This document shows positions 1 to 64,000 of a DNA stretch of 64,000 bases, in pieces. Below the pieces are notes generated by a model. The model saw only the letters and a list, made by a program, of their open reading frames with translations, did no database searches and was not told where the DNA came from. Origin of the DNA: a virus (lineage: Duplodnaviria; Caudoviricetes); the IMG/VR virus record IMGVR_UViG_2932189381_000001, positions 24,038-88,037 of that record. The stretch is one strand, 5' to 3'. How positions within the stretch are numbered: position 1 is the first letter of the stretch; every line of letters starts with the position of its first letter. The position numbers were made by a program, and so were the translations under genes.

Positions 1-168
1 GCCGTGGACCGGGCCTACCAGGCCGGGATCTTCCGCCGGGAGCGCCACGGCGACCACGCCGGCTACGCCGCCCACCTGTACCGCGGCGAAGACCCCTGCG
101 ACGCCTGCAAGACGGGGGAGCGCGCCTACCGGAACAACCTCCGCCAGCAACGAGAGGCAGCCGCATGA
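1..168 (+). CDS. Partial (5' truncated) protein ending in a His/Cys metal-binding motif
   Basis: Frame 1 reads AVDRAYQAGIFRRERHGDHAGYAAHLYRGEDPCDACK...*; the stop overlaps the next ATG (ATGA). Confidence 0.55.
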   Translation, partial: AVDRAYQAGIFRRERHGDHAGYAAHLYRGEDPCDACKTGERAYRNNLRQQREAAA

Positions 169-335
169 CCGGACCCCTGTGCGGGGCGCGCCACTGGCAG
201 CACCCCGACACCCTGTGCACCGAGCTCACCGGCCACGACCGGGCCGACGGCAGCAGCCCGCACGCCGGGCTCCTCATCATCGACGGGCGTGAAGCCGGCG
301 TCATCACCTGGAACGAACCGAAGGAGAAGCGGTGA
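165..335 (+). CDS. Small hypothetical protein (56 aa)
   Basis: ATGA/GTGA overlaps at both ends; MTGPLCGARHWQHPDTLC... Confidence 0.5.
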   Translation: MTGPLCGARHWQHPDTLCTELTGHDRADGSSPHAGLLIIDGREAGVITWNEPKEKR

Positions 336-1141
336 CCGACCCCCGCCCCCTGCCCGATGTCGACTTGCTCGCGTGGGCGGTCGTCCTCGAGTACCGCGAC
401 CGGCAGTACGCCCGCGGCAGCAACATCATCCTGCTCCCGTACCCGCCGTGCCCGACCTGCGGGGAGAACGTGGACGGCGTGCACACGTACCAGCGCCGTG
501 ACCAGTTCGAGTCCCGCATCACCATGAAGCCCTGCGGGCACGGGCATGCCGTCGCCGAAGCGCAGGTCGACCGGATCCACCGTCACATTGGCGACCTGCT
601 GGAACTCCTCGACACCGCCAGCCGGTGGCCCGCAGGCAAAGGCTGGAACACCGAGCGGATCATCGCCGAAGCCCGCACCCGCGTCGGGCAGGAAGAGCAG
701 GCAGCGACCGAAGCCACCGAGTTCGAATGCTGCTGTGTGTGCGGCGGCACCCCCATCGTCTACTACCACAACCACCTAGGCTTGCCGCTTTGCCGGGCCT
801 GCGCCGACTGCCGGTGCGGACAGAACCCGTGCGCGCGGACCGGCGTCAACGACCCCGAGGTGAGCGAGACGGCCGAGCTGGAGCGGCTGCGGCGCACCGT
901 CCGACAGCTCATGACCGTCAACCGGCGCCACGCCGACCAGCTGGTCACCGCACACCAAGTCACCATCGGGGACCTCCGGCGGGCGGAAGCCCAAGTCCGG
1001 GCCCGCGAGGCCGCCCTCGCCCGAGTGGAGGCTCTGGCGGCCCGGATCGCGGCCGGGCATCCCGTCCAGGACAACGCCGACGACCTGGCCGCCGCCATCC
1101 GCGACGCCGCCCGCACCGACCAGCCGAAGGAGACGCCGTGA
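332..1141 (+). CDS. Hypothetical Cys-rich phage protein with C-terminal coiled coil
   Basis: AGGAG RBS, CxxC motifs, translational coupling. Confidence 0.7.
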   Translation: MTDPRPLPDVDLLAWAVVLEYRDRQYARGSNIILLPYPPCPTCGENVDGVHTYQRRDQFESRITMKPCGHGHAVAEAQVDRIHRHIGDLLELLDTASRWPAGKGWNTERIIAEARTRVGQEEQAATEATEFECCCVCGGTPIVYYHNHLGLPLCRACADCRCGQNPCARTGVNDPEVSETAELERLRRTVRQLMTVNRRHADQLVTAHQVTIGDLRRAEAQVRAREAALARVEALAARIAAGHPVQDNADDLAAAIRDAARTDQPKETP

Positions 1142-1374
1142 CCGAGACCCGCACCCGCATGCACCACCACCTGCACACCGGGTGGCATGAACTTCTGCAC
1201 TGGCTGTACGACCCCGCCTCTCTTGGGCGCAAGGCGTACCGCGTCCGCTACCCGTGGCTGCACATCCATCTCATCCCCGGCCGGTGGCTGAACCGGGCCT
1301 GTGACCGCTACGACCGGCAACTCGGCCTTACCGAAGACGAGATCCGACAGGTCCAGCCTAAGGAGCGGCCGTGA
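1138..1374 (+). CDS. Hypothetical protein
   Basis: AAGGAG RBS; GTGA overlap with the upstream stop. Confidence 0.6.
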   Translation: MTETRTRMHHHLHTGWHELLHWLYDPASLGRKAYRVRYPWLHIHLIPGRWLNRACDRYDRQLGLTEDEIRQVQPKERP

Positions 1375-1535
1375 CGCCCGACCGGCAGGCCCTCACCTTC
1401 GACGAGCTCGCCGACCTGGGTGCCGAACTCCTCGCCGATCCTTGCGACCCCGACTGGTGGGACCTGCGCGGCCAGGTGACCGCCGACCAGTACCACCGCA
1501 TCGTCGACATCACCGTGACAGGGGAGTGGCTGTGA
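1371..1535 (+). CDS. Small hypothetical protein (MTPDRQALTFDELADL...)
   Basis: AAGGAG RBS; coupled at both ends. Confidence 0.55.
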   Translation: MTPDRQALTFDELADLGAELLADPCDPDWWDLRGQVTADQYHRIVDITVTGEWL

Positions 1536-1729
1536 CGTGGCAGCGGCAGGAGTCGACCAGTCGATGCGAATCCTGCCGCGCCTACTGGGCCGTCCTGCAA
1601 GACCTCGGTGAGGACTGGGATGCAGCCGGACGGCCCGACGACCCCGACGGGTGGGGGCGGCAGATCGGCGGCGCCCTCGGCATGTACAGCCAACACCTCG
1701 CCGAGCATCTGCCCAGCCGGCCGGCATGA
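1532..1729 (+). CDS. Small hypothetical protein with CxxC
   Basis: GGGGAG RBS, GTGA overlap; ends at the palindromic terminator. Confidence 0.55.
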   Translation: MTWQRQESTSRCESCRAYWAVLQDLGEDWDAAGRPDDPDGWGRQIGGALGMYSQHLAEHLPSRPA

Positions 1730-1775
1730 CGATGCCCCCGCCACCTCGACTCGAGGTGGCGGGGGCATCGTCATG
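1725..1775. terminator. Bidirectional terminator; perfect 25-bp inverted repeat
   Basis: CATGACGATGCCCCCGCCACCTCGA-C-TCGAGGTGGCGGGGGCATCGTCATG between convergent genes. Confidence 0.8.
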
Positions 1776-1778
1776 GTT

Positions 1779-2282
1779 TTAGGCGACAGCCTTTTCAGCG
1801 ACCTTCCGCAGCCATGCGGCCCGGGACAGCCCCTCCGTCTTCGCTGCGGACTCGATCTTGTCGAGGAGGTCGCGCGGGTACGCCACATTGATCGTGGGAC
1901 CAACCGCCGGCCTGCCGCCCTTGGAGTCCGGGCCAGACTCGTCCGGGGTGTCGGGGAACCACTTCTCCAGTTCCGCCTCCGCCTCCGTCCCGCCGCTCTT
2001 GACCATCCATTCGCGGGCCTCGTCGTCGGTGAGGAAGCGCCACACGTTGGGGCCGTTGAACTCGGGGCGGGAGTCCTGGTTCTCGACCCAGCGCCCGCCG
2101 CTGGTGCGGTACAGCTGCGCCCGGTTGACCTGCATGCCGGAGATGACGCCCCGCATGACCTGTCCGTCCCAGCGGGAGGACTCTTCGAGGATGTGTTCGG
2201 CGGCGTCCAGGTCGAACCAGCCGAGGCGGTCGTAGTCGCCGTCGTAGTTCATTTCGGTGCTGTAGATCGTGATGCGGTTCAT
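1779..2282 (-). CDS. Protein with C-terminal ribbon-helix-helix (CopG-like) DNA-binding domain
   Basis: GRPAVGPTINVAYPRDLLDKIESAAKTEGLSRAAWLRKVAE is a typical RHH pattern. Confidence 0.75.
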   Translation of the reverse strand: MNRITIYSTEMNYDGDYDRLGWFDLDAAEHILEESSRWDGQVMRGVISGMQVNRAQLYRTSGGRWVENQDSRPEFNGPNVWRFLTDDEAREWMVKSGGTEAEAELEKWFPDTPDESGPDSKGGRPAVGPTINVAYPRDLLDKIESAAKTEGLSRAAWLRKVAEKAVA

Positions 2283-2321
2283 GGCTACTCCGGGTCAGGT
2301 AGTGGGGTGGTGTGGGGTTCG

Positions 2322-2585
2322 TCAGCGGTCGTTGTCGGCGGGCTTCTGGAGTCGGGCGAGCTGCTCGCGCAGCTTCTGGATCTCGTCGCTCTGCTCCCTG
2401 ATCACCTGGTCCTGGGCGGTGATCGTGCGGTTCCGGTCGGCCACGCGGTCGTTCAGTGCGGCGATCTGGGCGCGCTGCCTTTCGATCTTGGCGTCCTGCT
2501 TGGCGATCTGACGCTTCTGTCCTTCGATCTTGGTGAGCAGGTCTTCCTTGCTGGAGTCCTGGTTGACGCGGAAGGAGGCGGTCAT
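2322..2585 (-). CDS. Coiled-coil hypothetical protein
   Basis: Heptad pattern; AAAGG RBS. Confidence 0.6.
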   Translation of the reverse strand: MTASFRVNQDSSKEDLLTKIEGQKRQIAKQDAKIERQRAQIAALNDRVADRNRTITAQDQVIREQSDEIQKLREQLARLQKPADNDR

Positions 2586-2636
2586 GGCGGGTGCCTTTCT
2601 GGGTTCGCGGGTGGCGGTCAGAGGGTGGTCGGGCTG

Positions 2637-3467
2637 TCAGTAGTCGCCCTTCAGGGAGGTGATGTAGGTGGAGGCGTCGGCCTTGGACATCTCCTCGATG
2701 CCGGCGCGGTCGGTGGGGCCGTAGAAGAAACCGCCGCCCTCACCGGAGCACTCGCGGCGGGCGAGGAGGGTGAGGATGAACTCGACCTGCTTCGGGGTGG
2801 CCAGGGGGCCCTTGGTGCGGCGGGCCTCCTCGAGCTGGGCTTCGCGGGCCTCACGGACGGCAGCCTCGGCGGCTTCGATGGCGTCCTGTTCGGCCTTCTT
2901 CTGGATGCGCTCCGCGGCGCCCGCAGCGTGCTGGGTGGCCCACTGGATGAGGATGTCGGCCTTGGCGGTGGCGGTGGGGTCGGCGTCCGCGTTGATCTTC
3001 TGGTCGAGGTTGCGCGGGTCGCCTTCGGTGGAGCCGGTGACGCGCCAGTAGGTGGAGCGGTCCATGCGGCCGGCGCGGGGGATGGTCTTCTCGATACGGA
3101 ACCCGGCGGGGGTGTTCTCGTAGAACCGGGCGTAGAACTCGGCGTGGGCGCGGCTGTAGAAGGTGGCGTCGTAGATGCGGGAGTCCTTGCCGGGGCCGTA
3201 GCCGGCGGGGGTGCCGTCGGTGCGGACGATGGTCCAGGTGGTGCGCTCCTCGCCGTACTTGACGGTGGTGCCCTGCTCGAGGCGGTAGGTGGTCTCGGTC
3301 ATGCGGGCCTTCCTCTGGCCGATGGCGATGCGGTGGGTGAGGGAGGCGGTGTCGATGACCCACTGGCCGGCGACCTTGGTGGCGGCGATGACGCCGCGGC
3401 GGCACCAGGCGCGGATGGTGCGGATGGTGACGTTGGCCTGAGTGGCGGCGGCAGTGGTGTTCATCAT
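2637..3467 (-). CDS. MerR/Xis-like HTH domain protein
   Basis: N-terminal TTAAATQANVTIRTIRAWCRRGVIAATKVAGQWVID; C-terminal ATPKQ...SKADASTYI motif; GGAGG RBS. Confidence 0.75.
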   Translation of the reverse strand: MMNTTAAATQANVTIRTIRAWCRRGVIAATKVAGQWVIDTASLTHRIAIGQRKARMTETTYRLEQGTTVKYGEERTTWTIVRTDGTPAGYGPGKDSRIYDATFYSRAHAEFYARFYENTPAGFRIEKTIPRAGRMDRSTYWRVTGSTEGDPRNLDQKINADADPTATAKADILIQWATQHAAGAAERIQKKAEQDAIEAAEAAVREAREAQLEEARRTKGPLATPKQVEFILTLLARRECSGEGGGFFYGPTDRAGIEEMSKADASTYITSLKGDY

Positions 3468-3485
3468 GGTTTCCCTCCCCGTGGG

Positions 3486-3540
3486 GTTTTCGATACTGAA
3501 AACCTAGAGGAGGGGGTGAGGGGTTGTCAATACTGAAAAC
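3486..3540 (-). promoter_or_regulatory. Sigma70/HrdB-type promoter overlapped by two operator repeats
   Basis: Minus strand TTGACA(3530-3525)-N18-TAGGTT(3506-3501). GTT(T/G)TC(G/A)ATACTGAAAAC occurs at 3486-3503 and 3523-3540. Confidence 0.7.
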
Positions 3541-3545
3541 GCAAG

Positions 3546-3574
3546 GAGCCTCCCGGTCATCGACCGGGAGGCTC
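3546..3574 (-). terminator. Hairpin terminator at the 3' end of the mini-array
   Basis: GAGCCTCCCGGTC-ATC-GACCGGGAGGCTC, 13-bp perfect stem, followed on the minus strand by CTTGCGTTTT. Confidence 0.7.
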
Positions 3575-3756
3575 AACCCCGCGAGTGCGGGGAGCAGCTA
3601 CCAACACCCCTAAGCCTGGGGCCACCCCCGCTGACGCGGGGAGCAGAACCAACTCACGCCCTACGTAGGGCCACCCCCACATCGGCGGGGAAGAGGCCGC
3701 TTCCCAGCAACCTCCGTGTCCATCGACTGGAACACCCCCGCAGCGGCGGGGAGCAG
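3569..3756 (-). CRISPR. Orphan type I-E-like CRISPR mini-array: 4 repeats, 3 spacers (32, 20, 20 nt)
   Basis: 29-nt repeats on the minus strand: 3756-3728 CTGCTCCCCGCCGCTGCGGGGGTGTTCCA; 3695-3667 CTCTTCCCCGCCGATGTGGGGGTGGCCCT; 3646-3618 CTGCTCCCCGCGTCAGCGGGGGTGGCCCC; 3597-3569 CTGCTCCCCGCACTCGCGGGGTTGAGCCT. All keep the I-E CCCCGC-N4-GCGGGG stem (one G-U) and an 8-nt 3' handle. Confidence 0.88.
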
Positions 3757-3869
3757 CGCCGGTCTCCCGGCGGGCCACCACTATGGCACGTGGCACCGAC
3801 AGCTCGCAGGGAAACCGACAGCCCGTCAGGCCCGCGCCACCTCGAGCGGCGCGGGCACCGGCTGGGCGC

Positions 3870-4631
3870 CTACCGAGGGAACCGCGTCAGCCACGCAGGG
3901 AGCGGCTTGTCGTCGGCCCAGTAGTGCAGCAGCGCGTACTTGTACGACAAGAGGTCCACGGCCCGCACCGAGTGCAGCGCTTCCGGCTCCTCCCGACCGA
4001 GCTGCGCCAGAGCCCGCTGCCGCTTGTCCCGGTACACCTGGGGCCGCTTCCGCTCAAACTGCAGCAGCAGCCGGCGCAGCTGGTCGTCGTCGAGCTGGTT
4101 CGCCGACGCGTACAGGCCGTCGAGTTCCAACCGCATCCGCTTCTCGCGCGCGTCCTCGCCCGCGCGAGCGGCAGCGAGCGCGGAGGAATGTTGGTCGCCG
4201 GCATCTTCTTCATCCGTACTTCTTCCGTCACTACTTACTGAAGAGGTACCGCCCGCCGACGTCGCGCCGACCGACGTGCCGCCGACCGACGTGCCGCCAG
4301 CGGTACCCCGGTCCTGCGGTACGTCGTACACCTCAAGCACGGTGATGAAGCGTCCTCGAGGACCCTTCTCCTTCCGGCGGATCATGTATCCCGCCGCCTC
4401 CAATTCGGCGAAGGCTGCGCGCAGTCCACGCCGCCCCTCGCCGACCACATCGCCGCGGTGCCGCCGTGCACGGTCCGACAGGGCGTCGGCGTTCGTCTCC
4501 CAGCCCGACGGCCGGCTCAGTAGCTCGGCCAGCACGCCGCGCGCCAAGTACGTGAGCCGGTCGTCTCGCAGCAGCGCGTTCGGCAGGATGGTGAAGTTGT
4601 CCGCTGGTCTTGAGCGGCGGATCTTCAGCAC
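3870..4631 (-). CDS. Putative replication initiator (N-terminal winged HTH, phage O-like)
   Basis: NFTILPNALLRDDRLTYLARGVLAELLSRP..W...AFAELEAAGY, followed by GGTSV repeats. Confidence 0.7.
   Translation of the reverse strand: MLKIRRSRPADNFTILPNALLRDDRLTYLARGVLAELLSRPSGWETNADALSDRARRHRGDVVGEGRRGLRAAFAELEAAGYMIRRKEKGPRGRFITVLEVYDVPQDRGTAGGTSVGGTSVGATSAGGTSSVSSDGRSTDEEDAGDQHSSALAAARAGEDAREKRMRLELDGLYASANQLDDDQLRRLLLQFERKRPQVYRDKRQRALAQLGREEPEALHSVRAVDLLSYKYALLHYWADDKPLPAWLTRFPR
4243..4302. repeat. Four tandem 15-bp iteron-like repeats inside the rep gene
   Basis: gaggtaccgcccgcc/gacgtcgcgccgacc/gacgtgccgccgacc/gacgtgccgccagcg, next to a relatively AT-rich tract at 4204-4242. Confidence 0.55.
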
Positions 4632-4716
4632 TCGCCCCGTCCTATGGAGTCGGCGCAGGGTGAAGCAATCATGGAAACCCCTGGTGTTCCGCGGGCCGCA
4701 CGCCCGCTGATCTGAA

Positions 4717-4748
4717 GAACGGCCGGACGGAAACCCGTCCGGCCGTTC
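4717..4748. terminator. Stem-loop between the DUF6907-like gene and rep
   Basis: GAACGGCCGGACGG-AAAC-CCGTCCGGCCGTTC. Confidence 0.6.
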
Positions 4749-4773
4749 CTGTGGTCTGCGTGCAGTGCCCGAG

Positions 4774-5235
4774 CTACGCGGCAGCCTCGTTCGTCAGACG
4801 GCACGTGCGCAGCGCCTGCCGGATGTCCGCGGCCATCCGCTCCAGCTCGACGGCCAACTCCTCGCCCTGCGCCTCCGTCAGGTGCGCGTCATTCGCGCTG
4901 GTGCCGTCGGCCACGACCAGGTGCGCGGCCCGCATCCGCGGGTCCTGCGACGCCGGGTCCGCGGTGAGGTTCACGTACCACTCGAGGACGGCCGTCGAGT
5001 CGTCGCTCATGTCCGGGACCTGAATGCCGCCACCCGGGCCGTAGTGCGTGATGTCCTCGACGGCGACCTCCCGCACCTCCGCGTGGTCGACGTGGCACCA
5101 GTCGGTGGGGCACTGGATCCACACGGTCTGAACGTTGCCCGGACGGCCAATCGACGCCGGCACCAGACGAGGGGCGGCGGGGTGCGGCACCTCGACGGCG
5201 GGACGCGCGGGCGTGGTGCATGTACTCTGCTGCAT
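4774..5235 (-). CDS. DUF6907-like actinobacterial mobile-element protein
   Basis: CPTDWCHVDH...H motif and C-terminal LTEAQGEELAVEL helix; AAAGGA RBS. Confidence 0.65.
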   Translation of the reverse strand: MQQSTCTTPARPAVEVPHPAAPRLVPASIGRPGNVQTVWIQCPTDWCHVDHAEVREVAVEDITHYGPGGGIQVPDMSDDSTAVLEWYVNLTADPASQDPRMRAAHLVVADGTSANDAHLTEAQGEELAVELERMAADIRQALRTCRLTNEAAA

Positions 5236-5340
5236 GAGCAGTCCTTTCTTGACGGTTGGGACTCACTGATCAGCGGACTGGCATCCGCTGTGATGAACAG
5301 GCCGGGCGTTGGTAGCGCCCGGCCGTTCGCGTTTTCAGGG

Positions 5341-5835
5341 CTAGTTCGGCACCCGGAAGTGTCGGTTTCTCCAGGTGAGCAAGCCTTCGTCGACGAGCTC
5401 ATGCAGGGCGAGGTGAGCTATCAGCGCCGACACGCCGAACTGCCGCCCAACCGGTGCGCCCTGCAGGCGAGTTCCACGCTTGTAGTCGCCTCGCTCCAGT
5501 GCTGCGCGCATTCCCTCTCGGACGGCTGTTCTCTCGGCCGTGGCGTCGTACTCGCGCGCCTTCTGCGGCCATCCCCTCCCGAGGTGGTGGTAGCCGTTGT
5601 ACAGAGGACGCTCTTCCAGCATGGCTTTGGCTTCGGCCGCCAGAGCTTCCTCGCGGCTGTCGAGCCAACTGATCTCGTGGCGTGCAACGTGATGCCACCA
5701 GAGCTTGTCTCCCGCGTGCTCCTTGAGGCGCACGTCCGGGTAATGGCTGATGCCGACGTAGAGCAAGATGCCCGCTGAGTCGTACAGGCGGTAAAGCGCG
5801 CTCTTGCCGAGCGGGTAGGGGTTGGTCATGTGCAC
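5341..5835 (-). CDS. GIY-YIG nuclease domain fused to a GntR-type winged HTH
   Basis: ALYRLYD..G.LLYVGIS...R...H...WW...EA...E...I/L...P.YN pattern; C-terminal RAALERGDYKRGTRL...QFGVS....LALHELVDEGLL. Confidence 0.78.
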   Translation of the reverse strand: MHMTNPYPLGKSALYRLYDSAGILLYVGISHYPDVRLKEHAGDKLWWHHVARHEISWLDSREEALAAEAKAMLEERPLYNGYHHLGRGWPQKAREYDATAERTAVREGMRAALERGDYKRGTRLQGAPVGRQFGVSALIAHLALHELVDEGLLTWRNRHFRVPN

Positions 5836-5870
5836 CTTCCGCTATGGAGTGGTAGCAGACAGAATCGTGC

Positions 5871-5885
5871 ACCGGTATAGGACCA
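5871..5885. promoter_or_regulatory. Putative Kor (GntR) operator box inside a leftward promoter
   Basis: ACCGGTATAGGACCA, 13/15 match to the reverse complement of the box at 6852. Lies between TTGACA (5892-5887) and CACGAT on the minus strand. Confidence 0.6.
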
Positions 5886-5988
5886 GTGTCAACATGTCTG
5901 AGTTGGCGGAGTTGTCAGCCGCTATAGAGCAGCTTGGTTCTCGCAGGTAGACAGGTACCTTTGATGCACTCGACCACTTGAGGAGGGC

Positions 5989-6744
5989 ATGGTGAAGGAT
6001 CCAGCGCAGGGCAAGACTCCGCGCTACGTAGTGATCGCGGATGAGCTGCGTGCGCGGATCAAGGCCGGCGAGTTCTCGGAGACGGGCAAGCTCCCGAGCG
6101 AGCGAGTGCTCACTGAGGAGTTCGACGCGGCCCGGAACACGATCAGGGATGCGCTCCAGCTGCTACGCGTCGACGACCTGATCGAATCGCGCGGCGGATC
6201 GGGTGTGTATCTGCGCAGCTTCCAGCGTATCCAGCAGGACGCCGTCGAGCGCCTGTCTCGGGAACAGTGGGGCGCCGGCCGTGCCATCTGGGACAAGGAT
6301 CTCCAGGGCCGTCCCCGCAGTGAAGACGTGAAGGTGTTCGAGGCGGACCCGCCCGAGCATGTGGCCCGGACTCTTGGTGTTCAGGGGCAGAAGGTCTGGT
6401 GTCGGGACAAGCTCTACCGGGCCGAAGGGCGCATCACCATGCACTCGGTGGCCTGGTATCCGGCTGACCTCGCCGAAGGTACGGCGATCACCGAGCAGAA
6501 CACGGGTCCAGGTGGCGCCTATGCCCGGCTGGATGAGGTCGGCCATGGGCCTGCTCGGTTCAGCGAGGGGATCGAGGTGCGGCTCCCGCTATCGGCTGAG
6601 TCGAAGACGCTGGGCATCACGATGAGCACACCGATCATCCTTATCGTCCGAACGGCCTACGACTCGGAGGATCGCCCGGTCGAGGTCAATGAGATGAAGC
6701 TCGACTCGGACAGCTACAGGCTGATCTACAACTTCCCCTCCTGA
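5989..6744 (+). CDS. GntR/HutC-family regulator with UTRA domain (KorA/KorSA/TraR-like transfer repressor)
   Basis: IADELRARIKAGEF...KLPSERVLTEEFDAARNTIRDAL...GSGVY; UTRA end RTAYDSEDRPVEV; upstream of the tra module. Confidence 0.92.
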   Translation: MVKDPAQGKTPRYVVIADELRARIKAGEFSETGKLPSERVLTEEFDAARNTIRDALQLLRVDDLIESRGGSGVYLRSFQRIQQDAVERLSREQWGAGRAIWDKDLQGRPRSEDVKVFEADPPEHVARTLGVQGQKVWCRDKLYRAEGRITMHSVAWYPADLAEGTAITEQNTGPGGAYARLDEVGHGPARFSEGIEVRLPLSAESKTLGITMSTPIILIVRTAYDSEDRPVEVNEMKLDSDSYRLIYNFPS

Positions 6745-6761
6745 CCTGCCCGTTACCGCTT

Positions 6762-6792
6762 AGCCCCCGGCTTCACGGTCGGGGGCTTTCTT
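6762..6792 (+). terminator. Rho-independent terminator
   Basis: AGCCCCCGGC-TTCACG-GTCGGGGGCT followed by TTCTT. Confidence 0.7.
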
Positions 6793-6802
6793 GTGTCTGC
6801 GC

Positions 6803-6867
6803 AACCTGTCTAGAACCAATCCGTTGACCGGAGCTGCCTGGACTGTTTAAGTGGTCCTAGACAGGTT
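6803..6867 (+). promoter_or_regulatory. Transfer-operon promoter flanked by inverted Kor boxes
   Basis: AACCTGTCTAGAACCA (6803-6818) and TGGTCCTAGACAGGTT (6852-6867), a 15/16 inverted match around TTGACC (6824). Confidence 0.7.
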
Positions 6868-6914
6868 CCGGCGACCGGGGCCTACCGACCGAGCTATGCC
6901 CGAAAGGAGATCCC

Positions 6915-7151
6915 ATGCGCGACACCGCCCCGGCCACCACGGAGAAGCTGCTCCCGGCCGCCGACGTGGCGAGCGCCCTGAACCTCTCGCTCACCGCCGT
7001 GTACCGCCTCGTCCGCAGTGGCGACCTGCCGAGCCACCGCTTCGGCAAGGGCAAGATCCGCCCGCGTGGCGTCCGTATCCCGGAGTCCGCCATCGAGGCG
7101 TACCTGAACGGCTCCCTCACCGCCCCGACTGCCGCCGAGGAGGCCGCGTGA
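6915..7151 (+). CDS. Excisionase-like HTH_17 DNA-binding protein
   Basis: LLPAADVASALNLSLTAVYRLVRSGDLPSHRFG...VRIPESAIEAYL; AAAGGAG RBS. Confidence 0.85.
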   Translation: MRDTAPATTEKLLPAADVASALNLSLTAVYRLVRSGDLPSHRFGKGKIRPRGVRIPESAIEAYLNGSLTAPTAAEEAA

Positions 7152-7576
7152 TGACCGCCCCCGCCCCGACCGCCCCGCTTCCCTCCGCCGCCGCCGAGGC
7201 GCTGGCCCGGTTGGAGCGTGCGTTCCTCCCGCTGGCCGTGGTGCGTGCGGTGACCCGCTACGAGACCGCGGCACTCCGGTTCGACGAGCTGTCGGCGCGC
7301 CCGGCGTCGAAGCTGTCGCCGGCGGAAGCCGACGCGCTGCGCCTGGCGCAGGAGACGATGACGGCCGAGTTCGCCGTGCTGGCGAAGGCAGGCCGGACGG
7401 ATCTGCTGGCGCCGCTGGAGGTGGCCACCGCGTACCGGTACGCGGCAGCGCACTGCCGGGACCTCGCGGCGGTCGCCGACTTCGACGGTTGCCTCGCCGC
7501 GCAGGACGAGATGGCCATGTGTCGCTGCCGACTGGAGCAGGCGGGTCGGCTCGACCTGATCGAGGTCGTCCGGTGA
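7151..7576 (+). CDS. Hypothetical protein with an internal duplication (..AGRTDLL/..AGRLDLI)
   Basis: Coupled to the upstream gene; GGAGG RBS. Confidence 0.6.
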   Translation: MTAPAPTAPLPSAAAEALARLERAFLPLAVVRAVTRYETAALRFDELSARPASKLSPAEADALRLAQETMTAEFAVLAKAGRTDLLAPLEVATAYRYAAAHCRDLAAVADFDGCLAAQDEMAMCRCRLEQAGRLDLIEVVR

Positions 7577-7782
7577 GCGCCGACCTGGCCCGTCTGTCGG
7601 CGGCGCGGGAGACGGCGGACCGGATCGTCGCCCAGATCAGTGACTGGGACGGTGGGGAAGCACCCCGTCTGCTGGTCACGGTCATCGACCCGGAGACCCG
7701 GGAGCGGCTGGGGACGGCGTTCGTCACCATCCGTCCCGAGCCGGCCGCCCGGCCCCTGCGCCTGGTGCGGGAGGCGTCGTGA
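7573..7782 (+). CDS. Hypothetical protein
   Basis: GTGA overlap; GAGG RBS. Confidence 0.55.
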   Translation: MSADLARLSAARETADRIVAQISDWDGGEAPRLLVTVIDPETRERLGTAFVTIRPEPAARPLRLVREAS

Positions 7783-8090
7783 GCGACCACGAGAAGACGA
7801 AGGAGCCGCTGCCGCAGCGCCCGAGGGGCCCGCACCCCTACCTGTTCGGCTCCGCGCTGTGAGCCCCGCCGAGCAGGGCGCGGCTGCGAAGGCGCTCGCG
7901 GAGCAGACCCGGCAGCGGATCGCGGCTGCGAAGGCTGCCGCTGCTGCTGCTGAGGCCGCCCGTAAGGCCACCGGCCGGCGCTAACCCCCTGATCGCCGTG
8001 GGGTGGCGGATGTTTCGGCTCCCCTCCGTCCCGCCACCCCGCGGCCCCAACCCCCATCTATCCCGGCTTGACCATCCGAGGAGATCAGCC

Positions 8091-8423
8091 ATGCCTTATT
8101 CCGCCGAGATCATCGAGCCGACCGCCTGGCCCGAGGGCGTCATCGCCCGCTACCTCACCGTCGGCGGCGGCACCATCGACCTCGCCCTCAAGCAGATCCG
8201 CCACACCTTCCCCGACGGGATCTTGGGCACCCGCGGCCTGACCTCGGCAACGTGCACCGGCTGCCCGGCCACTGGCGACTTCCCGCACTGGCGCAGCCGC
8301 ACGGGCGTGTGGGCCGGCACGTGGGATGAGGACATCCCCGCCGAGGAGGTCGAAGCCGACGCCCGCGCGTGGGCCCAGGCCCACGCGGAGACCTGCCGGG
8401 CCATGCCCCGACCCGCCGCCTGA
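8091..8423 (+). CDS. Hypothetical protein, paralogue of 59305 and 59586 (WPxGVIARYLTVGG family)
   Basis: GAGGAG RBS; shares N- and C-terminal motifs with the two paralogues. Confidence 0.75.
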   Translation: MPYSAEIIEPTAWPEGVIARYLTVGGGTIDLALKQIRHTFPDGILGTRGLTSATCTGCPATGDFPHWRSRTGVWAGTWDEDIPAEEVEADARAWAQAHAETCRAMPRPAA

Positions 8424-8476
8424 CCAACCCCACCCCCCTCACCCCCACCACTTCGACCCGGAAGGGCTCACCTGCC

Positions 8477-8719
8477 ATGTCTCCTTACCTGTTCTCCGCC
8501 GACCTGGGCGTCACCGACCTCGGCCAGCACGTCCGCGCCACCACGACGATCGCCGAGTTGGACGCCGAAGCCCGAGTGCTGTCCATCAGCGACCTGTTCG
8601 CCGGCTACGCCGCCGCCGTCGCGTCCGGCGACCGGTCCCGGATGGCGCAGATCCGCCTCGCCGCCGGCCCCGACCTGCTCGCCGAACTCGACTGGGTCAA
8701 GTACCCGGCCGCCGCGTGA
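8477..8719 (+). CDS. Hypothetical protein
   Basis: GAAGGG RBS; GC3-biased frame. Confidence 0.6.
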   Translation: MSPYLFSADLGVTDLGQHVRATTTIAELDAEARVLSISDLFAGYAAAVASGDRSRMAQIRLAAGPDLLAELDWVKYPAAA

Positions 8720-8940
8720 TGGGCGTCGACGTGTGGGAGGGCCGGCCCCTCGAGGAGCGCCGGCCGGTGAGCAGGCCGCTCGCCGAGGAGATCCACTACC
8801 GGCTGTACGACCAGGCCGGGCGGCTTCTCAGCTTCAACTCGACGAACAGTCTCGCCTCCCTGGTCGCGGACGTCGCCGTCACAGCGCGGGAGTACCCGGC
8901 CGGCCGTATTACCGCCGTCCAGTACGACGGCCCCGCCTGA
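8719..8940 (+). CDS. Hypothetical protein
   Basis: TGATG coupling. Confidence 0.55.
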   Translation: MGVDVWEGRPLEERRPVSRPLAEEIHYRLYDQAGRLLSFNSTNSLASLVADVAVTAREYPAGRITAVQYDGPA

Positions 8941-9077
8941 CCCCCCGTTCCGCCGTCGCACGGTCCATGACCCCCCGTCTCCGTGCGGCGGCAGCCCCGG
9001 CCCGGCCACCACGGGCGTAGCCGCAAAGGCAACCGGGGCGCTGCACCACCCGACCACCAACCCGAAGGGAGCCCGTC

Positions 9078-9287
9078 ATGGGCCTGTTCAAGAAGTCCGC
9101 CGAGGAGAAGGTCGCGGTCGCCGAGATGCGCGCCGCGGACCGTCGCCTGAACGAGAACTCCGACCGGGAGCGCCGCGCCGGTATCCGGGACGAGACGCCC
9201 GAGTACCAGCGCCTCAACGCCGCCGCGAACGAGGCCGCCGCGAAGGTGTCGTTCTGGCACGGCGGCACCCGGCGCAAGACCCGCTGA
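9078..9287 (+). CDS. Small hypothetical protein of the transfer operon
   Basis: AAGGGAG RBS; clean frame. Confidence 0.65.
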   Translation: MGLFKKSAEEKVAVAEMRAADRRLNENSDRERRAGIRDETPEYQRLNAAANEAAAKVSFWHGGTRRKTR

Positions 9288-9386
9288 CCGGCTGTCCGCG
9301 GCGCCCGGCCCGTACCGGGCGCCAAGGAGAACTGGCGCAGCACCACCCCCACCCCACCGACCATCCACTCGAAGGGATCACCCGTC

Positions 9387-10748
9387 ATGACTGCCAGCCC
9401 GCCGAAGCTGAACGGCCAGGCCAGGCCGCCCGTGTTGGGGGACTGGCAGCCCATAGGAGCCGCCACCCCCGAGCCCGAGACCTCCGCGAGCACCGAGTCG
9501 GCGCCGCAGCAGGACAGTGAGCTCGTCGCCCAGGCGCAGGCCGAAGCGATCCGCGCGCAGGCGTGGGCGGAGTCGGAGGAGCGTCGCCTCGCCGCCGAGG
9601 CGGAGAAGGAAGCCGCGCTGAAGCGCGCCGACGCCGAAGCTGAGGCGATCCGGGTGAAGGCGGAGGAGGAGGCGCGGAAGCTGCGCCTCGCCAACGACCG
9701 GCAGGAGCGCAAGGCTGCCGAGGAGCAGGCCGCGTCCGAGGCGCGGATCGCCGAGAGCCGGCAGCGGAAGGCGGACGCCGACCGCGCCCGCGCCGACGCC
9801 GACCGTCAGGCCAAGGAGCAGCAGCAGACCGAGGCCGAGAAGGCTGAGGCTGTCGAGAAGTCCAGCGAGCGGTGGCGGAACGTGGCCCTCGGCTTCTATG
9901 GACTGTGCGCCGCGGTCGCCCTGCCGGTGCAGATGGCCGCGTTCTACGACCCGGACGCCAAGTACCTCCTCGTCGCTCCGGTCTTCATCGAGGTGATCGC
10001 CCTGGTCGCGCTCGTGGGTGCCGCGGCTGCGGTCACGGACGGGCGCCCGCAGTGGCACTACCGGCTCGTCGCCTGGGTCGGTGCGCTCACTGCTGCGACG
10101 ATCAACATCGTTCACGGCCTGGACGCCTTCGACCCCGCGACCGCGTTCGGTACCGCCCTCGCCTCCGTCGCCGGCCCCGGCATGTGGGACCTCCACGAGC
10201 ACGGCCGTCTCCGGAAGCGCAACGGCAAGCCGTCGTGGCGAGAGCGCCGCGCGCAGCGGAAGGAAGCCGAGCGGATTGCCGCTGAGAAGGTCGCGGAAGA
10301 GGTGCGCGAGGCGGAGCGCCAGGCGTACCGCGAGAAGGCCGAACGCGAGGCCGTGCAGCAACTGACCGAGCGTCGCGCGAGCCTCTTCCCGAAGGTGTGG
10401 CAGCACGCCGAGAAGCTCGCCGCCGACCTCGGCGAGACGACCGTCACCCAGGCCATCTGGGAGCGCGCCAAGCTCGACGTCGAGGGCGCGAAGCCGGGCG
10501 AGTCCGCCGAGGTTCTGCGGATGCGTAACGCCGCCGAAATGAGGGTCGAAGCCGCCCGCGAAAAGCGGTGCGTAAACGGATCATCACAGCAGGTCGCATC
10601 GCAAGTGCTCGGCCCGAAGAAGACCCGCGTCTACAACCCTCCTGCGCGCCGCGGAGTGCGCACGTCGGGCGACTCCCCGAAGCAGTCGCCGGGAGCCCGC
10701 CGACAGGCATCCATCGCCGCCAAGAACGCCCGCCAGAACGCCAACTAA
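9387..10748 (+). CDS. Spd-like (SpdB/DUF2637-type) coiled-coil plus multi-TM plasmid spread protein
   Basis: Ala/Glu/Arg coiled coil followed by about 4 hydrophobic helices; upstream of traB. Confidence 0.65.
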   Translation: MTASPPKLNGQARPPVLGDWQPIGAATPEPETSASTESAPQQDSELVAQAQAEAIRAQAWAESEERRLAAEAEKEAALKRADAEAEAIRVKAEEEARKLRLANDRQERKAAEEQAASEARIAESRQRKADADRARADADRQAKEQQQTEAEKAEAVEKSSERWRNVALGFYGLCAAVALPVQMAAFYDPDAKYLLVAPVFIEVIALVALVGAAAAVTDGRPQWHYRLVAWVGALTAATINIVHGLDAFDPATAFGTALASVAGPGMWDLHEHGRLRKRNGKPSWRERRAQRKEAERIAAEKVAEEVREAERQAYREKAEREAVQQLTERRASLFPKVWQHAEKLAADLGETTVTQAIWERAKLDVEGAKPGESAEVLRMRNAAEMRVEAAREKRCVNGSSQQVASQVLGPKKTRVYNPPARRGVRTSGDSPKQSPGARRQASIAAKNARQNAN

Positions 10749-10771
10749 CTCACCCCTGGAGTGATCAAACT

Positions 10772-11233
10772 ATGAACGCCTCTCTTCGCCGCATCGCCGT
10801 CTCGACCACCGCCACCGTCGCCCTCCTCGGAGGGGCCGCCGCGACCGCCACCGCCGCCGCTCCGGAGCACGAGGCGACCGTCGTCGCGATCGCCCGCACC
10901 GACATCCAGCCCGGCCTCACCAACGGGGTCGCTCCCGCCAACGGTGGCAGCGGCGCACCGCTGAACGGCCCGCAGCAGCAGATGCCCGCCGGCTACCCGC
11001 AGCAGATCCAGACCCAGGCGTCCGGAGCGGCGATCGGCACGGGTGTTGCCGCCATCGCGATCCTCGGCCTCGTCGTCTTCTTCCGGGTCAAGGGCGGCCA
11101 CCTGAAGGTCGGTGACGCGGTCGTCGTCACGATCCTCGGTGTCGCGCTCGCCGGAACCGTGATCGGCGGCATGGCCGATCAGCTCACGGACACCGGTGTC
11201 GCTTCGCTCAGCAACATCCTCGGCGGCCTCTGA
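10772..11233 (+). CDS. Membrane protein of the transfer operon (signal-like N-terminus, 2 TM)
   Basis: GGAG RBS; hydrophobic segments. Confidence 0.65.
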   Translation: MNASLRRIAVSTTATVALLGGAAATATAAAPEHEATVVAIARTDIQPGLTNGVAPANGGSGAPLNGPQQQMPAGYPQQIQTQASGAAIGTGVAAIAILGLVVFFRVKGGHLKVGDAVVVTILGVALAGTVIGGMADQLTDTGVASLSNILGGL

Positions 11234-11294
11234 TCCACCCCTCGTGCGGGGCCCGGACCGGGCCCCGCCCCTGACCCCTGGAAGGACAGGCCCC

Positions 11295-13559
11295 GTGGCC
11301 ACCGAAACCGAGTACCAGCCCTACGAGCCGTTCGAGCCGGTCGACTGGCTCGCCGAGGAGCCGGCCAAGCCCGCAGAGCCGTCCCGCGCCGACCGCGCCA
11401 AGGTGGCGTTCAAGGAGCAGCGCGGCCACGCCGCCACCCGCACGAAGGACTGGCTCGCGGGTGGCGACCTCGACCAGGTCACCGTCTTCGAACTCGCCGC
11501 CAAGAAGAAGCAGCGCAAATACGACAGCGGGCTGACCCAGCAGGAGCGGACTGCTGCCGAAGCTCGCGCCCGCTTCGAAGTCGCCAAAACCCAAGCCGAA
11601 GCCAGCGAGAAGGGCGGTAACGCCAGCAGCCTGGCCGGCTACGCCGGGAGGACCGCCGCGGCAGAAGCCAAGCTCGAGCAGTTGCGAGCCCGGCCTGTCC
11701 TCCCGCCGACCGACTGGGAGATCGCCGCCGCCCGCACCAGTAAGAAGGCAACCCGTGCCGCGATCGTCGCCGGGGGCGGACTGGGTGCCATGTCCGTCCT
11801 GGGCGGGGCGATAGAGCAGGCCGCGACCGGGCAGCCGATGCTCCTTGCCGTGGTCACCACCGCCGCCGGGTACGGCTGGTACCTGATCTCCCGCCCGTTC
11901 GTCCGCGGTCAGGCTGGTGAGGCCCCTTTCGGGATGGCCCCGGCGAGCCTGCCCGCCACGTTCCAGGCGGAGCCGACCGGGGGAGCGATGGGCGTCGGAT
12001 CGCACGTCGTCATGAACGTCGAGCAGCTCGCCGACGACGCCAAGCCCTTCCCGCTGCGGGGCGCGTCCACGCCTGAGCGGCTCGCCGAATGCGTCCTCCT
12101 CGCCGCCCGCGCCGAGAACGTGCCGATCGTCGAGGTGTCGGACGTGACCCGTCAGCCCTGGGGCTGGCAGTGCACGGTACGCGTCGGCGAAGGCACTCCC
12201 GAGGCGATCATTTCGAAGGCGGGTGACCTCGAGACCCGGTTCGATCTGAAGACGAACGGTGTCCGCCCGCAGCCCCTCAGGGCGCGTCGCGCCTGCGCGA
12301 TCCTGCGCTTGGTCGAGGGCGACCCGTTCGCCACCGCCCCCGGCCTGCCCTACCGGGCCCCCAAGTCCCTGTCGATCACCGACGCGTTCCGTATCGGCAC
12401 CAGTGTCGGCGGCGACCCGCTCGAGCTGTCCCTGGCCGGCGTCATGGGCCTGTGGGTGGCGGCGTCCGGCGGCGGCAAGACCGGCATCCTGCAGGCGCTC
12501 GCCGAAGGAGTGACGGCCTGCCGGGACAACATCACCATCGACCTGGATCCGTTCGGGGACGGCCTGGAGGACCTCGGTGACGCCGTCCGGATCACCGCGC
12601 GCAGCAACGAGCAGATCGAAGCGGTCCTGCTGTTCTTCCTGGTCATGGCCAAGGGCCGGGCCCGGCTGCGGGCGAAGCTCGGCATGGGCAAGAAGTGGAA
12701 GCCCAGCCCGAAGCACCCCGCCGTCACGATCTTCTTCGACGAACTGCCGAAGGCCAGCACCCTGGCCAAGCGCCTGTACAACGACCTGCTGCTCGTCGGC
12801 CGCAAGGAGCTGATCGTCGTGGAGGCCGCGTCGCAGGGCGGCCAGAGCTCCTACCTCGGAGCGAACATCGCCCAGATGGTCGCCCTCAAGGCAGTCGGCC
12901 CCTGCAAGGTCGAGGACACCAGGTCGGTCCTCGGGGACGGCTCCGTGAAGGAGGGCTACCTCCCGCACAAGCTGTCCCCGGCGACCCAGACCGACCCCAA
13001 GGACGCCGGGCACATCTTCATCCAGGGCGTGCCCGGGATGGCGGACGAGCCGATCGAGTACGCCGTCCATGAGGTGCCGTCCGCGGTACTGCGGCAGCTC
13101 GGGCAGGAGCGGCTTGAGGCCGGCCTGCTGGACCCGGACCAGGACAGCCTCGACGCGATGCGCGGCGTGGACCTGCCCGAGTACGTCGAGCCGGAGTACG
13201 ACAAGGACGGCGACCTGAAGAAGCCGGCGCCGGTCGAGCTCCTCACGTGGGAGCAGCTGCTGCGCCTGTGCGATGCCGAGCCGCCCGCGGGTGCCGAGCT
13301 GTCGGACGGCCCAGCGCGGGCTGCGGTCGAGGACGCGGTGACCGTCATGGAGAAGGCGGGCGTCGACCGGATGAAGACCGAGGTGCTCCTTGCCGCACTC
13401 CAGGAGTACGACCCGGACGCCTACGGGGAGTTGGGTGTCGACGAGTTCAAGGCGCTGCTGAAGAAGGCGGGCGCCGGGGCGCCGCTGACGCTCGGTCCGA
13501 TCGGTGAGGAGAAGAATCCGCGCGGCTTCAAGCGTGATCGCCTCCGTCACCTCCTGTGA
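11295..13559 (+). CDS. traB: TraB-type FtsK/SpoIIIE conjugative DNA translocase
   Basis: Two TM helices, Walker A AASGGGKT, Walker B TIFFDELP, GRK motif, C-terminal wHTH ending NPRGFKRD; GAAGGA RBS. Confidence 0.85.
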   Translation: MATETEYQPYEPFEPVDWLAEEPAKPAEPSRADRAKVAFKEQRGHAATRTKDWLAGGDLDQVTVFELAAKKKQRKYDSGLTQQERTAAEARARFEVAKTQAEASEKGGNASSLAGYAGRTAAAEAKLEQLRARPVLPPTDWEIAAARTSKKATRAAIVAGGGLGAMSVLGGAIEQAATGQPMLLAVVTTAAGYGWYLISRPFVRGQAGEAPFGMAPASLPATFQAEPTGGAMGVGSHVVMNVEQLADDAKPFPLRGASTPERLAECVLLAARAENVPIVEVSDVTRQPWGWQCTVRVGEGTPEAIISKAGDLETRFDLKTNGVRPQPLRARRACAILRLVEGDPFATAPGLPYRAPKSLSITDAFRIGTSVGGDPLELSLAGVMGLWVAASGGGKTGILQALAEGVTACRDNITIDLDPFGDGLEDLGDAVRITARSNEQIEAVLLFFLVMAKGRARLRAKLGMGKKWKPSPKHPAVTIFFDELPKASTLAKRLYNDLLLVGRKELIVVEAASQGGQSSYLGANIAQMVALKAVGPCKVEDTRSVLGDGSVKEGYLPHKLSPATQTDPKDAGHIFIQGVPGMADEPIEYAVHEVPSAVLRQLGQERLEAGLLDPDQDSLDAMRGVDLPEYVEPEYDKDGDLKKPAPVELLTWEQLLRLCDAEPPAGAELSDGPARAAVEDAVTVMEKAGVDRMKTEVLLAALQEYDPDAYGELGVDEFKALLKKAGAGAPLTLGPIGEEKNPRGFKRDRLRHLL

Positions 13560-13579
13560 CCGATACGCGAACTATGTAC

Positions 13580-13746
13580 CCCTGATCAGGGCTCGCTCAG
13601 CCCTGATCAGGCTGCAAACCCGCAGGTCGCAGTCGCTCAGCCTGCTGCTCACCGTCTGCTCAACCTCTGCTCTGAGCAGCCCGTGAGCAGATCCCAGAGC
13701 AGCCCTGACCTGCACCTTTCCCCACCGAGCAGCCCTGATCAGCAGG
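13580..13746. repeat. clt-like locus (putative TraB recognition repeats)
   Basis: Non-coding, directly after traB. 3x CTGCTC then 4x GAGCAG (inverted arrangement, mostly 11-12 bp spacing), 3x CCCTGATCAG, flanking GCAGGTCG/TGACCTGC. Confidence 0.7.
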
Positions 13747-13783
13747 AACAAACCATCACAAACCAGAAACGGAGATCATCGCC

Positions 13784-14185
13784 ATGCCGAAGTCCTGGGA
13801 CCCCTCGAAGGCGAAGAAGTTCGCCAAGGAGGCCCGCCTCAACGTGCCCTACTACGTCGTCTACGACATCGCCCAGAACCGGGCCCCTTACGAGGACGCC
13901 CAGCTGTACTCGGAGTTCACCTTCACCCGGAGGGCGCCGCTCACCGGCAACCCGATGACGGACGGCGGCACCAGCGCCGAAGGGCTCTGCCTGCGCTTCG
14001 GGCCCGTCTACGACCAGCCCCCGGCCGGCATGCGCAACGTCGCCGGACCCGGCCCGCAGGTCGGTGCGCCGCTCGGCGAGGACCACTCCGCCTACCTGGA
14101 CGAGGCCGAACTGCGCGGCATGGAGAAGCTCGCCGCCCAGGGGGCCGACCCGCGCGCCCGCCGCATCCGCGGCCGACGTGTCTGA
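13784..14185 (+). CDS. Hypothetical protein
   Basis: GGAG RBS; strong codon bias. Confidence 0.7.
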   Translation: MPKSWDPSKAKKFAKEARLNVPYYVVYDIAQNRAPYEDAQLYSEFTFTRRAPLTGNPMTDGGTSAEGLCLRFGPVYDQPPAGMRNVAGPGPQVGAPLGEDHSAYLDEAELRGMEKLAAQGADPRARRIRGRRV

Positions 14186-14220
14186 CCAGCAACCCGCCCA
14201 CCCACCGCAAGGAGACACAG

Positions 14221-14430
14221 ATGAGCCTCACCAGTTGGTACGCCCACGTCCGGATCGAGAAGAACGGCAAGTACGTCGAGCACAAGGGGACGTTCGACGC
14301 CGAGACGGTCGGGGGCCGCGTGCCCACGGAGCGAATGATGGCCGAGCAGGTAGCGGAGATGCTCCTCCACCAAGCCCCCCACCTCAGGGGCGGACGGATC
14401 ACCGCCTGCGAAGTCCGCAAGCTCGCCTAG
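14221..14430 (+). CDS. Hypothetical protein
   Basis: AAGGAG RBS. Confidence 0.65.
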   Translation: MSLTSWYAHVRIEKNGKYVEHKGTFDAETVGGRVPTERMMAEQVAEMLLHQAPHLRGGRITACEVRKLA

Positions 14431-14493
14431 CCAAGACCGGGGCGCCTGACGCGCCCGAACCCCACCCGCCACACCTAAGAGAAGGGGCCACTC

Positions 14494-14655
14494 ATGGCCA
14501 CCAAGCAGGAACTGCTCGCCCTCGCCGCGAACACGGAGAACTTGATCGCGCGGACCGCCAGCCCGGACGACTTCCAGCTCGAGCAGCGTGACCGGATCAT
14601 CGCCGCCGCCCACGCAGCCGGGATCACTGACGAAGAGATCAATGCAGCGCGCTAG
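14494..14655 (+). CDS. Small hypothetical protein (MATKQELLALAAN...)
   Basis: GAAGGGG RBS; 53 aa, below the ORF track cutoff. Confidence 0.55.
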   Translation: MATKQELLALAANTENLIARTASPDDFQLEQRDRIIAAAHAAGITDEEINAAR

Positions 14656-14747
14656 CTGAGCCGGGGCGCCCCTCGAATGCCTGGAAGCGACCAGGGGCGC
14701 CCCTTCCCTCCCCATCCGATTCAAGACCCGACGAGGAGACCCTCATC

Positions 14748-14933
14748 ATGCCCCACCGAATGGCCGACCAGCAGTGGGAGGCCCAGAACGGCAGCCTCTC
14801 CCCGGACGAAGCCCGAGCCCGCGGCCTGTGCTGGTGCTGCAGCGGCAACGGCGCCCTCTACAGCGCCCATGGCGGAGAGCGGATCACGGCGCCGTGCCCC
14901 GAGCGCTGCGACAACGGCAAGGCCCGCCGATGA
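14748..14933 (+). CDS. Small Cys-rich protein (CxxCxGxG...CxxxCxxG)
   Basis: GAGGAG RBS; DnaJ-like Cys motifs. Confidence 0.6.
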   Translation: MPHRMADQQWEAQNGSLSPDEARARGLCWCCSGNGALYSAHGGERITAPCPERCDNGKARR

Positions 14934-15418
14934 CCATCACCGCCCTCCGGCCGTCCGTCAACACCACCCTCAACCTCGAGACCCGGCTCGCCCTGGTCGA
15001 CGCCGCCATGTCGGTCCGCCTCGACGAGGCCGCGGTCGCCTTCGAGGTCAACACCGCGCACCTGCCCGGCGCTGACCCGATTCCGCTGCGCCTCACCCCG
15101 ACCGCGGCACCCAACCCGTACCGGACGCCGATCGCCGGCCTCCTCCACCGGGCCCGAATCCGGCTCGAGACCAGCGGCTGGTGCCGCGATGCCCTCTACG
15201 ACGAGTCCGGTGCCGTCTGCCCGATCCGTGCGATCCGCCTCGAAGCAGCCGGCCGCGACCAGGCGCACGACGCCTGCGTGCTCCTCCTCGACGCCATTCA
15301 GGCCGACTTCCCGGGCGCGGAAACCATCCCGTCCTGGAACGCCGACCAGACCAGCCCGACACCCGTCCTGCACGCCTTCGACCGCGCAGCCAACCACGCC
15401 CACAACCGCGGCCTCTGA
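14930..15418 (+). CDS. DUF6197-like protein
   Basis: L..SGWCR......GAVCPIRAIR...IPSWN motif. Confidence 0.65.
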   Translation: MTITALRPSVNTTLNLETRLALVDAAMSVRLDEAAVAFEVNTAHLPGADPIPLRLTPTAAPNPYRTPIAGLLHRARIRLETSGWCRDALYDESGAVCPIRAIRLEAAGRDQAHDACVLLLDAIQADFPGAETIPSWNADQTSPTPVLHAFDRAANHAHNRGL

Positions 15419-15437
15419 GCCGCCGAAAGGAACCGCA

Positions 15438-15653
15438 ATGACCATCAAGCTCGAGCCGAACCACCGGTGGGAGACCGCCCAGACCTTCGGCCGCATGCCC
15501 GACAACCTGTCCGACGACTATGCCGCCCCCGAGAAGACGTGGATGGCCGCCATCGTCGACAACGTCAGCGGCCGGTTCGTCGTCAAGGCCGGCCCGCACG
15601 CCACCGAAGCCGACGCCATCGCCGACGCCGCCCGCAAGTACACCCGCCGATAG
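15438..15653 (+). CDS. Hypothetical protein
   Basis: AAAGGA RBS. Confidence 0.6.
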   Translation: MTIKLEPNHRWETAQTFGRMPDNLSDDYAAPEKTWMAAIVDNVSGRFVVKAGPHATEADAIADAARKYTRR

Positions 15654-15670
15654 GTAGAAAGGGCCACACC

Positions 15671-15868
15671 ATGGGCAAGCCCACCCCCGAACAGATCCGT
15701 GAAGCCGGCCGCAAACTCCAGCGCGGCGGACTCCTCGGCACCGGCAGCAGCAAGAAGGCCGACAAGCTCGTCGCCGAAGCCGTCGCCGCCGGCATGGACG
15801 AGCAGGAGATCGCCTTCGAGATTCTCGGCGCGTCCGCCGACTACGAGCCCCGCCCCTGGGCGAGGTAG
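15671..15868 (+). CDS. Hypothetical protein
   Basis: AAAGGG RBS. Confidence 0.6.
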   Translation: MGKPTPEQIREAGRKLQRGGLLGTGSSKKADKLVAEAVAAGMDEQEIAFEILGASADYEPRPWAR

Positions 15869-15885
15869 ATCAGCCCGCTACGCCG

Positions 15886-15921
15886 AGGCCCCGACCGTCA
15901 TCCGTGACGGTCGGGGCTTTT
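15886..15921 (+). terminator. Rho-independent terminator
   Basis: GGCCCCGACCGTCA-TCCG-TGACGGTCGGGGCT-TTT. Confidence 0.75.
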
Positions 15922-16134
15922 GGTGTGGGGACGGCGCGGGCTACCCAGCCGCGGCCGGTGCCGTCGGACGGCGGGTTCGTGGGGACGGCTCCGAGGAGTC
16001 TGCAGATGCGGTCCAACTCCCGCTGGCAGACCGCTTGGGTCCTGCCTCGCACCATGTACACCACATCGTCCATAGACGGCAGTCTGCCCCGCACCGGGGA
16101 CGGAACGGGGCAGAACACGGGAAGACGCTACGGC

Positions 16135-16371
16135 TTACAGGGGGCACGCCTCGTCGATCTCGGCGATCGCCCGGTTCAGTAGTTCCGTCGCCTCGGCGGT
16201 CGTGCCCGAGGCGAGAGCCTGCTCGGCTTCAGCGAGGAGACGTTGGGCGGTCTCGTAGTCGGGGTCGTCGCCGATCGCGTCGAGCGTCTCGGTGATCGCG
16301 TCGTTGATCCTCACGGCGGAACGGTCCTCATGGCCCTGGGCGCGCAGCCAGTCGGTGATGCTGTCCGTCAC
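16135..16371 (-). CDS. Hypothetical helical protein
   Basis: GGAG RBS; coupled to the upstream gene. Confidence 0.6.
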   Translation of the reverse strand: MTDSITDWLRAQGHEDRSAVRINDAITETLDAIGDDPDYETAQRLLAEAEQALASGTTAEATELLNRAIAEIDEACPL

Positions 16372-16652
16372 GACGACTCCTCGGGGCCCTTGGCGCGCTT
16401 GGCTTCGACTTCGCGGCCGACGGTGGGTTCCCGCTTGCGTTCGACGCCTTCAGCGCGGGCGATCCGCCGGAAGACCTCGGGCGTCATCCCGGTCAGCTTG
16501 GCGAGCTGGGTGACGGACGCGCCGGACTTGAGGTCGAGGGCGGCTTGCTCGCGGACTGGGTCCTTGAGTTCGCGTTCGGTTTCGAGGGCGCGCTTGTAGC
16601 GGCCGTAGAGGCGTTCTGCCTCGTCATCGGGTGTCCAGGTGGCGGGGGTCAT
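16368..16652 (-). CDS. Small HTH DNA-binding protein
   Basis: LKSGASVTQLAKLTGMTPEVFRRIAR; likely leaderless. Confidence 0.7.
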   Translation of the reverse strand: MTPATWTPDDEAERLYGRYKRALETERELKDPVREQAALDLKSGASVTQLAKLTGMTPEVFRRIARAEGVERKREPTVGREVEAKRAKGPEESS

Positions 16653-16795
16653 ACGGGGATTGTCGCACAAGGGGTTGGCCACCGTGTAGCCCTACTCTTC
16701 CGATTCCTTGAGCGACTATGAGTAGCCCTATTGCGTGGACTACGCGTAGGTGTCATAGTGGAGTCATCGACACGGAGAACAGCAGGGGAGACACC

Positions 16796-17044
16796 ATGAC
16801 GGCCCAACTGATCAGCACGGACAGGCTCCAGCCCGGCGACGAGGTCGAGCACCGCCGCATCGAGGGCCGCTTCACCGTCGACTCGGTGAACCCCGCCCGC
16901 GTCGATTGGCGCTTCCATTCCCCCGGTGCTGCGCCGTCGGAGACCGGTATGGAGATCGTCGGCCACGACGTCGACGGCGTGACGGTGTACTTCACCGCCG
17001 CCCAGTCCTGCCAGTGGTGGGTCATCGAACTCGCCGCCCGCTAG
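16796..17044 (+). CDS. Hypothetical protein
   Basis: GGGGAG RBS; upstream TTGCGT...CATAGT promoter-like sequence. Confidence 0.6.
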   Translation: MTAQLISTDRLQPGDEVEHRRIEGRFTVDSVNPARVDWRFHSPGAAPSETGMEIVGHDVDGVTVYFTAAQSCQWWVIELAAR

Positions 17045-17128
17045 CCCACCCAGGGCCCGGCCTCCCTGGCCGGGCCCATCGCATGACCCGCACCACCACC
17101 GCACGCCGCACCAAGGGGGACCCGCACG

Positions 17129-17470
17129 ATGCTCAGCTCGAACCGCACCCGCCACGCCGAACTCCGCGCCCGCGCCCGCACCACCCGCGCCGCCGCCCGG
17201 ATCCGCCGCAACGGTGTCGGCACTCTCGCCTCCCACTGCATGGCCGCCGGCCTCGCCCCGAAGGAAGCCCGCTCCGTCGCCGGCACCCTCCGCAAGACCG
17301 CGAAGACGCTCGGCATCACCGGTATCCCCGCCCGCATCCACGCCGGCCGGAAGATGCGCGGCGACTGCCGCCGCTACACCCCCGCCCAGGTCGCCCGCAT
17401 CGCCGTGAAGTACCGGCCGCGCAAGCCCGCCTACAAGCTCGCCGCCGCCAAGCTCGCCCTCGCCGCCTAG
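17129..17470 (+). CDS. Basic hypothetical protein
   Basis: AAGGGGG RBS. Confidence 0.6.
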   Translation: MLSSNRTRHAELRARARTTRAAARIRRNGVGTLASHCMAAGLAPKEARSVAGTLRKTAKTLGITGIPARIHAGRKMRGDCRRYTPAQVARIAVKYRPRKPAYKLAAAKLALAA

Positions 17471-17479
17471 GAGCCCCGC

Positions 17480-17689
17480 ATGCTGAACCCGTTGATCGCC
17501 TGGGAGCCGGGCACGCTGGTCCGCTACCACGGCAGCCTCACCGACCTGCACGGCGTCCACCACGCCCACCCGTGCACGTGCTTGCGCTGCGACGACCCGA
17601 TCATCGGGACGGCCCGCTTCCAGCTCGCCGACAGCACCGGCACCGTCGTGGCGACCTGCGTCCGCGCCCGCTCCCTCACCCCCGCCTGA
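17480..17689 (+). CDS. Hypothetical protein (CxCxxC)
   Basis: AGGAG RBS. Confidence 0.6.
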   Translation: MLNPLIAWEPGTLVRYHGSLTDLHGVHHAHPCTCLRCDDPIIGTARFQLADSTGTVVATCVRARSLTPA

Positions 17690-17706
17690 CCCCGGAAGGC
17701 CAGCCC

Positions 17707-18375
17707 GTGACCACGCACACCCGCACCAGTGCCGCCAGGACCAGAGAGTGGCTTGTCTCAGCGATACTCCCGCCCAACTGGTGGTCCGACCTACTGCACT
17801 GCATCGAGGCCCTGTGCCCGTGCGGCAGCACGACGAGGGTCCGCGACGACCGGCTGACCACACACGAGCCGAAATCGACGTGGGACCTGGACGGCCAGCG
17901 CCGTCCGGCGATCCGCGACGCGACCGGCATCGGGTGGACCTGCCGCTACAGCGGCCGGACCGTCACCCTGGACGCCGCCCTGGCGCGCGACAACGCCCTC
18001 ACCCCGGCCGAGAAGCACGCCCGTGACGTCACGACGCGCCGGCTGGAGGCGGGCATCACGGACACCGCCCCGAAGGGTTACGCGCTGCCCAAGCCGGTCG
18101 CCGGCCTGTTCGCGCTCGCCGAGGCCAACGGCTGGACCGCGCAGCAGGCGTGGGCGCCGCGAGACGACGGCTTCGTCCTGAACGCCCGGGTGGGCCGGGC
18201 CGCCGACGAGGGCAGGCGTTGGCAGTACGACCTGAGCTACTTCGTCGCCCCGGGCGTCGCCCGCCGGACCCCGTTCGGGACGTCCGTCACCCCGGACCGC
18301 CCGGCCCCGCACGACACCCCGCCGCTCAAGGCGATCCGCGCAGCCATCACAGGCCACCCGGTGATCGCCAAGTGA
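17707..18375 (+). CDS. Hypothetical protein
   Basis: GAAGG RBS; codon bias. Confidence 0.6.
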   Translation: MTTHTRTSAARTREWLVSAILPPNWWSDLLHCIEALCPCGSTTRVRDDRLTTHEPKSTWDLDGQRRPAIRDATGIGWTCRYSGRTVTLDAALARDNALTPAEKHARDVTTRRLEAGITDTAPKGYALPKPVAGLFALAEANGWTAQQAWAPRDDGFVLNARVGRAADEGRRWQYDLSYFVAPGVARRTPFGTSVTPDRPAPHDTPPLKAIRAAITGHPVIAK

Positions 18376-18413
18376 ACGCCAGTACCTCCGCCCATCCCCG
18401 AAAGGGACAGCCC

Positions 18414-18704
18414 ATGACGCACGCCATCCTCGACCGCATCGCCACCACGGGCGGCGGCCACCTGATCACCCTCGCCGACGGACACCACATCACCGTCCAC
18501 GGCCAGGCCGGCGCCGACCTGATCGACGAGGTGTACCTGCACCCCGGCCTCGACGTCGACTGGGACCACGACGAGGACTCGGCCGAACTGTTCCTGTCCG
18601 GCGACCCGGAGCTCGCGAAGGGCCGCCTGTTCCTGGAGGTGCCCGTGGCCGACGTCCGCGCGCTGATCGACGAGCGCGGCGGATACGGCCAGGAGCCGTC
18701 CTGA
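18414..18704 (+). CDS. Acidic hypothetical protein
   Basis: AAAGGGA RBS. Confidence 0.6.
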   Translation: MTHAILDRIATTGGGHLITLADGHHITVHGQAGADLIDEVYLHPGLDVDWDHDEDSAELFLSGDPELAKGRLFLEVPVADVRALIDERGGYGQEPS

Positions 18705-18755
18705 CCGCCGCAGGCCCCACTCGCACCACATCCCGACCGCAGTAAGGAGTCTCAG

Positions 18756-18989
18756 ATGGCCAGCAAGTTCCGCATCGTTGCCGAGGTGTACGCGGACGAC
18801 CGCGGTGACGCCGTGTACGCCGAGGGCCGGGTCGAGTCGGTGTTGGAGGAGTACGGCTACGAGGCGGTCGTGTGGCTCGACGAGAGCAACGCCCAGGTCG
18901 AGGTGGCCCGGCTGCGGGCTGCGCTGCGGGACGCGGAGGCCCGGATTGCCGAACTGGAGGCCCGGACCGCCGTAGGCGCGGCGGCCTGA
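18756..18989 (+). CDS. Hypothetical protein with C-terminal coiled coil
   Basis: AAGGAG RBS. Confidence 0.65.
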   Translation: MASKFRIVAEVYADDRGDAVYAEGRVESVLEEYGYEAVVWLDESNAQVEVARLRAALRDAEARIAELEARTAVGAAA

Positions 18990-19343
18990 CCGCCCATCCG
19001 GCCGCGCGAATGGTCGCGCGGCCGGCCCCCGCCGGGCTGTCCTGCCCGGCCTGAACCGATAGGAGGCCGACTGTGGTCACGATCGACTTTGAGCGCCGGT
19101 TCGCCCGCTGCTCCCAGCTCTGGGACGCCGCGCGCTGCCGCCGCAACTTCCGCACCCACTGGCAGGACGAGGCTGACAGGCGGTTCATGACCCGCGTCCG
19201 TTCCCTCTTCCAGACGCGGAAGCCCGCGTGACCGCCAAGCCCCCGCCGCCGGTCCCGTGGTGGGAGGAGACTCCCGCCGAAGCCGCCGCCTGGGACCGGC
19301 GATGGGACGACCGCGACACCGACTACGAACGAAACGAGGACTC

Positions 19344-19655
19344 ATGAAGACCACCGCCCAGGCCGCGATCGTCGCCGCCGGTGCCGCTGTCGTGCTCGCC
19401 CCCGTCGACCCGCAGGCGATCCGCGACCTCAACACCCCCGAGCCCGAGCCCGCCGTCGTCGCCCACTACACGATCAACGGCACCTGCTGGGGCCACGACA
19501 CCACCACCGGCACCGAGGAGATGCTCGCCAGGGCACACAACGACGGCCTCGTCGTCCACGAGTGGCACGTCACCGACCGCGACGGCTGGCCGCTCCGCAT
19601 CACCCGCATCGTCGACCCGTCCGGCTTCGACACCATCTCCGTCATCCCCGCTTGA
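19344..19655 (+). CDS. Hypothetical protein
   Basis: GAGGA RBS. Confidence 0.6.
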   Translation: MKTTAQAAIVAAGAAVVLAPVDPQAIRDLNTPEPEPAVVAHYTINGTCWGHDTTTGTEEMLARAHNDGLVVHEWHVTDRDGWPLRITRIVDPSGFDTISVIPA

Positions 19656-19723
19656 CCACTCCGCGGGCCCGGCCCACCGGCCGGGCCCGCCGCCCACGCC
19701 CTCCCCACCGAAAGGACCCGCCC

Positions 19724-20131
19724 GTGAGAGCCCTGACCGTGAAGTACCCGTGGAGTGCGGCCATCGCCCATGGCCCGAAGCGCATCGAGAACCGCACCCG
19801 CCCCATCCCGGCCGCCCACCTCAGGGCCACGGTCCTCATCCACGCCGGCGCCGCCGAAGACGAGGGCGCCCTCCCTGTCGACATGGTCCGCCAGTGGCCC
19901 CGCTACTTCCGCGCCGTCGTCGCCGTCGCCACCCTCGCCGGCTGCCATCAGGACGACGGCTGCTGCCGCCCGTGGGGGTTCCCCGGCACCTGGCACTGGC
20001 AGTTGGAGGATGTCCGGCCGCTGCCGCATCCGCCGCGTCCGGTCCGTGGGCAGCTCGGCTTGTGGACGGTCCCCGACGACGTCCTCGCCGCCGTCCAGCG
20101 GCAGGTCAACCTGGAGAGGGCCGCCCCGTGA
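19724..20131 (+). CDS. ASCH domain protein
   Basis: MRALTVKYPWSAAIAHGPKRIENRT...VLIHAG...VRGQLGLW. Confidence 0.85.
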   Translation: MRALTVKYPWSAAIAHGPKRIENRTRPIPAAHLRATVLIHAGAAEDEGALPVDMVRQWPRYFRAVVAVATLAGCHQDDGCCRPWGFPGTWHWQLEDVRPLPHPPRPVRGQLGLWTVPDDVLAAVQRQVNLERAAP

Positions 20132-20280
20132 CCGACCCGTCCGGCTGTCGCTGGTGCGGCGTCACCAAGCGCGAGCACGCACAGCGCTGGAAGCCCCCGG
20201 CTGGCTGGCACCAGTGGGAGCAGCCCACCCAGCAGCAGATCAAAACCCGCATGCACGCCCGACGAGACGAGGACCGATGA
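20128..20280 (+). CDS. Small hypothetical protein (CxxC..H)
   Basis: Coupled at both ends. Confidence 0.55.
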   Translation: MTDPSGCRWCGVTKREHAQRWKPPAGWHQWEQPTQQQIKTRMHARRDEDR

Positions 20281-20744
20281 CCGCCGAACTTCCCGAGCCC
20301 CTGCTCGCCTACTTCGCCCAGCGGGAGCAGCAGCGTGCCGCTGCTGTCGAGGGCTTCCTTGCCAGCCTCACCGACTACGAGCGCGGCCTCTTCTACGACG
20401 CCGCCGTCATGGGCTACGTCCGAGGCAGCATGTACCCGCAGGGCGAGGAGATCCCCCTGAACGCGGCGATCGTCGCGGACGTCGTCAACGCCTGCTTCGC
20501 CCACAGCGACCTGTACCCGGCCGTCAACGCCGAGTTCGAGGACCGCCGCGTGGCCGTCGACTACTTCCTCCAGTGCCAGCAGGACGACGACACCTGGGAG
20601 ACCGCCAGCAGCTACATGGACACCCTCGACTGGGCGACCGAGCGGCTCGCGGGGAAGCGCGCAAAGTTCCCGGACTTCACATGGCGACTCGCGCGCCGCA
20701 CCACCTCGGTCGTCGTCGAGGCCCATCGGAACGAGCAGACGTGA
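20277..20744 (+). CDS. Hypothetical protein
   Basis: GAGGA RBS; ATGA overlap. Confidence 0.65.
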   Translation: MTAELPEPLLAYFAQREQQRAAAVEGFLASLTDYERGLFYDAAVMGYVRGSMYPQGEEIPLNAAIVADVVNACFAHSDLYPAVNAEFEDRRVAVDYFLQCQQDDDTWETASSYMDTLDWATERLAGKRAKFPDFTWRLARRTTSVVVEAHRNEQT

Positions 20745-21019
20745 CTCGCCCCTTGTCTGCCCGCCCGGCTCGCGCGGTCGTGGAGGCCGCGCGGCTGGTG
20801 AAAGCCCCGGACTGGCCGGAGACCCGCGCGTGGCATGTCGTCGCCGACGGGCAGGTGCTGGTCGTGGTCGAGCCGTCCTACGGCATCGGCCAGCGCCACC
20901 GATGGACCTGGCGGCTCCCCACCGGAGGCGCCTCCCGCCAGACCGAAACCACCCGCGAGAAAGCCGCCGTTGCCGGGCTTGCAGCCTGGGAGCGGTGGGC
21001 CACCAACAACGAGAAGTGA
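20741..21019 (+). CDS. Hypothetical protein
   Basis: GTGA overlap. Confidence 0.55.
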   Translation: MTRPLSARPARAVVEAARLVKAPDWPETRAWHVVADGQVLVVVEPSYGIGQRHRWTWRLPTGGASRQTETTREKAAVAGLAAWERWATNNEK

Positions 21020-21031
21020 GGAGAACTGACC

Positions 21032-21511
21032 ATGGGACAGTCCACGAACGGCATGCTCGCCTACGGCTACGACCTTGGCGGCGAGGAGGAATGGAAGATC
21101 CGCGAGGCTGGCGAGTACGGAGAGCTGCCGGAACTCGACTGGTTCAACCCCGACAACGAGGACGGCGACGGCTTCCAAGAGGCCGCTGAACGCCACATCC
21201 TCGCCCAGCTCGCAGACTTCACCGAGACCGACTGGCGTGCCGACGGCTACTTCGACCGCGAGCGCGAGGCGAAGGCGCGACTGGGTGTCGAGTTCGACAC
21301 CTACTGCTCCGGCGACTACCCGATGTACCTCCTCGCCGCCAAGGTCATCACCGTCTACCGGGGCTCCGTCGAACACATCGACATGGAGGCCCTGGCCGTC
21401 GAGCCCGAGATGAACGGCTGGGACGAGAAGCTCCACGCCGCCGTCCAGGCGCTCGGCATCACGCCGGCGCAGGACAAACCGAAGTGGGTCCTCTGCTCCT
21501 ACTGGGGATGA
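21032..21511 (+). CDS. Acidic hypothetical protein
   Basis: GAGGAG RBS. Confidence 0.7.
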   Translation: MGQSTNGMLAYGYDLGGEEEWKIREAGEYGELPELDWFNPDNEDGDGFQEAAERHILAQLADFTETDWRADGYFDREREAKARLGVEFDTYCSGDYPMYLLAAKVITVYRGSVEHIDMEALAVEPEMNGWDEKLHAAVQALGITPAQDKPKWVLCSYWG

Positions 21512-21655
21512 CCACCCCACCCCGCCCCTGTGGGCCCGTGCCGTCTGGTGCGGGCCCACAGGCGTGTCTGGGGTCATCGGCCCGGCGTTGTCAACGGCGT
21601 GCCGCATCATTGGCCACAGCGTCACCCGCTTCCCGCACCACACGAGGAGCCGAAC

Positions 21656-22309
21656 GTGCACGACCACCCCACCAGCCCGGACCAGTACGAGTGGCCGACC
21701 TGTGGCCCCTGCGGGCGGCAGCTCCGTCAGGACGAACTCGGGCGTGTCGCCTGCCGCCTCTGCCAGGAGCGCGCCGACACCACCCTGCGGCAACTCCCCG
21801 GCCCTGGCGGGCTCTACGCCCAGCTCGCCACCCGGCTCACCCCCGGGCGAGGAAGTGACGCCCCCGTCGTCACCATGTCCCGCACCGCCCCGCTCCCTGT
21901 TCGCCTCGAACCGCTCTCCCTCATGGCCCGCGGTGGGGTCGTCACCATCCTGCAGACGTGGCTCGTCGACTGGCACGAGACCCTCGGCTGGCGGCATCCC
22001 CGCTGGGAAGGCAACCTTCAGCAGCAGTGCGACCAGGCCGTCAAGGCGCTGCGGATCAACCTGGAATGGGCTGCCGGCGAGCATTCGGCGTTCGGCGACT
22101 TCCTGCACGAGGTGACGAGCGTGGTGCGGCAGTGTGAGCGGCAGATAACCGGGGAGCGCCCCGAGCGGCCGATCGCCGTCGCCTGCCCGTGCGGGACCAC
22201 GCTTCGCGTCACCGTGTCCACGCCGGGCATCCGCTGCCGTGGCTGCGCCACCCAATACGCACGCAGCGAAGTCCTTGACCTGCCCCTCGCCGACCGAGCC
22301 GCCGCCTAA
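21656..22309 (+). CDS. Zn-finger protein, putative late-gene regulator/antiterminator
   Basis: CxxC..CxxC at the N-terminus and CxC..CxxC at the C-terminus; last early gene before a promoter-terminator pair. Function is inferred from position. Confidence 0.55.
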   Translation: MHDHPTSPDQYEWPTCGPCGRQLRQDELGRVACRLCQERADTTLRQLPGPGGLYAQLATRLTPGRGSDAPVVTMSRTAPLPVRLEPLSLMARGGVVTILQTWLVDWHETLGWRHPRWEGNLQQQCDQAVKALRINLEWAAGEHSAFGDFLHEVTSVVRQCERQITGERPERPIAVACPCGTTLRVTVSTPGIRCRGCATQYARSEVLDLPLADRAAA

Positions 22310-22327
22310 CGAGCACCCAACGATCAC

Positions 22328-22357
22328 TTGCGTGACCGATCGGTTGTATGTCACAGT
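22328..22357 (+). promoter_or_regulatory. Putative late promoter
   Basis: TTGCGT-N18-CACAGT. Confidence 0.5.
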
Positions 22358-22393
22358 GCCATCGACGGAACACAAGTGTGTCCGCAGACCTCT

Positions 22394-22421
22394 GAGCCCC
22401 CAGCTTCCGCCGGGGGCTTTC
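22394..22421 (+). terminator. Terminator shortly after the putative late promoter
   Basis: GAGCCCCC...GGGGGCTTTC. Confidence 0.55.
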
Positions 22422-22443
22422 TGCATGCTTGGGGGTGGGCGCG

Positions 22444-22689
22444 ATGCACGTCACCGAGCTGTACCCGGAAGACCTCGTCTTCGAGCATGAAGCGACCGAA
22501 GCAACCGGCGTCCCGGGCACCGTCATCCGACAGTGGGCGCGACGCGGCAGGATCCGCCGCTTCAAAGGCCGGCCTGACGAGTACTCCGGCCAAGGGCACG
22601 AGTACAAGACGATGTACGCGCTCCCCGAAGTGCAGGCGTGTGCTGCCACCTACCGGCCGATGCCGCAGCGCGCACCTCGCGCCGCCTGA
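22444..22689 (+). CDS. MerR-like HTH DNA-binding protein
   Basis: EATEATGVPGTVIRQWARRGRI...MYALPEV. Confidence 0.7.
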   Translation: MHVTELYPEDLVFEHEATEATGVPGTVIRQWARRGRIRRFKGRPDEYSGQGHEYKTMYALPEVQACAATYRPMPQRAPRAA

Positions 22690-22989
22690 TCTCCCTGCGT
22701 GTGGCTCCCGCAGGGCCGGGCCTGGTAGCGCCTCGCGCTCGGCCCCTTTGTCCGCCCGGTCCTTGCGGGGGGCCGGGCGGACACAACCCCTCGACGGGCG
22801 GTCCGGTCGCCGCCTGGTCCCGCCGCCCGAGCAACCCCCGCCAGGGCGGCGGGACACCCAAGACGAGGACGCCGTCGGCAGACGAGGGCTGTCGTCCCAT
22901 GCTGGCCAGTACCGGTTCGACTCCGGAACGGCGGCGCTCCTTGATAACCAACCCAGCGCCACGCGGCGCCCCAGCTTGAAGGAGGCCGC

Positions 22990-23376
22990 GTGGCCGACAA
23001 CCTGACCAACACCGCCGAGAACTTGGCCCTCGACTGGATCCTCGGCGTCGGCACCCCGACCCGGCCCACCACACCGCTCAAGGTGGCTCTGGTCACCGCG
23101 ACCGGCACCGACACCACTGCGGGCACTGAGGTGGCCGGCGGCTCCTACGCACGCCAGAACCTGTCCGTGGCCGCCGCGGTCAACGGGGCCACCAGCAACA
23201 GCGCCGACCTGGCGTGGACCGGACTGCCCGCCGCGACCGTGGTCGGTGTCGAGATCTGGGACTCGTCGGGCACGCCGGTCCGTCTCTGGTACGGGCCGCT
23301 GTCCGCGTCCCGCACCGTCGCCGCCGGGGACGAACTCAAGCTCACCGCCGGGTCGCTCTCCCTGTCTTTGGCATAG
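22990..23376 (+). CDS. Phage structural/fibre-associated protein
   Basis: ENLALDWIL...VAL.T...EVAGGSYARQ...NSA...W...GVEIWD...LWYGPL..SRTV..GD pattern; AAGGAGG RBS. Confidence 0.65.
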   Translation: MADNLTNTAENLALDWILGVGTPTRPTTPLKVALVTATGTDTTAGTEVAGGSYARQNLSVAAAVNGATSNSADLAWTGLPAATVVGVEIWDSSGTPVRLWYGPLSASRTVAAGDELKLTAGSLSLSLA

Positions 23377-23386
23377 GGAGGGCCGC

Positions 23387-24502
23387 ATGCCGTCCCTGTC
23401 CACGCTCGTCGACAACTTCAACGCGGCCACGCTCGGCCCCGTCTGGGGTAACTCCTACGGCGGGACCGCGGTTGTCGGCGGCCGGGCGCGCGTGCCGTGC
23501 ACCCTCGACTACGCCGGCTGCCAGACCGCCTACGCGTGGACTCTCGCCGGGGCCAGCTTCTTCGTGCAGGTGCCCGTCGTGCCGAACCCGGGCGGGGCCA
23601 CGGCGGAGGCGTACTGCGCGGTCACCGTTCAAGGCTCGGTCGAGGGCACCCGCGTCGGGTTCATCATCAACACCGTGTCCGGGCTGATCCGCTGCGTATC
23701 CGAGACCGGCTACTGGGACGATGCGGCGGTCGAGCTCACCTATGCCCCGGTCGCCCACCTCTTCCTGCGGCTACGGGAGGACGGCACCAACCTCTACTGG
23801 GACACGTCCCCGGACGGCACGACGTGGACCAACCGGCGCACGCTCGCCACCCCCGCCTGGATTCCTACCGAAGTCGATACGTGCGCGCTCGACATGAGCG
23901 CCCACCGGGATGGCGGCGTCGGCGACTACGTCGAGTTCGACCTGTTCAACACGCTGTCCAACGGGGCCGTACTCACCGCGTCCGCGGCTTTGTCCGCTGA
24001 GACGACCCTCGGCGCTGTGGCCCGCGTCACCGCACGCGCGACGGCGGAGCTCACCGCGGACACGACCCTCGCCGCCGCCCCGACCCTGGCCGCGCACGCC
24101 ACAGCCGTCCTCGCCGGTCAGGCGACGCTTGCCGCGGACGCGGACAGTGCAGAGATCCCGGAGGTGGCAGGGTTGGCAGCCGGAATCTTCGATCTGCGTT
24201 TGGAGCAGGGCGCCACGTTCGTGCAGAACTACCGGGTCGCGGATGTGCCGGGCTTCTCCTGGGACGGGTGGGCGGTGCGCTCACAGATCCGGTCGGCGCC
24301 CGCTTCCGAGCACGGCGAACTCCTCCTCGACCTGGGCGACTACCTGACCATCATCGGGGACACGATCCGGCTTGCTATCCCCGCCGCGGTCACTGAAACC
24401 CTCACCCGGAACGGGGTCTGGGACCTCGAGGTCTTCAAGGCGGGCACCGTCGTCAGGCTGCTGCAGGGCCGTGCGGTCGTCTCGCTGGAGGTGACCCGGT
24501 GA
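23387..24502 (+). CDS. Putative virion protein: lectin-like beta-sandwich plus C-terminal BppU-like domain
   Basis: DNFN...W start, LRLREDG..LYWDTSPDGTTW; C-terminal LEQGATF...RSQIR...GVWDLEV...RLLQG...EVTR. Confidence 0.6.
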   Translation: MPSLSTLVDNFNAATLGPVWGNSYGGTAVVGGRARVPCTLDYAGCQTAYAWTLAGASFFVQVPVVPNPGGATAEAYCAVTVQGSVEGTRVGFIINTVSGLIRCVSETGYWDDAAVELTYAPVAHLFLRLREDGTNLYWDTSPDGTTWTNRRTLATPAWIPTEVDTCALDMSAHRDGGVGDYVEFDLFNTLSNGAVLTASAALSAETTLGAVARVTARATAELTADTTLAAAPTLAAHATAVLAGQATLAADADSAEIPEVAGLAAGIFDLRLEQGATFVQNYRVADVPGFSWDGWAVRSQIRSAPASEHGELLLDLGDYLTIIGDTIRLAIPAAVTETLTRNGVWDLEVFKAGTVVRLLQGRAVVSLEVTR

Positions 24503-25299
24503 GGATCCAGGTCACGGGCGAGGCGTTCACTGACGAGATCGAAGTGACCACCGGACAGCAGGCCCGCACCGTCGTGGTGTCCGCCGGCCTCGTGTCCTCC
24601 GTCAATGGGCAGACCGGCGACGTCGTCGGCCTGGCCACCGTCGACGGTGTCGAGGCTGCGGCTCAGGGCGTGGTCGATGAGCATGTGGCCGCCGTGGACC
24701 CGCACGGGGACCGGGTGTACGCCGAGGAGGCGCTGCAGGCGCACGTCGTGGCTCCGGATCCGCACGGCGATCGGGCGGCAGCCGCAGCAGATGCGACAGC
24801 GAAGGTCGCCGCGCACCTCGCGGCCACGGACCCGCACGCCGACCGGGCTTACGCCGACGGGAAGTTCCTGCCGAAGGCGGGCGGCACGTTCACCGGTCCA
24901 CTCAACGGGCCCGGCGGGTTCGCGGTCGCCTCCGACGGCGGGGTCACCGCGCCGAGCCTGACCTTGCCGGCTGCGGCCACCTCGCTCAGCAAGAGTCTCG
25001 TCATCACCGCCCCGGCCGGCGCGGTCTCCTACGTGGTGTGGCGCGCTCCGAAAGCGTGCACCGTGACCGCGGTCCGCGGGTATCGGGTGGGTGGCACCGG
25101 GGTGACGATCAACGCGGTCAAGAACGCGGTCGATCTCCTCGCCACGAACCTGTCCCTGTCGACGGCGTCCACGTGGATGTCCGGGCCGTCCGTGCAGAAC
25201 GCCGCCTTTGCCGCGGGCGACAGTCTCACCGTCGCGATCCGCTCCGTCACCGGGGCGCCGACGGCGGTCACGATTCAGGTCGACCTGCAAGGGGTGTGA
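24499..25299 (+). CDS. Fibre protein
   Basis: VSSVNGQTGDV motif and 3x HxAAxDPHxDR repeats. Confidence 0.65.
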   Translation: MRIQVTGEAFTDEIEVTTGQQARTVVVSAGLVSSVNGQTGDVVGLATVDGVEAAAQGVVDEHVAAVDPHGDRVYAEEALQAHVVAPDPHGDRAAAAADATAKVAAHLAATDPHADRAYADGKFLPKAGGTFTGPLNGPGGFAVASDGGVTAPSLTLPAAATSLSKSLVITAPAGAVSYVVWRAPKACTVTAVRGYRVGGTGVTINAVKNAVDLLATNLSLSTASTWMSGPSVQNAAFAAGDSLTVAIRSVTGAPTAVTIQVDLQGV

Positions 25300-25302
25300 G
25301 CG

Positions 25303-26847
25303 ATGGCGGTGTTCACCGTCGATGACGGGCAGATGCTGTATCAGCCGCCGCCCGCCGCCCTCACCACCCAGACCCTCACCGGCCCGAACCGGCTGCAAGT
25401 GTCCGACGGCCAGGGCGTGCTGGCCACGCTCACGGTCGGTGCGCGGACTGTCGCGATGCGGGGGCCGGTCCGGACGTTCGTCGAGGACAAGAGGCCATTC
25501 ACCGACCAGTTCACGAGGACGGCGAGCAACGGGTTCGGCGCGAGTCCCGGTGGCGGTAACTGGTCTCAGTCCGGTACCGCCGCCCTCTACAGCGTGACCG
25601 GCGGCGTCGGGCAGATCTCGTGCGACGTCGCCAACACTTCGCGGCATGCCACCGTCATCGACACGCTCACGGACGTTGACGTCACCGCCAAGGTGACCGT
25701 CACCACCGTCCCCGCGGGGGCCGCATCGTCGATCGGTCTCTCCTTCGGTTACACGGCCACGAGCGACGCGAACCGTGCCCGGCTGATCGTCAACACGACC
25801 GGTGTCGTGCAGCTGACCTTGGAGAAGGAAGTCGGTGGCACCGTCACCGCGCTCGGTGCAGCCACGCAGGTTGGGACCGGTTTCACGGCTGGCCAGTGGT
25901 GGCGGATCCGCGCCCAGCGCACCGGTTCTACGATCCGCTGTCGGGCGTGGCGTGACGGGACCGCCGAGCCGGAGACGTGGCTGCACTCCGTCGCCGACAC
26001 CGCGAACCCGGCGGGCCGGGTCGGGTTCCGGGCGCTCGCGTCCACCGGCTCCACCGGCCTGCCGCGCATCTTTCAGGTCGACGACCTGCAAGTCGTCTCC
26101 GGTAGCTGGGACGTCGTTCCGACTGTCACTCACAGCACGTGGGTGCGGGTCCTCGATCAGCCGTTCACCGGCACGTGGACGCCGCAGCTCGCCGACCAGA
26201 TCCGCGCGTGGGCGGTCGACTCCAGTCCGGACGTTCTGGCCTACGCGATGATGTACGTGACCGGCGCCCCGGCCGTGACCAGCCCCGCCCTCGCCGGAGC
26301 GCAGGTCGCCGGCCAGTCCGACTATGGGCCCCTCGACGCCGCGGGTGCGCCCATCGAGGGTGCCGACTTCCACGACTACATGGGCCGCAGCTGGACGTTC
26401 CCGAACGGGGAGACACAGTCGGCGGGCGCGGGGGAGCAGGGGTGCATGGACTGCTCCGGTTTTACTCGCATGATCTACGGCTTCCACATGGGCATCCCGA
26501 TGGTGCGCACGGAGAACATCGACGGGCTGAACCTGCCGCGGATGACGAAGGACATCGGTCCGAACGGTCCGGGTGTCATCGTCGCGCAGTCGGCGAGTAG
26601 CGCACCCCCGCTCACCGCGATCCAGCCCGGCGACGTCCCGCACTTCGACGCCGACACCGGTGACCCTATAGCCGGGCAGATGGACCACAACGGGATCTAC
26701 CTCGGAGTCGACAGCCTCGGCCAGCCGCGGTTCGTGAACTCGCGGAAGACGCCGAACGGGCCCACCTTCGCCGACCTCGGCGGCGCCTCCCGGCTGGACG
26801 GTGTCGGCCTGTACGCGACCAGCCTTCGCTTGATCAGACGCTTCTAG
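25303..26847 (+). CDS. Lectin-like plus NlpC/P60 (C40 peptidase) protein
   Basis: MDCSGFTRMIYG...QPGD...DHNGIYLG catalytic Cys/His motifs. Confidence 0.75.
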   Translation: MAVFTVDDGQMLYQPPPAALTTQTLTGPNRLQVSDGQGVLATLTVGARTVAMRGPVRTFVEDKRPFTDQFTRTASNGFGASPGGGNWSQSGTAALYSVTGGVGQISCDVANTSRHATVIDTLTDVDVTAKVTVTTVPAGAASSIGLSFGYTATSDANRARLIVNTTGVVQLTLEKEVGGTVTALGAATQVGTGFTAGQWWRIRAQRTGSTIRCRAWRDGTAEPETWLHSVADTANPAGRVGFRALASTGSTGLPRIFQVDDLQVVSGSWDVVPTVTHSTWVRVLDQPFTGTWTPQLADQIRAWAVDSSPDVLAYAMMYVTGAPAVTSPALAGAQVAGQSDYGPLDAAGAPIEGADFHDYMGRSWTFPNGETQSAGAGEQGCMDCSGFTRMIYGFHMGIPMVRTENIDGLNLPRMTKDIGPNGPGVIVAQSASSAPPLTAIQPGDVPHFDADTGDPIAGQMDHNGIYLGVDSLGQPRFVNSRKTPNGPTFADLGGASRLDGVGLYATSLRLIRRF

Positions 26848-26856
26848 GAGACCGTC

Positions 26857-27420
26857 ATGCCCACCAGTGATGCCGAGGGCAAGGACTGGTCCCTCGAGAA
26901 GTTCAAGCGCCACCTGCCGAAGACCGTGTGCGACATCGGCCCCGGCGAAGGCACCTACGCGAAGCTGTTCCGGCCGCACGAGCCCGACGAGCCCGGCGTG
27001 TGGTGGACCGGCATCGAGGTGCACGCGCCCTACGTGAAGCGGTTCCGGCTGAAGAGCACGAAGACGCGCCGGATGTACGACGAGATCCACGTCATGGACG
27101 TGCGCGAGGCCCCGGCCCACCTGTTTCACCGGGACGCAGTACTGCTCGGCGACGTACTGGAGCACCTGCCTCGCGAGGACGCGGTCGCCCTGCTGCACCG
27201 CATCGTCGAGGGCCCGGACGACGCGACCGGGGCCCATCACATCCTCGTGTCCGTGCCGATCGTCGAGTCCATCCAGGGTGAGGTGGACGGCAATCCGCAC
27301 GAGGCGCACCTGCATCAGTGGGATGCGGACGACATGGATCATGTGCTCGCCGGACTCGGCGGGAAGGTCGAGACGTTTCGTGGTGGAACGCTCGGGTGCT
27401 GGTGGTGGACGCGGACGTGA
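26857..27420 (+). CDS. Class I SAM-dependent methyltransferase
   Basis: VCDIGPGEG, GIEV, D.V.LGDVLEHL motifs. Confidence 0.85.
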   Translation: MPTSDAEGKDWSLEKFKRHLPKTVCDIGPGEGTYAKLFRPHEPDEPGVWWTGIEVHAPYVKRFRLKSTKTRRMYDEIHVMDVREAPAHLFHRDAVLLGDVLEHLPREDAVALLHRIVEGPDDATGAHHILVSVPIVESIQGEVDGNPHEAHLHQWDADDMDHVLAGLGGKVETFRGGTLGCWWWTRT

Positions 27421-27614
27421 CCGGAGCTGAAGCGTTCGACGGCTACCGGGTCTGCGCTGACGAACCGTCCGCCGATGCGCCCATCGTCGCCCTCACCTGT
27501 GACCAGTGCTCGCAGACCGCTGGTCGGGGCGACGTCCGCTGGTGGCCCAAGGACTACAGCCCATCCCTGCCCGAGCTGATCGCTGAAGCCGAACGGCACC
27601 AGCAACAGCACTGA
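27417..27614 (+). CDS. Small hypothetical protein
   Basis: GTGA overlap. Confidence 0.5.
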   Translation: MTGAEAFDGYRVCADEPSADAPIVALTCDQCSQTAGRGDVRWWPKDYSPSLPELIAEAERHQQQH

Positions 27615-27633
27615 CCCACGGAAGGCCCGCGCC

Positions 27634-27915
27634 ATGGCTACCGTCCCGGATCTGCCCCTGTGGGGCTGGAATCTGATCATCGCGATGCAGCGACACGAGG
27701 AACTGCACGGCAAGTCCGACACCTGCCTCGACGGGGTCCTCAAGGCCGTCCCCGACGAGGTGCTCGCCCAAGCCGAGGCGATCAGTGCCTACGTGCAGAA
27801 AGCGTCCGGGCACCAGCTCGCCGACCAGGCCACCAAGACCTGGGACCAGATGATCGGCAGATTCTCCCAGATCTTCAGCTCCGACGAGCAGCCGCAGGAA
27901 GCTGAGACGGCGTGA
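27634..27915 (+). CDS. Hypothetical protein
   Basis: Preceded by the junction motif. Confidence 0.65.
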   Translation: MATVPDLPLWGWNLIIAMQRHEELHGKSDTCLDGVLKAVPDEVLAQAEAISAYVQKASGHQLADQATKTWDQMIGRFSQIFSSDEQPQEAETA

Positions 27916-28160
27916 CCGACACCCGTGTCGAACTCCAGGTCAACCCCGAGCTCGAAGCCGACTTCAACAAGCACCAGCATCTGCTGCCCGGTCGTGAACT
28001 GTCCCGGCGGCGCGAAGGCGAGCATGTCGTCCTCACCTGGCTCGCCCCAGACGCACCGCCCGAAGCCGCGACCATGAGCCCCTGGTTCACGCTCGTCGAC
28101 GACCGCATCGAACTTGGCGGCATCGACTACTACGACGCCGCCGGATACCTGATCACCTAA
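27912..28160 (+). CDS. Hypothetical protein
   Basis: GTGA overlap. Confidence 0.6.
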   Translation: MTDTRVELQVNPELEADFNKHQHLLPGRELSRRREGEHVVLTWLAPDAPPEAATMSPWFTLVDDRIELGGIDYYDAAGYLIT

Positions 28161-28181
28161 CCCCACCCTGGAGCCCGCGCC

Positions 28182-28469
28182 ATGACCGATCTCACCCACG
28201 AGTTCGGGCGGCTCTTCGGTAGCATCCCCGAACCCGAGAGTGCCTACGACGACCTCGTCACCCGCATGAGCGTCGCCGAAGGCGGCTTCCTCTGGACCCG
28301 GGAAGAAGCCACCGCGCTCGTCGATGCGGTCCTTCACGAAGCCGCCGAGAAAATCCGCACCGAAGAAGCGCCCGCCGAGCACGACGACACCTTCGATGCA
28401 GGCGCCGTATGGGCATCCGAACTCATCCGCCCGGCAACCGCCGCACAGCATCAGTCAGACAAGAGCTGA
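28182..28469 (+). CDS. Hypothetical protein
   Basis: Preceded by GGAGCCCGCGCC. Confidence 0.65.
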   Translation: MTDLTHEFGRLFGSIPEPESAYDDLVTRMSVAEGGFLWTREEATALVDAVLHEAAEKIRTEEAPAEHDDTFDAGAVWASELIRPATAAQHQSDKS

Positions 28470-28489
28470 CCACCACAGGAGCCCGCGCC

Positions 28490-28645
28490 ATGCCTGTCTT
28501 CATCCTCGGCCTACTCCTCGGAGCGGTCTCCGGAGGCGTCACCTACGGTCTGACCGCTGACCCCCAGCTCTCAGGGATCGTCGGGGCGATCTCTGCCGTC
28601 CTCACCTGGCTCGGCCTCGCCACGCTGATCTTCGCCGATGACTGA
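28490..28645 (+). CDS. Small 2-TM membrane protein
   Basis: Preceded by GGAGCCCGCGCC; hydrophobic. Confidence 0.65.
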   Translation: MPVFILGLLLGAVSGGVTYGLTADPQLSGIVGAISAVLTWLGLATLIFADD

Positions 28646-28656
28646 GGGGGCGCGCC

Positions 28657-29109
28657 ATGGATCTCCACGCCTGGATCACCCAGCAAGTCGACGAGACCGA
28701 GCGGCTCCTCGAAGAGGGCGAGTGGCCGCCCAGCCAGGAAGACGGCGTCCGACTGCGTTGTGAGGCGGACCGCCGCATCCTCGCCCGGCACCGGCTCGAC
28801 CCCGACATGGCGCACAGCACCGCCTACGCGGCAGCCTGCGAAGGCTGCGGCATCGACGACAAGTGGGGCCTGCCGTACATCGACAACCTCAACGACTGCC
28901 CCGAACTCCTCGACCTCGCGCACGCCCACGGGCTGACAGGCGAGATCCTCGCCGGACTCGACCGGCCCGAGGCGGCCAAGCCCAAGAGCCGCATGCAGGC
29001 AGCCCCAGCACAATCCGGCATCCGACAGCTAGCCCAAACCCTCGGCATCCGACCCATCACCACCGCCGACGTGCCCGCCGCGCTACGCGGCCCCAACTGG
29101 AAGCACTGA
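28657..29109 (+). CDS. DUF6221-like protein
   Basis: WIT.Q.DE.E...RCEADRRILARH...C..C...CPELLDLA. Confidence 0.65.
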   Translation: MDLHAWITQQVDETERLLEEGEWPPSQEDGVRLRCEADRRILARHRLDPDMAHSTAYAAACEGCGIDDKWGLPYIDNLNDCPELLDLAHAHGLTGEILAGLDRPEAAKPKSRMQAAPAQSGIRQLAQTLGIRPITTADVPAALRGPNWKH

Positions 29110-29128
29110 CCCCACAGGAGCCCGCGCC

Positions 29129-29317
29129 ATGGCCCGATACGAGATCAACTACCTCACCGGCAACACCGAGTACGTCACCGCCGATGGTGTCGAGTACGAC
29201 GCCGATGCCCGCGACTACGTCTTCACCGGAACCAACGGCATGGGCGTCATCGCTCTCGTTCCGACCAGCAACGTCCGCAGCGTCCACCGCCAGGACCCCG
29301 AGGCGGTGACCGGCTGA
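29129..29317 (+). CDS. Small hypothetical protein
   Basis: Preceded by GGAGCCCGCGCC. Confidence 0.65.
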   Translation: MARYEINYLTGNTEYVTADGVEYDADARDYVFTGTNGMGVIALVPTSNVRSVHRQDPEAVTG

Positions 29318-29991
29318 TGGCCCGCTTGCAGATTCTCGAACTCCCCGAAGGCAGCAGCGACGACCGGCCGCCGTTCGTCCTCGTCGTCGACCAGGTCCCC
29401 ACCGACGAAGCCCGCTTCGATGTGATCCGCCGCGACCTCCTCACCGATGGAGACCTCGCCGAACGCCTCGGCGCCCGCGCGGTCCTCGTCTTCGAAGACA
29501 CCGTCGACATCCCCGCCAACGACACCACCGCCTACCTCGGCGGCAGCCTCCCGCCCGACGCCCACTACGAGGTCACCATCGGCGGGCAGCCCGTCACCTG
29601 GACCCCCAGTGACGAGACACAGGCTCGCGCAGCCGAAGAGGGACAGCGGCTCGCCAACGAGCGGACCGACATCGCCCGCGACATGGACCGGCTCGCCAAC
29701 CACAAGGCCGCCATCACCGACGCACTCGGTATCAACCCGCTCAACGGCTGGGACCGCATCATCGAAGCCGCCGCCACACTCCGGCAGGATCGCGCCGAGC
29801 AGGCCGCCGCCCTCGCCCGCGTCCGCAACCTGCACCGGCCCGTCGAACACAACGGGCAGACCATCTGCTGGGAATGCTCCGCCTACGACTTCGAGTGCCT
29901 GACCACCGACAACTCGCCCGTCGCCCACGACCAATGCGGCACCCACCGGGCACTCGTCGGCGAACAGACGCACACTCAGGAGCAGACGTGA
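29317..29991 (+). CDS. Hypothetical protein
   Basis: TGATG coupling. Confidence 0.65.
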   Translation: MARLQILELPEGSSDDRPPFVLVVDQVPTDEARFDVIRRDLLTDGDLAERLGARAVLVFEDTVDIPANDTTAYLGGSLPPDAHYEVTIGGQPVTWTPSDETQARAAEEGQRLANERTDIARDMDRLANHKAAITDALGINPLNGWDRIIEAAATLRQDRAEQAAALARVRNLHRPVEHNGQTICWECSAYDFECLTTDNSPVAHDQCGTHRALVGEQTHTQEQT

Positions 29992-30305
29992 GCGGCGGCT
30001 CGTACAACTACCTGTGCACCGCCATGGACCTCGAAGACCTGCACTCCCGCCGCCACGACCTCGACGACATGGCCAAGCGACTCGCCGGACTCGGCTACGC
30101 CCAGGACGCCGCACGCGAGACCGAGGAGCTTCTTTTGCTGCTCCGCCAGTGGGAGACCCGAGCCGAAGTCCGTATGCGGCGGCTCACCGACGTCTGGAAG
30201 GCCGTCGAGTGGTGGGACTCCAACGACAGCAGCGAGACCCGCGTCCACGAAGCCCTCGCCAAATACCGGGGCGACCACGACGACGCGGGAGAGGTTCGTG
30301 CCTGA
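29988..30305 (+). CDS. Hypothetical protein (MSGGSYNYL family)
   Basis: AGGAG RBS. Confidence 0.65.
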   Translation: MSGGSYNYLCTAMDLEDLHSRRHDLDDMAKRLAGLGYAQDAARETEELLLLLRQWETRAEVRMRRLTDVWKAVEWWDSNDSSETRVHEALAKYRGDHDDAGEVRA

Positions 30306-30501
30306 CGTGACGGTGAAGCTGTCCGACGGCGTCCGCGAGATCACCGTCGAATACGGCGGCGCCGACGACGACCCGCTCGCACGCGCCGAAGACACCGCCG
30401 TCCGGCTCTACAGCGTCGTCGCCAACACGCCGCACGACCGGCGCGCCGGGTTCGGCGGATGGGCCATCAGCAGCGACACCGAACGCAGCCCCGAGGAGTA
30501 G
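30298..30501 (+). CDS. Hypothetical protein
   Basis: GAGG RBS. Confidence 0.55.
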   Translation: MPDVTVKLSDGVREITVEYGGADDDPLARAEDTAVRLYSVVANTPHDRRAGFGGWAISSDTERSPEE

Positions 30502-30634
30502 GGCCGAACTCACTTGCAGCTTGGGTGACTTGACCCACCAAATGCCGGTTGAGCAGGTAAAATGAACATCGAAAACCCCGGCGAGCGTTGGAGCGCTCCC
30601 GGGGCCGTGGACGACGCTTTGAAGGAGCGCCGAC

Positions 30635-31411
30635 ATGACCAAGCGTATCTGCATGCTCGACGACTGCGACAGACCCCACCGAGGTCTCGGGTACTGCAAT
30701 CGCCACTACCTGAAGTTCAAGCGGTTTGGTGACCCGCTCTATGCAACTCAGCGGCCTGATCGACCCTTCTGCGCCATCGAGGGGTGCCGAGGAGAATCGC
30801 GCGCCCGAGGCTGGTGCATCAAGCATTACGGTCGCTGGCGGGCGACAGGCGATCCGACCGGAAGCAAGCCGCGCCGAGAACGGCCGCTTTGTAGCTATGA
30901 GGGTTGCGACAAGCCTCATGCAGCCAATGGCTATTGCGGAACGCACGCTAGCCGGGTGAGGCGCACCGGGACGGTGAAGGCCCGAGGCGGGCGAACCGAC
31001 TGCGTCGTGCAGGACTGCGTTCGTGTTCACTGGTCCGGCGGCTACTGCTCGATGCACGGACAGCGCGTCCGAAAGTACGGCGAGCCGGGTCCCGCCTTCA
31101 GCTTCATCGGGGACGGGAGTGCTCGTCGGCAGGGCAATGGCGGTTACGTAATGATGACGATCAACGGGCGGCGTGTATCTGAGCACCGGTACGTCATGGA
31201 ACGTGCACTTGGGCGCCCGCTGACCTCGGACGAGAATGTGCATCACATCAACGGTGACAGGCAGGACAACCGCCTCGCCAACCTGGAGCTGTGGAACACG
31301 TCTCAGCCTGCTGGACAGCGGATCGATGACAAGGTCAAGTGGGCAGCCGACCTGCTTCGGCTGTACGCACCCGAGCTGCTGTCGCCGCCAGGCTTGGACG
31401 CGGCTTCCTGA
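30635..31411 (+). CDS. HNH homing endonuclease with four Cys/His repeats
   Basis: 4x C-x4-C-x9-C-x2-H, then EHRYVME..LGRPL...ENVHHINGDRQDNRLANLELW. Confidence 0.88.
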   Translation: MTKRICMLDDCDRPHRGLGYCNRHYLKFKRFGDPLYATQRPDRPFCAIEGCRGESRARGWCIKHYGRWRATGDPTGSKPRRERPLCSYEGCDKPHAANGYCGTHASRVRRTGTVKARGGRTDCVVQDCVRVHWSGGYCSMHGQRVRKYGEPGPAFSFIGDGSARRQGNGGYVMMTINGRRVSEHRYVMERALGRPLTSDENVHHINGDRQDNRLANLELWNTSQPAGQRIDDKVKWAADLLRLYAPELLSPPGLDAAS

Positions 31412-31417
31412 GGGAGG

Positions 31418-31717
31418 GTGACCATGTCAGGTGGGTGGCGAGGGTCCGACAGGCGGTCCAGGCTTCCAAGGAACTGGGCTGCGATCCGGGCCGAAGTACT
31501 GGCCAGGGATAGCACTTGCGTGCTGTGTTCCGTTCGCCCGGCCACCCACTGTGACCACATAAAACCCAAGACTGATGATCACCGGCCTGAGGGGCTCCAG
31601 GGAGTTTGCGGACCCTGCCATGATCAGAAAAGTAGTGCGGAAGGGAACGCCGCCCAGCGCGCCAACCCGCGGCCCGGACGGCGACGCCCGGAGGAAGACC
31701 ACCCAGGTCTCCGCTGA
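31418..31717 (+). CDS. Packaging-associated HNH endonuclease (gp74-like)
   Basis: W..IR..VL.RD..C..C...ATHCDHI......GLQGVC..CH..K; upstream of cos and terminase. Confidence 0.85.
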   Translation: MTMSGGWRGSDRRSRLPRNWAAIRAEVLARDSTCVLCSVRPATHCDHIKPKTDDHRPEGLQGVCGPCHDQKSSAEGNAAQRANPRPGRRRPEEDHPGLR

Positions 31718-31733
31718 ACGAGAGGCCCGCGCT

Positions 31734-31934
31734 ATGAACGCAGCCCTGCAGCTCTGCTACCAGTACATCCCCAGCTTCAAGCGCGAGTCTGGTGGCATCT
31801 ACCAGATCTACACCGCCATCTACTCGCGGATCTACGCCAAGCGCATGCGGCACCTGCACCGACACGGGCGGCATGCCGTACAGCATGGACTCGACCCGCG
31901 CTGCTCATGGTGCGGCGCCACACCGGAGAGGTGA
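31734..31934 (+). CDS. Small hypothetical protein
   Basis: GAGGCCCGCGCT-ATG junction variant. Confidence 0.5.
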   Translation: MNAALQLCYQYIPSFKRESGGIYQIYTAIYSRIYAKRMRHLHRHGRHAVQHGLDPRCSWCGATPER

Positions 31935-31936
31935 TC

Positions 31937-32152
31937 GTGCCCGCCTACCTGATCGTTCACCCGCGTGAGCAGCGGCGTGAAGACGTCCTCGTTGAAGACC
32001 CCGCCCTCACCCTCACCGTCACCGACGGATGGGCCGTCTTCTCCGACCAGCACGGCATCTGCCTCGCCATCCCCGCCGGACTTGGAGCACAGATCCAGCG
32101 GGTAGACGAAGAACAAGCCCCCGACCAGGAGCCCGCGCCGCAGAAGGAGTGA
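31937..32152 (+). CDS. Small hypothetical protein
   Basis: GAGG RBS. Confidence 0.6.
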   Translation: MPAYLIVHPREQRREDVLVEDPALTLTVTDGWAVFSDQHGICLAIPAGLGAQIQRVDEEQAPDQEPAPQKE

Positions 32153-32157
32153 GAACT

Positions 32158-32397
32158 GTGGCAAGCAAGGGACGAGGAAGCCGGGGCAACGCAGCCTCGC
32201 TGCGCGCCTACTGGACGACCGGGCGAGGCGGGACAACCAAGGTGCGCTGGAATCAGGCAGGCGACCACCGAAGGTGCACACGCGCCCTGCGCAAGTACCT
32301 CGGCAGCCGGGCGCCGGCCTACTGCGCATCCCTGCACCGGCAGATGACTGGAGTCTGGCCCGGCGACCGCCGCAACGTCGGCCGGCGCAGCAGGTGA
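32158..32397 (+). CDS. Small basic phage protein (YW..G.G..K.RW...GD...C)
   Basis: AAGGAG RBS. Confidence 0.6.
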   Translation: MASKGRGSRGNAASLRAYWTTGRGGTTKVRWNQAGDHRRCTRALRKYLGSRAPAYCASLHRQMTGVWPGDRRNVGRRSR

Positions 32398-32570
32398 CCC
32401 ACACGCTTCACGTCACCCCGGTCGGCGACCTGGTCAGCCACGACACCAGCACCGCCGAACCCGACTGCGTGTGCGGACCAGAGGTCAGGCCAACCACTCG
32501 CGATGATGGGTCGATCGGCTGGCTGCTGCTACACCACTCCCTCGACGGCAGGGAGCAGGCAGGAGGGTAG
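32394..32570 (+). CDS. Small His/Cys protein (H..P..D...H...C.CGP...HHSLDGRE)
   Basis: GTGA overlap; last gene before the non-coding gap. Confidence 0.6.
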   Translation: MTHTLHVTPVGDLVSHDTSTAEPDCVCGPEVRPTTRDDGSIGWLLLHHSLDGREQAGG

Positions 32571-32659
32571 GCGCCAGCCGTGCCTGCCCATGCCGCCCGA
32601 CCCAGGGTGCGCGGCCGGGCGCGGCACGGCAGGCAGGCGCGGCGAGGCTGGTCATGTGG

Positions 32660-32915
32660 TCATGGTCGATGTCGTGACTGTCGACTTGATCGATGTGATG
32701 CTCGAACCGAATGAATCGATCTTGTTCGGTTCGGTCGAGCCGGCTGAGCGAGGAGCCAGGGCTGGCCGGCTCCGGGATCACCCCGATGATCAAGGCCTGA
32801 GTGATCATCCCGACCAAGATCACCCTGGGGGGTTACCCCATGATCCACTTCGTTGGGGGATCGGGGCCGTATAGCACCTGACCCCGTGTACGGGTTCCCA
32901 AGGCTCCTGACCTGC
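32660..32915. other. Candidate cos/packaging region
   Basis: Non-coding gap between the HNH gene and terS, with clustered GATC/TCGA motifs, GGGGGGTTACCCC and CGGGGCCGTAT-AGC (32862-32875). Confidence 0.5.
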
Positions 32916-33024
32916 GGAGATGTCGAGACGCTCGATGGCCGGCCTGTCGTACTGACTGTCGCGGATCGGTAACAGTGCTGGTCAGGCCGCTATAGCCGTG
33001 ACCGGTAGTCGCTAGACTAGTCGC

Positions 33025-33663
33025 ATGACGTCGACCGCCGTAGCCCGCTGCAAGGAGTGCGAGCAGTGCGCCGGCCCGATGCCGCTGATGGCGCGGGCTG
33101 ATGCACGCTTCTGCGGTGCGACCTGCAGGAAGCGTGCGAGTCGAACCCGGATCGCGCAGCGACAGCAGCAGGTGACGTCCGAGCAAGCGGCCCGCATTCC
33201 CGCCGAGTTGACGTCTCGTCCTCGCTGGGTGCGGCACAAGGACAAGGTGCCGATGCGCACCGACGGCCGTTTCGCCTCGGTGAACGACCCGTCGTCCTGG
33301 TCGGACTTTGCCGCGGCGTCCTCGTCGCAGACTGGCGACGGTGTCGGCTTCGTCTTGACGGCCGGCGACGGCATCGTCGTCATCGACTTGGACCACGCTG
33401 TCGAGGACGGCCGGGTCCTGCCGTGGGCGCAGGCCATCGTCGACCAGCTGCCGCCGACGTACATGGAGCGGGGCCGGTCCGGCACCGGCCTGCATCTGTG
33501 GTTCCGCGGTGCGGTCCCAGCTGGCCGGCGTATCCGGCGGGGGGAGTTGGCGGTCGAGGTGTACTCGGATCGCCGCTACATGATTGTGGGCGACCGGGTT
33601 TCTGGTACGCCGCTTGAGCTTGCCGTGCTGCCTGACGTAGCCGGTTTGATCGCTTCGCTCTGA
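33025..33663 (+). CDS. Zn-finger plus AEP primase-polymerase (NrS-1-like N-terminal) domain protein
   Basis: IPAEL...RWV...KVP...DPSSW..F...GVGFVL...VIDLDH...SGTGLHLW...EVYS..RY; leaderless TAGACT -10 at 33013. Confidence 0.8.
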   Translation: MTSTAVARCKECEQCAGPMPLMARADARFCGATCRKRASRTRIAQRQQQVTSEQAARIPAELTSRPRWVRHKDKVPMRTDGRFASVNDPSSWSDFAAASSSQTGDGVGFVLTAGDGIVVIDLDHAVEDGRVLPWAQAIVDQLPPTYMERGRSGTGLHLWFRGAVPAGRRIRRGELAVEVYSDRRYMIVGDRVSGTPLELAVLPDVAGLIASL

Positions 33664-33746
33664 CGCCCTGGCGGCGTCCTGGGCGGGCGTTGTTGTTTTC
33701 AGCCCTCTATGCGCCCTGGTGGCGTGCTCTGACCCTGGAGGTCGTC

Positions 33747-34184
33747 ATGGGCGTGCATGGACCGATCCCGAAGCGCAGTGAGGAGCGTCGTCGTCGGAAC
33801 AAGGACGACGGACCCGAGCTGGTGCAGGCCCCTTCGGGGGCGCCTGAGGATCTTCCGGAGCTCCCCGAGCCCGATCCACTGTGGCATCCGATTGCCGCCG
33901 ACTGGTACCTGTCCCTGCGGGAGTCGGGTCAGGCTGCGTTCTATCAGCCGTCGGACTGGGCTGTTGCCCGGTACGTGGCGGAGTTGATGTCCCGCGGCCT
34001 GTCGTCGGACCGGCCGCCGAACGGTCAGTACGTGGCCGCCCTCAACAGCGCTATGTCGTCGCTGCTGACGACGGAGGGCGACCGCCGCCGGGCCCGTATG
34101 GAACTGGAGCGGAAGAAGCCTGCCGGAACGAGGCTGGCGTCGGTGAGCCCGCTGGACTCCTACCGTGACATCGCAGGCGGCTGA
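33747..34184 (+). CDS. Terminase small subunit
   Basis: GPIPKRSEERRRRN...WHPIA..WY..L..SGQ..FY..SDW...LLTTEGDRRR; GGAGG RBS. Confidence 0.85.
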   Translation: MGVHGPIPKRSEERRRRNKDDGPELVQAPSGAPEDLPELPEPDPLWHPIAADWYLSLRESGQAAFYQPSDWAVARYVAELMSRGLSSDRPPNGQYVAALNSAMSSLLTTEGDRRRARMELERKKPAGTRLASVSPLDSYRDIAGG

Positions 34185-34223
34185 TCCGCTTCTACACGTA
34201 GCTAACGCGGGTTCCGATAGACT

Positions 34224-34721
34224 GTGCCTGTGTTGGTAACGTGTGAAGTGGATGACTGTCAGGGGGCCGTGGTCGCCCGCAAGATGTGCCGCAAGCACTA
34301 CGTGGCCTGGTATCGGCGTCGGGATGACGGACCGCGCTGCAACGCCTCCGACTGCAGTCAGCCGACTTACTCGAATGGCTACTGCGCCAAGCACTGGAAC
34401 CGGATAAGGCGGCACGGGTCGCCGGACATTACTCTGCGTCGGCATGGGCTGCAGCGCCGTATCAACGCATACGGGTACGCGTTGATACGGCGGTCGGATC
34501 ACCCAGAGCAGGTGCGCGGTTGGGTGCCTGAGCACCGACTGGTGATGGAGGAGAAGCTCGGCCGCCCGCTGCTCCCCGGGGAGAACGTCCATCACCGCAA
34601 TGGTGTGAAAGACGACAACCGGCCTGAGAACCTCGAACTCTGGGTGACCGCGCAACCCGCCGGTCAGCGACCGGAGGATCTTGTCGAATGGGCAAAGGAG
34701 ATCCTTCGCCGATACGGATGA
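34224..34721 (+). CDS. HNH homing endonuclease between terS and terL
   Basis: 2x C-x4-C-x9-C-x2-H; EHRLVME..LGRPL...[19 protein letters not shown]. Confidence 0.88.
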
Positions 34722-34736
34722 GCGGCTGGGGGTGCG

Positions 34737-36488
34737 ATGCCTGTCGCCACCGCCGAGCCCGAAGTCCCAGAGAAGGTAGAGCCGTTCACGTTGGGGCCCA
34801 CCTGGAAGAGGGGGCAAGACGGTCGGTTCATTCTTCCCGAGTACACCCTCGGTTGGCACGCTCTTGCTTGGACGTCGACGTACCTGCAGCACTACGCAGG
34901 AAGCCCCTGGCGATACACCCCTGAACAAGCGCGTTTGACCCTTTGGTGGTACGCGATGGACCCGGAGACGAACCGGTTCCTGTGGCGTGACGGTGTGATC
35001 CAACGCTTGAAGGGCTGGGGCAAGGACCCGGTCGTGGCGTCGTGGGGAGCGTTCGAGTTTGTCGGCCCGTGCCGGTTCGGCGAGGTCGCCGACGAGGGCA
35101 ATGAGTGGGGGGTCCCTGCCGGTCAGCCTCTGGGTGTGCAGCATCCGGCGGCGTGGGTGCAGATGGCGGCGGTCAGCCAGGACCAGACCCGCAACACGAT
35201 GACCATTTTCCCGAGCTTGCTGAGTAAGCGGGCGATCGAGGAGTACCGCATCGACCTCGGCAAGGAGATCATCTATGCCGACAAGGGGCGGGCCCGGATC
35301 GAAGCCGTGACGTCGTCACCACGCGCTCTGGAGGGTGGCCGGCCGACGGCCACCTACCCCAACGAGACGCACCACTGGCTGGAGTCGAACCAGGGCCACG
35401 AGATGGACGCCGTGATCGAGCGCAATGCAACGAAGTCGGCGGACGGTCAGTCCCGCACGCTAGCGATCACGAATGCGTTCGAGCCGGGCGAGGACTCGGT
35501 GGCAGAGCGCGCCCGTGACGCCTATGAAGCGATGGAAGCCGGTCGGGTCGCGGACACGGGCCTGTTCTACGACACGCTGGAGGCTCCGCCTGAGGCGAAG
35601 CTGACGGAGGCGTGGATCGAGCCGACGCTCAGGGCGGTACGCGGGGACTCGACGTGGCTGGACATCAGCCGGCTGAAGGCGTCGATTCTGGACCCGCGGA
35701 ACCCTCCGAGCCGCAGTCGGCGCTTCTGGTACAACCAGATCGTCGCTGCTGAGGACGCGTGGATGGCCCGCTACGAGTGGGACGCCTGCAAGCGCGAAGG
35801 CGTGCAGTTGGCCGACAGTGACGAGGTCGTCCTGTTCTTCGACGGCTCCAAGTCCGACGACGCGACAGGGCTGTGCGCCTGCCGTATGTCGGACGGTCTC
35901 GTGACCGCTCTGGGTGTGTGGCAGAAGCCTGCGAACTGGCCAGCGCCGAACACGCCGGGGTTCGTGCCGTACCAGATCCCGCGGGATGAGGTGCACGGCA
36001 TGGTGGAGAATGCGTTCGCCCGGTACCGGGTGCTGGCGTTCTTCGCGGACCCGGGCTCGGGCCAGGGCGATGACGGCGAGATGTACTGGGATTCCTTCAT
36101 CGACCTGTGGGGTCAGACGTGGGGGGCGAAGTTGGCTCTCCGGTCGGTGCTGGCGGGTCCGAAGGCGCATGCGGTGCGTTGGGACATGCGTGACTCGCGG
36201 AATCAGGAGACGTTCACGGAGGCCGTGAAGCGCACCCACGCGGACGTGCTGGAGCGGACGCTCATCCATGACGGGCACAAGGTGCTCCGCACCCACGTGA
36301 TCAACGCGCGCCGCCGGACGAATCGTTGGGGGATCACGATCGGCAAGGAGCACCGTGAGTCCGCCCGAAAGATCGACCTCGCCATCTGCATGGTCGGGGC
36401 GCGGATGCTGCGCCGGATGATCCTCAACTCACCGAAGCGACCCAAGAAGCGCACGCCGGGCAAGGGGAGGGTGGTGGTGCTGCGATGA
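34737..36488 (+). CDS. Terminase large subunit
   Basis: QRLKGWGKDP Walker A, NETHHW Walker B-like motif, FDGSKSDDATG nuclease motif, KIDLA. Confidence 0.95.
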   Translation: MPVATAEPEVPEKVEPFTLGPTWKRGQDGRFILPEYTLGWHALAWTSTYLQHYAGSPWRYTPEQARLTLWWYAMDPETNRFLWRDGVIQRLKGWGKDPVVASWGAFEFVGPCRFGEVADEGNEWGVPAGQPLGVQHPAAWVQMAAVSQDQTRNTMTIFPSLLSKRAIEEYRIDLGKEIIYADKGRARIEAVTSSPRALEGGRPTATYPNETHHWLESNQGHEMDAVIERNATKSADGQSRTLAITNAFEPGEDSVAERARDAYEAMEAGRVADTGLFYDTLEAPPEAKLTEAWIEPTLRAVRGDSTWLDISRLKASILDPRNPPSRSRRFWYNQIVAAEDAWMARYEWDACKREGVQLADSDEVVLFFDGSKSDDATGLCACRMSDGLVTALGVWQKPANWPAPNTPGFVPYQIPRDEVHGMVENAFARYRVLAFFADPGSGQGDDGEMYWDSFIDLWGQTWGAKLALRSVLAGPKAHAVRWDMRDSRNQETFTEAVKRTHADVLERTLIHDGHKVLRTHVINARRRTNRWGITIGKEHRESARKIDLAICMVGARMLRRMILNSPKRPKKRTPGKGRVVVLR

Positions 36489-37951
36489 CCCTGTCCATCC
36501 CTGAGCTGCCGCTGGTGACGCTGTCGGATGACGAGCTGGCCCTGGTGCAGATGCTGCGGGCGGACATGCTGCGGGACCGGTGGGCGCTCCAACTGCGGGA
36601 CGCCTACTTCAACGGCGAACAGTTGGTCCGCGACCTCGGCATATCGATCCCGCCGCAGCTCAAGGGCTTGCACACGGTCATCGGCTGGCCGCGCGTGGGC
36701 ATCGAAAGCCTGGAGGAGCGCCTCGACCTGGAGGCGTTCCGGTGGGCGGACGGCGCGGACTCTGCGGAGCTGTCGGAGATCGCCGAGGCGAACGACCTCT
36801 TCGACGAGTCGAGCCTCGCCCACTTGGATGCGCTGGTGTACGGCCGGGAGTATCTGGCGGTCGGCTCGGGGGATTGCGATGGGGAGTGCCCACCGCTGAT
36901 CTCTGCCGAGTCGCCGCTGGACATGACCCTCATGTGGGACGCCCGCTTGCGGATGGGTACGGCGGCCCTCCGGGAGTGCGCGGCAGACAGCTACATCGAG
37001 TCCGGTCCCGAGGAGCGGATGCTGGTCCTGTATCTGCCGGATCAGACGGTGATGTGCCTGCCGTCGGAGGGCGGCGGGTGGGAGGTCGTCGACCGCGACA
37101 TGCACAACCTCGGGGTCGTGCCGGTCGTCAGGATGGCGAACCGCCAGCGCACCGCGGACCGGGTCGGAAAGTCGGAGATCACCCCGGAGGTCATGTCCAT
37201 CACGGACGCTGCATGCCGGCGCTTGATGGGCATGGAGGTCGCCGCGGAGTTCTTCGGCGCTCCGCAGCGGTACATCCTCGGCGCCTCCGAGTCGGCGTTC
37301 CAGGACGCGGACGGTACGGCGAAGTCGGCGTGGGAGACGTACATCGGGCGTGTCCTGGCGTTGGAGCGGGACGAGGACGGCCAGGTCCCGTCGGTGGGCC
37401 AGTTCGCGGCTCATGACCCGACCGGCATGACGAAGATCATTGACCTGTATGCGCGGATCATGTCCAGCCAGTTTGGTCTGCCGCCGCACATGCTCGGCTA
37501 CACCACCGACAACCCTGCCTCCGCAGATGCCATCCGGTCCACCGAGGCGAAGCTCGTCAAACGCTCCGAGCGGCGGATCCGCCGCTTCGGCAAGGCCTGG
37601 CAGGACGCTATGCGTCTCGCCCTGTGGGTGCGGGACGGCGAACCTCCGGACAAGACGCGGCGGATCGAGACGGTGTGGCGGAACCCGGCGACACCGACGG
37701 TGGCCGCCCAGGTGGACGCCACGGTCAAGCTAGTCCAGGCCGGTGTCCTGCCTGCCGACTCGGACGTCACGCTGGAGATGGCCGGCTTCACCGAGGCGCA
37801 GCGGCAGAGGATCGCCGTGGATCGGCGCCGCACCGCTGGCCGGGCCGGGAGCAGTGCGCTGATGGATCGCCTCGCCGAGATCGGCGCGGGCGCCGACAGT
37901 GCGAGCACGGAGCCGTCGGAGGCCAGCCTTGGCATCGACGACCTCGGATAG
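36485..37951 (+). CDS. Portal protein (SPP1 gp6-like)
   Basis: YFNGEQ, IGWP, GKSEI, FGAPQRYILG, NPASADAI, WRNPATPT. Confidence 0.93.
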   Translation: MTLSIPELPLVTLSDDELALVQMLRADMLRDRWALQLRDAYFNGEQLVRDLGISIPPQLKGLHTVIGWPRVGIESLEERLDLEAFRWADGADSAELSEIAEANDLFDESSLAHLDALVYGREYLAVGSGDCDGECPPLISAESPLDMTLMWDARLRMGTAALRECAADSYIESGPEERMLVLYLPDQTVMCLPSEGGGWEVVDRDMHNLGVVPVVRMANRQRTADRVGKSEITPEVMSITDAACRRLMGMEVAAEFFGAPQRYILGASESAFQDADGTAKSAWETYIGRVLALERDEDGQVPSVGQFAAHDPTGMTKIIDLYARIMSSQFGLPPHMLGYTTDNPASADAIRSTEAKLVKRSERRIRRFGKAWQDAMRLALWVRDGEPPDKTRRIETVWRNPATPTVAAQVDATVKLVQAGVLPADSDVTLEMAGFTEAQRQRIAVDRRRTAGRAGSSALMDRLAEIGAGADSASTEPSEASLGIDDLG

Positions 37952-38744
37952 CTCGGCTGGTGCAGCACGCTGGCGGGCCGCGCAACTGGGCCTGACCACA
38001 CTGCTGCTGCGTGACCTTCGAGGGTTCCGGCGCCTGATCAGCCCTGGCCGTCTGCAGGCGACGGTGCCGTCGTGGGTCGAGGCGGTGGCCGAGCTGGTGG
38101 GCCGCTACTCGGAGGTGTCCGCGACGCTCGCCGCGGACTTCTACGACGGTGAGCGGGAGGCGGCCGAGGTGCCGGGGACATTTACGGTGCCTCTGGCGGA
38201 TCCGCCGCCGGAGGAGCAGGTCGACGCGTCGCTGCAGTGGGCCACGAAGGACGCGTGGGACCGTGACGCGGAGGCGGCGACGGCCGTGCAGTTGGAGCCG
38301 CTCGACGTCCGTTTGGATGCCGCGTTCGTCAAGGCGGACATGGCGACGCAGAAGCTCGTGGCTGATGTGGGCCGTGAGACGGTGCGGCAGGCGGTCCGGC
38401 AGGATCGGCAGGCTGTGGCGTATGCCCGGGTGGCAGCGCTCGGAGCCTGCTTCTTCTGCAAGCTCATGGCTTCCCGCGGTTCGGTTTATGCCACGGCAGA
38501 GACTGCTGGTCGGGATGCGAATGACCGGTTCTCCGGTGATGCGTCGGTGGTGAAGTTCCACAACAACTGCCACTGCGGGATCCTCCCGGTGTTCCGGGGG
38601 CAGCGGTTTGAGCTGTCGCCGCATGCGGCGGAGTGGGATCGCATCTACCGCGAGTACGCCCAAGGCCATCCGGGAGACCAGCTCCGCCTCTTCCGGCGGG
38701 CACTGGCCGAGCACGATCAGAACCCTCTCCCCGGATCCAACTGA
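37929..38744 (+). CDS. MuF-like/VG15-type minor head protein
   Basis: ACFFCKLMASRG.VY...FHNNCHC; located between portal and scaffold. Confidence 0.8.
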   Translation: MASTTSDSSAGAARWRAAQLGLTTLLLRDLRGFRRLISPGRLQATVPSWVEAVAELVGRYSEVSATLAADFYDGEREAAEVPGTFTVPLADPPPEEQVDASLQWATKDAWDRDAEAATAVQLEPLDVRLDAAFVKADMATQKLVADVGRETVRQAVRQDRQAVAYARVAALGACFFCKLMASRGSVYATAETAGRDANDRFSGDASVVKFHNNCHCGILPVFRGQRFELSPHAAEWDRIYREYAQGHPGDQLRLFRRALAEHDQNPLPGSN

Positions 38745-38806
38745 TCAACGGGCCGCCCTGGTGGCGGCCTTCCTCATTTCGACAGCCCCTGGAGGGCCGA
38801 TTCGTC

Positions 38807-39442
38807 ATGCCCGAAGAGACCGAGACGACCGAGCAGCAGGACACCGGTACCGAGGGAGTCGTCGAGGAGACGGCGACCGAGGAGAACGGCACCGAGCAGC
38901 AGGACGACACCCAGGCGGCGGAGTCCGGCGGCAAGCAGGAGGAGCCGTTCGACCGGAAGAAGTTCGAGGCCGAGCTGCGTAAGAAGAACAGCGAGGCCGC
39001 GAACCTCCGTAAGCGTCTGAAGGAGTTGGAGCCGGCGGCTGCCGAGCTGCAGCGCATCAAGGACGCGGAGAAGTCAGAGTCCGAGCGTCTCAACGACCAG
39101 TTGGAACGCGCTCAGGAGCAGGTGGCCAAGACGCGTCAACGGCTGGTGCGCACACAGGTGCAGGCGCTGGCCATGACCGGGTTCGCGGACCCGGAGGACG
39201 CGGTCGGCGCTCTGGAACTCGACTCGTACATCGACTCTGACGGCGACATCGACGAGGCGGCCATCAAGGCGGACCTCGAAGCGCTCTTGGAGCGCAAGCC
39301 GCACTGGGCGAAATCCCAGCCCCAGGAGGGCCCGCGGCGTCCCGCACCGGATCGCACTCAGGCGTCCGGCGCCAACAAGACAAGGCCCCCCGCCCCGGGC
39401 GACGAATTCGCCGGGTGGCTGACACCGCAGCTCAAGCAGTAG
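38807..39442 (+). CDS. Capsid scaffolding protein
   Basis: Acidic N-terminus, coiled coil, DAEKSE.ER, FADPEDA. Confidence 0.85.
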   Translation: MPEETETTEQQDTGTEGVVEETATEENGTEQQDDTQAAESGGKQEEPFDRKKFEAELRKKNSEAANLRKRLKELEPAAAELQRIKDAEKSESERLNDQLERAQEQVAKTRQRLVRTQVQALAMTGFADPEDAVGALELDSYIDSDGDIDEAAIKADLEALLERKPHWAKSQPQEGPRRPAPDRTQASGANKTRPPAPGDEFAGWLTPQLKQ

Positions 39443-39463
39443 CTGCGGAGAAGGAAGGACCCC

Positions 39464-40417
39464 ATGGCTACGGCCCCGATCAAGCTGTCCGATGTCAACG
39501 CTTCGCTGCTCCCGCGGACCCTCGCGGGACCGATCTTCGAGAAGAGCGTGGAGCAGTCCGCGGTGATGGCGCTGGCGCGCCGTGCGCCGCTGGCGATCGA
39601 CGCCACCACGTCGGTGCCGATCCCGATGGACGTGCCGACCGCGGACTGGGTCGGGCAGGCGGCGCGTAAGCCGCTGTCGTCCGGGAGCGTCGGCGTCAAG
39701 GAGATGACGGCGAAGAAGCTCGCCGTCCTGATCCCGGTCGCCGAGGAGGTCGTCATGACCAACGCGGGCGGCCTGTGGACGCAGCTGCAGACCGACCTGC
39801 CGACCGCGTTCGCGAGGGCGTTCGACCATGCGGCGATCCACGGCAAGACGATGAAGGGCGCGGTCGGCCCCTTCGCCGATTACATGGCGATGACCAGCAA
39901 CGCGGTGGCGCTGGGCACGAAGACGCAGGCGCAGGGCGGCATCTGGGCCGACCTGGTGACCGGCATGGAGCTGGTCATCGACGACGACTGGGACTACACC
40001 GGCACCATCGCGGACCACCGTCTGAAGCCGAAGCTGCTCCTCGCCACGGACACCACGGGCCGGCCGATCCTGGTCGACACCGCCACGCCGGGCACGGACA
40101 TGGCTGCGGCCGGGACGCTGATCGGTGAGCCGCTCGCCTACTCGCGGAGCGTGTCGGGCAAGCAGCGCCGCCAGTCGGCGTCGACGGACACGGGTCTGCG
40201 CGGGATCGGCGGTGACTTCTCCCAGGCGGCGTTCGGCGTGGGCATGGACATCACCGTCAGGATCTCCAAGGAGGCCACCTACGTCGACGAGGACAACAAC
40301 GTGGTGTCCGCGTTCCAGAACAACCTGGTGCTGCTGCTGGCGGAGGCCTACTACGGCTACGTGCAGGGCGACCCGGACGCGTTCGTGAAGTTCACCGGCA
40401 CCCCGAGCGGGTCCTGA
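39464..40417 (+). CDS. Major capsid protein (HK97 fold)
   Basis: WVG..KP, KKLAVLIP..EE, AFD.A..HG, D..GRP, GDFS, FQNN; position in the head module. Confidence 0.93.
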   Translation: MATAPIKLSDVNASLLPRTLAGPIFEKSVEQSAVMALARRAPLAIDATTSVPIPMDVPTADWVGQAARKPLSSGSVGVKEMTAKKLAVLIPVAEEVVMTNAGGLWTQLQTDLPTAFARAFDHAAIHGKTMKGAVGPFADYMAMTSNAVALGTKTQAQGGIWADLVTGMELVIDDDWDYTGTIADHRLKPKLLLATDTTGRPILVDTATPGTDMAAAGTLIGEPLAYSRSVSGKQRRQSASTDTGLRGIGGDFSQAAFGVGMDITVRISKEATYVDEDNNVVSAFQNNLVLLLAEAYYGYVQGDPDAFVKFTGTPSGS

Positions 40418-41445
40418 TGGGGGCGGTCCCGGCTTCCGCGCCGGGCGGGACCGCCAAGCCGCTGTCCATCGTCGCCCGTGTGCATGCGTTCCCACCAGAG
40501 CACAATGCGGGGGCCGAGCACATGCTCGTGTCGATGCTGCGCCCTCTGGTGGAGCGCGGGCACGACGTGTCGGTGTGGCTGTCCCGGTACGGGAAGGCTC
40601 ACAAGGAGTACGAGTACCGGGGCATCAAGGTCATCCCGCTGGAGTCACGCCTGGACTTTCCGGCGGCGGTCCGCAAGGCGGATGTACTGCTGGCGCATCT
40701 GGAGACGGTTCCGTCGACGGCGTCGCTGGCCCGCGGGTATGGGAAGCCGCTGGTGGTGGTGTGCCACAACACGCACCGGCAGACGTTCCGTGACGCTGCT
40801 GCGGGCGGGACTGCGCTGGCGGTCTACAACTCGCAGTGGATGGAGCGGGAGGCGGAACTCTTCTTCGCCGAGTACCCGAAGGCCATCCGGCCCGCGGAGT
40901 CGCTGATCGTGCGGCCTCCGGTGTTCGCCGACGAGTACGCGACGAGGCCCGGTAAGGCCATCACGCTGATCAACTGCAATGAGGCCAAGGGTGGCAAGGT
41001 GCTCGACGCCCTGGCTCGCCGGATGCCAGATCAGCAGTTTCTCGCCGTGAAGGGCGCCTACGGGGAGCAGATCCTTCCCGATCTGCCCAACGTGACGGTG
41101 CTCGACCACGTCAACGGCGAGGACATGCGACAGCAGGTGTACGCCCGCACCCGCGTGCTGCTGATGCCGTCCTCCTACGAGTCGTGGGGCCGGGCCGGCG
41201 TCGAGGCTCTCGCCTCCGGCATCCCCGTCGTGGCACACCCCACCCCGGGGCTGTGCGAGTCGCTGGGCGAGGCGGGCGTGTTCGTCGACCGGAACGACAT
41301 CGACGGCTACGAGGCGGTGCTGCGGAAGCTGCTCACGCCTGCGGAGTACCGGCTGGCGTCGAAGCGGGCAAAGACCAGGAGTGCCGAGCTCGACCCGGCC
41401 GCCGATCTGGCTGCCTGGTGCAGCGCCGTGGAGTCCCTCGGATAG
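40417..41445 (+). CDS. Glycosyltransferase family 4 (GT-B)
   Basis: AGAE, RGHDV.V, KG, LMPSSYESWGRAGVEALASGIPVV (EX7E). Confidence 0.9.
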   Translation: MGAVPASAPGGTAKPLSIVARVHAFPPEHNAGAEHMLVSMLRPLVERGHDVSVWLSRYGKAHKEYEYRGIKVIPLESRLDFPAAVRKADVLLAHLETVPSTASLARGYGKPLVVVCHNTHRQTFRDAAAGGTALAVYNSQWMEREAELFFAEYPKAIRPAESLIVRPPVFADEYATRPGKAITLINCNEAKGGKVLDALARRMPDQQFLAVKGAYGEQILPDLPNVTVLDHVNGEDMRQQVYARTRVLLMPSSYESWGRAGVEALASGIPVVAHPTPGLCESLGEAGVFVDRNDIDGYEAVLRKLLTPAEYRLASKRAKTRSAELDPAADLAAWCSAVESLG

Positions 41446-41454
41446 GAGGCGATC

Positions 41455-41868
41455 GTGGCATTCATCCCTCCGACCGCCGAGCAGCTCGGCCTGTACCTGG
41501 GGCTGGAGGAGATTCAGGGCGCCCGCGCGGATCTGCTGATCCAGACGGCGATCGGCCTGTGCCAGACCGTCGTCAAGCCCCTCCCGGAGGGCGCCGAGGC
41601 GGTGGTCCTGTCCGTCGCCGGCCGGGCCTACGTGAATCCCCAGCAAGTCAGCTACGAGACGATCGGCCCGATGTCGGTGCAGCGTCCGTCCGGCTCGGGC
41701 GGCCTGTACCTGACGAAGGCAGACAAGAGCGCCCTCAAGTCCCTAGCGGGCCGCGGTGGGGCGTTCACGGTGGATCCGACACCGGAGACGGCGGATCCGT
41801 CGCCGACGTGGCCGATCGACGACTTCGCTGTCTTCGCGGACGACTTCGAGGAAGGCTGGGGGTACTGA
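41455..41868 (+). CDS. Head-to-tail adaptor
   Basis: RAYVNP...ETIGP...GLYLT..D...L; position. Confidence 0.75.
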   Translation: MAFIPPTAEQLGLYLGLEEIQGARADLLIQTAIGLCQTVVKPLPEGAEAVVLSVAGRAYVNPQQVSYETIGPMSVQRPSGSGGLYLTKADKSALKSLAGRGGAFTVDPTPETADPSPTWPIDDFAVFADDFEEGWGY

Positions 41869-42239
41869 TGCCGGCCCCGTACCCGTTCGGGGAGACGGTG
41901 CGGATTCTCCGCACCGGGGCTTCGCCGGGTCGGGATCCGCGTGGCCAGCCGCTCCCCGGCGTGGACGAGTCGTTCGACTTGACCGGCTGCGTGGTGACAC
42001 CGCGTGCACAGTCGCCCCAGGTGGGTGGCTCGCAACAGCAGGACCGGGACACGGTCATCGTCGGCTGGACCGTGTACGCGCCGCCCGGCCATCCGCGGAT
42101 GCCGTTGCGGACGACGGATCGGGCCCGTATCCGTGGCGTGGTCTGCGAAATCACGGGTGAGCCGGGCGATTGGGGCCGCAGTCCGTTCACCGGCACCCGC
42201 GGCCCCGTTCAGTTCGCTGCCGACCGGGTGACTGGCTAG
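41868..42239 (+). CDS. Head-to-tail stopper
   Basis: ETV.ILR....D..G...DR..IRG...EITGEP..W.SPFTG. Confidence 0.75.
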   Translation: MPAPYPFGETVRILRTGASPGRDPRGQPLPGVDESFDLTGCVVTPRAQSPQVGGSQQQDRDTVIVGWTVYAPPGHPRMPLRTTDRARIRGVVCEITGEPGDWGRSPFTGTRGPVQFAADRVTG

Positions 42240-42556
42240 CCGCGAGCCTGTTCCACTGCGGCGATCAGCTTCTCCGCAAGGTTGTTGCTCTTCCGGGGGA
42301 TGGACAGGCTGTGCGGGTCCTCATACGGGGGCCTGCCCGCATGCAGGACGCCGCCCTTCTCTCCTGCGGGCACCGAGCCCGGGAGGACGAACTGCACGTA
42401 GCCGTGCACGAGTCGGGTGCCCGGCTTGTAGCGGGTGCCGGCGACATCGGCGGCCCGGATCCGCACGGGTGCCGGCTTCGGCCCGACGGGCGTTTTCGTG
42501 ATGGTGATCCATTCTCCGTCGAAGGTGATGCTGCCGAGTACGCCCTTCACGTCCAT
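42236..42556 (-). CDS. DUF4429-like protein (moron on the opposite strand)
   Basis: MDVKGVLGSITFDGEWITI...GYVQF...DPHSL; AGGGGG RBS. Confidence 0.7.
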   Translation of the reverse strand: MDVKGVLGSITFDGEWITITKTPVGPKPAPVRIRAADVAGTRYKPGTRLVHGYVQFVLPGSVPAGEKGGVLHAGRPPYEDPHSLSIPRKSNNLAEKLIAAVEQARG

Positions 42557-42590
42557 GTCCGCCCCCTGGTAGCGAGTGTGAGGAGGGGCT

Positions 42591-42920
42591 ATGGCAGCAC
42601 GCTTCAAGGCGAAACGCAAAGGGATCGGACGGATGCTGCGAATGCCTGGTATGCAGGCGGAGATGCTGCGCCGTGCCGAAGTCATCAAGGGCGTGGCGAT
42701 CGGCATGTCTCCGGTCGACCCGCACAGTCCTCACCCCGGCCATTACAAGGAGTCGTGGGAGACGGACAGCACCTCGCGCGGCGGCCGGCGCCGTGACCGC
42801 GCGGTCGGCTACGTCCGCAATGTGTCCTACTACGCCCGCTGGGTGGAGTACGGCACCGAGAAGGTTCCCGCCCATCATGTGCTGCTGCGCGCTTCCCAGA
42901 TCGGCGGGCGGAACCAGTGA
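42591..42920 (+). CDS. HK97 gp10-like neck protein
   Basis: SPVD...G.YK.SW...N..YARWVEYGT. Confidence 0.8.
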   Translation: MAARFKAKRKGIGRMLRMPGMQAEMLRRAEVIKGVAIGMSPVDPHSPHPGHYKESWETDSTSRGGRRRDRAVGYVRNVSYYARWVEYGTEKVPAHHVLLRASQIGGRNQ

Positions 42921-43309
42921 CCGCGCTGGTCGATATCGAGCTGGAGCTCATCACCCGCGGTACCGCTCGCTTCCCGCAGGCCGTGGTGCGGGACGAGCTC
43001 GACAACCGGCTCCTCGAGGAACTACCTACGATCCAGATCAACCAACTCCCGGCCGGTGACGATGACGGGCTGCGGCTGGCTCGGATGCTCGTGGACATCG
43101 ACGTGTACGCCGCCTCCCGCGCGGAGGCGATCGTCCTGGCCAGCGACGTGCACGCCTGGGTGACGCGTGAGCTGCGCGGATCGCACAGCAGCACCATGGT
43201 CATCGGCCGCACTGGGGCCATCACCCTGCCCGCCATCAGGCCCTACGAGAACACCGCCCTGCGTCGTGCTGGGGCGACCTACGAACTCTTCTGTCACCCG
43301 GTCTCCTGA
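42917..43309 (+). CDS. Tail terminator
   Basis: Position; VDIDVYA.SR..A..LA motif. Confidence 0.7.
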   Translation: MTALVDIELELITRGTARFPQAVVRDELDNRLLEELPTIQINQLPAGDDDGLRLARMLVDIDVYAASRAEAIVLASDVHAWVTRELRGSHSSTMVIGRTGAITLPAIRPYENTALRRAGATYELFCHPVS

Positions 43310-43382
43310 CCGGCCTTTGGGCCCGCGCCGGACCCCCTTCAACACCCGCCCGTGCGCGGGCTTTCGCATGTCTGGAGACATC

Positions 43383-43970
43383 ATGGTCAACATCACCCGC
43401 GCCGCGGACCTGCTGGAAGTGGGAGCGAACGGCGGCGGTTGGACGGCGCCGGTGGGCACCACGTCGCCGGCCGATCCGGCGGTGCAGCCGCTCACGCCAT
43501 GGCTGCCGCTCGGCGCGATCTCGGACGACGGTCTGGTGCAGGGCTTCGAGGAGGACAGCGAGTCCTTCACCCCGTGGGGGTACACGGCGCCGATCCGCAC
43601 CACCATCACCAGCTCGCTGCGGACGTTCGGGCTGACGGTGTGGGAGACGGGCCGGGACACGGTGCAGTCGCTGCAGTACCGCATCCCGGTCGCGGACCTG
43701 ACCCCGACGGCCGGCCTGACGAGCTTCGCGGAGACCGCGAGCCCGGCTCCGGACCGGCGTGCGTTCTGGTTCGTCGTCCTGGACGGCGATGCCTTCCAGC
43801 GCGGCTTCTACGTGCCCGAGGGAGAGATCACCGAGCGCTCGGACGTGTCCCACAAGCAGGACGAGGTCGCGGGCTACGAGTGGACGATCACCGCCTACCC
43901 CGACCTGTCCGGAAACACGGTCTACCACTTCGACCGACTCCCGGAAACGCCCGCGTACAGCGGGTCCTGA
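43383..43970 (+). CDS. Major tail (tube) protein
   Basis: APVGT..P...LGAISDDG...WET...TITAYPD..GN. Confidence 0.85.
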   Translation: MVNITRAADLLEVGANGGGWTAPVGTTSPADPAVQPLTPWLPLGAISDDGLVQGFEEDSESFTPWGYTAPIRTTITSSLRTFGLTVWETGRDTVQSLQYRIPVADLTPTAGLTSFAETASPAPDRRAFWFVVLDGDAFQRGFYVPEGEITERSDVSHKQDEVAGYEWTITAYPDLSGNTVYHFDRLPETPAYSGS

Positions 43971-44077
43971 AACGGGTGGACGGGCCGTAGGCACCCTGCG
44001 GGGTGTCACCGTTGGCGCGGGCCCGGCCCGTCCACCTCTACCCCCAGCCCGCGCCGCACCAGTGAGGAGCCCGCGCC

Positions 44078-44521
44078 GTGGCCACTACGCGCAACACCAG
44101 CACGAGCAGGAAGCCGCGCACCGCGGCCCGAGCAGCATCCCGCCCCGCCACCACCCGGCGCGAGGAGCCCGACGTCGAGCCGGACACCGACGAGACCGAG
44201 GACACCGAGGTGTCGGCAGCCGACGCGCAGGAGATCGAGGCCGAGGGCCACTACGTCACCGCCGAACTGTGCGGCGAGGAAGTGCGCGTCGTCCCGCCCG
44301 CGGCGTGGCGTGTGTCGTGGCAGCGGATGCTGACCCAGGGCCTCATCTTCGAGTTCGCCGAGAAGATCCTGCACCCCGACGACTACGAGTTCTTCGAGGA
44401 GCTCGACCCGACGGCCGTCGAGTTCCAGGAGTTCGTGGCCGACGCCGGGGAGCGGGCAGGGGAGACCCTGGGAAAGTCCGCGGCACGATCGCGATCTGGC
44501 AGGCCCACCCGGAGGCGGTAG
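44078..44521 (+). CDS. Tail assembly chaperone (G)
   Basis: Between the major tail and tape measure genes; ends ...LGK at a slippery site. Confidence 0.85.
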   Translation: MATTRNTSTSRKPRTAARAASRPATTRREEPDVEPDTDETEDTEVSAADAQEIEAEGHYVTAELCGEEVRVVPPAAWRVSWQRMLTQGLIFEFAEKILHPDDYEFFEELDPTAVEFQEFVADAGERAGETLGKSAARSRSGRPTRRR

Positions 44522-44925
44522 AAGCCGACCTCATCGACCGGCACTACGACATCGCCGACGTGCTGTCGGGCAGGCGGTCGTGGCGGTGGCTGCGCGTCCT
44601 CATCGAGCACCTGCCGCCCGAATCGCACACCATGACCGCCCTCCGCAACGAACTCACACCCGAGCAGTTGTCGGCACAGGCGGACACGGGCGAGCCGGAG
44701 AAGGGCCGCTGGTCACAACAGGAGCAGCTCACCGCCGCCCTGTACGACGCGGTACGTCGCCTGGAATGGGTGCTGATCTGCGTCAACACCGAGAAGAAGA
44801 ACAAGCGGCCTGACCCGCCGGAGCCGCTGCGCCGGCCTGGTGCGGGGCCGCGGAAGAAGAAGGCCAAGCTCACCGAGAAGTCGGCGAACACGCTGCTTCA
44901 GCTGCTTCAAGGGGGCGCCGAGTAG
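44078..44925 (+). CDS. Tail assembly chaperone GT, -1 frameshift product
   Basis: G GGA AAG at 44470-44476 is in frame; the -1 frame stays open to 44925 (VEADL...LIEHLPPES). Confidence 0.82.
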
Positions 44926-44946
44926 GGCGCTGGGAGGAGGCTCCCG

Positions 44947-47900
44947 GTGCCAGCTATCTCTGTCGGCTCCGTCGAGGTCGATGTCGTCCCCAACGCGCGC
45001 GGCATCCAGTCGCAGCTTCGTGCCGCGCTGGTGCCGCACGCGTCGACGATCGGCGACGAGGTCGGCCGGATCATCGGCCAGCGGATCGCCGCGAACATCA
45101 CCCCCGCCGTCAGGGACGGAATTCAGGGCGGTGCCCGTGCTGCCCGGCCTGCCGCTACTCGGGGCGGCGAGCAGGCCGGCGGTGCGTTCGCCCGGTCGCT
45201 GCGGGCCCGCCTGGAGGCCGCGTTCCGGTCCATGCCGCGGCTGGACGTGCGGCTCTCCGACACCGGAGTGGACGCCGACCTGGCCCGACTGCGTGCCCGC
45301 CTGGAGTCCCTGGCGGGGAAGACGGTCGGTATCGACATCGATGCGGCGACCGCCCGCGCCCAGGCCGCCGACATTGAGGAGCGGCTGCGCCGGATCGGTG
45401 CCGCTCACCCCAACGTCGCCGTGCGAGCGGATACGGCGGCGGCGATCGCGCAGTTGCAGCTGCTGCAGCAGCAGATCGACGAGACCACGCGTGACCCTGC
45501 CCGCATCCGTGTCGAGACGGACGGTAATTTCGGGCAGCGGCTTCGTGCCCAGGTGCAGGCGGCTGAAGCGTCCCTGCCGAACATCAACCTGACGGCGGAC
45601 TCGTCTGCTGCCGAGGTGGAGATCGCCCGGCTGCGGGCCCAGCTCACGGCGCTGCGGGATGTGCGGATCGGCGTCGACATGGACACCGCCACCGCCACCG
45701 CCCGTATCGAGGCGATCCAGGCCCGGTTGCAGGCGCTGTCCGCGTCCGATGCCGACGTGGCTGTGCGCGTGGACACCGGGGCGGCAGCAGCCCAGTTGGC
45801 TGCGGTGCAGGTCATGGTGAACCGGCTGGACGGGCAGACCGCCAACGTCAACGTCCGCGTCTCCGGCATGCAGATGCTGGTCACAGCGGCGCTCGCCTTC
45901 GGGCCCGCGCTGCTTCCGGTGCTTCCGGTGGCCGCTGCCGGGCTGGGTGCGGTCGCTGCTGCGGCGACGGCCGCGGCTGTCGGGATCGGCGGCATCGCCC
46001 TCGTCGCCGCCCCGGCTTTCATGCAGATCGGGAAGGTGCTGCAGTCGCAGAAGGCCGCCCAGGATGCGGCGACGCAGGCGACGATGCAGGGCGGTCAGGC
46101 CGCGTCACAGGGCGCGCAGAAGGCCATGCAGATGGCGTCGGCGCAGCAGTCCCTGGCGTCCGCGCACCGCAATGCCGCCCGGCAGATCCGGCAGGCCGAG
46201 GAAGGCATCGCTGACGCTGCCCGTAACGCCGCAGAGGCGAACGAGCGTGCCGCGCAGCAGGTCAAGCAGGCGAAGCAGGGGCTTGCGGATGCGGTGCAGC
46301 AGGCCGCCGACCGGCAGCAGCAGGCCGCCGAGCAGATCCGCAGCGCCGAAGAGTCCCTCGCCAACGCGCAGCGCACCGCCCGGCAGGCCCAGCAGGATCT
46401 CACCGAGGCCCGCGCGGACGCCGCCCGGCAGCTTGAGGATCTGGAGTCGCGGCTCGCGAATGCGTCCCTGTCCGAGCGGGACGCCGTCCTCGCGGTACAG
46501 GAAGCGCACAACCGGCTGATCCGCATGCGACAGGCCGGCGACAGCGTCTCCTATGCCGACCAGCAGCGCATCCAGCTCGCCTACGACCAAGCGGTGCAGC
46601 GGCTGGAGGATCAGCGCACCGAGACGAAGCGGCTGACCGCGGAGAAGAAGAAGGCGGACAAGGCCGGCGTCGACGGCTCCGAGCTGGTGCTGGATGCGCA
46701 GGAGCGTCTGCGGCAGGCGGAGCAGGGTGTCGCCAGCCAGCAGAAGGCTCTGTCGAAGGCCCGCTCGGACGCGGCTCGGCAGGCAGTGCAGGCGAACCGG
46801 GACATCGCTGAGGCGCAGGAGCGGGTGGCCGAGTCGCAGAAGAATGTGGCCCGGACGCAGGAGGACGGGGCCCGCTCCGTGGCCCGCGCACAGGAGCAGC
46901 TTGTGCAGGCACAGCAGTCGGCTGCGGACTCGATCGCATCGGCACAGCGTCAGATTGCCTCCGCGTCGCTCACTGCGGCCGGGGGCGTGGATCAGGCTGC
47001 CATCGCGCAGGCCAAGTACCAGGCTGAGCTGGCGAAACTCACCCCGTCGGCGCGGGCAACATATGACGCGTTCCTCGGGCTGCGGGACGCGTTCAAGGCG
47101 TGGTCGACGGCGCTGCAGCCGCACGTCATGCCGATCTTCACCCGCGCCCTGAACGGACTGAAGAACTCTCTGCCGGGCCTGACGCCGTTCGTCCACGAGG
47201 CCGCGGACGCCATCACGGGTCTGCAGGACCGGGCGTCGCGCGGCTTCAAGTCGCCGTGGTGGAAGGAGTTCAAGACCGACCTCGAGGGTTCCGTGAAGCC
47301 CGCGATCACTGGGCTCGGGGTCGCCTTCGGGAACGTCTTTGTGGGCATGGCGGGTGTCGTGCAGGCTTTCTTCCCGCACATGGATTCCATCTCATCGCGG
47401 ATGCAGGACATCACGGCCCGCTTCGCGGACTGGGGCACCAACCTGAAGGGCAGCCCGGAGTTCGAGCGGTTCCTGTCGTACTCCTCCGAGCACGGCCCGC
47501 TCCTTGCGGAGACATTCGGGAGTCTCGGGTCTGCGCTCATGAACGTCGCGCAGGCTCTGTCGCCGCTCTCCGGTCCGATCCTGCGGATCGTCGGGGCCAT
47601 AGCGGAGTTCGTGGCCGTCGTTGCGGAACAGGCTCCGTGGCTCATCCTGTCGATCTACGGGATCATCCTGGCGACGAAACTCTGGACGATCGCCATGTGG
47701 GCGTTCAGCGCAGCGGTGGCAGCCAACCCGATCACGCTGATCGTCATCGGCGTGATCGCGCTCATCGCCGTCGTGGTGTGGGCGTACAACCGCTTCGGCT
47801 GGTTCCGCGAGGGCGTCCAGGCAGTGTGGTCGGCGATTCAGACCGGCGCGATGTGGCTGTGGGAAGTAGTCCTGAAGCCGTTCTTCGCCTGGTTCGGCAC

Positions 47901-49851
47901 GATCGTCTCCTGGCTGTGGAACTCGATCATCAAGCCCTACGTGGGCTTCATCATCACCTACTGGAAGATGGTCGGCAACGCCGCACTGTGGCTGTGGAAC
48001 AACGCGATCAAACCGGCCTTCGGATTCATCGCCACTGCCGCGAAGATCCTGGCCACGATCATCGTGGTCATCATGGTGGCGCCGATCATCGCAGGCTTCA
48101 AACTCCTCGCGTTCATCGGCAAGTGGCTGTGGCAGAACGCCCTCAAGCCTGCCTTCGAGGCGATCGCCAAGCTCGCCCTGTGGCTGTGGAACTCGGCCTT
48201 CAAGCCCGCCTTCACCTGGATCGGCGACAAGGCGAAATGGCTGTGGACGAACGCGATCAAGCCCGCATGGTCCGGCATCCAGACCGGCGCGAAGTGGATG
48301 TGGGAGAAGATCCTCCGCCCCATCTTCGCGGCCTTCGTCGATGGGATGAAGACTCTCGGCAGCTGGGGTAAGTGGCTGTGGAAAAACGCGATCAAACCTG
48401 CCTGGGACGGCATCGTCGCGGCAGGTAAATGGGCGTGGGAGAAGGGCATCAAGCCCGTCTTCGACCGCTTCAAGGAGATCGTCCGCAGCCTCAAGGGCGC
48501 CTTCAACACGGCAGTCGACTCGATCAAGTCCGCCTGGGACCGGGTCAAGTCGGTCGCCCGGAAACCCGTCAACTTCATCGTCGACACCGTCTACAACAAA
48601 GGCATCGTCGGCGTCTGGAACAAAGTCGCCGGCGCGTTCGGGGCGCCGAAGCTGGACAAGTACTCGTTCGCCAGCGGCGGCATCATGCCCGGCTACACGC
48701 CGGGCCGGGACGTCCACCGGTTCGTCTCGCCGACCGGCGGGCAGCTGGAGTTGTCGGGTGGCGAGGCCATCATGCGGCCCGAGTTCACCCGAGCCGTCGG
48801 CAGTGGGTTCGTCGGGACGATGAACTCCATCGCCAAGTCTCACGGCTCGCAGGGCATCAAGGCCGCCCTGGCGCCCATGCTGGGCGGCAACCCGCGCACG
48901 TCCACCGACACGTCGCTGCGCTACTCGGGCGGCGGCGTCTACCCGGTGCAGCGGTTCGCGGATGGCGGCATCTTCGGCTGGATCAAGAGCACCGCATCGG
49001 CCGCAGCAGGCGCCGGATCGGAGGCGTGGAACTTCATCAAGAAGGGCGCCTCCTGGCTGAAGGACAGCCTTGAAGCGTCCGCGCGGGCCGGCGTCAAACA
49101 CGTCGTCGACCCGCTGCTGAAGAACTTCCCGGGCGCCGACACCGGCTTCGGGAAGATGATCCGCCGCATCCCCAACAAGATCCTCGACGCCCTGTTCGGC
49201 TACAGCAAGAAGGCCGACGACAAGGGTGCCGGCGGGATTGGCGGGCCACGCATCTCCGCCGCGTTGAAGTGGGCAAAGACGCAGCACGGCAAGCCCTACC
49301 AGTGGGCCGGTAATGGCAACCCCAGCTGGGACTGCAGCGGCTTCATGTCCGCCATTGAGAGCGTCATCCGAGGTCAGAAGCCGCACCGGCGCTGGGCCAC
49401 GATGGCGTTCCACGGCAAGCAGGCCCCTCCCGGCTGGGTGAAGAACGGCAACTCCGCATTCAAGATCGGCATCACGAATGCGGGCGTCGGCCACACCTCC
49501 GGAACCCTCGGCAAGACCAACGTCGAGAGCCGGGGCGGGGACGGCGTCGTCGTCGGCTCCCGGGCCCGCGGCTACAAGTCGTCCCTGTACACCGACTGGT
49601 ACGGCTTCCAGCCCGGCAAGTACGACAACGGCGGCATGCTCCAGCCCGGCTTCAATCTCGCCTACAACGGCACCGGCAGGCCCGAGCCCGTGCTGACCGG
49701 AAGCCAATTCAACGCCCTCGCCCGCGGCGGCGGAGAACTGGGCGACCTCCAGGTGTCGGTGTACGTCGGCAACCAGCAGATCACCGACATCGCACGCGCC
49801 GAAGTCCGCACCGCGCAAGGCGAACTCATCCAGGTACTCAACGCGAGCTGA
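44947..49851 (+). CDS. Tape measure protein with C-terminal NlpC/P60-like domain
   Basis: 1634 aa; Ala/Gln coiled coil, about 22-aa W.W...IKP repeats, FASGG motif, GKPYQWAG...WDCSGFMS. Confidence 0.93.
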   Translation: MPAISVGSVEVDVVPNARGIQSQLRAALVPHASTIGDEVGRIIGQRIAANITPAVRDGIQGGARAARPAATRGGEQAGGAFARSLRARLEAAFRSMPRLDVRLSDTGVDADLARLRARLESLAGKTVGIDIDAATARAQAADIEERLRRIGAAHPNVAVRADTAAAIAQLQLLQQQIDETTRDPARIRVETDGNFGQRLRAQVQAAEASLPNINLTADSSAAEVEIARLRAQLTALRDVRIGVDMDTATATARIEAIQARLQALSASDADVAVRVDTGAAAAQLAAVQVMVNRLDGQTANVNVRVSGMQMLVTAALAFGPALLPVLPVAAAGLGAVAAAATAAAVGIGGIALVAAPAFMQIGKVLQSQKAAQDAATQATMQGGQAASQGAQKAMQMASAQQSLASAHRNAARQIRQAEEGIADAARNAAEANERAAQQVKQAKQGLADAVQQAADRQQQAAEQIRSAEESLANAQRTARQAQQDLTEARADAARQLEDLESRLANASLSERDAVLAVQEAHNRLIRMRQAGDSVSYADQQRIQLAYDQAVQRLEDQRTETKRLTAEKKKADKAGVDGSELVLDAQERLRQAEQGVASQQKALSKARSDAARQAVQANRDIAEAQERVAESQKNVARTQEDGARSVARAQEQLVQAQQSAADSIASAQRQIASASLTAAGGVDQAAIAQAKYQAELAKLTPSARATYDAFLGLRDAFKAWSTALQPHVMPIFTRALNGLKNSLPGLTPFVHEAADAITGLQDRASRGFKSPWWKEFKTDLEGSVKPAITGLGVAFGNVFVGMAGVVQAFFPHMDSISSRMQDITARFADWGTNLKGSPEFERFLSYSSEHGPLLAETFGSLGSALMNVAQALSPLSGPILRIVGAIAEFVAVVAEQAPWLILSIYGIILATKLWTIAMWAFSAAVAANPITLIVIGVIALIAVVVWAYNRFGWFREGVQAVWSAIQTGAMWLWEVVLKPFFAWFGTIVSWLWNSIIKPYVGFIITYWKMVGNAALWLWNNAIKPAFGFIATAAKILATIIVVIMVAPIIAGFKLLAFIGKWLWQNALKPAFEAIAKLALWLWNSAFKPAFTWIGDKAKWLWTNAIKPAWSGIQTGAKWMWEKILRPIFAAFVDGMKTLGSWGKWLWKNAIKPAWDGIVAAGKWAWEKGIKPVFDRFKEIVRSLKGAFNTAVDSIKSAWDRVKSVARKPVNFIVDTVYNKGIVGVWNKVAGAFGAPKLDKYSFASGGIMPGYTPGRDVHRFVSPTGGQLELSGGEAIMRPEFTRAVGSGFVGTMNSIAKSHGSQGIKAALAPMLGGNPRTSTDTSLRYSGGGVYPVQRFADGGIFGWIKSTASAAAGAGSEAWNFIKKGASWLKDSLEASARAGVKHVVDPLLKNFPGADTGFGKMIRRIPNKILDALFGYSKKADDKGAGGIGGPRISAALKWAKTQHGKPYQWAGNGNPSWDCSGFMSAIESVIRGQKPHRRWATMAFHGKQAPPGWVKNGNSAFKIGITNAGVGHTSGTLGKTNVESRGGDGVVVGSRARGYKSSLYTDWYGFQPGKYDNGGMLQPGFNLAYNGTGRPEPVLTGSQFNALARGGGELGDLQVSVYVGNQQITDIARAEVRTAQGELIQVLNAS

Positions 49852-49861
49852 GGAGGTCTCT

Positions 49862-52090
49862 ATGGCAATCCCCGGGAACCTCCTCAGCCAGACCACCGAG
49901 TCCATCGACCCGAACACCTCCGGGTGGACGAGCAAGCTCAACTGCACCATCGTGAAGGGGACAGGAGGGAGAAACGGCGGAGACGGCTGCCTGTCCGTCC
50001 GCTCCGTAGCGGCAGGGGAGATGCAGGCCCGCACCGTCTCCTCCTACCCCGTCACCGCGGGCACGGTCTACTACGCCTTCGCAGACGCGGCCGGAGCGAG
50101 CACCGAACGGATCGGAATCCGCTGGCTGTCCAGCGTCGGCTGGGAAATCGGCGTCACCTGGTCGATGACCACGATGGCGGCCTCGGCGGGCTGGCACCGC
50201 GTATCCGTGGCCGGCGCAGCACCCGCAGGCGCTACACAGGCGCAGGTACTGCTCTCCTCGACGGAAGCCGGGGCGGGCGTCTCCCACTTCTGGGAGAACA
50301 TCTACCTCGGGACACCGATCAGGACGCTCGGCAACCTCCTCCCCTTCAACACCGAGAGCAGTGAGGTGGACACCTCGGGCTGGACCGCCGTCGTCAACGC
50401 GACGATCTCCCGCCAGGTGCCGGTGGTGAGCTGGTCTGTCACCAACTACACCGCTGGTGGGCACACGCTCACCATGACCGCTGCCGCCGCGGGCAACGCG
50501 AGCATCCTGTCCGTGGACCGGCCGACCGTGACACCGGGCCGCGAGTACCTCGCCTACGCCTACCTGCAGCCGCCCGTAATCACCGCGCAGGCATGGATCG
50601 AGTTGCGCTACTACGACGCCGTCGGTAACCAAATCCAGGCCACCCGTAGCACCCTTGCACCGCCGACTCCGGCGACCGGTATGTACCGGCAGCGGGTCTC
50701 CGCCACCGCCCCGGCGGGCGCCGCGACCTGTTCCCTCGCCGCCGGCCTCGACGGGGCATCGGCCGGGCAGGTCTTGCGTCTGGAAACCATCGTCGTCGTG
50801 GCAGCGCCAGTGCTGCAGGCGGGCACCGTCGTTCCCTACGCCGACGCCTCTTTCGAGCAGGGCGTCGCCGGCTGGACGGTCGCTTCGGGTGTGGCGACGA
50901 TCGCCCGCACCGCACCGTGGGGCTTCTCCTCCTATGAGGGCTCCTACTCGCTTGCCATTACCTCCACCACCGCCACCACCTCGGTCGTCCGCTCGGCACG
51001 CTTCTCGGTCATCGAGGGCGTCAACTGGCGGGCTCAAGCCATCGCGCACCCGGCGGCCGGGACGTGGGCGACCGCCACTATCCGGGTCCGCTGGTACGAC
51101 GCCGCAGACGTCAGCCTCGGCGCCAGCACCGGCATCACCTACAGCCTCCCCGGCAGCAGCTGGTACCTCCTCCAGTCCGACCAGACCGCGCCGGCGGGAG
51201 CGACACAGGCGGCGATCGAGATCGTGCCGACCGCGTCCTCCACCGGCAGCGTCCTCCATGTCGACCGGGTCGCCCTGTGGGAGGTGCTGCCGCTCACCGC
51301 GGTCACCGCCGACTCGGGCCGCGGCTACATCGCGCTGACACTGCGGGAGCTGCCGCCGGACTACACGATCACCGTGTACCGGGTCGGGGCGGACGGCTCC
51401 CGCACCTTGGTCCGCGGCGCATCGGGGCTCATCGACCGGCAGCCGATCACCTCCGACCTCCTCATCATCGAGGACCACGAGGCGCCCATGGGCGTACCCG
51501 TCTCCTACCGCATCGAGATGTTCAACCCGGGCGGCGGGCGGGCCACTCGCGGATCGGACACCGTCCAGCTCACTCTCGACGACATCAACACCGTCTGGCT
51601 GAAGGACCCGGGAAACCCGCAGCGGAACACGCAGGTGGTGGTGCAGTCGGCGCCGGACTGGCAGCGCCCGGTCGAGCAGATAGCGGTCGTGGTCCGAGGC
51701 CGCCGCAACAAGGTCGTCCTCTCCGGACGGCGGCAGGGCCTCGAGGGGGACCTCGCGATCTGGACCCGCACTGACGAGGAACGCCAGGCCCTGCACCTGC
51801 TCCTCGACTCCGGCAACACGCTGCTGTGGCAGGCCGTGCCCGGCATGGGCGTCGACGACATGTACGTCGCCGTCGCCCAGATCAACGAGAACCGAGTCGG
51901 GCAGCTCGCACAGGAGCAGTGGCGGGCCTGGACGCTGCCGCTCATCGAGCAGGACATGCCCGTCACGGTCGGCATCAACGGCAGCGCCGGCCGGACCTGG
52001 CAAGACATCGCCACCGAATTCCCGACCGCGGGCGACCTGCTGGACGTGTACGCCACGAGCGAGGATCTCCTACTCGACCATCGGGGGTGA
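49862..52090 (+). CDS. Minor tail protein (three CBM-like repeats plus Dit-like C-terminus)
   Basis: Repeated NLL...E...SGWT...V..G..Y...APAGAT units. Confidence 0.75.
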   Translation: MAIPGNLLSQTTESIDPNTSGWTSKLNCTIVKGTGGRNGGDGCLSVRSVAAGEMQARTVSSYPVTAGTVYYAFADAAGASTERIGIRWLSSVGWEIGVTWSMTTMAASAGWHRVSVAGAAPAGATQAQVLLSSTEAGAGVSHFWENIYLGTPIRTLGNLLPFNTESSEVDTSGWTAVVNATISRQVPVVSWSVTNYTAGGHTLTMTAAAAGNASILSVDRPTVTPGREYLAYAYLQPPVITAQAWIELRYYDAVGNQIQATRSTLAPPTPATGMYRQRVSATAPAGAATCSLAAGLDGASAGQVLRLETIVVVAAPVLQAGTVVPYADASFEQGVAGWTVASGVATIARTAPWGFSSYEGSYSLAITSTTATTSVVRSARFSVIEGVNWRAQAIAHPAAGTWATATIRVRWYDAADVSLGASTGITYSLPGSSWYLLQSDQTAPAGATQAAIEIVPTASSTGSVLHVDRVALWEVLPLTAVTADSGRGYIALTLRELPPDYTITVYRVGADGSRTLVRGASGLIDRQPITSDLLIIEDHEAPMGVPVSYRIEMFNPGGGRATRGSDTVQLTLDDINTVWLKDPGNPQRNTQVVVQSAPDWQRPVEQIAVVVRGRRNKVVLSGRRQGLEGDLAIWTRTDEERQALHLLLDSGNTLLWQAVPGMGVDDMYVAVAQINENRVGQLAQEQWRAWTLPLIEQDMPVTVGINGSAGRTWQDIATEFPTAGDLLDVYATSEDLLLDHRG

Positions 52091-52093
52091 TCC

Positions 52094-53188
52094 GTGTACC
52101 CGGTATCGGATCGCTTCCTGGCCCGCCTCGCCGAGAGCCACACCCCGATCACGCAGGTGCAGCTACTGCTGACGGACGGGCGGGTCGTGGACCTCGAGCA
52201 CACGGGCGGCAGCGTCACCGTCGACCGAGCCCAGACGATCCGCCGCACCTGCAGCGTCACCATCCCCGACCCGGCACTGATCCCGCGCACACCATCCGAC
52301 CAGCTCGCCGTATACGGGGCCCGGCTTCGGATCTCCCGCGGCGTCGAATACGGGCGCTCTGACGACACCGAACTGGTGCCGCTCGGGGTGTTCCGGCTGG
52401 ACTCGGTGGACGGCGACGTCTCCGAAGGCCCGGTCACTCTGCAAGGCAAAGGCCTTGAGGTGGTCGTCGCGGACGACAAGTTCACCACCCGATATCGGGC
52501 ATCCGGCACCGCGGTATCCGCCATCGCGGCGATCATCCGCCGCAGCATTCCCGACGCCGACGTCCTCTCCCTCATCGCCGACGTCACCATCGGGAGCCGC
52601 TGGTTCGATCTCGAAGCGGACCCGTGGGCCGGCTGCCAGGAGATTGCCGCCGCCGCCGGAGCCGAGGTGTATGCCAACGCGGACGGCGTGTTCGTCATCA
52701 GCACGCTGCCCGACCCGCTCACCACCGAGCCCGTATGGGCGGTCGAAGCGGTCGAGGGCGGCGTGTACATCTCCGGCAACCGGGCCATGACCAGCGACGG
52801 CGTCCACAACGGAGTCCACGCCCGCGGCGAGAACGCCTCCGACGGCATCCCGCCCGTGTCCGCGCTCGTCGTCGACAACGACCCGGGCTCGCCGACGTAC
52901 TGGTCGGGCCCCTACGGCAGGCGGCCCATGTTCTACAGCTCGTCGACGCTGAACTCTACGGCGGCCTGTCAGCGGGCCGCCCGGTTGAAGCTCGCGGAGG
53001 CGCGGGCCCCGAACGCATCCGGCGACATCAGCTCCCTGCCGAACCCGGCCTTGGAGCCGGGCGACGTCATCCGCGTCACCCACGAGGACGGCACCCGCGA
53101 ACTCCACCAAGTCGCGAGCTTCTCCGTACCGCTTGACCTGGGCGGCGACTTCCCCATCGCCACCATCTCGGCGAAGGAGGACTCGTGA
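52094..53188 (+). CDS. Baseplate hub/Tal-like minor tail protein (DUF5047-like)
   Basis: GSVTVDR...RRTC, VPLGVF, SPTYW.GPYG, PNPALEPGD. Confidence 0.82.
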   Translation: MYPVSDRFLARLAESHTPITQVQLLLTDGRVVDLEHTGGSVTVDRAQTIRRTCSVTIPDPALIPRTPSDQLAVYGARLRISRGVEYGRSDDTELVPLGVFRLDSVDGDVSEGPVTLQGKGLEVVVADDKFTTRYRASGTAVSAIAAIIRRSIPDADVLSLIADVTIGSRWFDLEADPWAGCQEIAAAAGAEVYANADGVFVISTLPDPLTTEPVWAVEAVEGGVYISGNRAMTSDGVHNGVHARGENASDGIPPVSALVVDNDPGSPTYWSGPYGRRPMFYSSSTLNSTAACQRAARLKLAEARAPNASGDISSLPNPALEPGDVIRVTHEDGTRELHQVASFSVPLDLGGDFPIATISAKEDS

Positions 53189-53787
53189 GATCGGCGCACT
53201 CCACCAGCCGGGATCTGGCTGCCGCGCTTGCCCGCCGCGCCCAGCGGGCCGGTGAGCAGACCCCGTCCGTGCGCGGCTCCGACTGGTCCGGCGCCGTCGT
53301 CACTGCAGTCCACACGGATGGCACCGTCGACGCTGACGGGCTCGAGGGCATCCGCTGCATGGAGACCTACAGCCAGCCGGCGACCGGTGACCTCATCTAC
53401 ATCACCCAGTCCAGCAGCGGCAACTGGCTCGCCTGGGGCCGCACCGCCACAGTCTTCCAGGACTGGACGGACCTCACCCTGGCCAGCGGAATGCAAAACC
53501 CCGGGCACGGCTGGACCGCCTCCTACCTGCGCGAGGGCCGCCGCATCTGGCTACGCGGCAGGGTCGGCCCCACAACAGGCACGATCGCCGACGGCACCAC
53601 CATCCTGACCCTCCCGACAGCTATCCGGCCCGGTGTGGCCGCCGCCTGGGCCGTCGCCCGGGATGCGAGCGCCGTACCCGCGACGATCCGCGTGGAGATC
53701 ACCGCAGCCACCGGCGCCGTCCGCACCTACCAGTCGACGAACTTGCCGCAGTGGGTCGCCCTCGACGGCATCACATACACGATCTAG
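53185..53787 (+). CDS. Minor tail protein
   Basis: Position; TLP..IRP fibre-tip motif. Confidence 0.7.
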   Translation: MRSAHSTSRDLAAALARRAQRAGEQTPSVRGSDWSGAVVTAVHTDGTVDADGLEGIRCMETYSQPATGDLIYITQSSSGNWLAWGRTATVFQDWTDLTLASGMQNPGHGWTASYLREGRRIWLRGRVGPTTGTIADGTTILTLPTAIRPGVAAAWAVARDASAVPATIRVEITAATGAVRTYQSTNLPQWVALDGITYTI

Positions 53788-53796
53788 GAGGGGCGC

Positions 53797-54384
53797 GTGC
53801 CCACACAGGACGACTACGGGCAGGGCATCTCCCTGATCTCCCTCACCGACGCCCCCGACATGGCCAAAGCGATCGCCGACCTCGCGAACGGGGTCATCCC
53901 GCGCGGCGTGATGCGGTTCGCTTCCGCGTCACAGCGGGGCGCCACCCTCACCGCTCCGGTCGAGGGCATGGCGACGTGGCTGAACGACGTCAACCGGCTC
54001 GACATCTACAACGGCAGCAGCTGGGTGACTCCGGAGCCGTCGCTGGCCAGCAGCACCACCGGACTCAGCGCCGCCGCCGGGTTCTCCGTGCTCGACTTCT
54101 ACGGACACCGGCAAGGCAAGGTCACCAGCATCGACCTGTACCTGGCCCGCACCGGCGGCAAGATCACCGCCAACAGCGGCAACATCGCCGACACCGTGTG
54201 CGCGACTGTCCCCTCGGCATGGCGACCCCAGCACAGCACCATCACCGGCTGCTTCGACAACGGCATCGTCCACGGCGGCTTCGTCATCGGTACCGACGGC
54301 ATCGTCACCCTCCGCACCGCCACCGACGACATCGACGGCGGCACCAACCTCCGCCTGCACATCACCTTCCTCCGCACCACCTAG
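53797..54384 (+). CDS. Minor tail/fibre protein
   Basis: RFAS...R.A....P.EGM...YNGSSW; VP..WRP. Confidence 0.72.
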   Translation: MPTQDDYGQGISLISLTDAPDMAKAIADLANGVIPRGVMRFASASQRGATLTAPVEGMATWLNDVNRLDIYNGSSWVTPEPSLASSTTGLSAAAGFSVLDFYGHRQGKVTSIDLYLARTGGKITANSGNIADTVCATVPSAWRPQHSTITGCFDNGIVHGGFVIGTDGIVTLRTATDDIDGGTNLRLHITFLRTT

Positions 54385-54419
54385 CCCGCGCCCCCAAGCG
54401 CCTCCCGCCTGGAGTTCCG

Positions 54420-55379
54420 ATGGCACCACCCATGCCTGCCGCCACCTTCGCCGCCCTCTTCAGAGCCGAGGGCATCACCGTCCTCGAGGTCGACGACTGG
54501 GGCACCCACAACCGCAACACCAAGGGACCGTGGGGACCCGTCCACGGCGTGATGATCCACCACACCGTCACCAAGGGCACCGCCGCCACCGTGCGGATGT
54601 GCCAGAACGGCTACTCCGGTCTACCCGGCCCGCTCTGTCACGGCGTCATCGCCAAAGACGGCACCGTGCACCTCGTCGGCTACGGCCGCGCCAACCACGC
54701 CGGCCTCGGCGACCCGGACGTGCTGCGCGCGGTCATCAACGAGGTGAAGCCGCCCGTCGACGACGAGGCGACGGTGGACGGCAACCGGCACTTCTACGGC
54801 TTCGAGTGCGAGAACCTCGGCGACAACGTCGACCCGTGGCCGCCGGAGCAGGTCGAGGCGATCGTCCGCGTCATCACAGCGATCTGCCGCCACCACGGAT
54901 GGGGTGCGCGCTCCGCACTCCGGCACCTCGACTGGCAGCCCGGAAAGATCGACCCCCGCGGGCCCGGCATGGACTGGGACGACATCCTCACCCGAGTCAC
55001 CGCACGGCTCGCAGGCGACAAACCCGAGCCGAAGCCCGCTGCGCCGAAGCCGGCCGCCCCCAAGCCGCTGCCGAAGCCGCAGGTACCCACCGTCGACCTG
55101 TCCCAGCTAGTCGCCGCCGCCAAGTCGAACCCCGCGGCGAAGGGCACACCGGTCACCTACAGCGGGGTCAAGGTCGTCGAAGCGGCCCTGGTCGACGCGG
55201 GCCTGCTGGCCAAGAAGTACAGCGACGGCCACTACGGCACCACCACCGTGACGGCCTACGCCGCGTGGCAGCGCTCCAAGGCAGGCGGCAGCTACCGCGG
55301 CAAGGACGCCGACGGCATCCCCGGCCGCGCATCTCTCGAGCGCCTCGGCAAGCGGTACGGCTTCAACGTCGTCGCCTGA
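54420..55379 (+). CDS. Endolysin: N-acetylmuramoyl-L-alanine amidase plus peptidoglycan-binding domain
   Basis: GVMIHHT, LPGPLCH, RANHAG, GFECEN, H..W...KIDP; DGHYG..T..AY..WQ...ADGIPG. Confidence 0.92.
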   Translation: MAPPMPAATFAALFRAEGITVLEVDDWGTHNRNTKGPWGPVHGVMIHHTVTKGTAATVRMCQNGYSGLPGPLCHGVIAKDGTVHLVGYGRANHAGLGDPDVLRAVINEVKPPVDDEATVDGNRHFYGFECENLGDNVDPWPPEQVEAIVRVITAICRHHGWGARSALRHLDWQPGKIDPRGPGMDWDDILTRVTARLAGDKPEPKPAAPKPAAPKPLPKPQVPTVDLSQLVAAAKSNPAAKGTPVTYSGVKVVEAALVDAGLLAKKYSDGHYGTTTVTAYAAWQRSKAGGSYRGKDADGIPGRASLERLGKRYGFNVVA

Positions 55380-55402
55380 CCCACCAACAGAACGGACCCC
55401 TC

Positions 55403-55765
55403 ATGAAGGTCTTCGGCCGTGAACCGGCTCTCCTCATCGCCAGCATTTCGGCTGGCCTGTCCCTGCTGGTCACCTTCCAGTTCGGTCTGGACGCCGAGCA
55501 GGCGGGCGCGATCGTCGCCGTCATCTCCGCCGTGTTCGCCGCAGCGACCGCCGTGCTCACCCGGCCCATCGCCCCGTCCGCGTTCACCGGTCTCGTCGCT
55601 GCGGTCGCCGCGCTCCTTGCCGCATACGGCCTCGACCTGTCCGCGGAGAAGGTCGGCGCGATCAACGCCGTCGTCCTCGCCGGGCTCGCTCTCCTGACTC
55701 GCGCGCAGGTCTCCCCGGCCAACCCGAGCGCGCCGGCCACGGCCGAACCGCCCCGGGCGGTCTGA
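55403..55765 (+). CDS. Holin
   Basis: 4 TM helices, MKVFGREP...RAQVSP; follows the endolysin. Confidence 0.8.
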   Translation: MKVFGREPALLIASISAGLSLLVTFQFGLDAEQAGAIVAVISAVFAAATAVLTRPIAPSAFTGLVAAVAALLAAYGLDLSAEKVGAINAVVLAGLALLTRAQVSPANPSAPATAEPPRAV

Positions 55766-56211
55766 TGCGGTGCCGTGCGGCCCGGCGGCTGTACAAACGG
55801 CTGGGCCGCCGCGGCACGTTCCTCGCGATCCTCGGCATCGGTAAAACCTGCTGGGGCGTCAGCTTCCTCGTTGACCCGCCGCCCGAAGCCCCAGGCCTCG
55901 AACTCCTCACCGGCCTGTGCAGCCTCCGCCACTGGTCCTGGTTGTGGATCGCGTGCGGGCTCATCACCCTCGGCAGCGCGTTCCTCCGCATCGGCCGGGA
56001 CTGGTTCGGCTACCTGGCCGCTTTACTGCCCCCCACCGTGTGGGCCATCGCCTACACCGTCGCCGTCCTCACCGGCGACTACTCCCGCGGCGGCTTCGTC
56101 GCCATCTGGTACCTGACGAGTCACGTCGGGGTGATTTTGTGGGCGAGCACGGTGCCCGAGTACTCGGTCCCCTCAGCATCGCGACCGCCCTGGAGAGGTA
56201 AGGCGCCATGA
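55765..56211 (+). CDS. Lysis-cassette membrane protein (contains a TTA codon)
   Basis: About 4 TM helices; TGATG coupling. Confidence 0.72.
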   Translation: MRCRAARRLYKRLGRRGTFLAILGIGKTCWGVSFLVDPPPEAPGLELLTGLCSLRHWSWLWIACGLITLGSAFLRIGRDWFGYLAALLPPTVWAIAYTVAVLTGDYSRGGFVAIWYLTSHVGVILWASTVPEYSVPSASRPPWRGKAP

Positions 56212-56570
56212 ACGTCGCCGAGTGGGCGGGCATCATCGGAGCCGCGGGCAGTGTTCTCGGAGGCGGCGGATGGTTCGTCTCCCGCGCCACCAGGGACGCC
56301 GCCAGGGCGACCGCCGCAGCGACCGAAGCCGCCGCCCGAGCCAACGCGGCGCCGGCACAGCAGGCCGCGAACCTCGCCGTCCTCGAAGCCACCGTCCGCC
56401 GCGTCGACGAAGAGAACGGGCAGCTCAGGGGCAAGATGTCGCGGCTGGAGACGATGCTGCGCGCCTTCGCCTGGACGACCGACCGGTGGGCCCGCCAGAT
56501 GAACCGAGCCGGAATCGAGCCGGAGCCCGCACACCCACTGGTCGACGAGTACAACCGCACTGGAGTGTGA
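56208..56570 (+). CDS. 1-TM coiled-coil lysis-cassette protein
   Basis: N-terminal TM followed by a coiled coil. Confidence 0.7.
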   Translation: MNVAEWAGIIGAAGSVLGGGGWFVSRATRDAARATAAATEAAARANAAPAQQAANLAVLEATVRRVDEENGQLRGKMSRLETMLRAFAWTTDRWARQMNRAGIEPEPAHPLVDEYNRTGV

Positions 56571-56572
56571 GC

Positions 56573-57955
56573 ATGCCCTTCCCCGACGACGTTCCGACGA
56601 AGCGGGTGCACCTCACTGTTGCCAACCCGGCAGGCGGGGCAGCCGGCGTCGGCACAGTGCGCCTCTCCCCGACTGCACCCGCGGTTGTCCTCGACGGTAT
56701 CCCCGTCACCTGGACCGGCAAGGGCAGCTACAGCTTCAACGATGACGGCCAGCTCATCGACGCCGACGGCACGGTCGGGGTGGAACTCCTCGACAACAGC
56801 GCGGCAGGCAACCCCGCCGGCTGGCTGTGGCAGGCCATCATCACCATCGGCAACCAGAGCCGCGCCTTCTACTTCACCCTTGAAGGTGCCCCCGACGACG
56901 TCGACCTCGACCAACTGCAGCACCTCGACCCCGAGACCCCCGACTACGTCCCCGTACCCGGACCGCGAGGACTCCCGGGCACGGACGGATCCGACGGCGA
57001 GAAGGGGGCGTCCGCCTACGAAGTGTGGCTGGACGCCGGAAACAGCGGAACGGAGGAAGACTTCCTCGCCTCGCTCCGCGGGGAGCCCGGTACGCCCGGA
57101 GTCCCGGGAGTAGCTGGCCAGGACGGCACCCCGGGTGCCCCTGGAACGCCTGGTGAGGACGGGGTGTCCGCCTACGAGGTGGCCGTCGCGGACGGCTACA
57201 CCGGCACGGAGACGGAGTGGCTGGCCTCGCTCGTTGGCCTTCAGGGAGAGCCGGGCCAGCAAGGTGAACCTGGGCCCGAAGGACCTGAGGGGCCGCAGCC
57301 GCCGCTCGGCGCAGCAGGCGCCGGCCCCACCGTCGCCCTCCGCTCCGACGACCCGACGACCACGAACGCCCGCACCCCTACCGCGCATGCCGCCAGCCAT
57401 GCCACCGGCGGCACGGACTCGGTCACCCCGGCTGCGATCGGCGCCTACCCGGCCAGCGACGGGAACGCGCTCAACGGGTTCGTCACCGACCTGCAGACCC
57501 GGGTCGGTGGGCAGTTCGGCCTGGAGAATCGGGCTACCGCGGTGGAGAACCGGACCAGCGCAGTGGAGACGGGCAAGTTCGACAAGGTGGGCGGCTCCAT
57601 CACGGGCAGCCTCACCATCAACACGGTCGCCGCAGGTGACGCGCTGCTCGGATTGCACGTCGGCGCGGAGACATTCGATCGGGCCCGGGTCACACCCGAC
57701 CGGATCGAGTGGGGTCCAGGTGGCGTAGCACGAGACACCAACCTGCGCCGGTCCGCGGCCAACGAACTCACCACGGACGACGCGCTCATCGTCTCCCTGA
57801 TGCTGCGCCACCTCGGCACCACGTTGGGCTTCTACGGGGCGACGGCCGTCGCCAAGCCCACCGTCACCGGCTCAACCGGCGGCAACGCGGCCCTCGCCTC
57901 CCTGATCAGCGCCCTGGCCACACTCGGCCTGATCACCAACAACACCACCGCCTGA
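56573..57955 (+). CDS. Collagen-like fibre protein
   Basis: Gly-X-Y runs, 2x SAYEV...G..GTE..(F/W)LASL.G, HAASHATGG.D. Confidence 0.8.
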   Translation: MPFPDDVPTKRVHLTVANPAGGAAGVGTVRLSPTAPAVVLDGIPVTWTGKGSYSFNDDGQLIDADGTVGVELLDNSAAGNPAGWLWQAIITIGNQSRAFYFTLEGAPDDVDLDQLQHLDPETPDYVPVPGPRGLPGTDGSDGEKGASAYEVWLDAGNSGTEEDFLASLRGEPGTPGVPGVAGQDGTPGAPGTPGEDGVSAYEVAVADGYTGTETEWLASLVGLQGEPGQQGEPGPEGPEGPQPPLGAAGAGPTVALRSDDPTTTNARTPTAHAASHATGGTDSVTPAAIGAYPASDGNALNGFVTDLQTRVGGQFGLENRATAVENRTSAVETGKFDKVGGSITGSLTINTVAAGDALLGLHVGAETFDRARVTPDRIEWGPGGVARDTNLRRSAANELTTDDALIVSLMLRHLGTTLGFYGATAVAKPTVTGSTGGNAALASLISALATLGLITNNTTA

Positions 57956-57966
57956 CAGGAACCACC

Positions 57967-58143
57967 ATGCCGGAAGCCCCTGAACGCCCGCCCCGGCGCG
58001 ACGACACCGCCGCCGACGTCGGCAGCCTCGTCCGCCTCGGCCACGAAGAACCACCGCCCATCCCCGCGCCGGCCACCCAGCCGTTCCAGGAACCGGACTA
58101 CCCCGGACTGCCTCACGGGTGGACGCCCGACGACGCCGCGTGA
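57967..58143 (+). CDS. Small hypothetical protein
   Basis: AGGA RBS. Confidence 0.45.
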   Translation: MPEAPERPPRRDDTAADVGSLVRLGHEEPPPIPAPATQPFQEPDYPGLPHGWTPDDAA

Positions 58144-58150
58144 ACGACAA

Positions 58151-58190
58151 CGCCCCGCACCACCGCTTCGGCGGCGGTGCGGGGCGCCTT
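58151..58190. terminator. Terminator between convergent genes
   Basis: CGCCCCGCACCACCGC-TTCG-GCGGCGGTGCGGGGCG. Confidence 0.75.
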
Positions 58191-58197
58191 GCTGTGC

Positions 58198-58836
58198 TCA
58201 GCCTGCGATCTCGCCCGTGAACTCCGGGGCCTCGAGGCCGAAGTCGTCGCTCATCCGCTGCACCGTCACCACGACCTTCCGGCCGTACCGGGTCTCGAGG
58301 ACGTTGTCGTCGTTCTTCGTCACCGTCACACCCGGAGCGAGCCGGCCCTCGAGCGGCTGTGAACCCTTCTCGAAGGTAGTGAAGGAGGCTTCCCCGCCGT
58401 TCGTCGCCCCCTCGATGATCGTCGACAGGTCCCCGAGATCCACCGGAGCCTTACCTGTGTTCTCCAGCTTCAGGCTCACCCGGAAGTCCGTCTTGCCGGG
58501 CTCCGCCGACTCCAGCAGTCCCGGGTCGTAGTCGGTGAACACCTTCGCGTCGACGACCGTCACCTTCAGCCCGTCCGGCCACTCGTAGGACTCCCCGAAC
58601 TCCAGGCCCGTCGCCTGCCCCTCGGTCCCGTCCCCGCCCGTACCGGCCTCGTCGGCGCAGTGCTCCATCCAGTCGGCCTGGTCCAGCGACTCGTCCGTAC
58701 AGTCGACGGACTTCTCCTTGCCAGCCGAGGCTCTCGGCTTCGGCTTGCTGCTGGAGCTATCGCCGTCCCCCCCGCCGCATGCGGTGAGTACGGCCAGGAG
58801 CAGCGCGGCCGTAGCCGCGGTAGCGCGTGCGCGCAT
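58198..58836 (-). CDS. Lipoprotein (DUF4352-like Ig fold)
   Basis: Signal peptide with lipobox LTAC; FGE...DGLKVTV...V...LENTG...L.G.LAPG. Confidence 0.78.
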   Translation of the reverse strand: MRARATAATAALLLAVLTACGGGDGDSSSSKPKPRASAGKEKSVDCTDESLDQADWMEHCADEAGTGGDGTEGQATGLEFGESYEWPDGLKVTVVDAKVFTDYDPGLLESAEPGKTDFRVSLKLENTGKAPVDLGDLSTIIEGATNGGEASFTTFEKGSQPLEGRLAPGVTVTKNDDNVLETRYGRKVVVTVQRMSDDFGLEAPEFTGEIAG

Positions 58837-58990
58837 GAGTCCCCCCGAAGTTGAATGTCGGAACACGGTAGGGCGCCTGCGGGGGAGACGGGCCGCTGTC
58901 ACCGAGCCGTGACAGACAGGCGTTCGTATCGCTGCCGCGGCAAGGGCAGTTGGCCGTGCCGACTCTCGATAACATGCGATATCGCGGGCG

Positions 58991-59224
58991 TTATTTGGGG
59001 TGATTGTCCGACTCGATGGATGGGGCCGCTGGCCTCTTGGGCAGCTCCGCTCCCGGTCGTCTGGCGTACCACTCCCACAGTTGCCGCGTGATGCGGCTGC
59101 GGTCGCTGCGTGCGGCGTGTGCTGCGGCGTCGAAGTCGTTGACCAGGTCGTCGGGGATGCCGCGCAGGACGCGCTGCTTGTGGCGGTGACGGTGCTGCCG
59201 TCGGCGTTCCTCTTCGCTGGCCAT
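58991..59224 (-). CDS. Ribbon-helix-helix regulator
   Basis: RVLRGIPDDLVNDFDAAA....DRSRITRQLWEWY; leaderless from TTGACC-N17-CATAAT. Confidence 0.72.
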   Translation of the reverse strand: MASEEERRRQHRHRHKQRVLRGIPDDLVNDFDAAAHAARSDRSRITRQLWEWYARRPGAELPKRPAAPSIESDNHPK

Positions 59225-59231
59225 GGTGTGG

Positions 59232-59290
59232 ATTATGTCAGGTGGCTTGCCACCGGTCAAAGGGATGTGCAATAGTGGTGGCAAGCCACC
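59232..59290. promoter_or_regulatory. Divergent promoters with two palindromic operators
   Basis: GGTGGCTTGCCACC (59241-59254) and GGTGGCAAGCCACC (59277-59290); plus strand TTGCCA-N18-AATAGT; minus strand TTGACC-N17-CATAAT. Confidence 0.75.
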
Positions 59291-59304
59291 AACCTGGAGG
59301 GAAC

Positions 59305-59589
59305 ATGGAAAGCTCAACAGTTTGGCCTGACGGTGTCATCGCCCGCTACCTCACCGTCGGCGGCGCCACCGTCGACCTCACCTACAACGACGACACTGCC
59401 GACATCCGGGCAGAGTGTGGCGGCGAGCTGTGCCACTGGAGCGACCACACCAACACCGAAGGCCGCTACGACGACACCCCGGAGAAGGAGAAAGAGCGCT
59501 TCAACGAGTGGCTGCCCATCGCGAAGCGCCACGCCCAAGAGCACGCGGAGAAGTGCCGTGCCCTGCCCCGCCCGGCGGTGACCGCATGA
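59305..59589 (+). CDS. WPxGVIARYLTVGG family protein
   Basis: GGAGG RBS; paralogous to 8091 and 59586. Confidence 0.75.
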   Translation: MESSTVWPDGVIARYLTVGGATVDLTYNDDTADIRAECGGELCHWSDHTNTEGRYDDTPEKEKERFNEWLPIAKRHAQEHAEKCRALPRPAVTA

Positions 59590-59668
59590 GTGAGCAGAAG
59601 ACCACCTCCTGGCCTGACGGTGTCATCGCCCGCTACCTCACCGTCGGCGGCGCCACCGTCGACCTCAC
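59323..59668 (+). repeat. Identical 59-bp direct repeat (59323-59381, 59610-59668)
   Basis: tggcctgacggtgtcatcgcccgctacctcaccgtcggcggcgccaccgtcgacctcac occurs twice; a diverged copy starts at 8127. Confidence 0.9.
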
Positions 59669-59906
59669 GCACGGGAACCGCACCTACTCCACACCGGACG
59701 GGATCGGCGAGAACCGCAACCACACCACCGTCACCTGCACCGACTGCCAGGCGACCAACGAGTTCAGCCACTGGCGAGTCGTCAAGCGCATAACCTTCAA
59801 CGATAAGGTGCGAGACCCGGAAGCGGCCGACCGTGACGCCCGCGAATGGGCACAGCTGCACGCGGAGGCCTGTCGTGCCATGCCGAATCTGTCGATGAGC
59901 GTGTGA
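59586..59906 (+). CDS. WPxGVIARYLTVGG family protein
   Basis: ATGA overlap; paralogous to 8091 and 59305. Confidence 0.75.
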   Translation: MSEQKTTSWPDGVIARYLTVGGATVDLTHGNRTYSTPDGIGENRNHTTVTCTDCQATNEFSHWRVVKRITFNDKVRDPEAADRDAREWAQLHAEACRAMPNLSMSV

Positions 59907-60172
59907 CCGCCTACGAAGTCACGGAAGGCCAAGGCGTGAGCGTAGAGATCGAACTCTTCGGCGGACCGGCGCACGGCATGCGGGTGGTCATCGAGGGCGA
60001 CCCGATGAACCCACCGCACACCTACGAGCTGCTGCATCCGCCGACGTGGCGAGAGCTTGAGCACGCCGACCCGAACGCGCCGGTTCAGCCGCGACGGCTG
60101 CTCTACCGGCGAGAGGTGAACAGCCTCGACGAGGGGCCCGGCTGGGTCTACCGCTACGAGGAGACGCCGTGA
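59903..60172 (+). CDS. Hypothetical protein (GGP.HG motif)
   Basis: Coupled to both neighbours. Confidence 0.6.
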   Translation: MTAYEVTEGQGVSVEIELFGGPAHGMRVVIEGDPMNPPHTYELLHPPTWRELEHADPNAPVQPRRLLYRREVNSLDEGPGWVYRYEETP

Positions 60173-61188
60173 CCGACCTCATCCCGCGCCAGCCGGACGC
60201 CACCCCCGCCGCCTACGACGCTGCGACGCTCGCCGTCCTCCACGCCATGGAAGAGGCAGCCGAGAAGCACCTCGACGCCATCCGCCCCCACAACACCAAA
60301 CGCGGCTACGCCAACGACTGGAAGCTGTGGGAGGAGTTCCACGACTGGCTGGGGGAGCGCACCGGCAGCCGCCTGCCGTCCACCGCCGTCACCAAGGGCA
60401 CGCTTGTCGGGTTCGTTGTCTGGCTCGACACCATCAAGCTCGCCGCGCCCAGCTCGATCGACCGCAGGATCACCGGGGTCACCGTCACCGCCCGGAACGA
60501 ACACGGGGTAGAGGTGCCGAAGGCTGCCACCGTCGCCGCGCGGCAGGCCCTCAAGCCGCTGAAGAACGACCCCGAACGGCAAGCCCGCGGACGCGGCAAA
60601 GCCGTCGCCGTCACCCCCGAACAACTACGGCAGATGAACGCCGCCGTCGCCGACGGACTCACCGGACTCCGCGACCGCGCCCTCTGGCTCATGGCCTTCG
60701 CCGTAGCAGGACGCTCCGCCGAAGTCGCCGCCCTCCGCGCCGACACCATCGTCCACGTCAGCCAAGGACTCGAAGTCCACGTCCCCGCAGTAAAGGGGAG
60801 GCCGCCCCGGGACGTCGTCGTCAGCTACGGCCGCAATCCCGACACCTGCCCCGTCCGCGCCTGGCTCACCTGGCGCGCCGCCGCAGGCATCAGCTCGGGC
60901 CCCGCCTTCCTGCCCATCACCGTCCACGGCCGCCTCGGCGACCGTGCCCTCTCCCCGGAAGCCGTCCGCGAGATCATCGCCCGCAACGCCGAACGCGCCG
61001 GCCTGTCGGTACGGCTCACCGGACACAGCATGCGAGCCGGATTCATCACCACCTCTCGACGCGCAGGCAAGCGAGAGGAGAAGATCCGCGAACAGTCCGG
61101 CCACGCCGAAAACAGCCCCGCCTTCTGGGGCTACATCCGCGAAGCCGACAAATGGACCGACGCCGCATCGGAGGACATCGGACTATGA
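60169..61188 (+). CDS. Cre-like tyrosine recombinase/resolvase
   Basis: NTKRGY..DW..W; RDRAL.L......R..EV, K, CPVRA, GHSMRAGF, GH, Y; no arm-binding domain. Confidence 0.9.
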   Translation: MTDLIPRQPDATPAAYDAATLAVLHAMEEAAEKHLDAIRPHNTKRGYANDWKLWEEFHDWLGERTGSRLPSTAVTKGTLVGFVVWLDTIKLAAPSSIDRRITGVTVTARNEHGVEVPKAATVAARQALKPLKNDPERQARGRGKAVAVTPEQLRQMNAAVADGLTGLRDRALWLMAFAVAGRSAEVAALRADTIVHVSQGLEVHVPAVKGRPPRDVVVSYGRNPDTCPVRAWLTWRAAAGISSGPAFLPITVHGRLGDRALSPEAVREIIARNAERAGLSVRLTGHSMRAGFITTSRRAGKREEKIREQSGHAENSPAFWGYIREADKWTDAASEDIGL

Positions 61189-61355
61189 CGACGCCGTTCA
61201 AGGAGTTCCTGAAGTACACGAAGCCCGGCCCGGCCCGCCCGTGCTCCGACTGCGGGACCTACTCGCTGCGCCTGTACACCGAGCTCGGCGGCGAGGAGGA
61301 GGCCGTCTGCACGAACGTCCGGTGCTCCGGTTCGCCGCTCTACCGCCCCGAGTAG
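61185..61355 (+). CDS. Small Zn-ribbon protein
   Basis: CxxC...CxxxxC; ATGA overlap. Confidence 0.55.
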   Translation: MTTPFKEFLKYTKPGPARPCSDCGTYSLRLYTELGGEEEAVCTNVRCSGSPLYRPE

Positions 61356-61785
61356 CCGCCCCCATGCCACACTGCCGATAGGCCCCGTCAGGCCCCCCGT
61401 CCTGGCGGGGCTTCTGGCATCCTGGCTGCGGGGTGGCATGTTCCACGACGTGCGCTACCCCGCCTGTCGCGCCCGCTGGGTGCCCAGTGGCGATGGTCTG
61501 ACGCGATCGCCGAACCCCGAGCGCCCGGCCGGCTGGTCGGGCGCTCGCGCGTTCACCCCCGCGGTTCGGGGAGCTGGAACTATTTCCGGCCGTGATCTAT
61601 CGCTGTGGCTGGTTCGTGGTGCAGGGTGATGCGCGAGGGATCAGCGCTCCCGAGCGATGACTCCCCCCTTCGGGTCCTGCTGTTCGCTGCGAGCGGCAGG
61701 GCCCGCCGCTCCTCCCGGCTCCCCACGGGAGGCTCTGCGGCTGCCCGCCGCTGGGTGCCATCGGGCCGGCTGCCATGCTGGCGCC

Positions 61786-61983
61786 ATGCACCCCGACCGC
61801 TTCCACCTCACCCTCACCTCCGAGGGCCGACCCGTGGCGCACGGCTGGTGGGGGAGCGAGGCGATCGCGCGCGGGATGCTGCCCATCTGGATCGGGAAGT
61901 GGGGCGAGCTGCCGGACGCGCGGGTCACCCTCACCGACGAGGAAACCGGCACCGTGTTGACGACCTGGCCCGAGGAGGCGTGA
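61786..61983 (+). CDS. Small hypothetical protein (GRPV.HGWW family)
   Basis: Leaderless after CATGCT; clean frame. Confidence 0.6.
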   Translation: MHPDRFHLTLTSEGRPVAHGWWGSEAIARGMLPIWIGKWGELPDARVTLTDEETGTVLTTWPEEA

Positions 61984-62019
61984 GCCTCTGCGATCCTGGC
62001 GGGGAGCAGAGGAGACGCC

Positions 62020-62283
62020 ATGGCCTACCGCCCGTACCCGAACGCTGACCGCGCACTGCGGATGGTCGACCGTCACAGGTTCGAGGAGTCGCCCGCGCCT
62101 GTTGAGCAGGCTCCGATGGCGACCCCGTTCACCATCCATCTCACGGAGGCTGCGCAGGCGGCGGCGCAGGCGCTCGGAGCATCGGTGTCTGAGGCGCTTG
62201 CGAAGATGCGACAGCCGCAGCAGCTCGCTGGCGACTACGTGCTGTCGACTCGCCGCCCCGGCGTTGTCGGCGGGCCCTCGTAG
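62020..62283 (+). CDS. Hypothetical protein
   Basis: GAGGAG RBS. Confidence 0.55.
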   Translation: MAYRPYPNADRALRMVDRHRFEESPAPVEQAPMATPFTIHLTEAAQAAAQALGASVSEALAKMRQPQQLAGDYVLSTRRPGVVGGPS

Positions 62284-62385
62284 ACTGGTCACATCCGTTG
62301 CAGGCACTAGCCAAGCGCGGGTTTGTTGTGGCTGAGGCCCCGTCCGTACAGCGCCGGACGGGGCCGCACACTTCCGGAGGGTGCC

Positions 62386-62574
62386 GTGATCCGTCGCCTG
62401 CTTCGCCGCTTGTTCCGTCGTGGCTATGCCCAGGGCGGCGAGATCCCCGCCTGCCGTCCGGTTACCGATGAGCGGCTGATACTCATGAGTCCTGGCCGCC
62501 GGATCGATGACCCGGACGAGGCGGAGGCGCTGGGGATGACTGCCTACGCGCGCAGATTGCGCCGCCACCGTTGA
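62386..62574 (+). CDS. Hypothetical protein
   Basis: GGAGG RBS. Confidence 0.45.
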   Translation: MIRRLLRRLFRRGYAQGGEIPACRPVTDERLILMSPGRRIDDPDEAEALGMTAYARRLRRHR

Positions 62575-62613
62575 ACTGAAGCCGCCCCGTCTGCCATGCA
62601 GACGGGGCGTTGC

Positions 62614-62805
62614 TCATCCGAAGCCGGGGCCCCTGTCGCACAGCTGGTTGGTGCACTCGCGGCTGACTACGACTATCGGGCCGGGGCTGTCGGTGGCGTC
62701 GGCGATGGCCCAGCGTGGCATCTCGGTTCCGGTGCGGCATTCCGGGCAGGGGCGCGGCTTGAGCCTGCGGGCTTCGGAGCGGCGCCACTCTCTCTTCTCT
62801 GTCAT
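62614..62805 (-). CDS. Small Cys-containing protein
   Basis: CxxC...CxxxxC. Confidence 0.45.
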   Translation of the reverse strand: MTEKREWRRSEARRLKPRPCPECRTGTEMPRWAIADATDSPGPIVVVSRECTNQLCDRGPGFG

Positions 62806-62892
62806 GCCGTTGACGGTGGCACAGGTTCGGGGTCTTGTCTGAGACGCATCCCCCCGCCGCAGGTCAGGCCACTTCCCGGCGCCGGGAAGTGG

Positions 62893-63105
62893 TCAGTCCT
62901 CCGTAGCCTCCGGCTCCGGGTGCCGCACGGTCCGCTTCAACGCCATCTCGACCTCGTACCGGCTGTGTCCGTGCTCGGTGGCGTAGGCGACGACTCCGTC
63001 GTGTACGGCGGTGGCTTGGGCGACGGTGAGCCGTCCGGCTTGGATGGCTTCCCATGAGGCGCGTCCGGCGGCCAGCAGGTCGGTGGGGAAGTCGAAGGTG
63101 GTCAC
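62893..63105 (-). CDS. Hypothetical protein (FP.DL.A family)
   Basis: TAGACT -10 before the GTG; clean frame. Confidence 0.6.
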   Translation of the reverse strand: MTTFDFPTDLLAAGRASWEAIQAGRLTVAQATAVHDGVVAYATEHGHSRYEVEMALKRTVRHPEPEATED

Positions 63106-63114
63106 GAGCGGAGT

Positions 63115-63300
63115 CTATGCGGGGCCGTCGGCTGCCTCGCGCTCCCGCCGCTTCTTCTTGATCCAGTCGTGCATGGCCTCTATGAGCGCGTCGGATGGCG
63201 TGCGCTCCTCTGCTGCGGCGAGTTGCTCGAACTCGTCGCGTAGCGGCTTGGGTGGCCGGAAGCCCATGACTTTGGTCTGGCCGGTGGCGGGTCGTCCCAT
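63115..63300 (-). CDS. Ribbon-helix-helix regulator
   Basis: GRPATGQTKVMGFRPPKPLRDEFEQLA....RTPSDALIEAM..W. Confidence 0.8.
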   Translation of the reverse strand: MGRPATGQTKVMGFRPPKPLRDEFEQLAAAEERTPSDALIEAMHDWIKKKRREREAADGPA

Positions 63301-63317
63301 CGCTCCCCCTCGGTAAG

Positions 63318-63395
63318 TGTTTAACAGAATCTAGCATCCATCTGGCGTGATGAGTTGACAAGGGGTACGGTGCGCGTCATTCTTGTTAAACAGAA
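63318..63395. promoter_or_regulatory. Divergent promoters with paired operators
   Basis: TGTTTAACAGAA (63318) and TGTTAAACAGAA (63384); plus strand TTGACA-N17-CATTCT; minus strand TAGATT. Confidence 0.7.
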
Positions 63396-63425
63396 ACCGG
63401 GAGCGACCAGGGAGTAACAGTGATC

Positions 63426-63752
63426 ATGGCAACCGAGAACAAGGCCCAGCGGACCCCCTACGACGCCAACCACGTCGCCATCGTCGACGAAGGCCACACG
63501 ATCACGGCTCTCTACATTCCTGACCCCGAGCTGGCCAAGGACCCCCGCAGGATCGTGAAGGACATCGCCAACCGGCAGTACGCAAACGTCGAGCTGGTTG
63601 CGACCGCCCGCCGCTTCTACAAGAAGGACGGCGCCAGCTTCTCCGGCTGGATCGTGGACAGCGGCCCGTTCGACTACTCGGACCCCATCGCCAACAAGCG
63701 AGAGGCCATCGCGTCACTGCGCCACCACATCCGCGAGTACTTCCAGCGCTGA
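63426..63752 (+). CDS. Hypothetical protein
   Basis: GGGAG RBS; downstream of the promoter. Confidence 0.65.
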   Translation: MATENKAQRTPYDANHVAIVDEGHTITALYIPDPELAKDPRRIVKDIANRQYANVELVATARRFYKKDGASFSGWIVDSGPFDYSDPIANKREAIASLRHHIREYFQR

Positions 63753-63790
63753 CACCCCAACAGGCCACACCAGACGAAGGAGTAGCGGAC

Positions 63791-64000
63791 ATGGCCACCG
63801 AGTACGGCGTGTTCAACGACGAAGGCTGCATCTACGTTGCCGACACCCTGGAAGCGGCAGAGGCGCAGGCGGCCGAGTACAAGGCCGAGGACGACGGCTA
63901 CTGGGCCGACCTGATCAGCGTGCACGAGATGTGCCCCGACCACCGCGACGAGGAGCAGCCGAAGCACGGCTGCGAGGAGTGCGCCACCGAAGATGAGTGA
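63791..64000 (+). CDS. Small acidic Cys/His protein
   Basis: AAGGAG RBS. Confidence 0.6.
   Translation: MATEYGVFNDEGCIYVADTLEAAEAQAAEYKAEDDGYWADLISVHEMCPDHRDEEQPKHGCEECATEDE

What the first reader, a model, noticed from the sequence alone, without database searches (positions are those of the whole stretch)
3546..3810. Cas-less type I-E CRISPR mini-array carried by a phage/conjugative element
Seen: four 29-nt repeats with I-E architecture (CCCCGC-N4-GCGGGG hairpin plus 8-nt handle) in an intergenic gap. A 13-bp terminator hairpin is fused to the last repeat, and a CATAGT -10 candidate lies at 3785-3780. No cas gene was recognised in the 64 kb. Established: I-E repeats are cut by Cas6e and loaded into Cascade, and phage mini-arrays and repeat-mimicking RNA anti-CRISPRs are known. 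Inference: a standalone transcript that uses the host Cascade, either against competing elements (32-nt spacer GTCGATGGACACGGAGGTTGCTGGGAAGCGGC) or as a decoy.
Basis: partly seen in the sequence, partly recalled or inferred. Interest (0 to 1): 0.93.

Follow-up and report, generated by a model that had tools for sequence, protein, structure and literature searches.

The report
Phage-borne mimic of CRISPR regulator RNA
A Streptomyces-type prophage with no cas genes carries a short imitation of a type I-E CRISPR array that most likely hijacks the host's own CRISPR proteins to dampen immunity; this counter-defence trick was described recently, so the case is a good example of it, not a new principle.

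Summary
Four 29-nt type I-E-like repeat units lie on the minus strand at 3756-3569. They are separated by 32-, 20- and 20-nt spacer-like stretches (psiS), and the last unit is fused to a 13-bp intrinsic terminator. The 88-kb provirus has no cas genes.

This is not an ordinary CRISPR array. All four loops differ while the stems are kept, and two spacers are only 20 nt. The unit R1-S1-R2 is homologous to the two-repeat mini-array between cas3 and casA in Streptomyces plasmid I-E loci. There, the mini-array's spacer matches an AAG-flanked site about 200 nt upstream of casA, as in a CreR-type autorepressor.

Window psiS1 matches one such site at 14 of 20 scored positions. None of 153 real spacers did as well. 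A soil-metagenome relative keeps the whole array, and none of its 14 listed substitutions falls in a stem.

Best reading (about 0.6): a viral "Cracr array" (Liu et al., bioRxiv 10.1101/2024.10.29.618823). Such RNAs load host Cascade, compete with crRNAs and repress the cas promoter.

The host's cas locus could not be reached, and the targets of psiS2 and psiS3 remain unknown. The scan had already flagged two similar elements on other DNA. Verdict: new member of a known kind.

The parts
3780..3785 (-). Candidate -10 element (CATAGT), 23 nt upstream of the first repeat; function not shown
   Evidence: The sequence is present. A generic sigma-70 scan found no promoter in 3300-4000. The 112 nt upstream of R1 (3757-3868) are kept in the X2 metagenome relative with 3 listed changes, none of them in CATAGT.
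3728..3756 (-). psiR1: CTGCT-CCCCGC-CGCT-GCGGGG-GTGTTCCA. It supplies the 5' handle for psiS1
   Evidence: The handle matches the canonical Streptomyces plasmid repeat handle GTGTTCCG at 7 of 8 bases. No change is listed in the X2 relative.
3696..3727 (-). psiS1, 32 nt (GTCGATGGACACGGAGGTTGCTGGGAAGCGGC). It is a CreR-like guide, and its PAM-distal half is self-complementary
   Evidence: It shares 20 of its first 23 nt with psiS1 of viral contig L011. It matches the AAG-flanked casA-upstream site of L018 at 14 of 20 scored positions; 0 of 153 real spacers and 15 of 20,000 shuffles reach that score. It contains a 10-bp hairpin, z = -3.8.
3667..3695 (-). psiR2: CTCTT-CCCCGC-CGAT-GTGGGG-GTGGCCCT, with a G-U pair in the stem
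   Evidence: The same CTT + CCCCGCCGATG(T/C)GGGGG signature is seen in the second repeat of the cas3-casA mini-arrays of L005, L016, L018 and L023 and in viral L011.
3647..3666 (-). psiS2, 20 nt (ACGTAGGGCGTGAGTTGGTT); target unknown
   Evidence: No convincing site was found in 17 + 9 cas-locus regions. No array-context relative was found in IMG/VR.
3618..3646 (-). psiR3: CTGCT-CCCCGC-GTCA-GCGGGG-GTGGCCCC
   Evidence: In the X2 relative, 3 of 4 loop bases, 2 handle bases and the first base differ, while the stem is untouched.
3598..3617 (-). psiS3, 20 nt (AGGCTTAGGGGTGTTGGTAG); target unknown. It resembles psiS2, but with indels
   Evidence: Searches found no PAM-flanked target and no array-context relative.
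3569..3597 (-). psiR4: CTGCT-CCCCGC-ACTC-GCGGGG-TTGAGCCT. This terminal repeat has its handle buried in the terminator stem
   Evidence: The same layout, a last repeat fused to a terminator, is seen in viral contigs L010, L008 and L012.
3536..3574 (-). Intrinsic terminator: 13-bp stem, 3-nt loop, then CTTGCGTTTT
   Evidence: (I5, 100% complementary). In the X2 relative only the 3 loop bases differ.
3870..4631 (-). Upstream gene (253 aa), DNA-binding / replication-initiator-like N-terminus. It is a neighbour and is not shown to be part of the unit
   Evidence: PHROG phrog_1456 (1.4e-20) and phrog_37920; no Pfam hit. Homology of the X2 relative stops at about 3868, so this gene is not linked to the array in that relative.
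2637..3467 (-). Downstream gene (276 aa) with an N-terminal HTH_17/MerR-like domain. Two 21-nt direct repeats (3483-3503, 3520-3540) lie in its promoter region. It is a neighbour
   Evidence: PF12728, 8.7e-5, below the curated cut-off; D3. A distant relative of this protein follows the mini-array in viral contig L012.

Best explanation
The locus is a viral crRNA-like anti-CRISPR array, a 'Cracr array' in the sense of Liu et al., bioRxiv 10.1101/2024.10.29.618823.

**Proposed mechanism.**
1. A short minus-strand transcript starts near 3775 and ends at the terminator at 3574-3546.
2. It carries four I-E repeat hairpins. The host's Cas6e cuts them at the 3' base of each stem.
3. This releases three crRNA-like RNAs with 8-nt 5' handles: one with a 32-nt guide and two with 20-nt guides.
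4. These RNAs load host Cascade subunits and so compete with genuine crRNAs.
5. The first guide (psiS1) descends from the CreR-type mini-array that Streptomyces I-E loci keep between cas3 and casA. It steers Cascade to the AAG-flanked site upstream of casA by partial, PAM-proximal pairing. Cascade binds there without cleaving and lowers cas transcription.
6. The 20-nt guides are two 6-nt Cas7 steps shorter. They would make smaller complexes aimed at other I-E variants, or act as decoys only.

**Shown here:** the anatomy, the strand, the terminator, the absence of cas genes, the homology to the cas-locus mini-arrays, the self-targeting logic of those mini-arrays, and the conservation pattern in one relative.

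**Inferred:** transcription, Cas6e processing, Cascade loading, and repression of the host's casA promoter.
For: 1. **Only DNA matches.** In 72,556 plasmid records the only matches to the region at E<=1e-5 were two Streptomyces plasmids (75.6% over 82 nt, E=5e-6). Both matches fall on a two-repeat mini-array between the cas3 stop and casA of a complete I-E locus, and not on the canonical arrays in the same loci.

2. **Repeat-specific signatures are shared.** Window psiR2 and the second repeat of those mini-arrays both carry CTT + CCCCGCCGATGTGGGGG. Module identity to the window is 69% (L005), 64% (L018) and 78% (viral L011).

3. **The cas-locus mini-arrays behave like CreR.** 8 of the 17 cas3-casA or casA-upstream regions examined hold a two-hairpin mini-array antisense to cas. 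For 5 of the 7 mini-array spacers tested, the best match in their own intergenic region is AAG-flanked, about 200-240 nt upstream of casA. It matches 14-18 of 20 scored positions, and the mismatches often sit at positions 6, 12 and 18. This fits the published I-E CreR, which has an AAG PAM and a target about 140 bp upstream of casA (10.1101/2023.03.10.532045, passages read).

4. **psiS1 matches one such site.** Window psiS1 matches the L018 site (AAG|GTTGAAGGGCAGGGGCGG...) at 14 of 20 positions. 0 of 153 real spacers and 15 of 20,000 shuffles reach 14 against the six sites.

5. **The array is not a normal one.** All four loops differ while the stems are kept. Spacers are 32, 20 and 20 nt. The published Salmonella I-E Cracr array has 24- and 21-nt psiS.

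6. **A relative conserves it.** A soil-metagenome contig (X2, record 9) covers 3375-3868 with 28 differences and no gaps. None of the 14 differences listed within 3546-3756 lies in the 74 stem nucleotides (my arithmetic: about 0.002 by chance). The three psiS1 changes fall at guide positions 3, 8 and 9.

7. **Other viral contigs have the same layout.** Five IMG/VR contigs carry like arrays with 14- to 32-nt psiS (seven of 20-21 nt) and a last repeat running into a terminator. L010 has 8 repeats. psiS1 of L011 matches the L018 target at positions 1-14 except 6 and 12.

8. **No cas genes** in the 88-kb record.
Against: - **The host's own I-E locus was never seen.** No casA promoter that matches psiS1 well through the seed was found. 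Against the best site (L018), guide positions 3 and 9 mismatch. Position 3 also mismatches in L018's native regulator.
- **The score is unremarkable in an unrestricted scan.** Over 38,600 positions the L018 site's score (12 of 17) is no higher than chance hits. The signal rests on the pre-defined set of six sites.
- **The published filter is not met.** Against the CreR-like spacers available here, psiS1 fails the published filter of 9 or more PAM-proximal matches. Against L018's regulator, positions 1-5 and 7-8 agree while 6 and 9 differ.
- **psiS2 and psiS3 have no identified target or relative**.
- **The promoter is only a candidate**.
- **The conservation count is incomplete.** 5 of the 28 differences in the X2 contig are not listed, so a stem change cannot be ruled out.
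- **The psiS1 hairpin is unexplained.** The PAM-distal half of psiS1 forms a strong hairpin, and the model does not account for it.
Confidence: 0.6

Rival explanations
1. Pure RNA decoy (Racr-like). The repeat hairpins only soak up Cas6e, Cas7 and Cas5 into dead-end complexes, and the spacer-like stretches are filler with no DNA target.
For: - Repeat mimics on Cas-less viruses are established inhibitors, including two I-E Racrs (PMC10651486, passages read).
- psiS2 and psiS3 have no detectable target.
- Selection is visible on the stems.
- The psiS1 and psiS2 regions fold into extra hairpins.
Against: - Racrs are solitary repeat units. This locus has four units at CRISPR-like 61- and 49-nt spacing.
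- psiS1 is homologous to cas-locus regulator guides. Its PAM-proximal 23 nt are kept between the window and L011, while the PAM-distal 9 nt are unrelated.
- It scores 14 of 20 on a real regulator target, which no real spacer reached.
- Spacer lengths are 32 and 20 nt. They differ by two 6-nt Cas7 steps, which suggests sized guides and not filler.
Confidence: 0.2
2. Genuine mini-CRISPR array for conflicts between mobile elements. Host Cascade and Cas3 are guided by the 32-nt spacer to destroy a competing phage or plasmid.
For: - psiS1 has the canonical 32-nt length and lies between two usable repeats.
- Cas-less arrays with canonical spacers do exist on Streptomyces plasmids: L035 with 3 repeats and L036 with 6 repeats.
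- Virus-borne mini-arrays used in interviral conflict are known (PMC6858448, seen in the search listing and abstract only).
Against: - No protospacer was found. The best phage hits are 83-91% matches in Erwinia, Mycobacterium and Salmonella phages at E about 1-3, and plasmid hits are partial. IMG/VR gave 0 matches to the spacer pattern.
- Two of the three spacers are 20 nt.
- The repeats are heterogeneous, unlike L035 and L036, whose repeats are nearly uniform.
- psiS1 is related to cas-locus regulator guides, not to mobile-element genes.
Confidence: 0.1
3. Inert remnant. A fragment of a host I-E locus, the cas3-casA mini-array plus decayed repeats, was picked up by recombination and is drifting without function.
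For: - The homology to the cas-locus mini-array shows that capture from a host locus happened.
- The array sits at a mosaic junction. The X2 relative loses homology at about 3868, and an isolate contig (X3, record 13) fits 3824-4187 and then runs on with unlike sequence.
Against: - All four stems and the terminator stem are intact. 14 of 14 listed substitutions in the relative avoid them.
- The unit has its own terminator.
- The same layout recurs in five other viral contigs with different guides.
Confidence: 0.06

Closest known systems
Cracr RNAs and Cracr arrays: viral crRNA-like regulatory anti-CRISPR RNAs (Liu et al., bioRxiv 10.1101/2024.10.29.618823, version of 2026-07-28; outline, sections 7 and 8 and further passages read)
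   Same: - It lies on a Cas-less mobile element.
- It has degenerate repeats of the host's CRISPR type.
- It has several short spacer-like guides in one transcription unit. [quoted passage not shown]
- One guide is derived from a cas-locus CreR-type regulator.
- The paper's host range includes Actinomycetota.
   Different: - The target promoter of this array has not been identified.
- The paper's own filter (9 or more PAM-proximal matches to a CreR guide) is not met with the regulators I could reach.
- One guide keeps the full 32 nt, and its PAM-distal half forms a hairpin.
- The setting is a Streptomyces-type provirus with conjugative-element-like genes.
- I could not check whether this record is among the paper's 219 candidates, because the supplements are closed.
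CreR (Cas-regulating RNA) mini-CRISPRs inside type I-E loci (bioRxiv 10.1101/2023.03.10.532045; passages read)
   Same: - Two degenerate repeats flank a guide.
- The first repeat keeps the 5' handle and the second keeps the stem.
- The guide has partial, PAM-proximal identity to an AAG-flanked site upstream of casA.
- The window's R1-S1-R2 unit is a sequence homologue of such elements in Streptomyces plasmids.
   Different: - CreR lies inside the cas operon region of the host and represses its own system as a feedback loop.
- This copy lies on a provirus with no cas genes.
- It carries two additional 49-nt units and its own terminator.
Racr RNA anti-CRISPRs / solitary repeat units (Camara-Wilpert et al., Nature 2023, PMC10651486; abstract and passages read)
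   Same: - It is a CRISPR-repeat mimic on a Cas-less virus.
- It probably follows its own promoter.
- It is expected to sequester Cas6 and Cas7.
- I-E examples have been verified experimentally.
   Different: - Racrs are solitary repeats without a guide.
- This locus has four repeats at array-like spacing, and one guide is related to a cas regulator.
Virus- or plasmid-borne mini-CRISPR arrays with canonical spacers (Medvedeva et al. 2019, PMC6858448, seen in listing and abstract only; local examples L035 and L036)
   Same: A Cas-less array on a mobile element that depends on the host's Cas proteins.
   Different: Those arrays have near-uniform repeats and full-length spacers that match rival elements. 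Here the repeats are heterogeneous, two guides are 20 nt, and no protospacer was found.

Membership tests
Cracr array (viral crRNA-like regulatory RNA) | Encoded on a virus or plasmid, outside any CRISPR-Cas locus | tested here: met
   The window is part of an 88-kb IMG/VR provirus record. Terminase and tape-measure genes are present. Pfam Cse1 found nothing, and tblastn with 16 Cas proteins gave a best E-value of 0.025.
Cracr array (viral crRNA-like regulatory RNA) | Repeat-like sequences resemble the CRISPR repeats of a host-type system | tested here: met
   Each unit has a CCCCGC-N4-GCGGGG stem plus a GTGNNCC handle. This compares with the canonical Streptomyces I-E repeats GTCCTCCCCGCCGACGCGGGGGTGTTCCG and CTGCTCCCCGCGCCCGCGGGGATGGTCCC.
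Cracr array (viral crRNA-like regulatory RNA) | Guide matches a CreR/CreA guide over at least 9 PAM-proximal bases (the paper's filter) | tested here: not met
   The best match is the L018 regulator. Positions 1-5 and 7-8 are identical, and positions 6 and 9 differ. Only seven plasmid-borne regulators could be compared, and chromosomal Streptomyces loci were out of reach.
Cracr array (viral crRNA-like regulatory RNA) | Guide pairs partially with a PAM-flanked site at a cas (or creT) promoter | tested here: inconclusive
   psiS1 scores 14 of 20 positions on the AAG-flanked L018 casA-upstream site. 0 of 153 real spacers and 15 of 20,000 shuffles do as well. The host's own locus was not available, and psiS2 and psiS3 have no site.
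Cracr array (viral crRNA-like regulatory RNA) | Cas-dependent maturation, and repression of cas transcription | not testable with these tools
   No RNA run was available for this DNA (see Tried and rejected). The test needs small-RNA sequencing and a reporter assay.
Canonical type I-E CRISPR array | Near-identical 29-nt repeats | tested here: not met
   Core identity is 79-88%, and all four loops differ: CGCT, CGAT, GTCA and ACTC. Real arrays in L007, L036 and L042 are near-uniform.
Canonical type I-E CRISPR array | Spacers of about 32-33 nt acquired from invaders | tested here: not met
   Only 1 of the 3 spacers is 32 nt; the other two are 20 nt. No protospacer was found.
Racr / solitary repeat unit | A single repeat copy without a neighbouring repeat or guide | tested here: not met
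   Four copies lie at spacings of 61, 49 and 49 nt.
CreR (host cas autoregulator) | Located within or beside the cas operon that it regulates | tested here: not met
   There are no cas genes in the 88-kb record. The homologous elements in plasmids do lie between cas3 and casA.

The most novel reading that the evidence does not exclude
The array may be more than a copy of a cas autoregulator. It could be a multiplex, size-tuned guide cassette in which the element uses the host's Cascade as its own programmable repressor.

- The 20-nt guides are 32 nt minus two 6-nt Cas7 steps. They would assemble shortened Cascades that can bind DNA but never recruit Cas3.
- The hairpin that locks the PAM-distal half of psiS1 would limit R-loop growth in the same way.
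- The unidentified targets of psiS2 and psiS3 could then be promoters of other host defence genes or of rival elements, not cas promoters.

Recurrent 20/32-nt mixtures in five other actinophage-type contigs would make this a general design rule.
Probability: 0.12. Interest if true: 0.75.

Novelty: new member of a known kind. Interest (0 to 1): 0.45.

Why it matters
If the reading holds, this is a clear Streptomyces example of a counter-defence described only recently, so far in a preprint and tested in Moraxella, Salmonella and Pseudomonas systems. In it, a mobile element turns the host's CRISPR effector against the host's own cas promoter.

It also points to three further things:
- CreR-type mini-arrays between cas3 and casA are common in plasmid-borne Streptomyces I-E systems (8 of 17 loci examined).
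- They tolerate mismatches at guide positions 6, 12 and 18, as Cascade structure predicts.
- Actinophage-type contigs carry arrays that mix 20-nt and 32-nt guides.

For people who use endogenous I-E systems for Streptomyces genome engineering, resident prophages with such arrays could lower Cas expression without being noticed. The finding does not open a new principle.

Tried and rejected
**Searches that found nothing useful**
- Rfam had no family at gathering score over the whole window. On 3500-3850, only chance-level hits appeared at E up to 10.
- No tRNA was found.
- psiS1 was searched as a true spacer. Phage and plasmid BLAST gave only chance-level partial hits. One of them, in Streptomyces sp. 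NBC_01483, lies inside a coding region of a record without casA. IMG/VR gave 0 hits to the spacer pattern. A degenerate 20-nt pattern hit two 55-57% GC viral contigs inside what looks like coding sequence (read by eye, no ORF call), without an AAG PAM and without similarity beyond 20 nt, so I judged them chance.
- The psiS2 and psiS3 patterns in IMG/VR gave 5 and 49 hits. None has a repeat hairpin next to it, and two high-GC hits lack a PAM.

**Hunt for the host-type casA promoter**
- The single genome-contig scan returned one chance hit in an Acetobacteraceae MAG.
- The single metagenome scan, with L018 CasA as query, returned 3 loci. Only one (L032) has the upstream region, and it has no mini-array.
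- No target for psiS2 or psiS3 turned up in 17 plasmid casA-upstream regions or in 9 further cas3-upstream or intergenic regions of five divergent I-E loci and L042.
- No close relative of the downstream HTH protein was found in IMG/VR.

**Expression**
- No RNA holder was listed for this DNA. This says nothing about expression.

**Read laying**
- The X3 and X4 contigs do not cover 3523-3806. This is no evidence of absence.
- One X2 contig (record 8) shows a joint 3420->3822 that skips 401 nt. Its shorter side is 46 letters and its fit is about 84%. It may come from another organism, so I did not use it.

**Ideas considered and dropped**
- The small hairpin formed by the GGCCC handle and the start of psiS2 and psiS3 is seen in some relatives (L008, L009) but not in L010.
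- A register-shifted match of the R3 handle plus psiS3 to the L026 intergenic region rests on a 10-nt similarity only.

**Supplementary tables.** Supplements were said to be closed and I did not ask for them. Tables S1 and S2 of the two preprints may list Streptomyces CreRs, or this very provirus.
Full report
**1. What is in the sequence**

The window is bases 24038-88037 of an 88,037-base IMG/VR provirus record. It has 69% G+C.

Read on the minus strand, positions 3756-3569 hold four 29-nt units. Each is built as 5 nt, CCCCGC, a 4-nt loop, GCGGGG and an 8-nt tail:
- R1, 3756-3728: CTGCT CCCCGC CGCT GCGGGG GTGTTCCA
- R2, 3695-3667: CTCTT CCCCGC CGAT GTGGGG GTGGCCCT
- R3, 3646-3618: CTGCT CCCCGC GTCA GCGGGG GTGGCCCC
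- R4, 3597-3569: CTGCT CCCCGC ACTC GCGGGG TTGAGCCT

Between them lie 32, 20 and 20 nt. The hairpin motif occurs 6 times in the window at up to 1 mismatch, against 2.65 expected, and four of those occurrences are these units.

R4's tail runs into a perfect 13-bp hairpin at 3574-3546 followed by a T-run. This is the only terminator-like site in 3300-4000.

Three things fix the strand:
- The G-U pair in R2 would be an A-C mismatch on the other strand.
- The terminator is on the minus strand.
- The orientation is shared with canonical Streptomyces I-E repeats.

The 241-nt RNA folds well below its shuffles (z = -4.5, 0 of 200 shuffles as good).

**2. Surroundings**

The array lies between two minus-strand genes.
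- Upstream is a 253-aa protein with a DNA-binding / replication-initiator-like N-terminus (PHROG).
- Downstream is a 276-aa protein with a weak HTH_17/MerR-like N-terminus. Two 21-nt direct repeats lie in its promoter region.

The window also holds a GntR/UTRA regulator, an FtsK/SpoIIIE-like protein, a large terminase subunit and a tape-measure protein. It therefore looks like a tailed prophage with conjugative-element-like genes.

No cas gene is present in the 88 kb. Pfam Cse1 found nothing. tblastn with 16 Cas proteins from two divergent Streptomyces I-E loci gave a best E-value of 0.025.

**3. Where the array comes from**

BLAST of 3440-3900 found nothing in 50,697 phage records and two hits in 72,556 plasmid records. 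Both hits are 82-nt matches (75.6%, E=5e-6) to a two-repeat mini-array. That mini-array lies directly after the cas3 stop codon and about 500 nt before casA, in a complete I-E locus on two Streptomyces linear plasmids.

The matches are to this mini-array and not to the many canonical repeats of the large arrays in the same locus. The second repeat of the mini-array carries the same peculiarities as window R2: TT before the stem, loop CGAT, and GTGGGG.

**4. What the cas-locus mini-arrays do**

A tblastn search with CasA found 49 Streptomyces or Kitasatospora plasmids with an I-E casA. I examined 17 casA-upstream regions. 8 hold a two-hairpin mini-array antisense to the cas genes (6 of 9; 2 of 8).

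For 5 of 7 mini-array guides, the best match within their own intergenic region has these properties:
- It is flanked by AAG.
- It lies about 200-240 nt upstream of casA.
- It agrees at 14-18 of 20 scored positions.
- Its mismatches often sit at positions 6, 12 and 18.

The sixth (L016) has an AAG-flanked seed match tied for best. For the seventh (L030), the AAG-flanked site is seen only by eye in the printout.

This is the signature of CreR, the degenerate mini-CRISPR that makes I-E Cascade repress its own casA promoter. The published CreR has an AAG PAM and a target about 140 bp upstream of casA (10.1101/2023.03.10.532045, passages read).

**5. How the window's guides compare**
- MAFFT of the R1-S1-R2 modules gives 78% identity to a viral contig (L011), 69% to L005 and 64% to L018.
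- Window psiS1 and L011 psiS1 share 20 of their first 23 nt and are unrelated after that.
- Against the six AAG-flanked regulator sites, window psiS1 scores 14 of 20 on the L018 site (S. genisteinicus plasmid) and 5-9 on the others. 0 of 153 real spacers from two canonical arrays and 15 of 20,000 shuffles reach 14.
- L011 psiS1 also scores 14 of 20 on that site, with positions 1-14 matching apart from 6 and 12.

There are limits to this evidence.
- In an unrestricted scan of 38,600 positions the same site does not stand out by score.
- Positions 3 and 9 mismatch.
- The published filter of 9 PAM-proximal matches to a CreR guide is not met with the regulators I could reach.
- psiS2 and psiS3 found no target in 17 + 9 regions.

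**6. Conservation**

Logan contigs of four runs were laid on 2600-4700.
- **X1** holds the stretch identically and may be its source.
- **X2**, a soil metagenome, has a contig (record 9) that covers 3375-3868 with 28 differences and no gaps, then runs on with unlike sequence beyond about 3868.
- **X3**, an isolate run, has a contig (record 13) that fits 3824-4187 and runs on with unlike sequence before 3824. The array therefore sits at a mosaic junction.

The differences listed for X2 within 3546-3756 are:
- the three terminator loop bases;
- three of the four R3 loop bases;
- two R3 handle bases;
- the first base of R3 and of R4;
- one base of psiS3;
- psiS1 positions 3, 8 and 9.

None of the 14 lies in the 74 stem nucleotides (my arithmetic: (137/211)^14, about 0.002). 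Five of the 28 differences are not listed, so this is a lower bound on what changed.

**7. The same design elsewhere**

A repeat pattern found five other IMG/VR contigs. Each carries a short array of I-E-like hairpins.
- L010 has 8 repeats with guides of 69, 20, 20, 32, 20, 32 and 25 nt, and its last repeat is fused to a terminator.
- L008 mixes two repeat families.
- L009 and L011 are homologous loci.
- L012 has two repeats and a terminator, directly before a distant relative of the window's HTH protein.

In contrast, two Cas-less plasmid arrays (L035, L036) have near-uniform repeats and 32- to 33-nt spacers. They look like ordinary mini-CRISPRs.

**8. Literature**

The idea that phages copy CreR/CreA is in print. 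Liu et al. (bioRxiv 10.1101/2024.10.29.618823; outline, sections 7 and 8 and passages read) describe the following:
- 219 'Cracr' candidates from RefSeq and IMG/VR;
- 30 arrays, 20 of them I-E with two or three guides;
- a Salmonella prophage I-E array with 24- and 21-nt guides that lowers casA transcription and crRNA levels;
- targets in Actinomycetota.

'Streptomyces' does not occur in the main text of that preprint or of the CreR preprint. A full-text search for Cracr plus Streptomyces returned only unrelated papers. The supplements could not be read.

Racr decoys are solitary repeats (PMC10651486).

This scan had already noted two similar Streptomyces or actinobacterial phage-plasmid elements, and follow-up agents read both as Cracr-like. 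I reached my reading before I saw those notes.

**9. Verdict**

The locus is most likely a three-guide type I-E Cracr array whose first guide descends from the Streptomyces cas3-casA regulator.

The mechanism rests on homology and on the published behaviour of the class. Nothing about transcription, processing or the true host target was shown here. It is a new member of a known kind, of moderate interest.

Three open points remain:
- the targets of the two 20-nt guides;
- the meaning of the 20/32-nt length classes;
- the strong hairpin in the PAM-distal half of psiS1.

Noticed in passing
window 3483-3503 and 3520-3540 (weaker copy at 3084-3104): Two 21-nt direct repeats (90% alike) lie between the array's terminator and the start of the HTH gene at 3467. 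They look like operator sites for autoregulation (family D3). The X2 relative has several changes in this stretch.
   Followed up: no
window 3690-3715 (minus strand): The PAM-distal half of psiS1 pairs with the first bases of psiR2 in a 10-bp hairpin (-18.9 kcal/mol, z = -3.8). Viral contig L011 has a 7-bp hairpin at the same place, built from a different 3' arm. Among the seven cas-locus regulators the feature is inconsistent.
   Followed up: partly
window 5989-6744, 11163-13559, 34722-36488, 44926-49851: A GntR/UTRA regulator and an FtsK/SpoIIIE-like protein are typical of actinomycete conjugative elements. They share the window with a large terminase subunit and a tape-measure protein that has an endolysin-like part. 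The element may be a composite or a phage-plasmid.
   Followed up: no
L005 3996-4085; also L016, L018, L019, L022, L023, L028, L030: 8 of the 17 Streptomyces or Kitasatospora plasmid I-E loci examined keep a two-repeat mini-array antisense to cas, near the cas3 stop or upstream of casA. In at least 5, the guide matches an AAG-flanked site about 200-240 nt upstream of casA, with mismatches often at positions 6, 12 and 18.
   Followed up: partly
L010 about 11230-11700; L008 about 190-500: Viral contig L010 carries an 8-repeat array that alternates 20-nt and 32-nt guides, several of them paralogous. L008 joins hairpins of two different I-E repeat families (CCCCGC and CTCCGC stems) in one unit.
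   Followed up: partly
L035 2880-3030; L036 2940-3270: Two Streptomyces linear plasmids without nearby cas genes carry short arrays with near-uniform repeats and 32- to 33-nt spacers behind a TAGCGT -10-like element. They look like true mini-CRISPRs, unlike the window's array.
   Followed up: no
window 3420-3822: One soil-metagenome contig (X2, record 8) joins 3420 to 3822 and so skips the array and the HTH gene's start. The fit is only about 84% and the shorter side is 46 letters, so it may belong to another organism.
   Followed up: no
window 4774-5235 (minus strand): A 153-aa protein with a DUF6907 domain (E = 1.9e-14) lies two genes upstream of the array. Its function is unknown.
   Followed up: no

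What the first reader, a model, noticed from the sequence alone, without database searches (positions are those of the whole stretch)
3598..3666. Two 20-nt spacers, exactly 12 nt (two Cas7 steps) shorter than canonical
Seen: repeat periods are 61, 49 and 49 nt. The short spacers (minus strand) are ACGTAGGGCGTGAGTTGGTT and AGGCTTAGGGGTGTTGGTAG; both are 20 nt, lower in GC than the element, and share TAGGG...GTTGGT. Established: Cas7 binds 6 nt per subunit, and shortened crRNAs build smaller Cascades with weak or no Cas3 interference. Inference: two spacers of the same in-register length suggest selection, either for non-cutting RNA-guided repression (of a host cas/defence promoter or a rival element's promoter) or for Cas sequestration. 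This would be a mixed array with one cutting guide and two silencing guides.
Basis: partly seen in the sequence, partly recalled or inferred. Interest (0 to 1): 0.88.

Follow-up and report, generated by a model that had tools for sequence, protein, structure and literature searches.

The report
Prophage mimic of CRISPR antitoxin guides
A Streptomyces-type prophage carries a small cas-less imitation of a type I-E CRISPR array whose two 20-letter guides copy the short RNAs that related bacteria use to keep a CRISPR-linked membrane-protein gene switched off, so it is most likely a phage anti-CRISPR RNA of a recently described kind and not a new principle.

Summary
In detail: on the minus strand at 3569-3756 lie four type I-E-like repeats with spacers of 32, 20 and 20 nt, between a promoter-like site and an intrinsic terminator, inside an 88-kb provirus without cas genes. 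The 20-nt spacers are not random. Streptomyces type I-E loci hold cassettes (small two-TM ORF plus a repeat-spacer-repeat unit with a 20-21-nt pseudo-spacer) in which the pseudo-spacer matches an AAC-flanked site at the 5' end of the ORF in 12 of 12 seed positions. Spacer S3 belongs to one class of these pseudo-spacers (11/12 seed positions at three host sites; 0 of 5000 shuffles), S2 to a second class (11/12 at one site; 30 of 5000). This is the anatomy of 'Cracr' arrays (Liu et al., bioRxiv 10.1101/2024.10.29.618823): viral mimics of host CreA/CreR RNAs that redirect Cascade to silence creT or cas promoters. Limits: each spacer has one seed mismatch to the nearest sampled site, the exact S3 site was found in 0 of 401 genomes, the host is unknown, nothing is shown experimentally. 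Short viral spacers cluster at 20-21 nt, so the strict 'two Cas7 steps' register is only partly borne out. The 32-nt spacer has no target. The scan found such arrays before on other DNA. New member of a known kind.

The parts
3780..3801 (-). promoter-like site of the array: TGTCGGTG, 8 nt, CATAGT; ends 23 nt before R1
   Evidence: 2 matches of the loosened motif in the window against 0.15 expected; same motif before the syntenic array of L005 and before L084, L110, L207, L208; the -10-like GCCATAGTGG is shared by 5 of 128 arrays and L196, L207, L208. Likeness to the actinobacterial RecA-NDp promoter rests on a consensus I recall, not on a call.
3728..3756 (-). repeat R1 (29 nt), intact hairpin, 5'-handle part GTGTTCCA
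   Evidence: handle like the GTGTTCCG repeat variant of a second Streptomyces I-E type
3696..3727 (-). spacer S1, 32 nt, canonical length, target unknown
   Evidence: only chance-level matches
3667..3695 (-). repeat R2 (29 nt), stem kept through one G-U pair
3647..3666 (-). spacer S2, 20 nt: pseudo-spacer of class B (seed like host units of G155 and G043)
3618..3646 (-). repeat R3 (29 nt), 24 of 29 to the canonical Streptomyces I-E repeat
3598..3617 (-). spacer S3, 20 nt: pseudo-spacer of class A (seed like host units of G225, G033, G128)
3569..3597 (-). repeat R4 (29 nt), intact hairpin; its last 6 nt are part of the terminator stem
3536..3574 (-). intrinsic terminator: 13-bp stem, 3-nt loop, then CTTGCGTTTT
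   Evidence: formed in the predicted fold
3870..4631 (-). context: replication-initiator-like HTH gene upstream of the array
   Evidence: PHROG 1456, 37920, 4707, 270; used to find related elements
2637..3467 (-). context: HTH_17 gene downstream, first gene of a separate three-gene operon with two 21-nt direct repeats (3483-3503, 3520-3540) before it

Best explanation
The stretch 3536-3801 (minus strand) is a self-contained small-RNA gene of a provirus: promoter, four type I-E repeats, three spacers, terminator. It has no cas genes and depends on the host's type I-E proteins. Inferred course: host Cas6e cuts the transcript at each hairpin, giving one 61-nt and two 49-nt crRNA-like RNAs; the 49-nt RNAs build shortened Cascade complexes. 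Their 20-nt guides imitate the pseudo-spacers of host CreA-like RNAs, which in Streptomyces I-E loci pair over the first 14 positions with an AAC-flanked site at the 5' end (5' UTR, ribosome site, start codon) of a small two-TM ORF lying between cas3 and cse1 or beside the CRISPR array. By analogy with CreTA, that ORF is a toxin kept silent by Cascade. [quoted passage not shown] S2 and S3 serve two different host cassette classes; short length plus partial pairing means binding without Cas3 cutting. Shown here: anatomy, the host cassettes, the class-level sequence match. Inferred: transcription, processing, complex size, repression, toxicity.
For: Anatomy. Provirus, no cas: terminase, portal, head, tape measure; no Cas7e, Cas6e, Cse1 in 88 kb. 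Host cassettes: in an unbiased set of 33 cse1 loci S3 hit AAC-flanked sites in L168 and L172, each followed by a small ORF and then a repeat/20-21-nt pseudo-spacer/repeat unit; cas3 C-terminus on one side, cse1 on the other. Six host modules: pseudo-spacer matches its own target in 12/12 seed positions in 5 and 11/12 in 1, with co-variation between modules at positions 2-5. ORF is coding: G225 vs G128 22 identical, 28 synonymous-only, 21 changed codons; two hydrophobic segments. S3: 11/12 seed positions at 3 AAC-flanked sites among 3352, 0 of 5000 shuffles reach 3; S2: 1 site, 30 of 5000. S3 matches the G225 target in 15/17 paired positions, more than that host's own RNA (12/17). Class-B unit was found by a repeat-only pattern blind to spacer content (14 matches in 13 of 401 genomes, 0 in reversed controls). 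Other viral arrays carry the same classes: L131 and L052 12/12 to host pseudo-spacers, also L200, L208. Short spacers form a second length mode in viral arrays. Literature: Cracr RNAs, I-E Cracr arrays of 2-3 spacers, CreA mimicry silencing creT, short guides giving complexes with fewer Cas7-type subunits (abstract, passages, sections 7, 10, 11); shortened I-E crRNAs assemble with fewer Cas7, interference needs more than 20 nt (abstract).
Against: Each short spacer has one seed mismatch to the nearest sampled host site (S3 position 3, S2 position 4); seed mismatches weaken Cascade binding in E. coli (established knowledge). The exact S3-type site (AAC + seed) was found in 0 of 401 Streptomyces genomes searched, and the 9 metagenome matches to a longer version are low-GC contigs without I-E repeats, i.e. 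chance. The provirus's host genome is not held, so a cognate I-E locus is not shown. In 2 of 2 genomes that hold both a similar proviral array and cse1 (G274, G206), no class A or B site lay in the 10-14 kb fetched around cse1. The host cassettes are rare: clear homologues of the class-A ORF in 4 of 401 genomes. S2's statistic is modest. The minimum-energy fold pairs R2 with R4 instead of forming all four local hairpins. Toxicity of the small ORF, and any effect on cas transcription, are inferred only. In the preprint the tested I-E array mimics CreR (casA promoter); CreA mimicry was tested for type I-F only.
Confidence: 0.7

Rival explanations
1. Pure decoy (Racr-like): the array only soaks up Cas6e, Cas7 and other Cascade subunits; the spacer sequences are irrelevant and short merely to pack more hairpins per base and avoid self-cutting.
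For: Four intact hairpins in 188 nt with own promoter and terminator; Racrs are established (listing and abstract of PMC10651486); many other viral short spacers (L028, L033, L069, L101, L133 and others) matched none of the six host classes I had.
Against: S3 and S2 share their seeds with host pseudo-spacers and their targets far beyond shuffles, and the same seeds recur in unrelated viral arrays; a decoy needs no such conservation. Sequestration is part of the best explanation as well, so this rival differs only in denying guide function.
Confidence: 0.12
2. Relic: a piece of a host CreA unit or CRISPR array picked up by recombination and decaying in the provirus, without function now.
For: All four repeats differ (19-23 of 29); one seed mismatch per short spacer to sampled targets; only 1 other element among 9 close relatives of the rep gene keeps an array at this place (L005 = L014).
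Against: Every stem is kept (one through G-U), the unit has a promoter-like site and a terminator fused to the last repeat, the same architecture recurs in many viral contigs, and S3 matches the target beyond what the host RNA does (15/17 against 12/17), which descent from CreA alone does not explain.
Confidence: 0.1
3. Guides against rival mobile elements or for the provirus's own regulation: Cascade is borrowed to repress or cut competitors (superinfection exclusion) or a provirus promoter.
For: [quoted passage not shown]
Against: No match of S1, S2 or S3 elsewhere in the 88-kb record; S1 finds only chance-level matches in phages and plasmids and no exact 24-nt match in viral contigs; 20-nt guides are at or below the length needed for interference.
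Confidence: 0.06

Closest known systems
Cracr arrays (viral crRNA-like regulatory anti-CRISPR RNAs; Liu et al., bioRxiv 10.1101/2024.10.29.618823), including the Salmonella Se29 prophage CracrIE array
   Same: Prophage-borne, cas-less, repeat-like units of the host's type I-E, 2-3 spacers, shortened pseudo-spacers (24 nt in the tested I-E case), own transcription unit, different spacers of one array aimed at different variants of one CRISPR type.
   Different: The tested I-E array copies CreR and acts on the casA promoter with an AAG PAM; here the model is a CreA-like unit beside a small ORF, the flank is AAC, the host is Streptomyces. Whether this record is among the 219 candidates cannot be seen: supplements are closed.
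CracrIF1 / CracrIF2 of Pseudomonas aeruginosa mobile elements
   Same: They mimic host CreA1/CreA2 and silence the creT promoter so that the guard toxin stays off; viral guides are short (17-21 nt) and give complexes with four instead of six Cas7-type subunits.
   Different: Type I-F, RNA toxins with proline codons, and viral guides shorter than the host's (23-27 nt); here viral and host pseudo-spacers have the same length (20-21 nt) and the presumed toxin is a small membrane protein. No linked Acr was identified here.
Host CreTA / CreR modules (CRISPR-regulated toxin-antitoxin; Cas-regulating RNA)
   Same: The Streptomyces cassettes found here have the defining layout: degenerate repeat - pseudo-spacer - repeat, partial PAM-proximal match to a site at a neighbouring promoter region inside a cas locus.
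   Different: The window's array is not in a cas locus and has no adjacent toxin gene, so it is a mimic, not a CreA. I found no paper naming such cassettes in Streptomyces (both searches were weak tests).
Racr (RNA anti-CRISPR, solitary repeat units; PMC10651486)
   Same: Viral repeat mimics that bind Cas6 and Cas7-type proteins.
   Different: Racrs act by sequestration alone and need no guide match; here the guides match host regulatory sites.
Engineered shortened type I-E crRNAs (PMC5159557, PMC6859484)
   Same: Spacers shortened below 32 nt assemble into Cascade with fewer Cas7; more than 20 nt is needed for interference (abstract).
   Different: Laboratory constructs in E. coli; natural short spacers here are 19-22 nt, not confined to steps of 6.

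Membership tests
Cracr array | Encoded on a virus or plasmid, outside any CRISPR-Cas locus | tested here: met
   Record classed provirus; terminase, portal, head, tape measure in the window; no Cas7e, Cas6e or Cse1 in 88 kb.
Cracr array | Repeat-like units that keep the host repeat's hairpin and handles | tested here: met
   Four 29-nt units, stems kept, 20-24 of 29 to a canonical Streptomyces I-E repeat that adjoins Cse1/Cas3 loci.
Cracr array | Pseudo-spacer resembling a host CreA/CreR pseudo-spacer over at least 9 PAM-proximal positions | tested here: met
   S3 vs G225/G033/G128 units and S2 vs G155 unit: 11 of 12 seed positions, 13-14 of 20 overall. One mismatch inside the seed in each case, so 'met' holds at class level.
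Cracr array | PAM-flanked target at a cas or creT promoter of a host the element infects | tested here: inconclusive
   AAC-flanked sites of the right class exist in Streptomyces I-E loci, but the exact cognate site was in 0 of 401 genomes and the host is unknown.
Cracr array | Cas-dependent maturation and anti-CRISPR or anti-CreTA activity | not testable with these tools
   Needs RNA and phenotype data.
Racr | Solitary repeat unit acting without guide complementarity | tested here: not met
   Four repeats with spacers whose seeds match host sites.
Host CreA/CreTA | Lies inside a CRISPR-Cas locus next to the gene it represses | tested here: not met
   No cas gene in the record; no site for S2 or S3 in the 88 kb.
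Viral mini-array for inter-virus conflict | Canonical spacers with protospacers in related viruses | tested here: inconclusive
Type I-E CRISPR repeat | 29-nt unit with a 6-7-bp G+C stem, 4-nt loop, 8-nt 5'-handle part, period 61 | tested here: met
   Rfam holds no matching family at either threshold.

The most novel reading that the evidence does not exclude
The host side may be the new part: Streptomyces type I-E loci carry at least two classes of CreTA-like cassettes in which the guarded gene encodes a small two-TM protein, the pseudo-spacer is only 20-21 nt, and the flank is AAC; one class sits wedged between cas3 and cse1, the other heads a CRISPR array. The provirus array would then be a multiplexed antidote that joins guides for both classes to a unit bearing the handle of a second I-E repeat variant, possibly under a DNA-damage-type promoter so that it fires at prophage induction.
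Probability: 0.3. Interest if true: 0.65.

Novelty: new member of a known kind. Interest (0 to 1): 0.5.

Why it matters
It gives a concrete, testable actinobacterial example of phage RNAs that copy a host's CRISPR-linked regulatory guide, in a genus where type I-E is common (Cse1 in 127 of 301 genomes searched; this tally includes the unpublished genome G133, a weak match) and where phage-host engineering matters. It also points to host cassettes (small membrane ORF plus 20-nt guide) that could explain how Streptomyces guards its CRISPR system, and shows that natural short guides sit at about 20-21 nt, the length at which Cascade binds without cutting.

Tried and rejected
Self-targets: no match of S1, S2 or S3 elsewhere in the 88-kb record, with up to 8 (S1) or 4 (S2, S3) mismatches, nor seed-based hits above chance. 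S1 targets: phages and plasmids gave only E about 1-9 matches; exact 24-nt PAM-proximal part in viral contigs 0; in 65 + 20 Streptomyces cas-region loci only chance-level 11/12 seed hits without AAC, one of them over a likely cas3 start in L224/L225, which I reject as chance (8 of 20 further positions match). An S3-like 11/12 hit in L237 is an ordinary spacer of another array. Duplication origin of S2 and S3: not supported. Array region against annotated phages: no match. Rfam: nothing. Expression: no RNA holder listed; read laying therefore not used. Acr next door: the two larger proteins of the downstream operon have no relative among solved structures by sequence, Pfam gives only HTH_17 and, by PHROG, a repressor-like C-terminus; left open. 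Small host ORFs: no Pfam family. RecA-NDp-type promoter: motif present but in only 4 of 51 arrays plus L207 and L208, and the consensus is recalled; the one paper read (PMC5087735, passages) shows it only in a figure. Literature on Streptomyces CreTA: searches found none, but 'crea' also matched 'create', so one search is no test. Supplementary tables of the Cracr and CreR papers, which may list this record or these cassettes, could not be seen.

Full report
What is there. On the minus strand of the window, four 29-nt repeats (3756-3728, 3695-3667, 3646-3618, 3597-3569) enclose spacers of 32, 20 and 20 nt. The stem motif CCCCGC-N4-GCGGGG occurs three times here against 0.09 expected in the window and nowhere else in the 88,037-bp record; the fourth stem keeps pairing through one G-U. 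The repeats are 20-24 of 29 identical to the repeat CTGCTCCCCGCACGCGCGGGGATGGCCCC of a canonical Streptomyces array, and arrays of that family adjoin Cas3 and Cse1 genes, so the type I-E assignment holds. Rfam has no family for it.

A separate small transcription unit in a provirus. The array lies between a replication-initiator-like gene (3870-4631) and an HTH_17 gene (2637-3467), all leftward. Twenty-three bases before R1 lies TGTCGGTG-N8-CATAGT; the last repeat runs straight into a 13-bp terminator hairpin followed by a T-run. The record is classed as a provirus; the window encodes terminase, portal, major head and tape-measure proteins and an FtsK-like protein; Cas7e, Cas6e and Cse1 families find nothing in the 88 kb. 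The predicted fold is far more stable than shuffles (z -5.15) and forms the terminator and two repeat hairpins, but pairs R2 with R4.

Relatives. Among 9 loci with a close relative of the rep gene (4 genomic, 5 viral), only L005 and L014, two copies of one element, have an array at the same place, with the same kind of leader and a single 32-nt spacer. Of these, 41 have at least one pair 45-56 nt apart; some are unrelated palindrome pairs. In the 46 loci whose repeats have I-E-like flanks, the 119 spacers are 32 nt (76), 31 or 33 (10), and a second mode of 19 (2), 20 (8), 21 (10), 22 (1) nt; 23-28 nt make up 6, one of them 26. Many short-spacer arrays end in a terminator fused to the last repeat, as here. 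A sub-family shares the leader GCCATAGTGG: the window, L034, L112, L113, L141 (5 of 128 arrays) and the genomic L196, L207, L208; L141 has spacers of 33, 19 and 20 nt in the window's order.

The host side. Cse1 was found in 127 of 301 genomes of the genus of L004 (the tally includes the unpublished G133). Scanning the 33 cse1 loci for seed-weighted matches, S3 hit two AAC-flanked sites, in L168 and L172. Both lie roughly 200-300 nt upstream of the likely cse1 start on the opposite strand, just after a -10-like box, and run through a ribosome site into the start codon of a small ORF. Behind the ORF comes a -10-like box and a repeat / 20-21-nt pseudo-spacer / repeat unit whose pseudo-spacer repeats the target's first 14 positions; the next gene ends in a Cas3 C-terminal domain. 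The ORF (69-91 aa, two hydrophobic segments, no Pfam family) has clear homologues in 4 of 401 genomes, each in the same layout, and evolves as a coding gene (22 identical, 28 synonymous-only, 21 changed codons between G225 and G128). A pattern built on repeat flanks only, with 20-23 free bases, gave 14 matches in 13 of 401 genomes and none in reversed controls: three class-A units, two units of a second class (G155, G043) and one more (G344) that head CRISPR arrays next to a small hydrophobic ORF, four provirus-type arrays (G274 twice, G206, G024, G119), one ordinary short spacer and two non-CRISPR sites. In class B the site is again AAC-flanked, and a Cas3 HD domain gene lies nearby. Over six modules the pseudo-spacer matches its own target at 12 of 12 seed positions (1-5, 7-11, 13-14) in five and 11 of 12 in one, while the seeds differ between modules: co-variation that argues for pairing.

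How the window's spacers fit. S3 matches the class-A targets of G225, G128 and G033 at 11 of 12 seed positions; among 3352 distinct AAC-flanked 20-mers in 65 loci no shuffle of S3 (0 of 5000) reaches three such sites. Against the G225 target it pairs at 15 of 17 non-flipped positions, the misfits at 6, 12 and 18 being the positions that Cascade flips out, and it fits positions 15-17 where the host's own RNA does not (12 of 17). S2 matches the class-B target of G155 at 11 of 12 and its pseudo-spacer at 14 of 20; 30 of 5000 shuffles find one such site. The viral L100 shares S2's seed, and L131, L052, L200 and L208 carry class-A seeds. So one array holds one guide for each of two host cassette classes.

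Results against. Each short spacer has one seed mismatch to every sampled site. The exact S3-type site is in 0 of 401 genomes; a longer version found 9 metagenome contigs, all of 37-60% G+C without I-E repeats; the class-A pattern in 91 genomes found only the known G033 site. G274 and G206, which hold similar proviral arrays and cse1, show no class A or B site in the 10-14 kb fetched. The host of this provirus is not held. The other viral short spacers matched none of my six host classes.

The 32-nt spacer. R1's handle part GTGTTCCA resembles the GTGTTCCG repeat variant of a second Streptomyces I-E type (30 of 39, 32 of 49 and 30 of 31 repeats in L224, L225, L234), so the first unit may serve another I-E variant. 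No target was found.

Comparison with what is known. A preprint (10.1101/2024.10.29.618823; abstract, passages, sections 7, 10, 11 read) defines Cracr RNAs: viral crRNA-like RNAs that copy host CreR or CreA, compete for Cas proteins and turn them into repressors of cas or creT promoters; 219 candidates, 20 I-E arrays of two or three spacers, hosts including Actinomycetota; spacers of one array aim at different variants of one type; I-F Cracrs of 17-21 nt give complexes with four Csy3. The CreR preprint (passages) and the shortened-crRNA paper (abstract) supply the host side and the length threshold. The window's array meets the structural features and the class-level guide match; the cognate target and all activity remain untested. 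Earlier follow-ups of this scan reached the same family for prophage arrays on other DNA. I therefore file it as a new member of a known kind; the Streptomyces cassettes with a small membrane ORF may be undescribed, which I could not check.

Noticed in passing
L168/L178, L172/L179, L180, L181 (Streptomyces genomes G225, G128, G385, G033): CreTA-like cassette between cas3 and cse1 on the opposite strand: -10 box, AAC-flanked site, small two-TM ORF (69-91 aa), second -10 box, repeat / 20-33-nt pseudo-spacer / repeat. In L172 about 80 nt around the cas3 end and cse1 start stand on both sides of the cassette, as if it had been inserted with a duplication.
   Followed up: partly
L205/L222 (G155), L206/L223 (G043), L204 (G344): Second cassette class: the short pseudo-spacer unit is the first unit of a CRISPR array, preceded by a small hydrophobic ORF and an AAC-flanked matching site.
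   Followed up: partly
window 3780-3801 (-): TGTCGGTG-N8-CATAGT before the array resembles the actinobacterial RecA-independent DNA-damage promoter as I recall it; also before L005, L084, L110, L207, L208. Would tie the array to prophage induction.
   Followed up: partly
L112, L131, L144, L207: A third class of very short spacers (14-15 nt) with a shared sequence pattern between I-E-like repeats in viral arrays; no host counterpart sought.
   Followed up: no
window 1779-3540 (-): Three-gene operon right after the array (HTH_17 protein, 87-aa coiled coil, 167-aa protein with a repressor-like C-terminus) behind two 21-nt direct repeats: acr-aca-like layout; no relative among solved structures by sequence.
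   Followed up: partly
window 3655-3668: The end of R2 and the start of S2 form a perfect 14-nt palindrome (5'-handle part pairs with spacer positions 4-9); similar handle-spacer pairing is possible in S3, L131 and L052. Meaning unknown.
   Followed up: no
L051, L053, L083, L094 and similar viral contigs: Pairs of inverted G+C-rich hairpin units about 50 nt apart that share the stem motif but are not CRISPR-like; they inflate raw counts of short periods.
   Followed up: no
window 5989-13559: GntR/UTRA regulator, GIY-YIG-GntR fusion and FtsK/SpoIIIE-like protein inside a provirus with full head and tail genes: conjugation-type genes in a phage.
   Followed up: no
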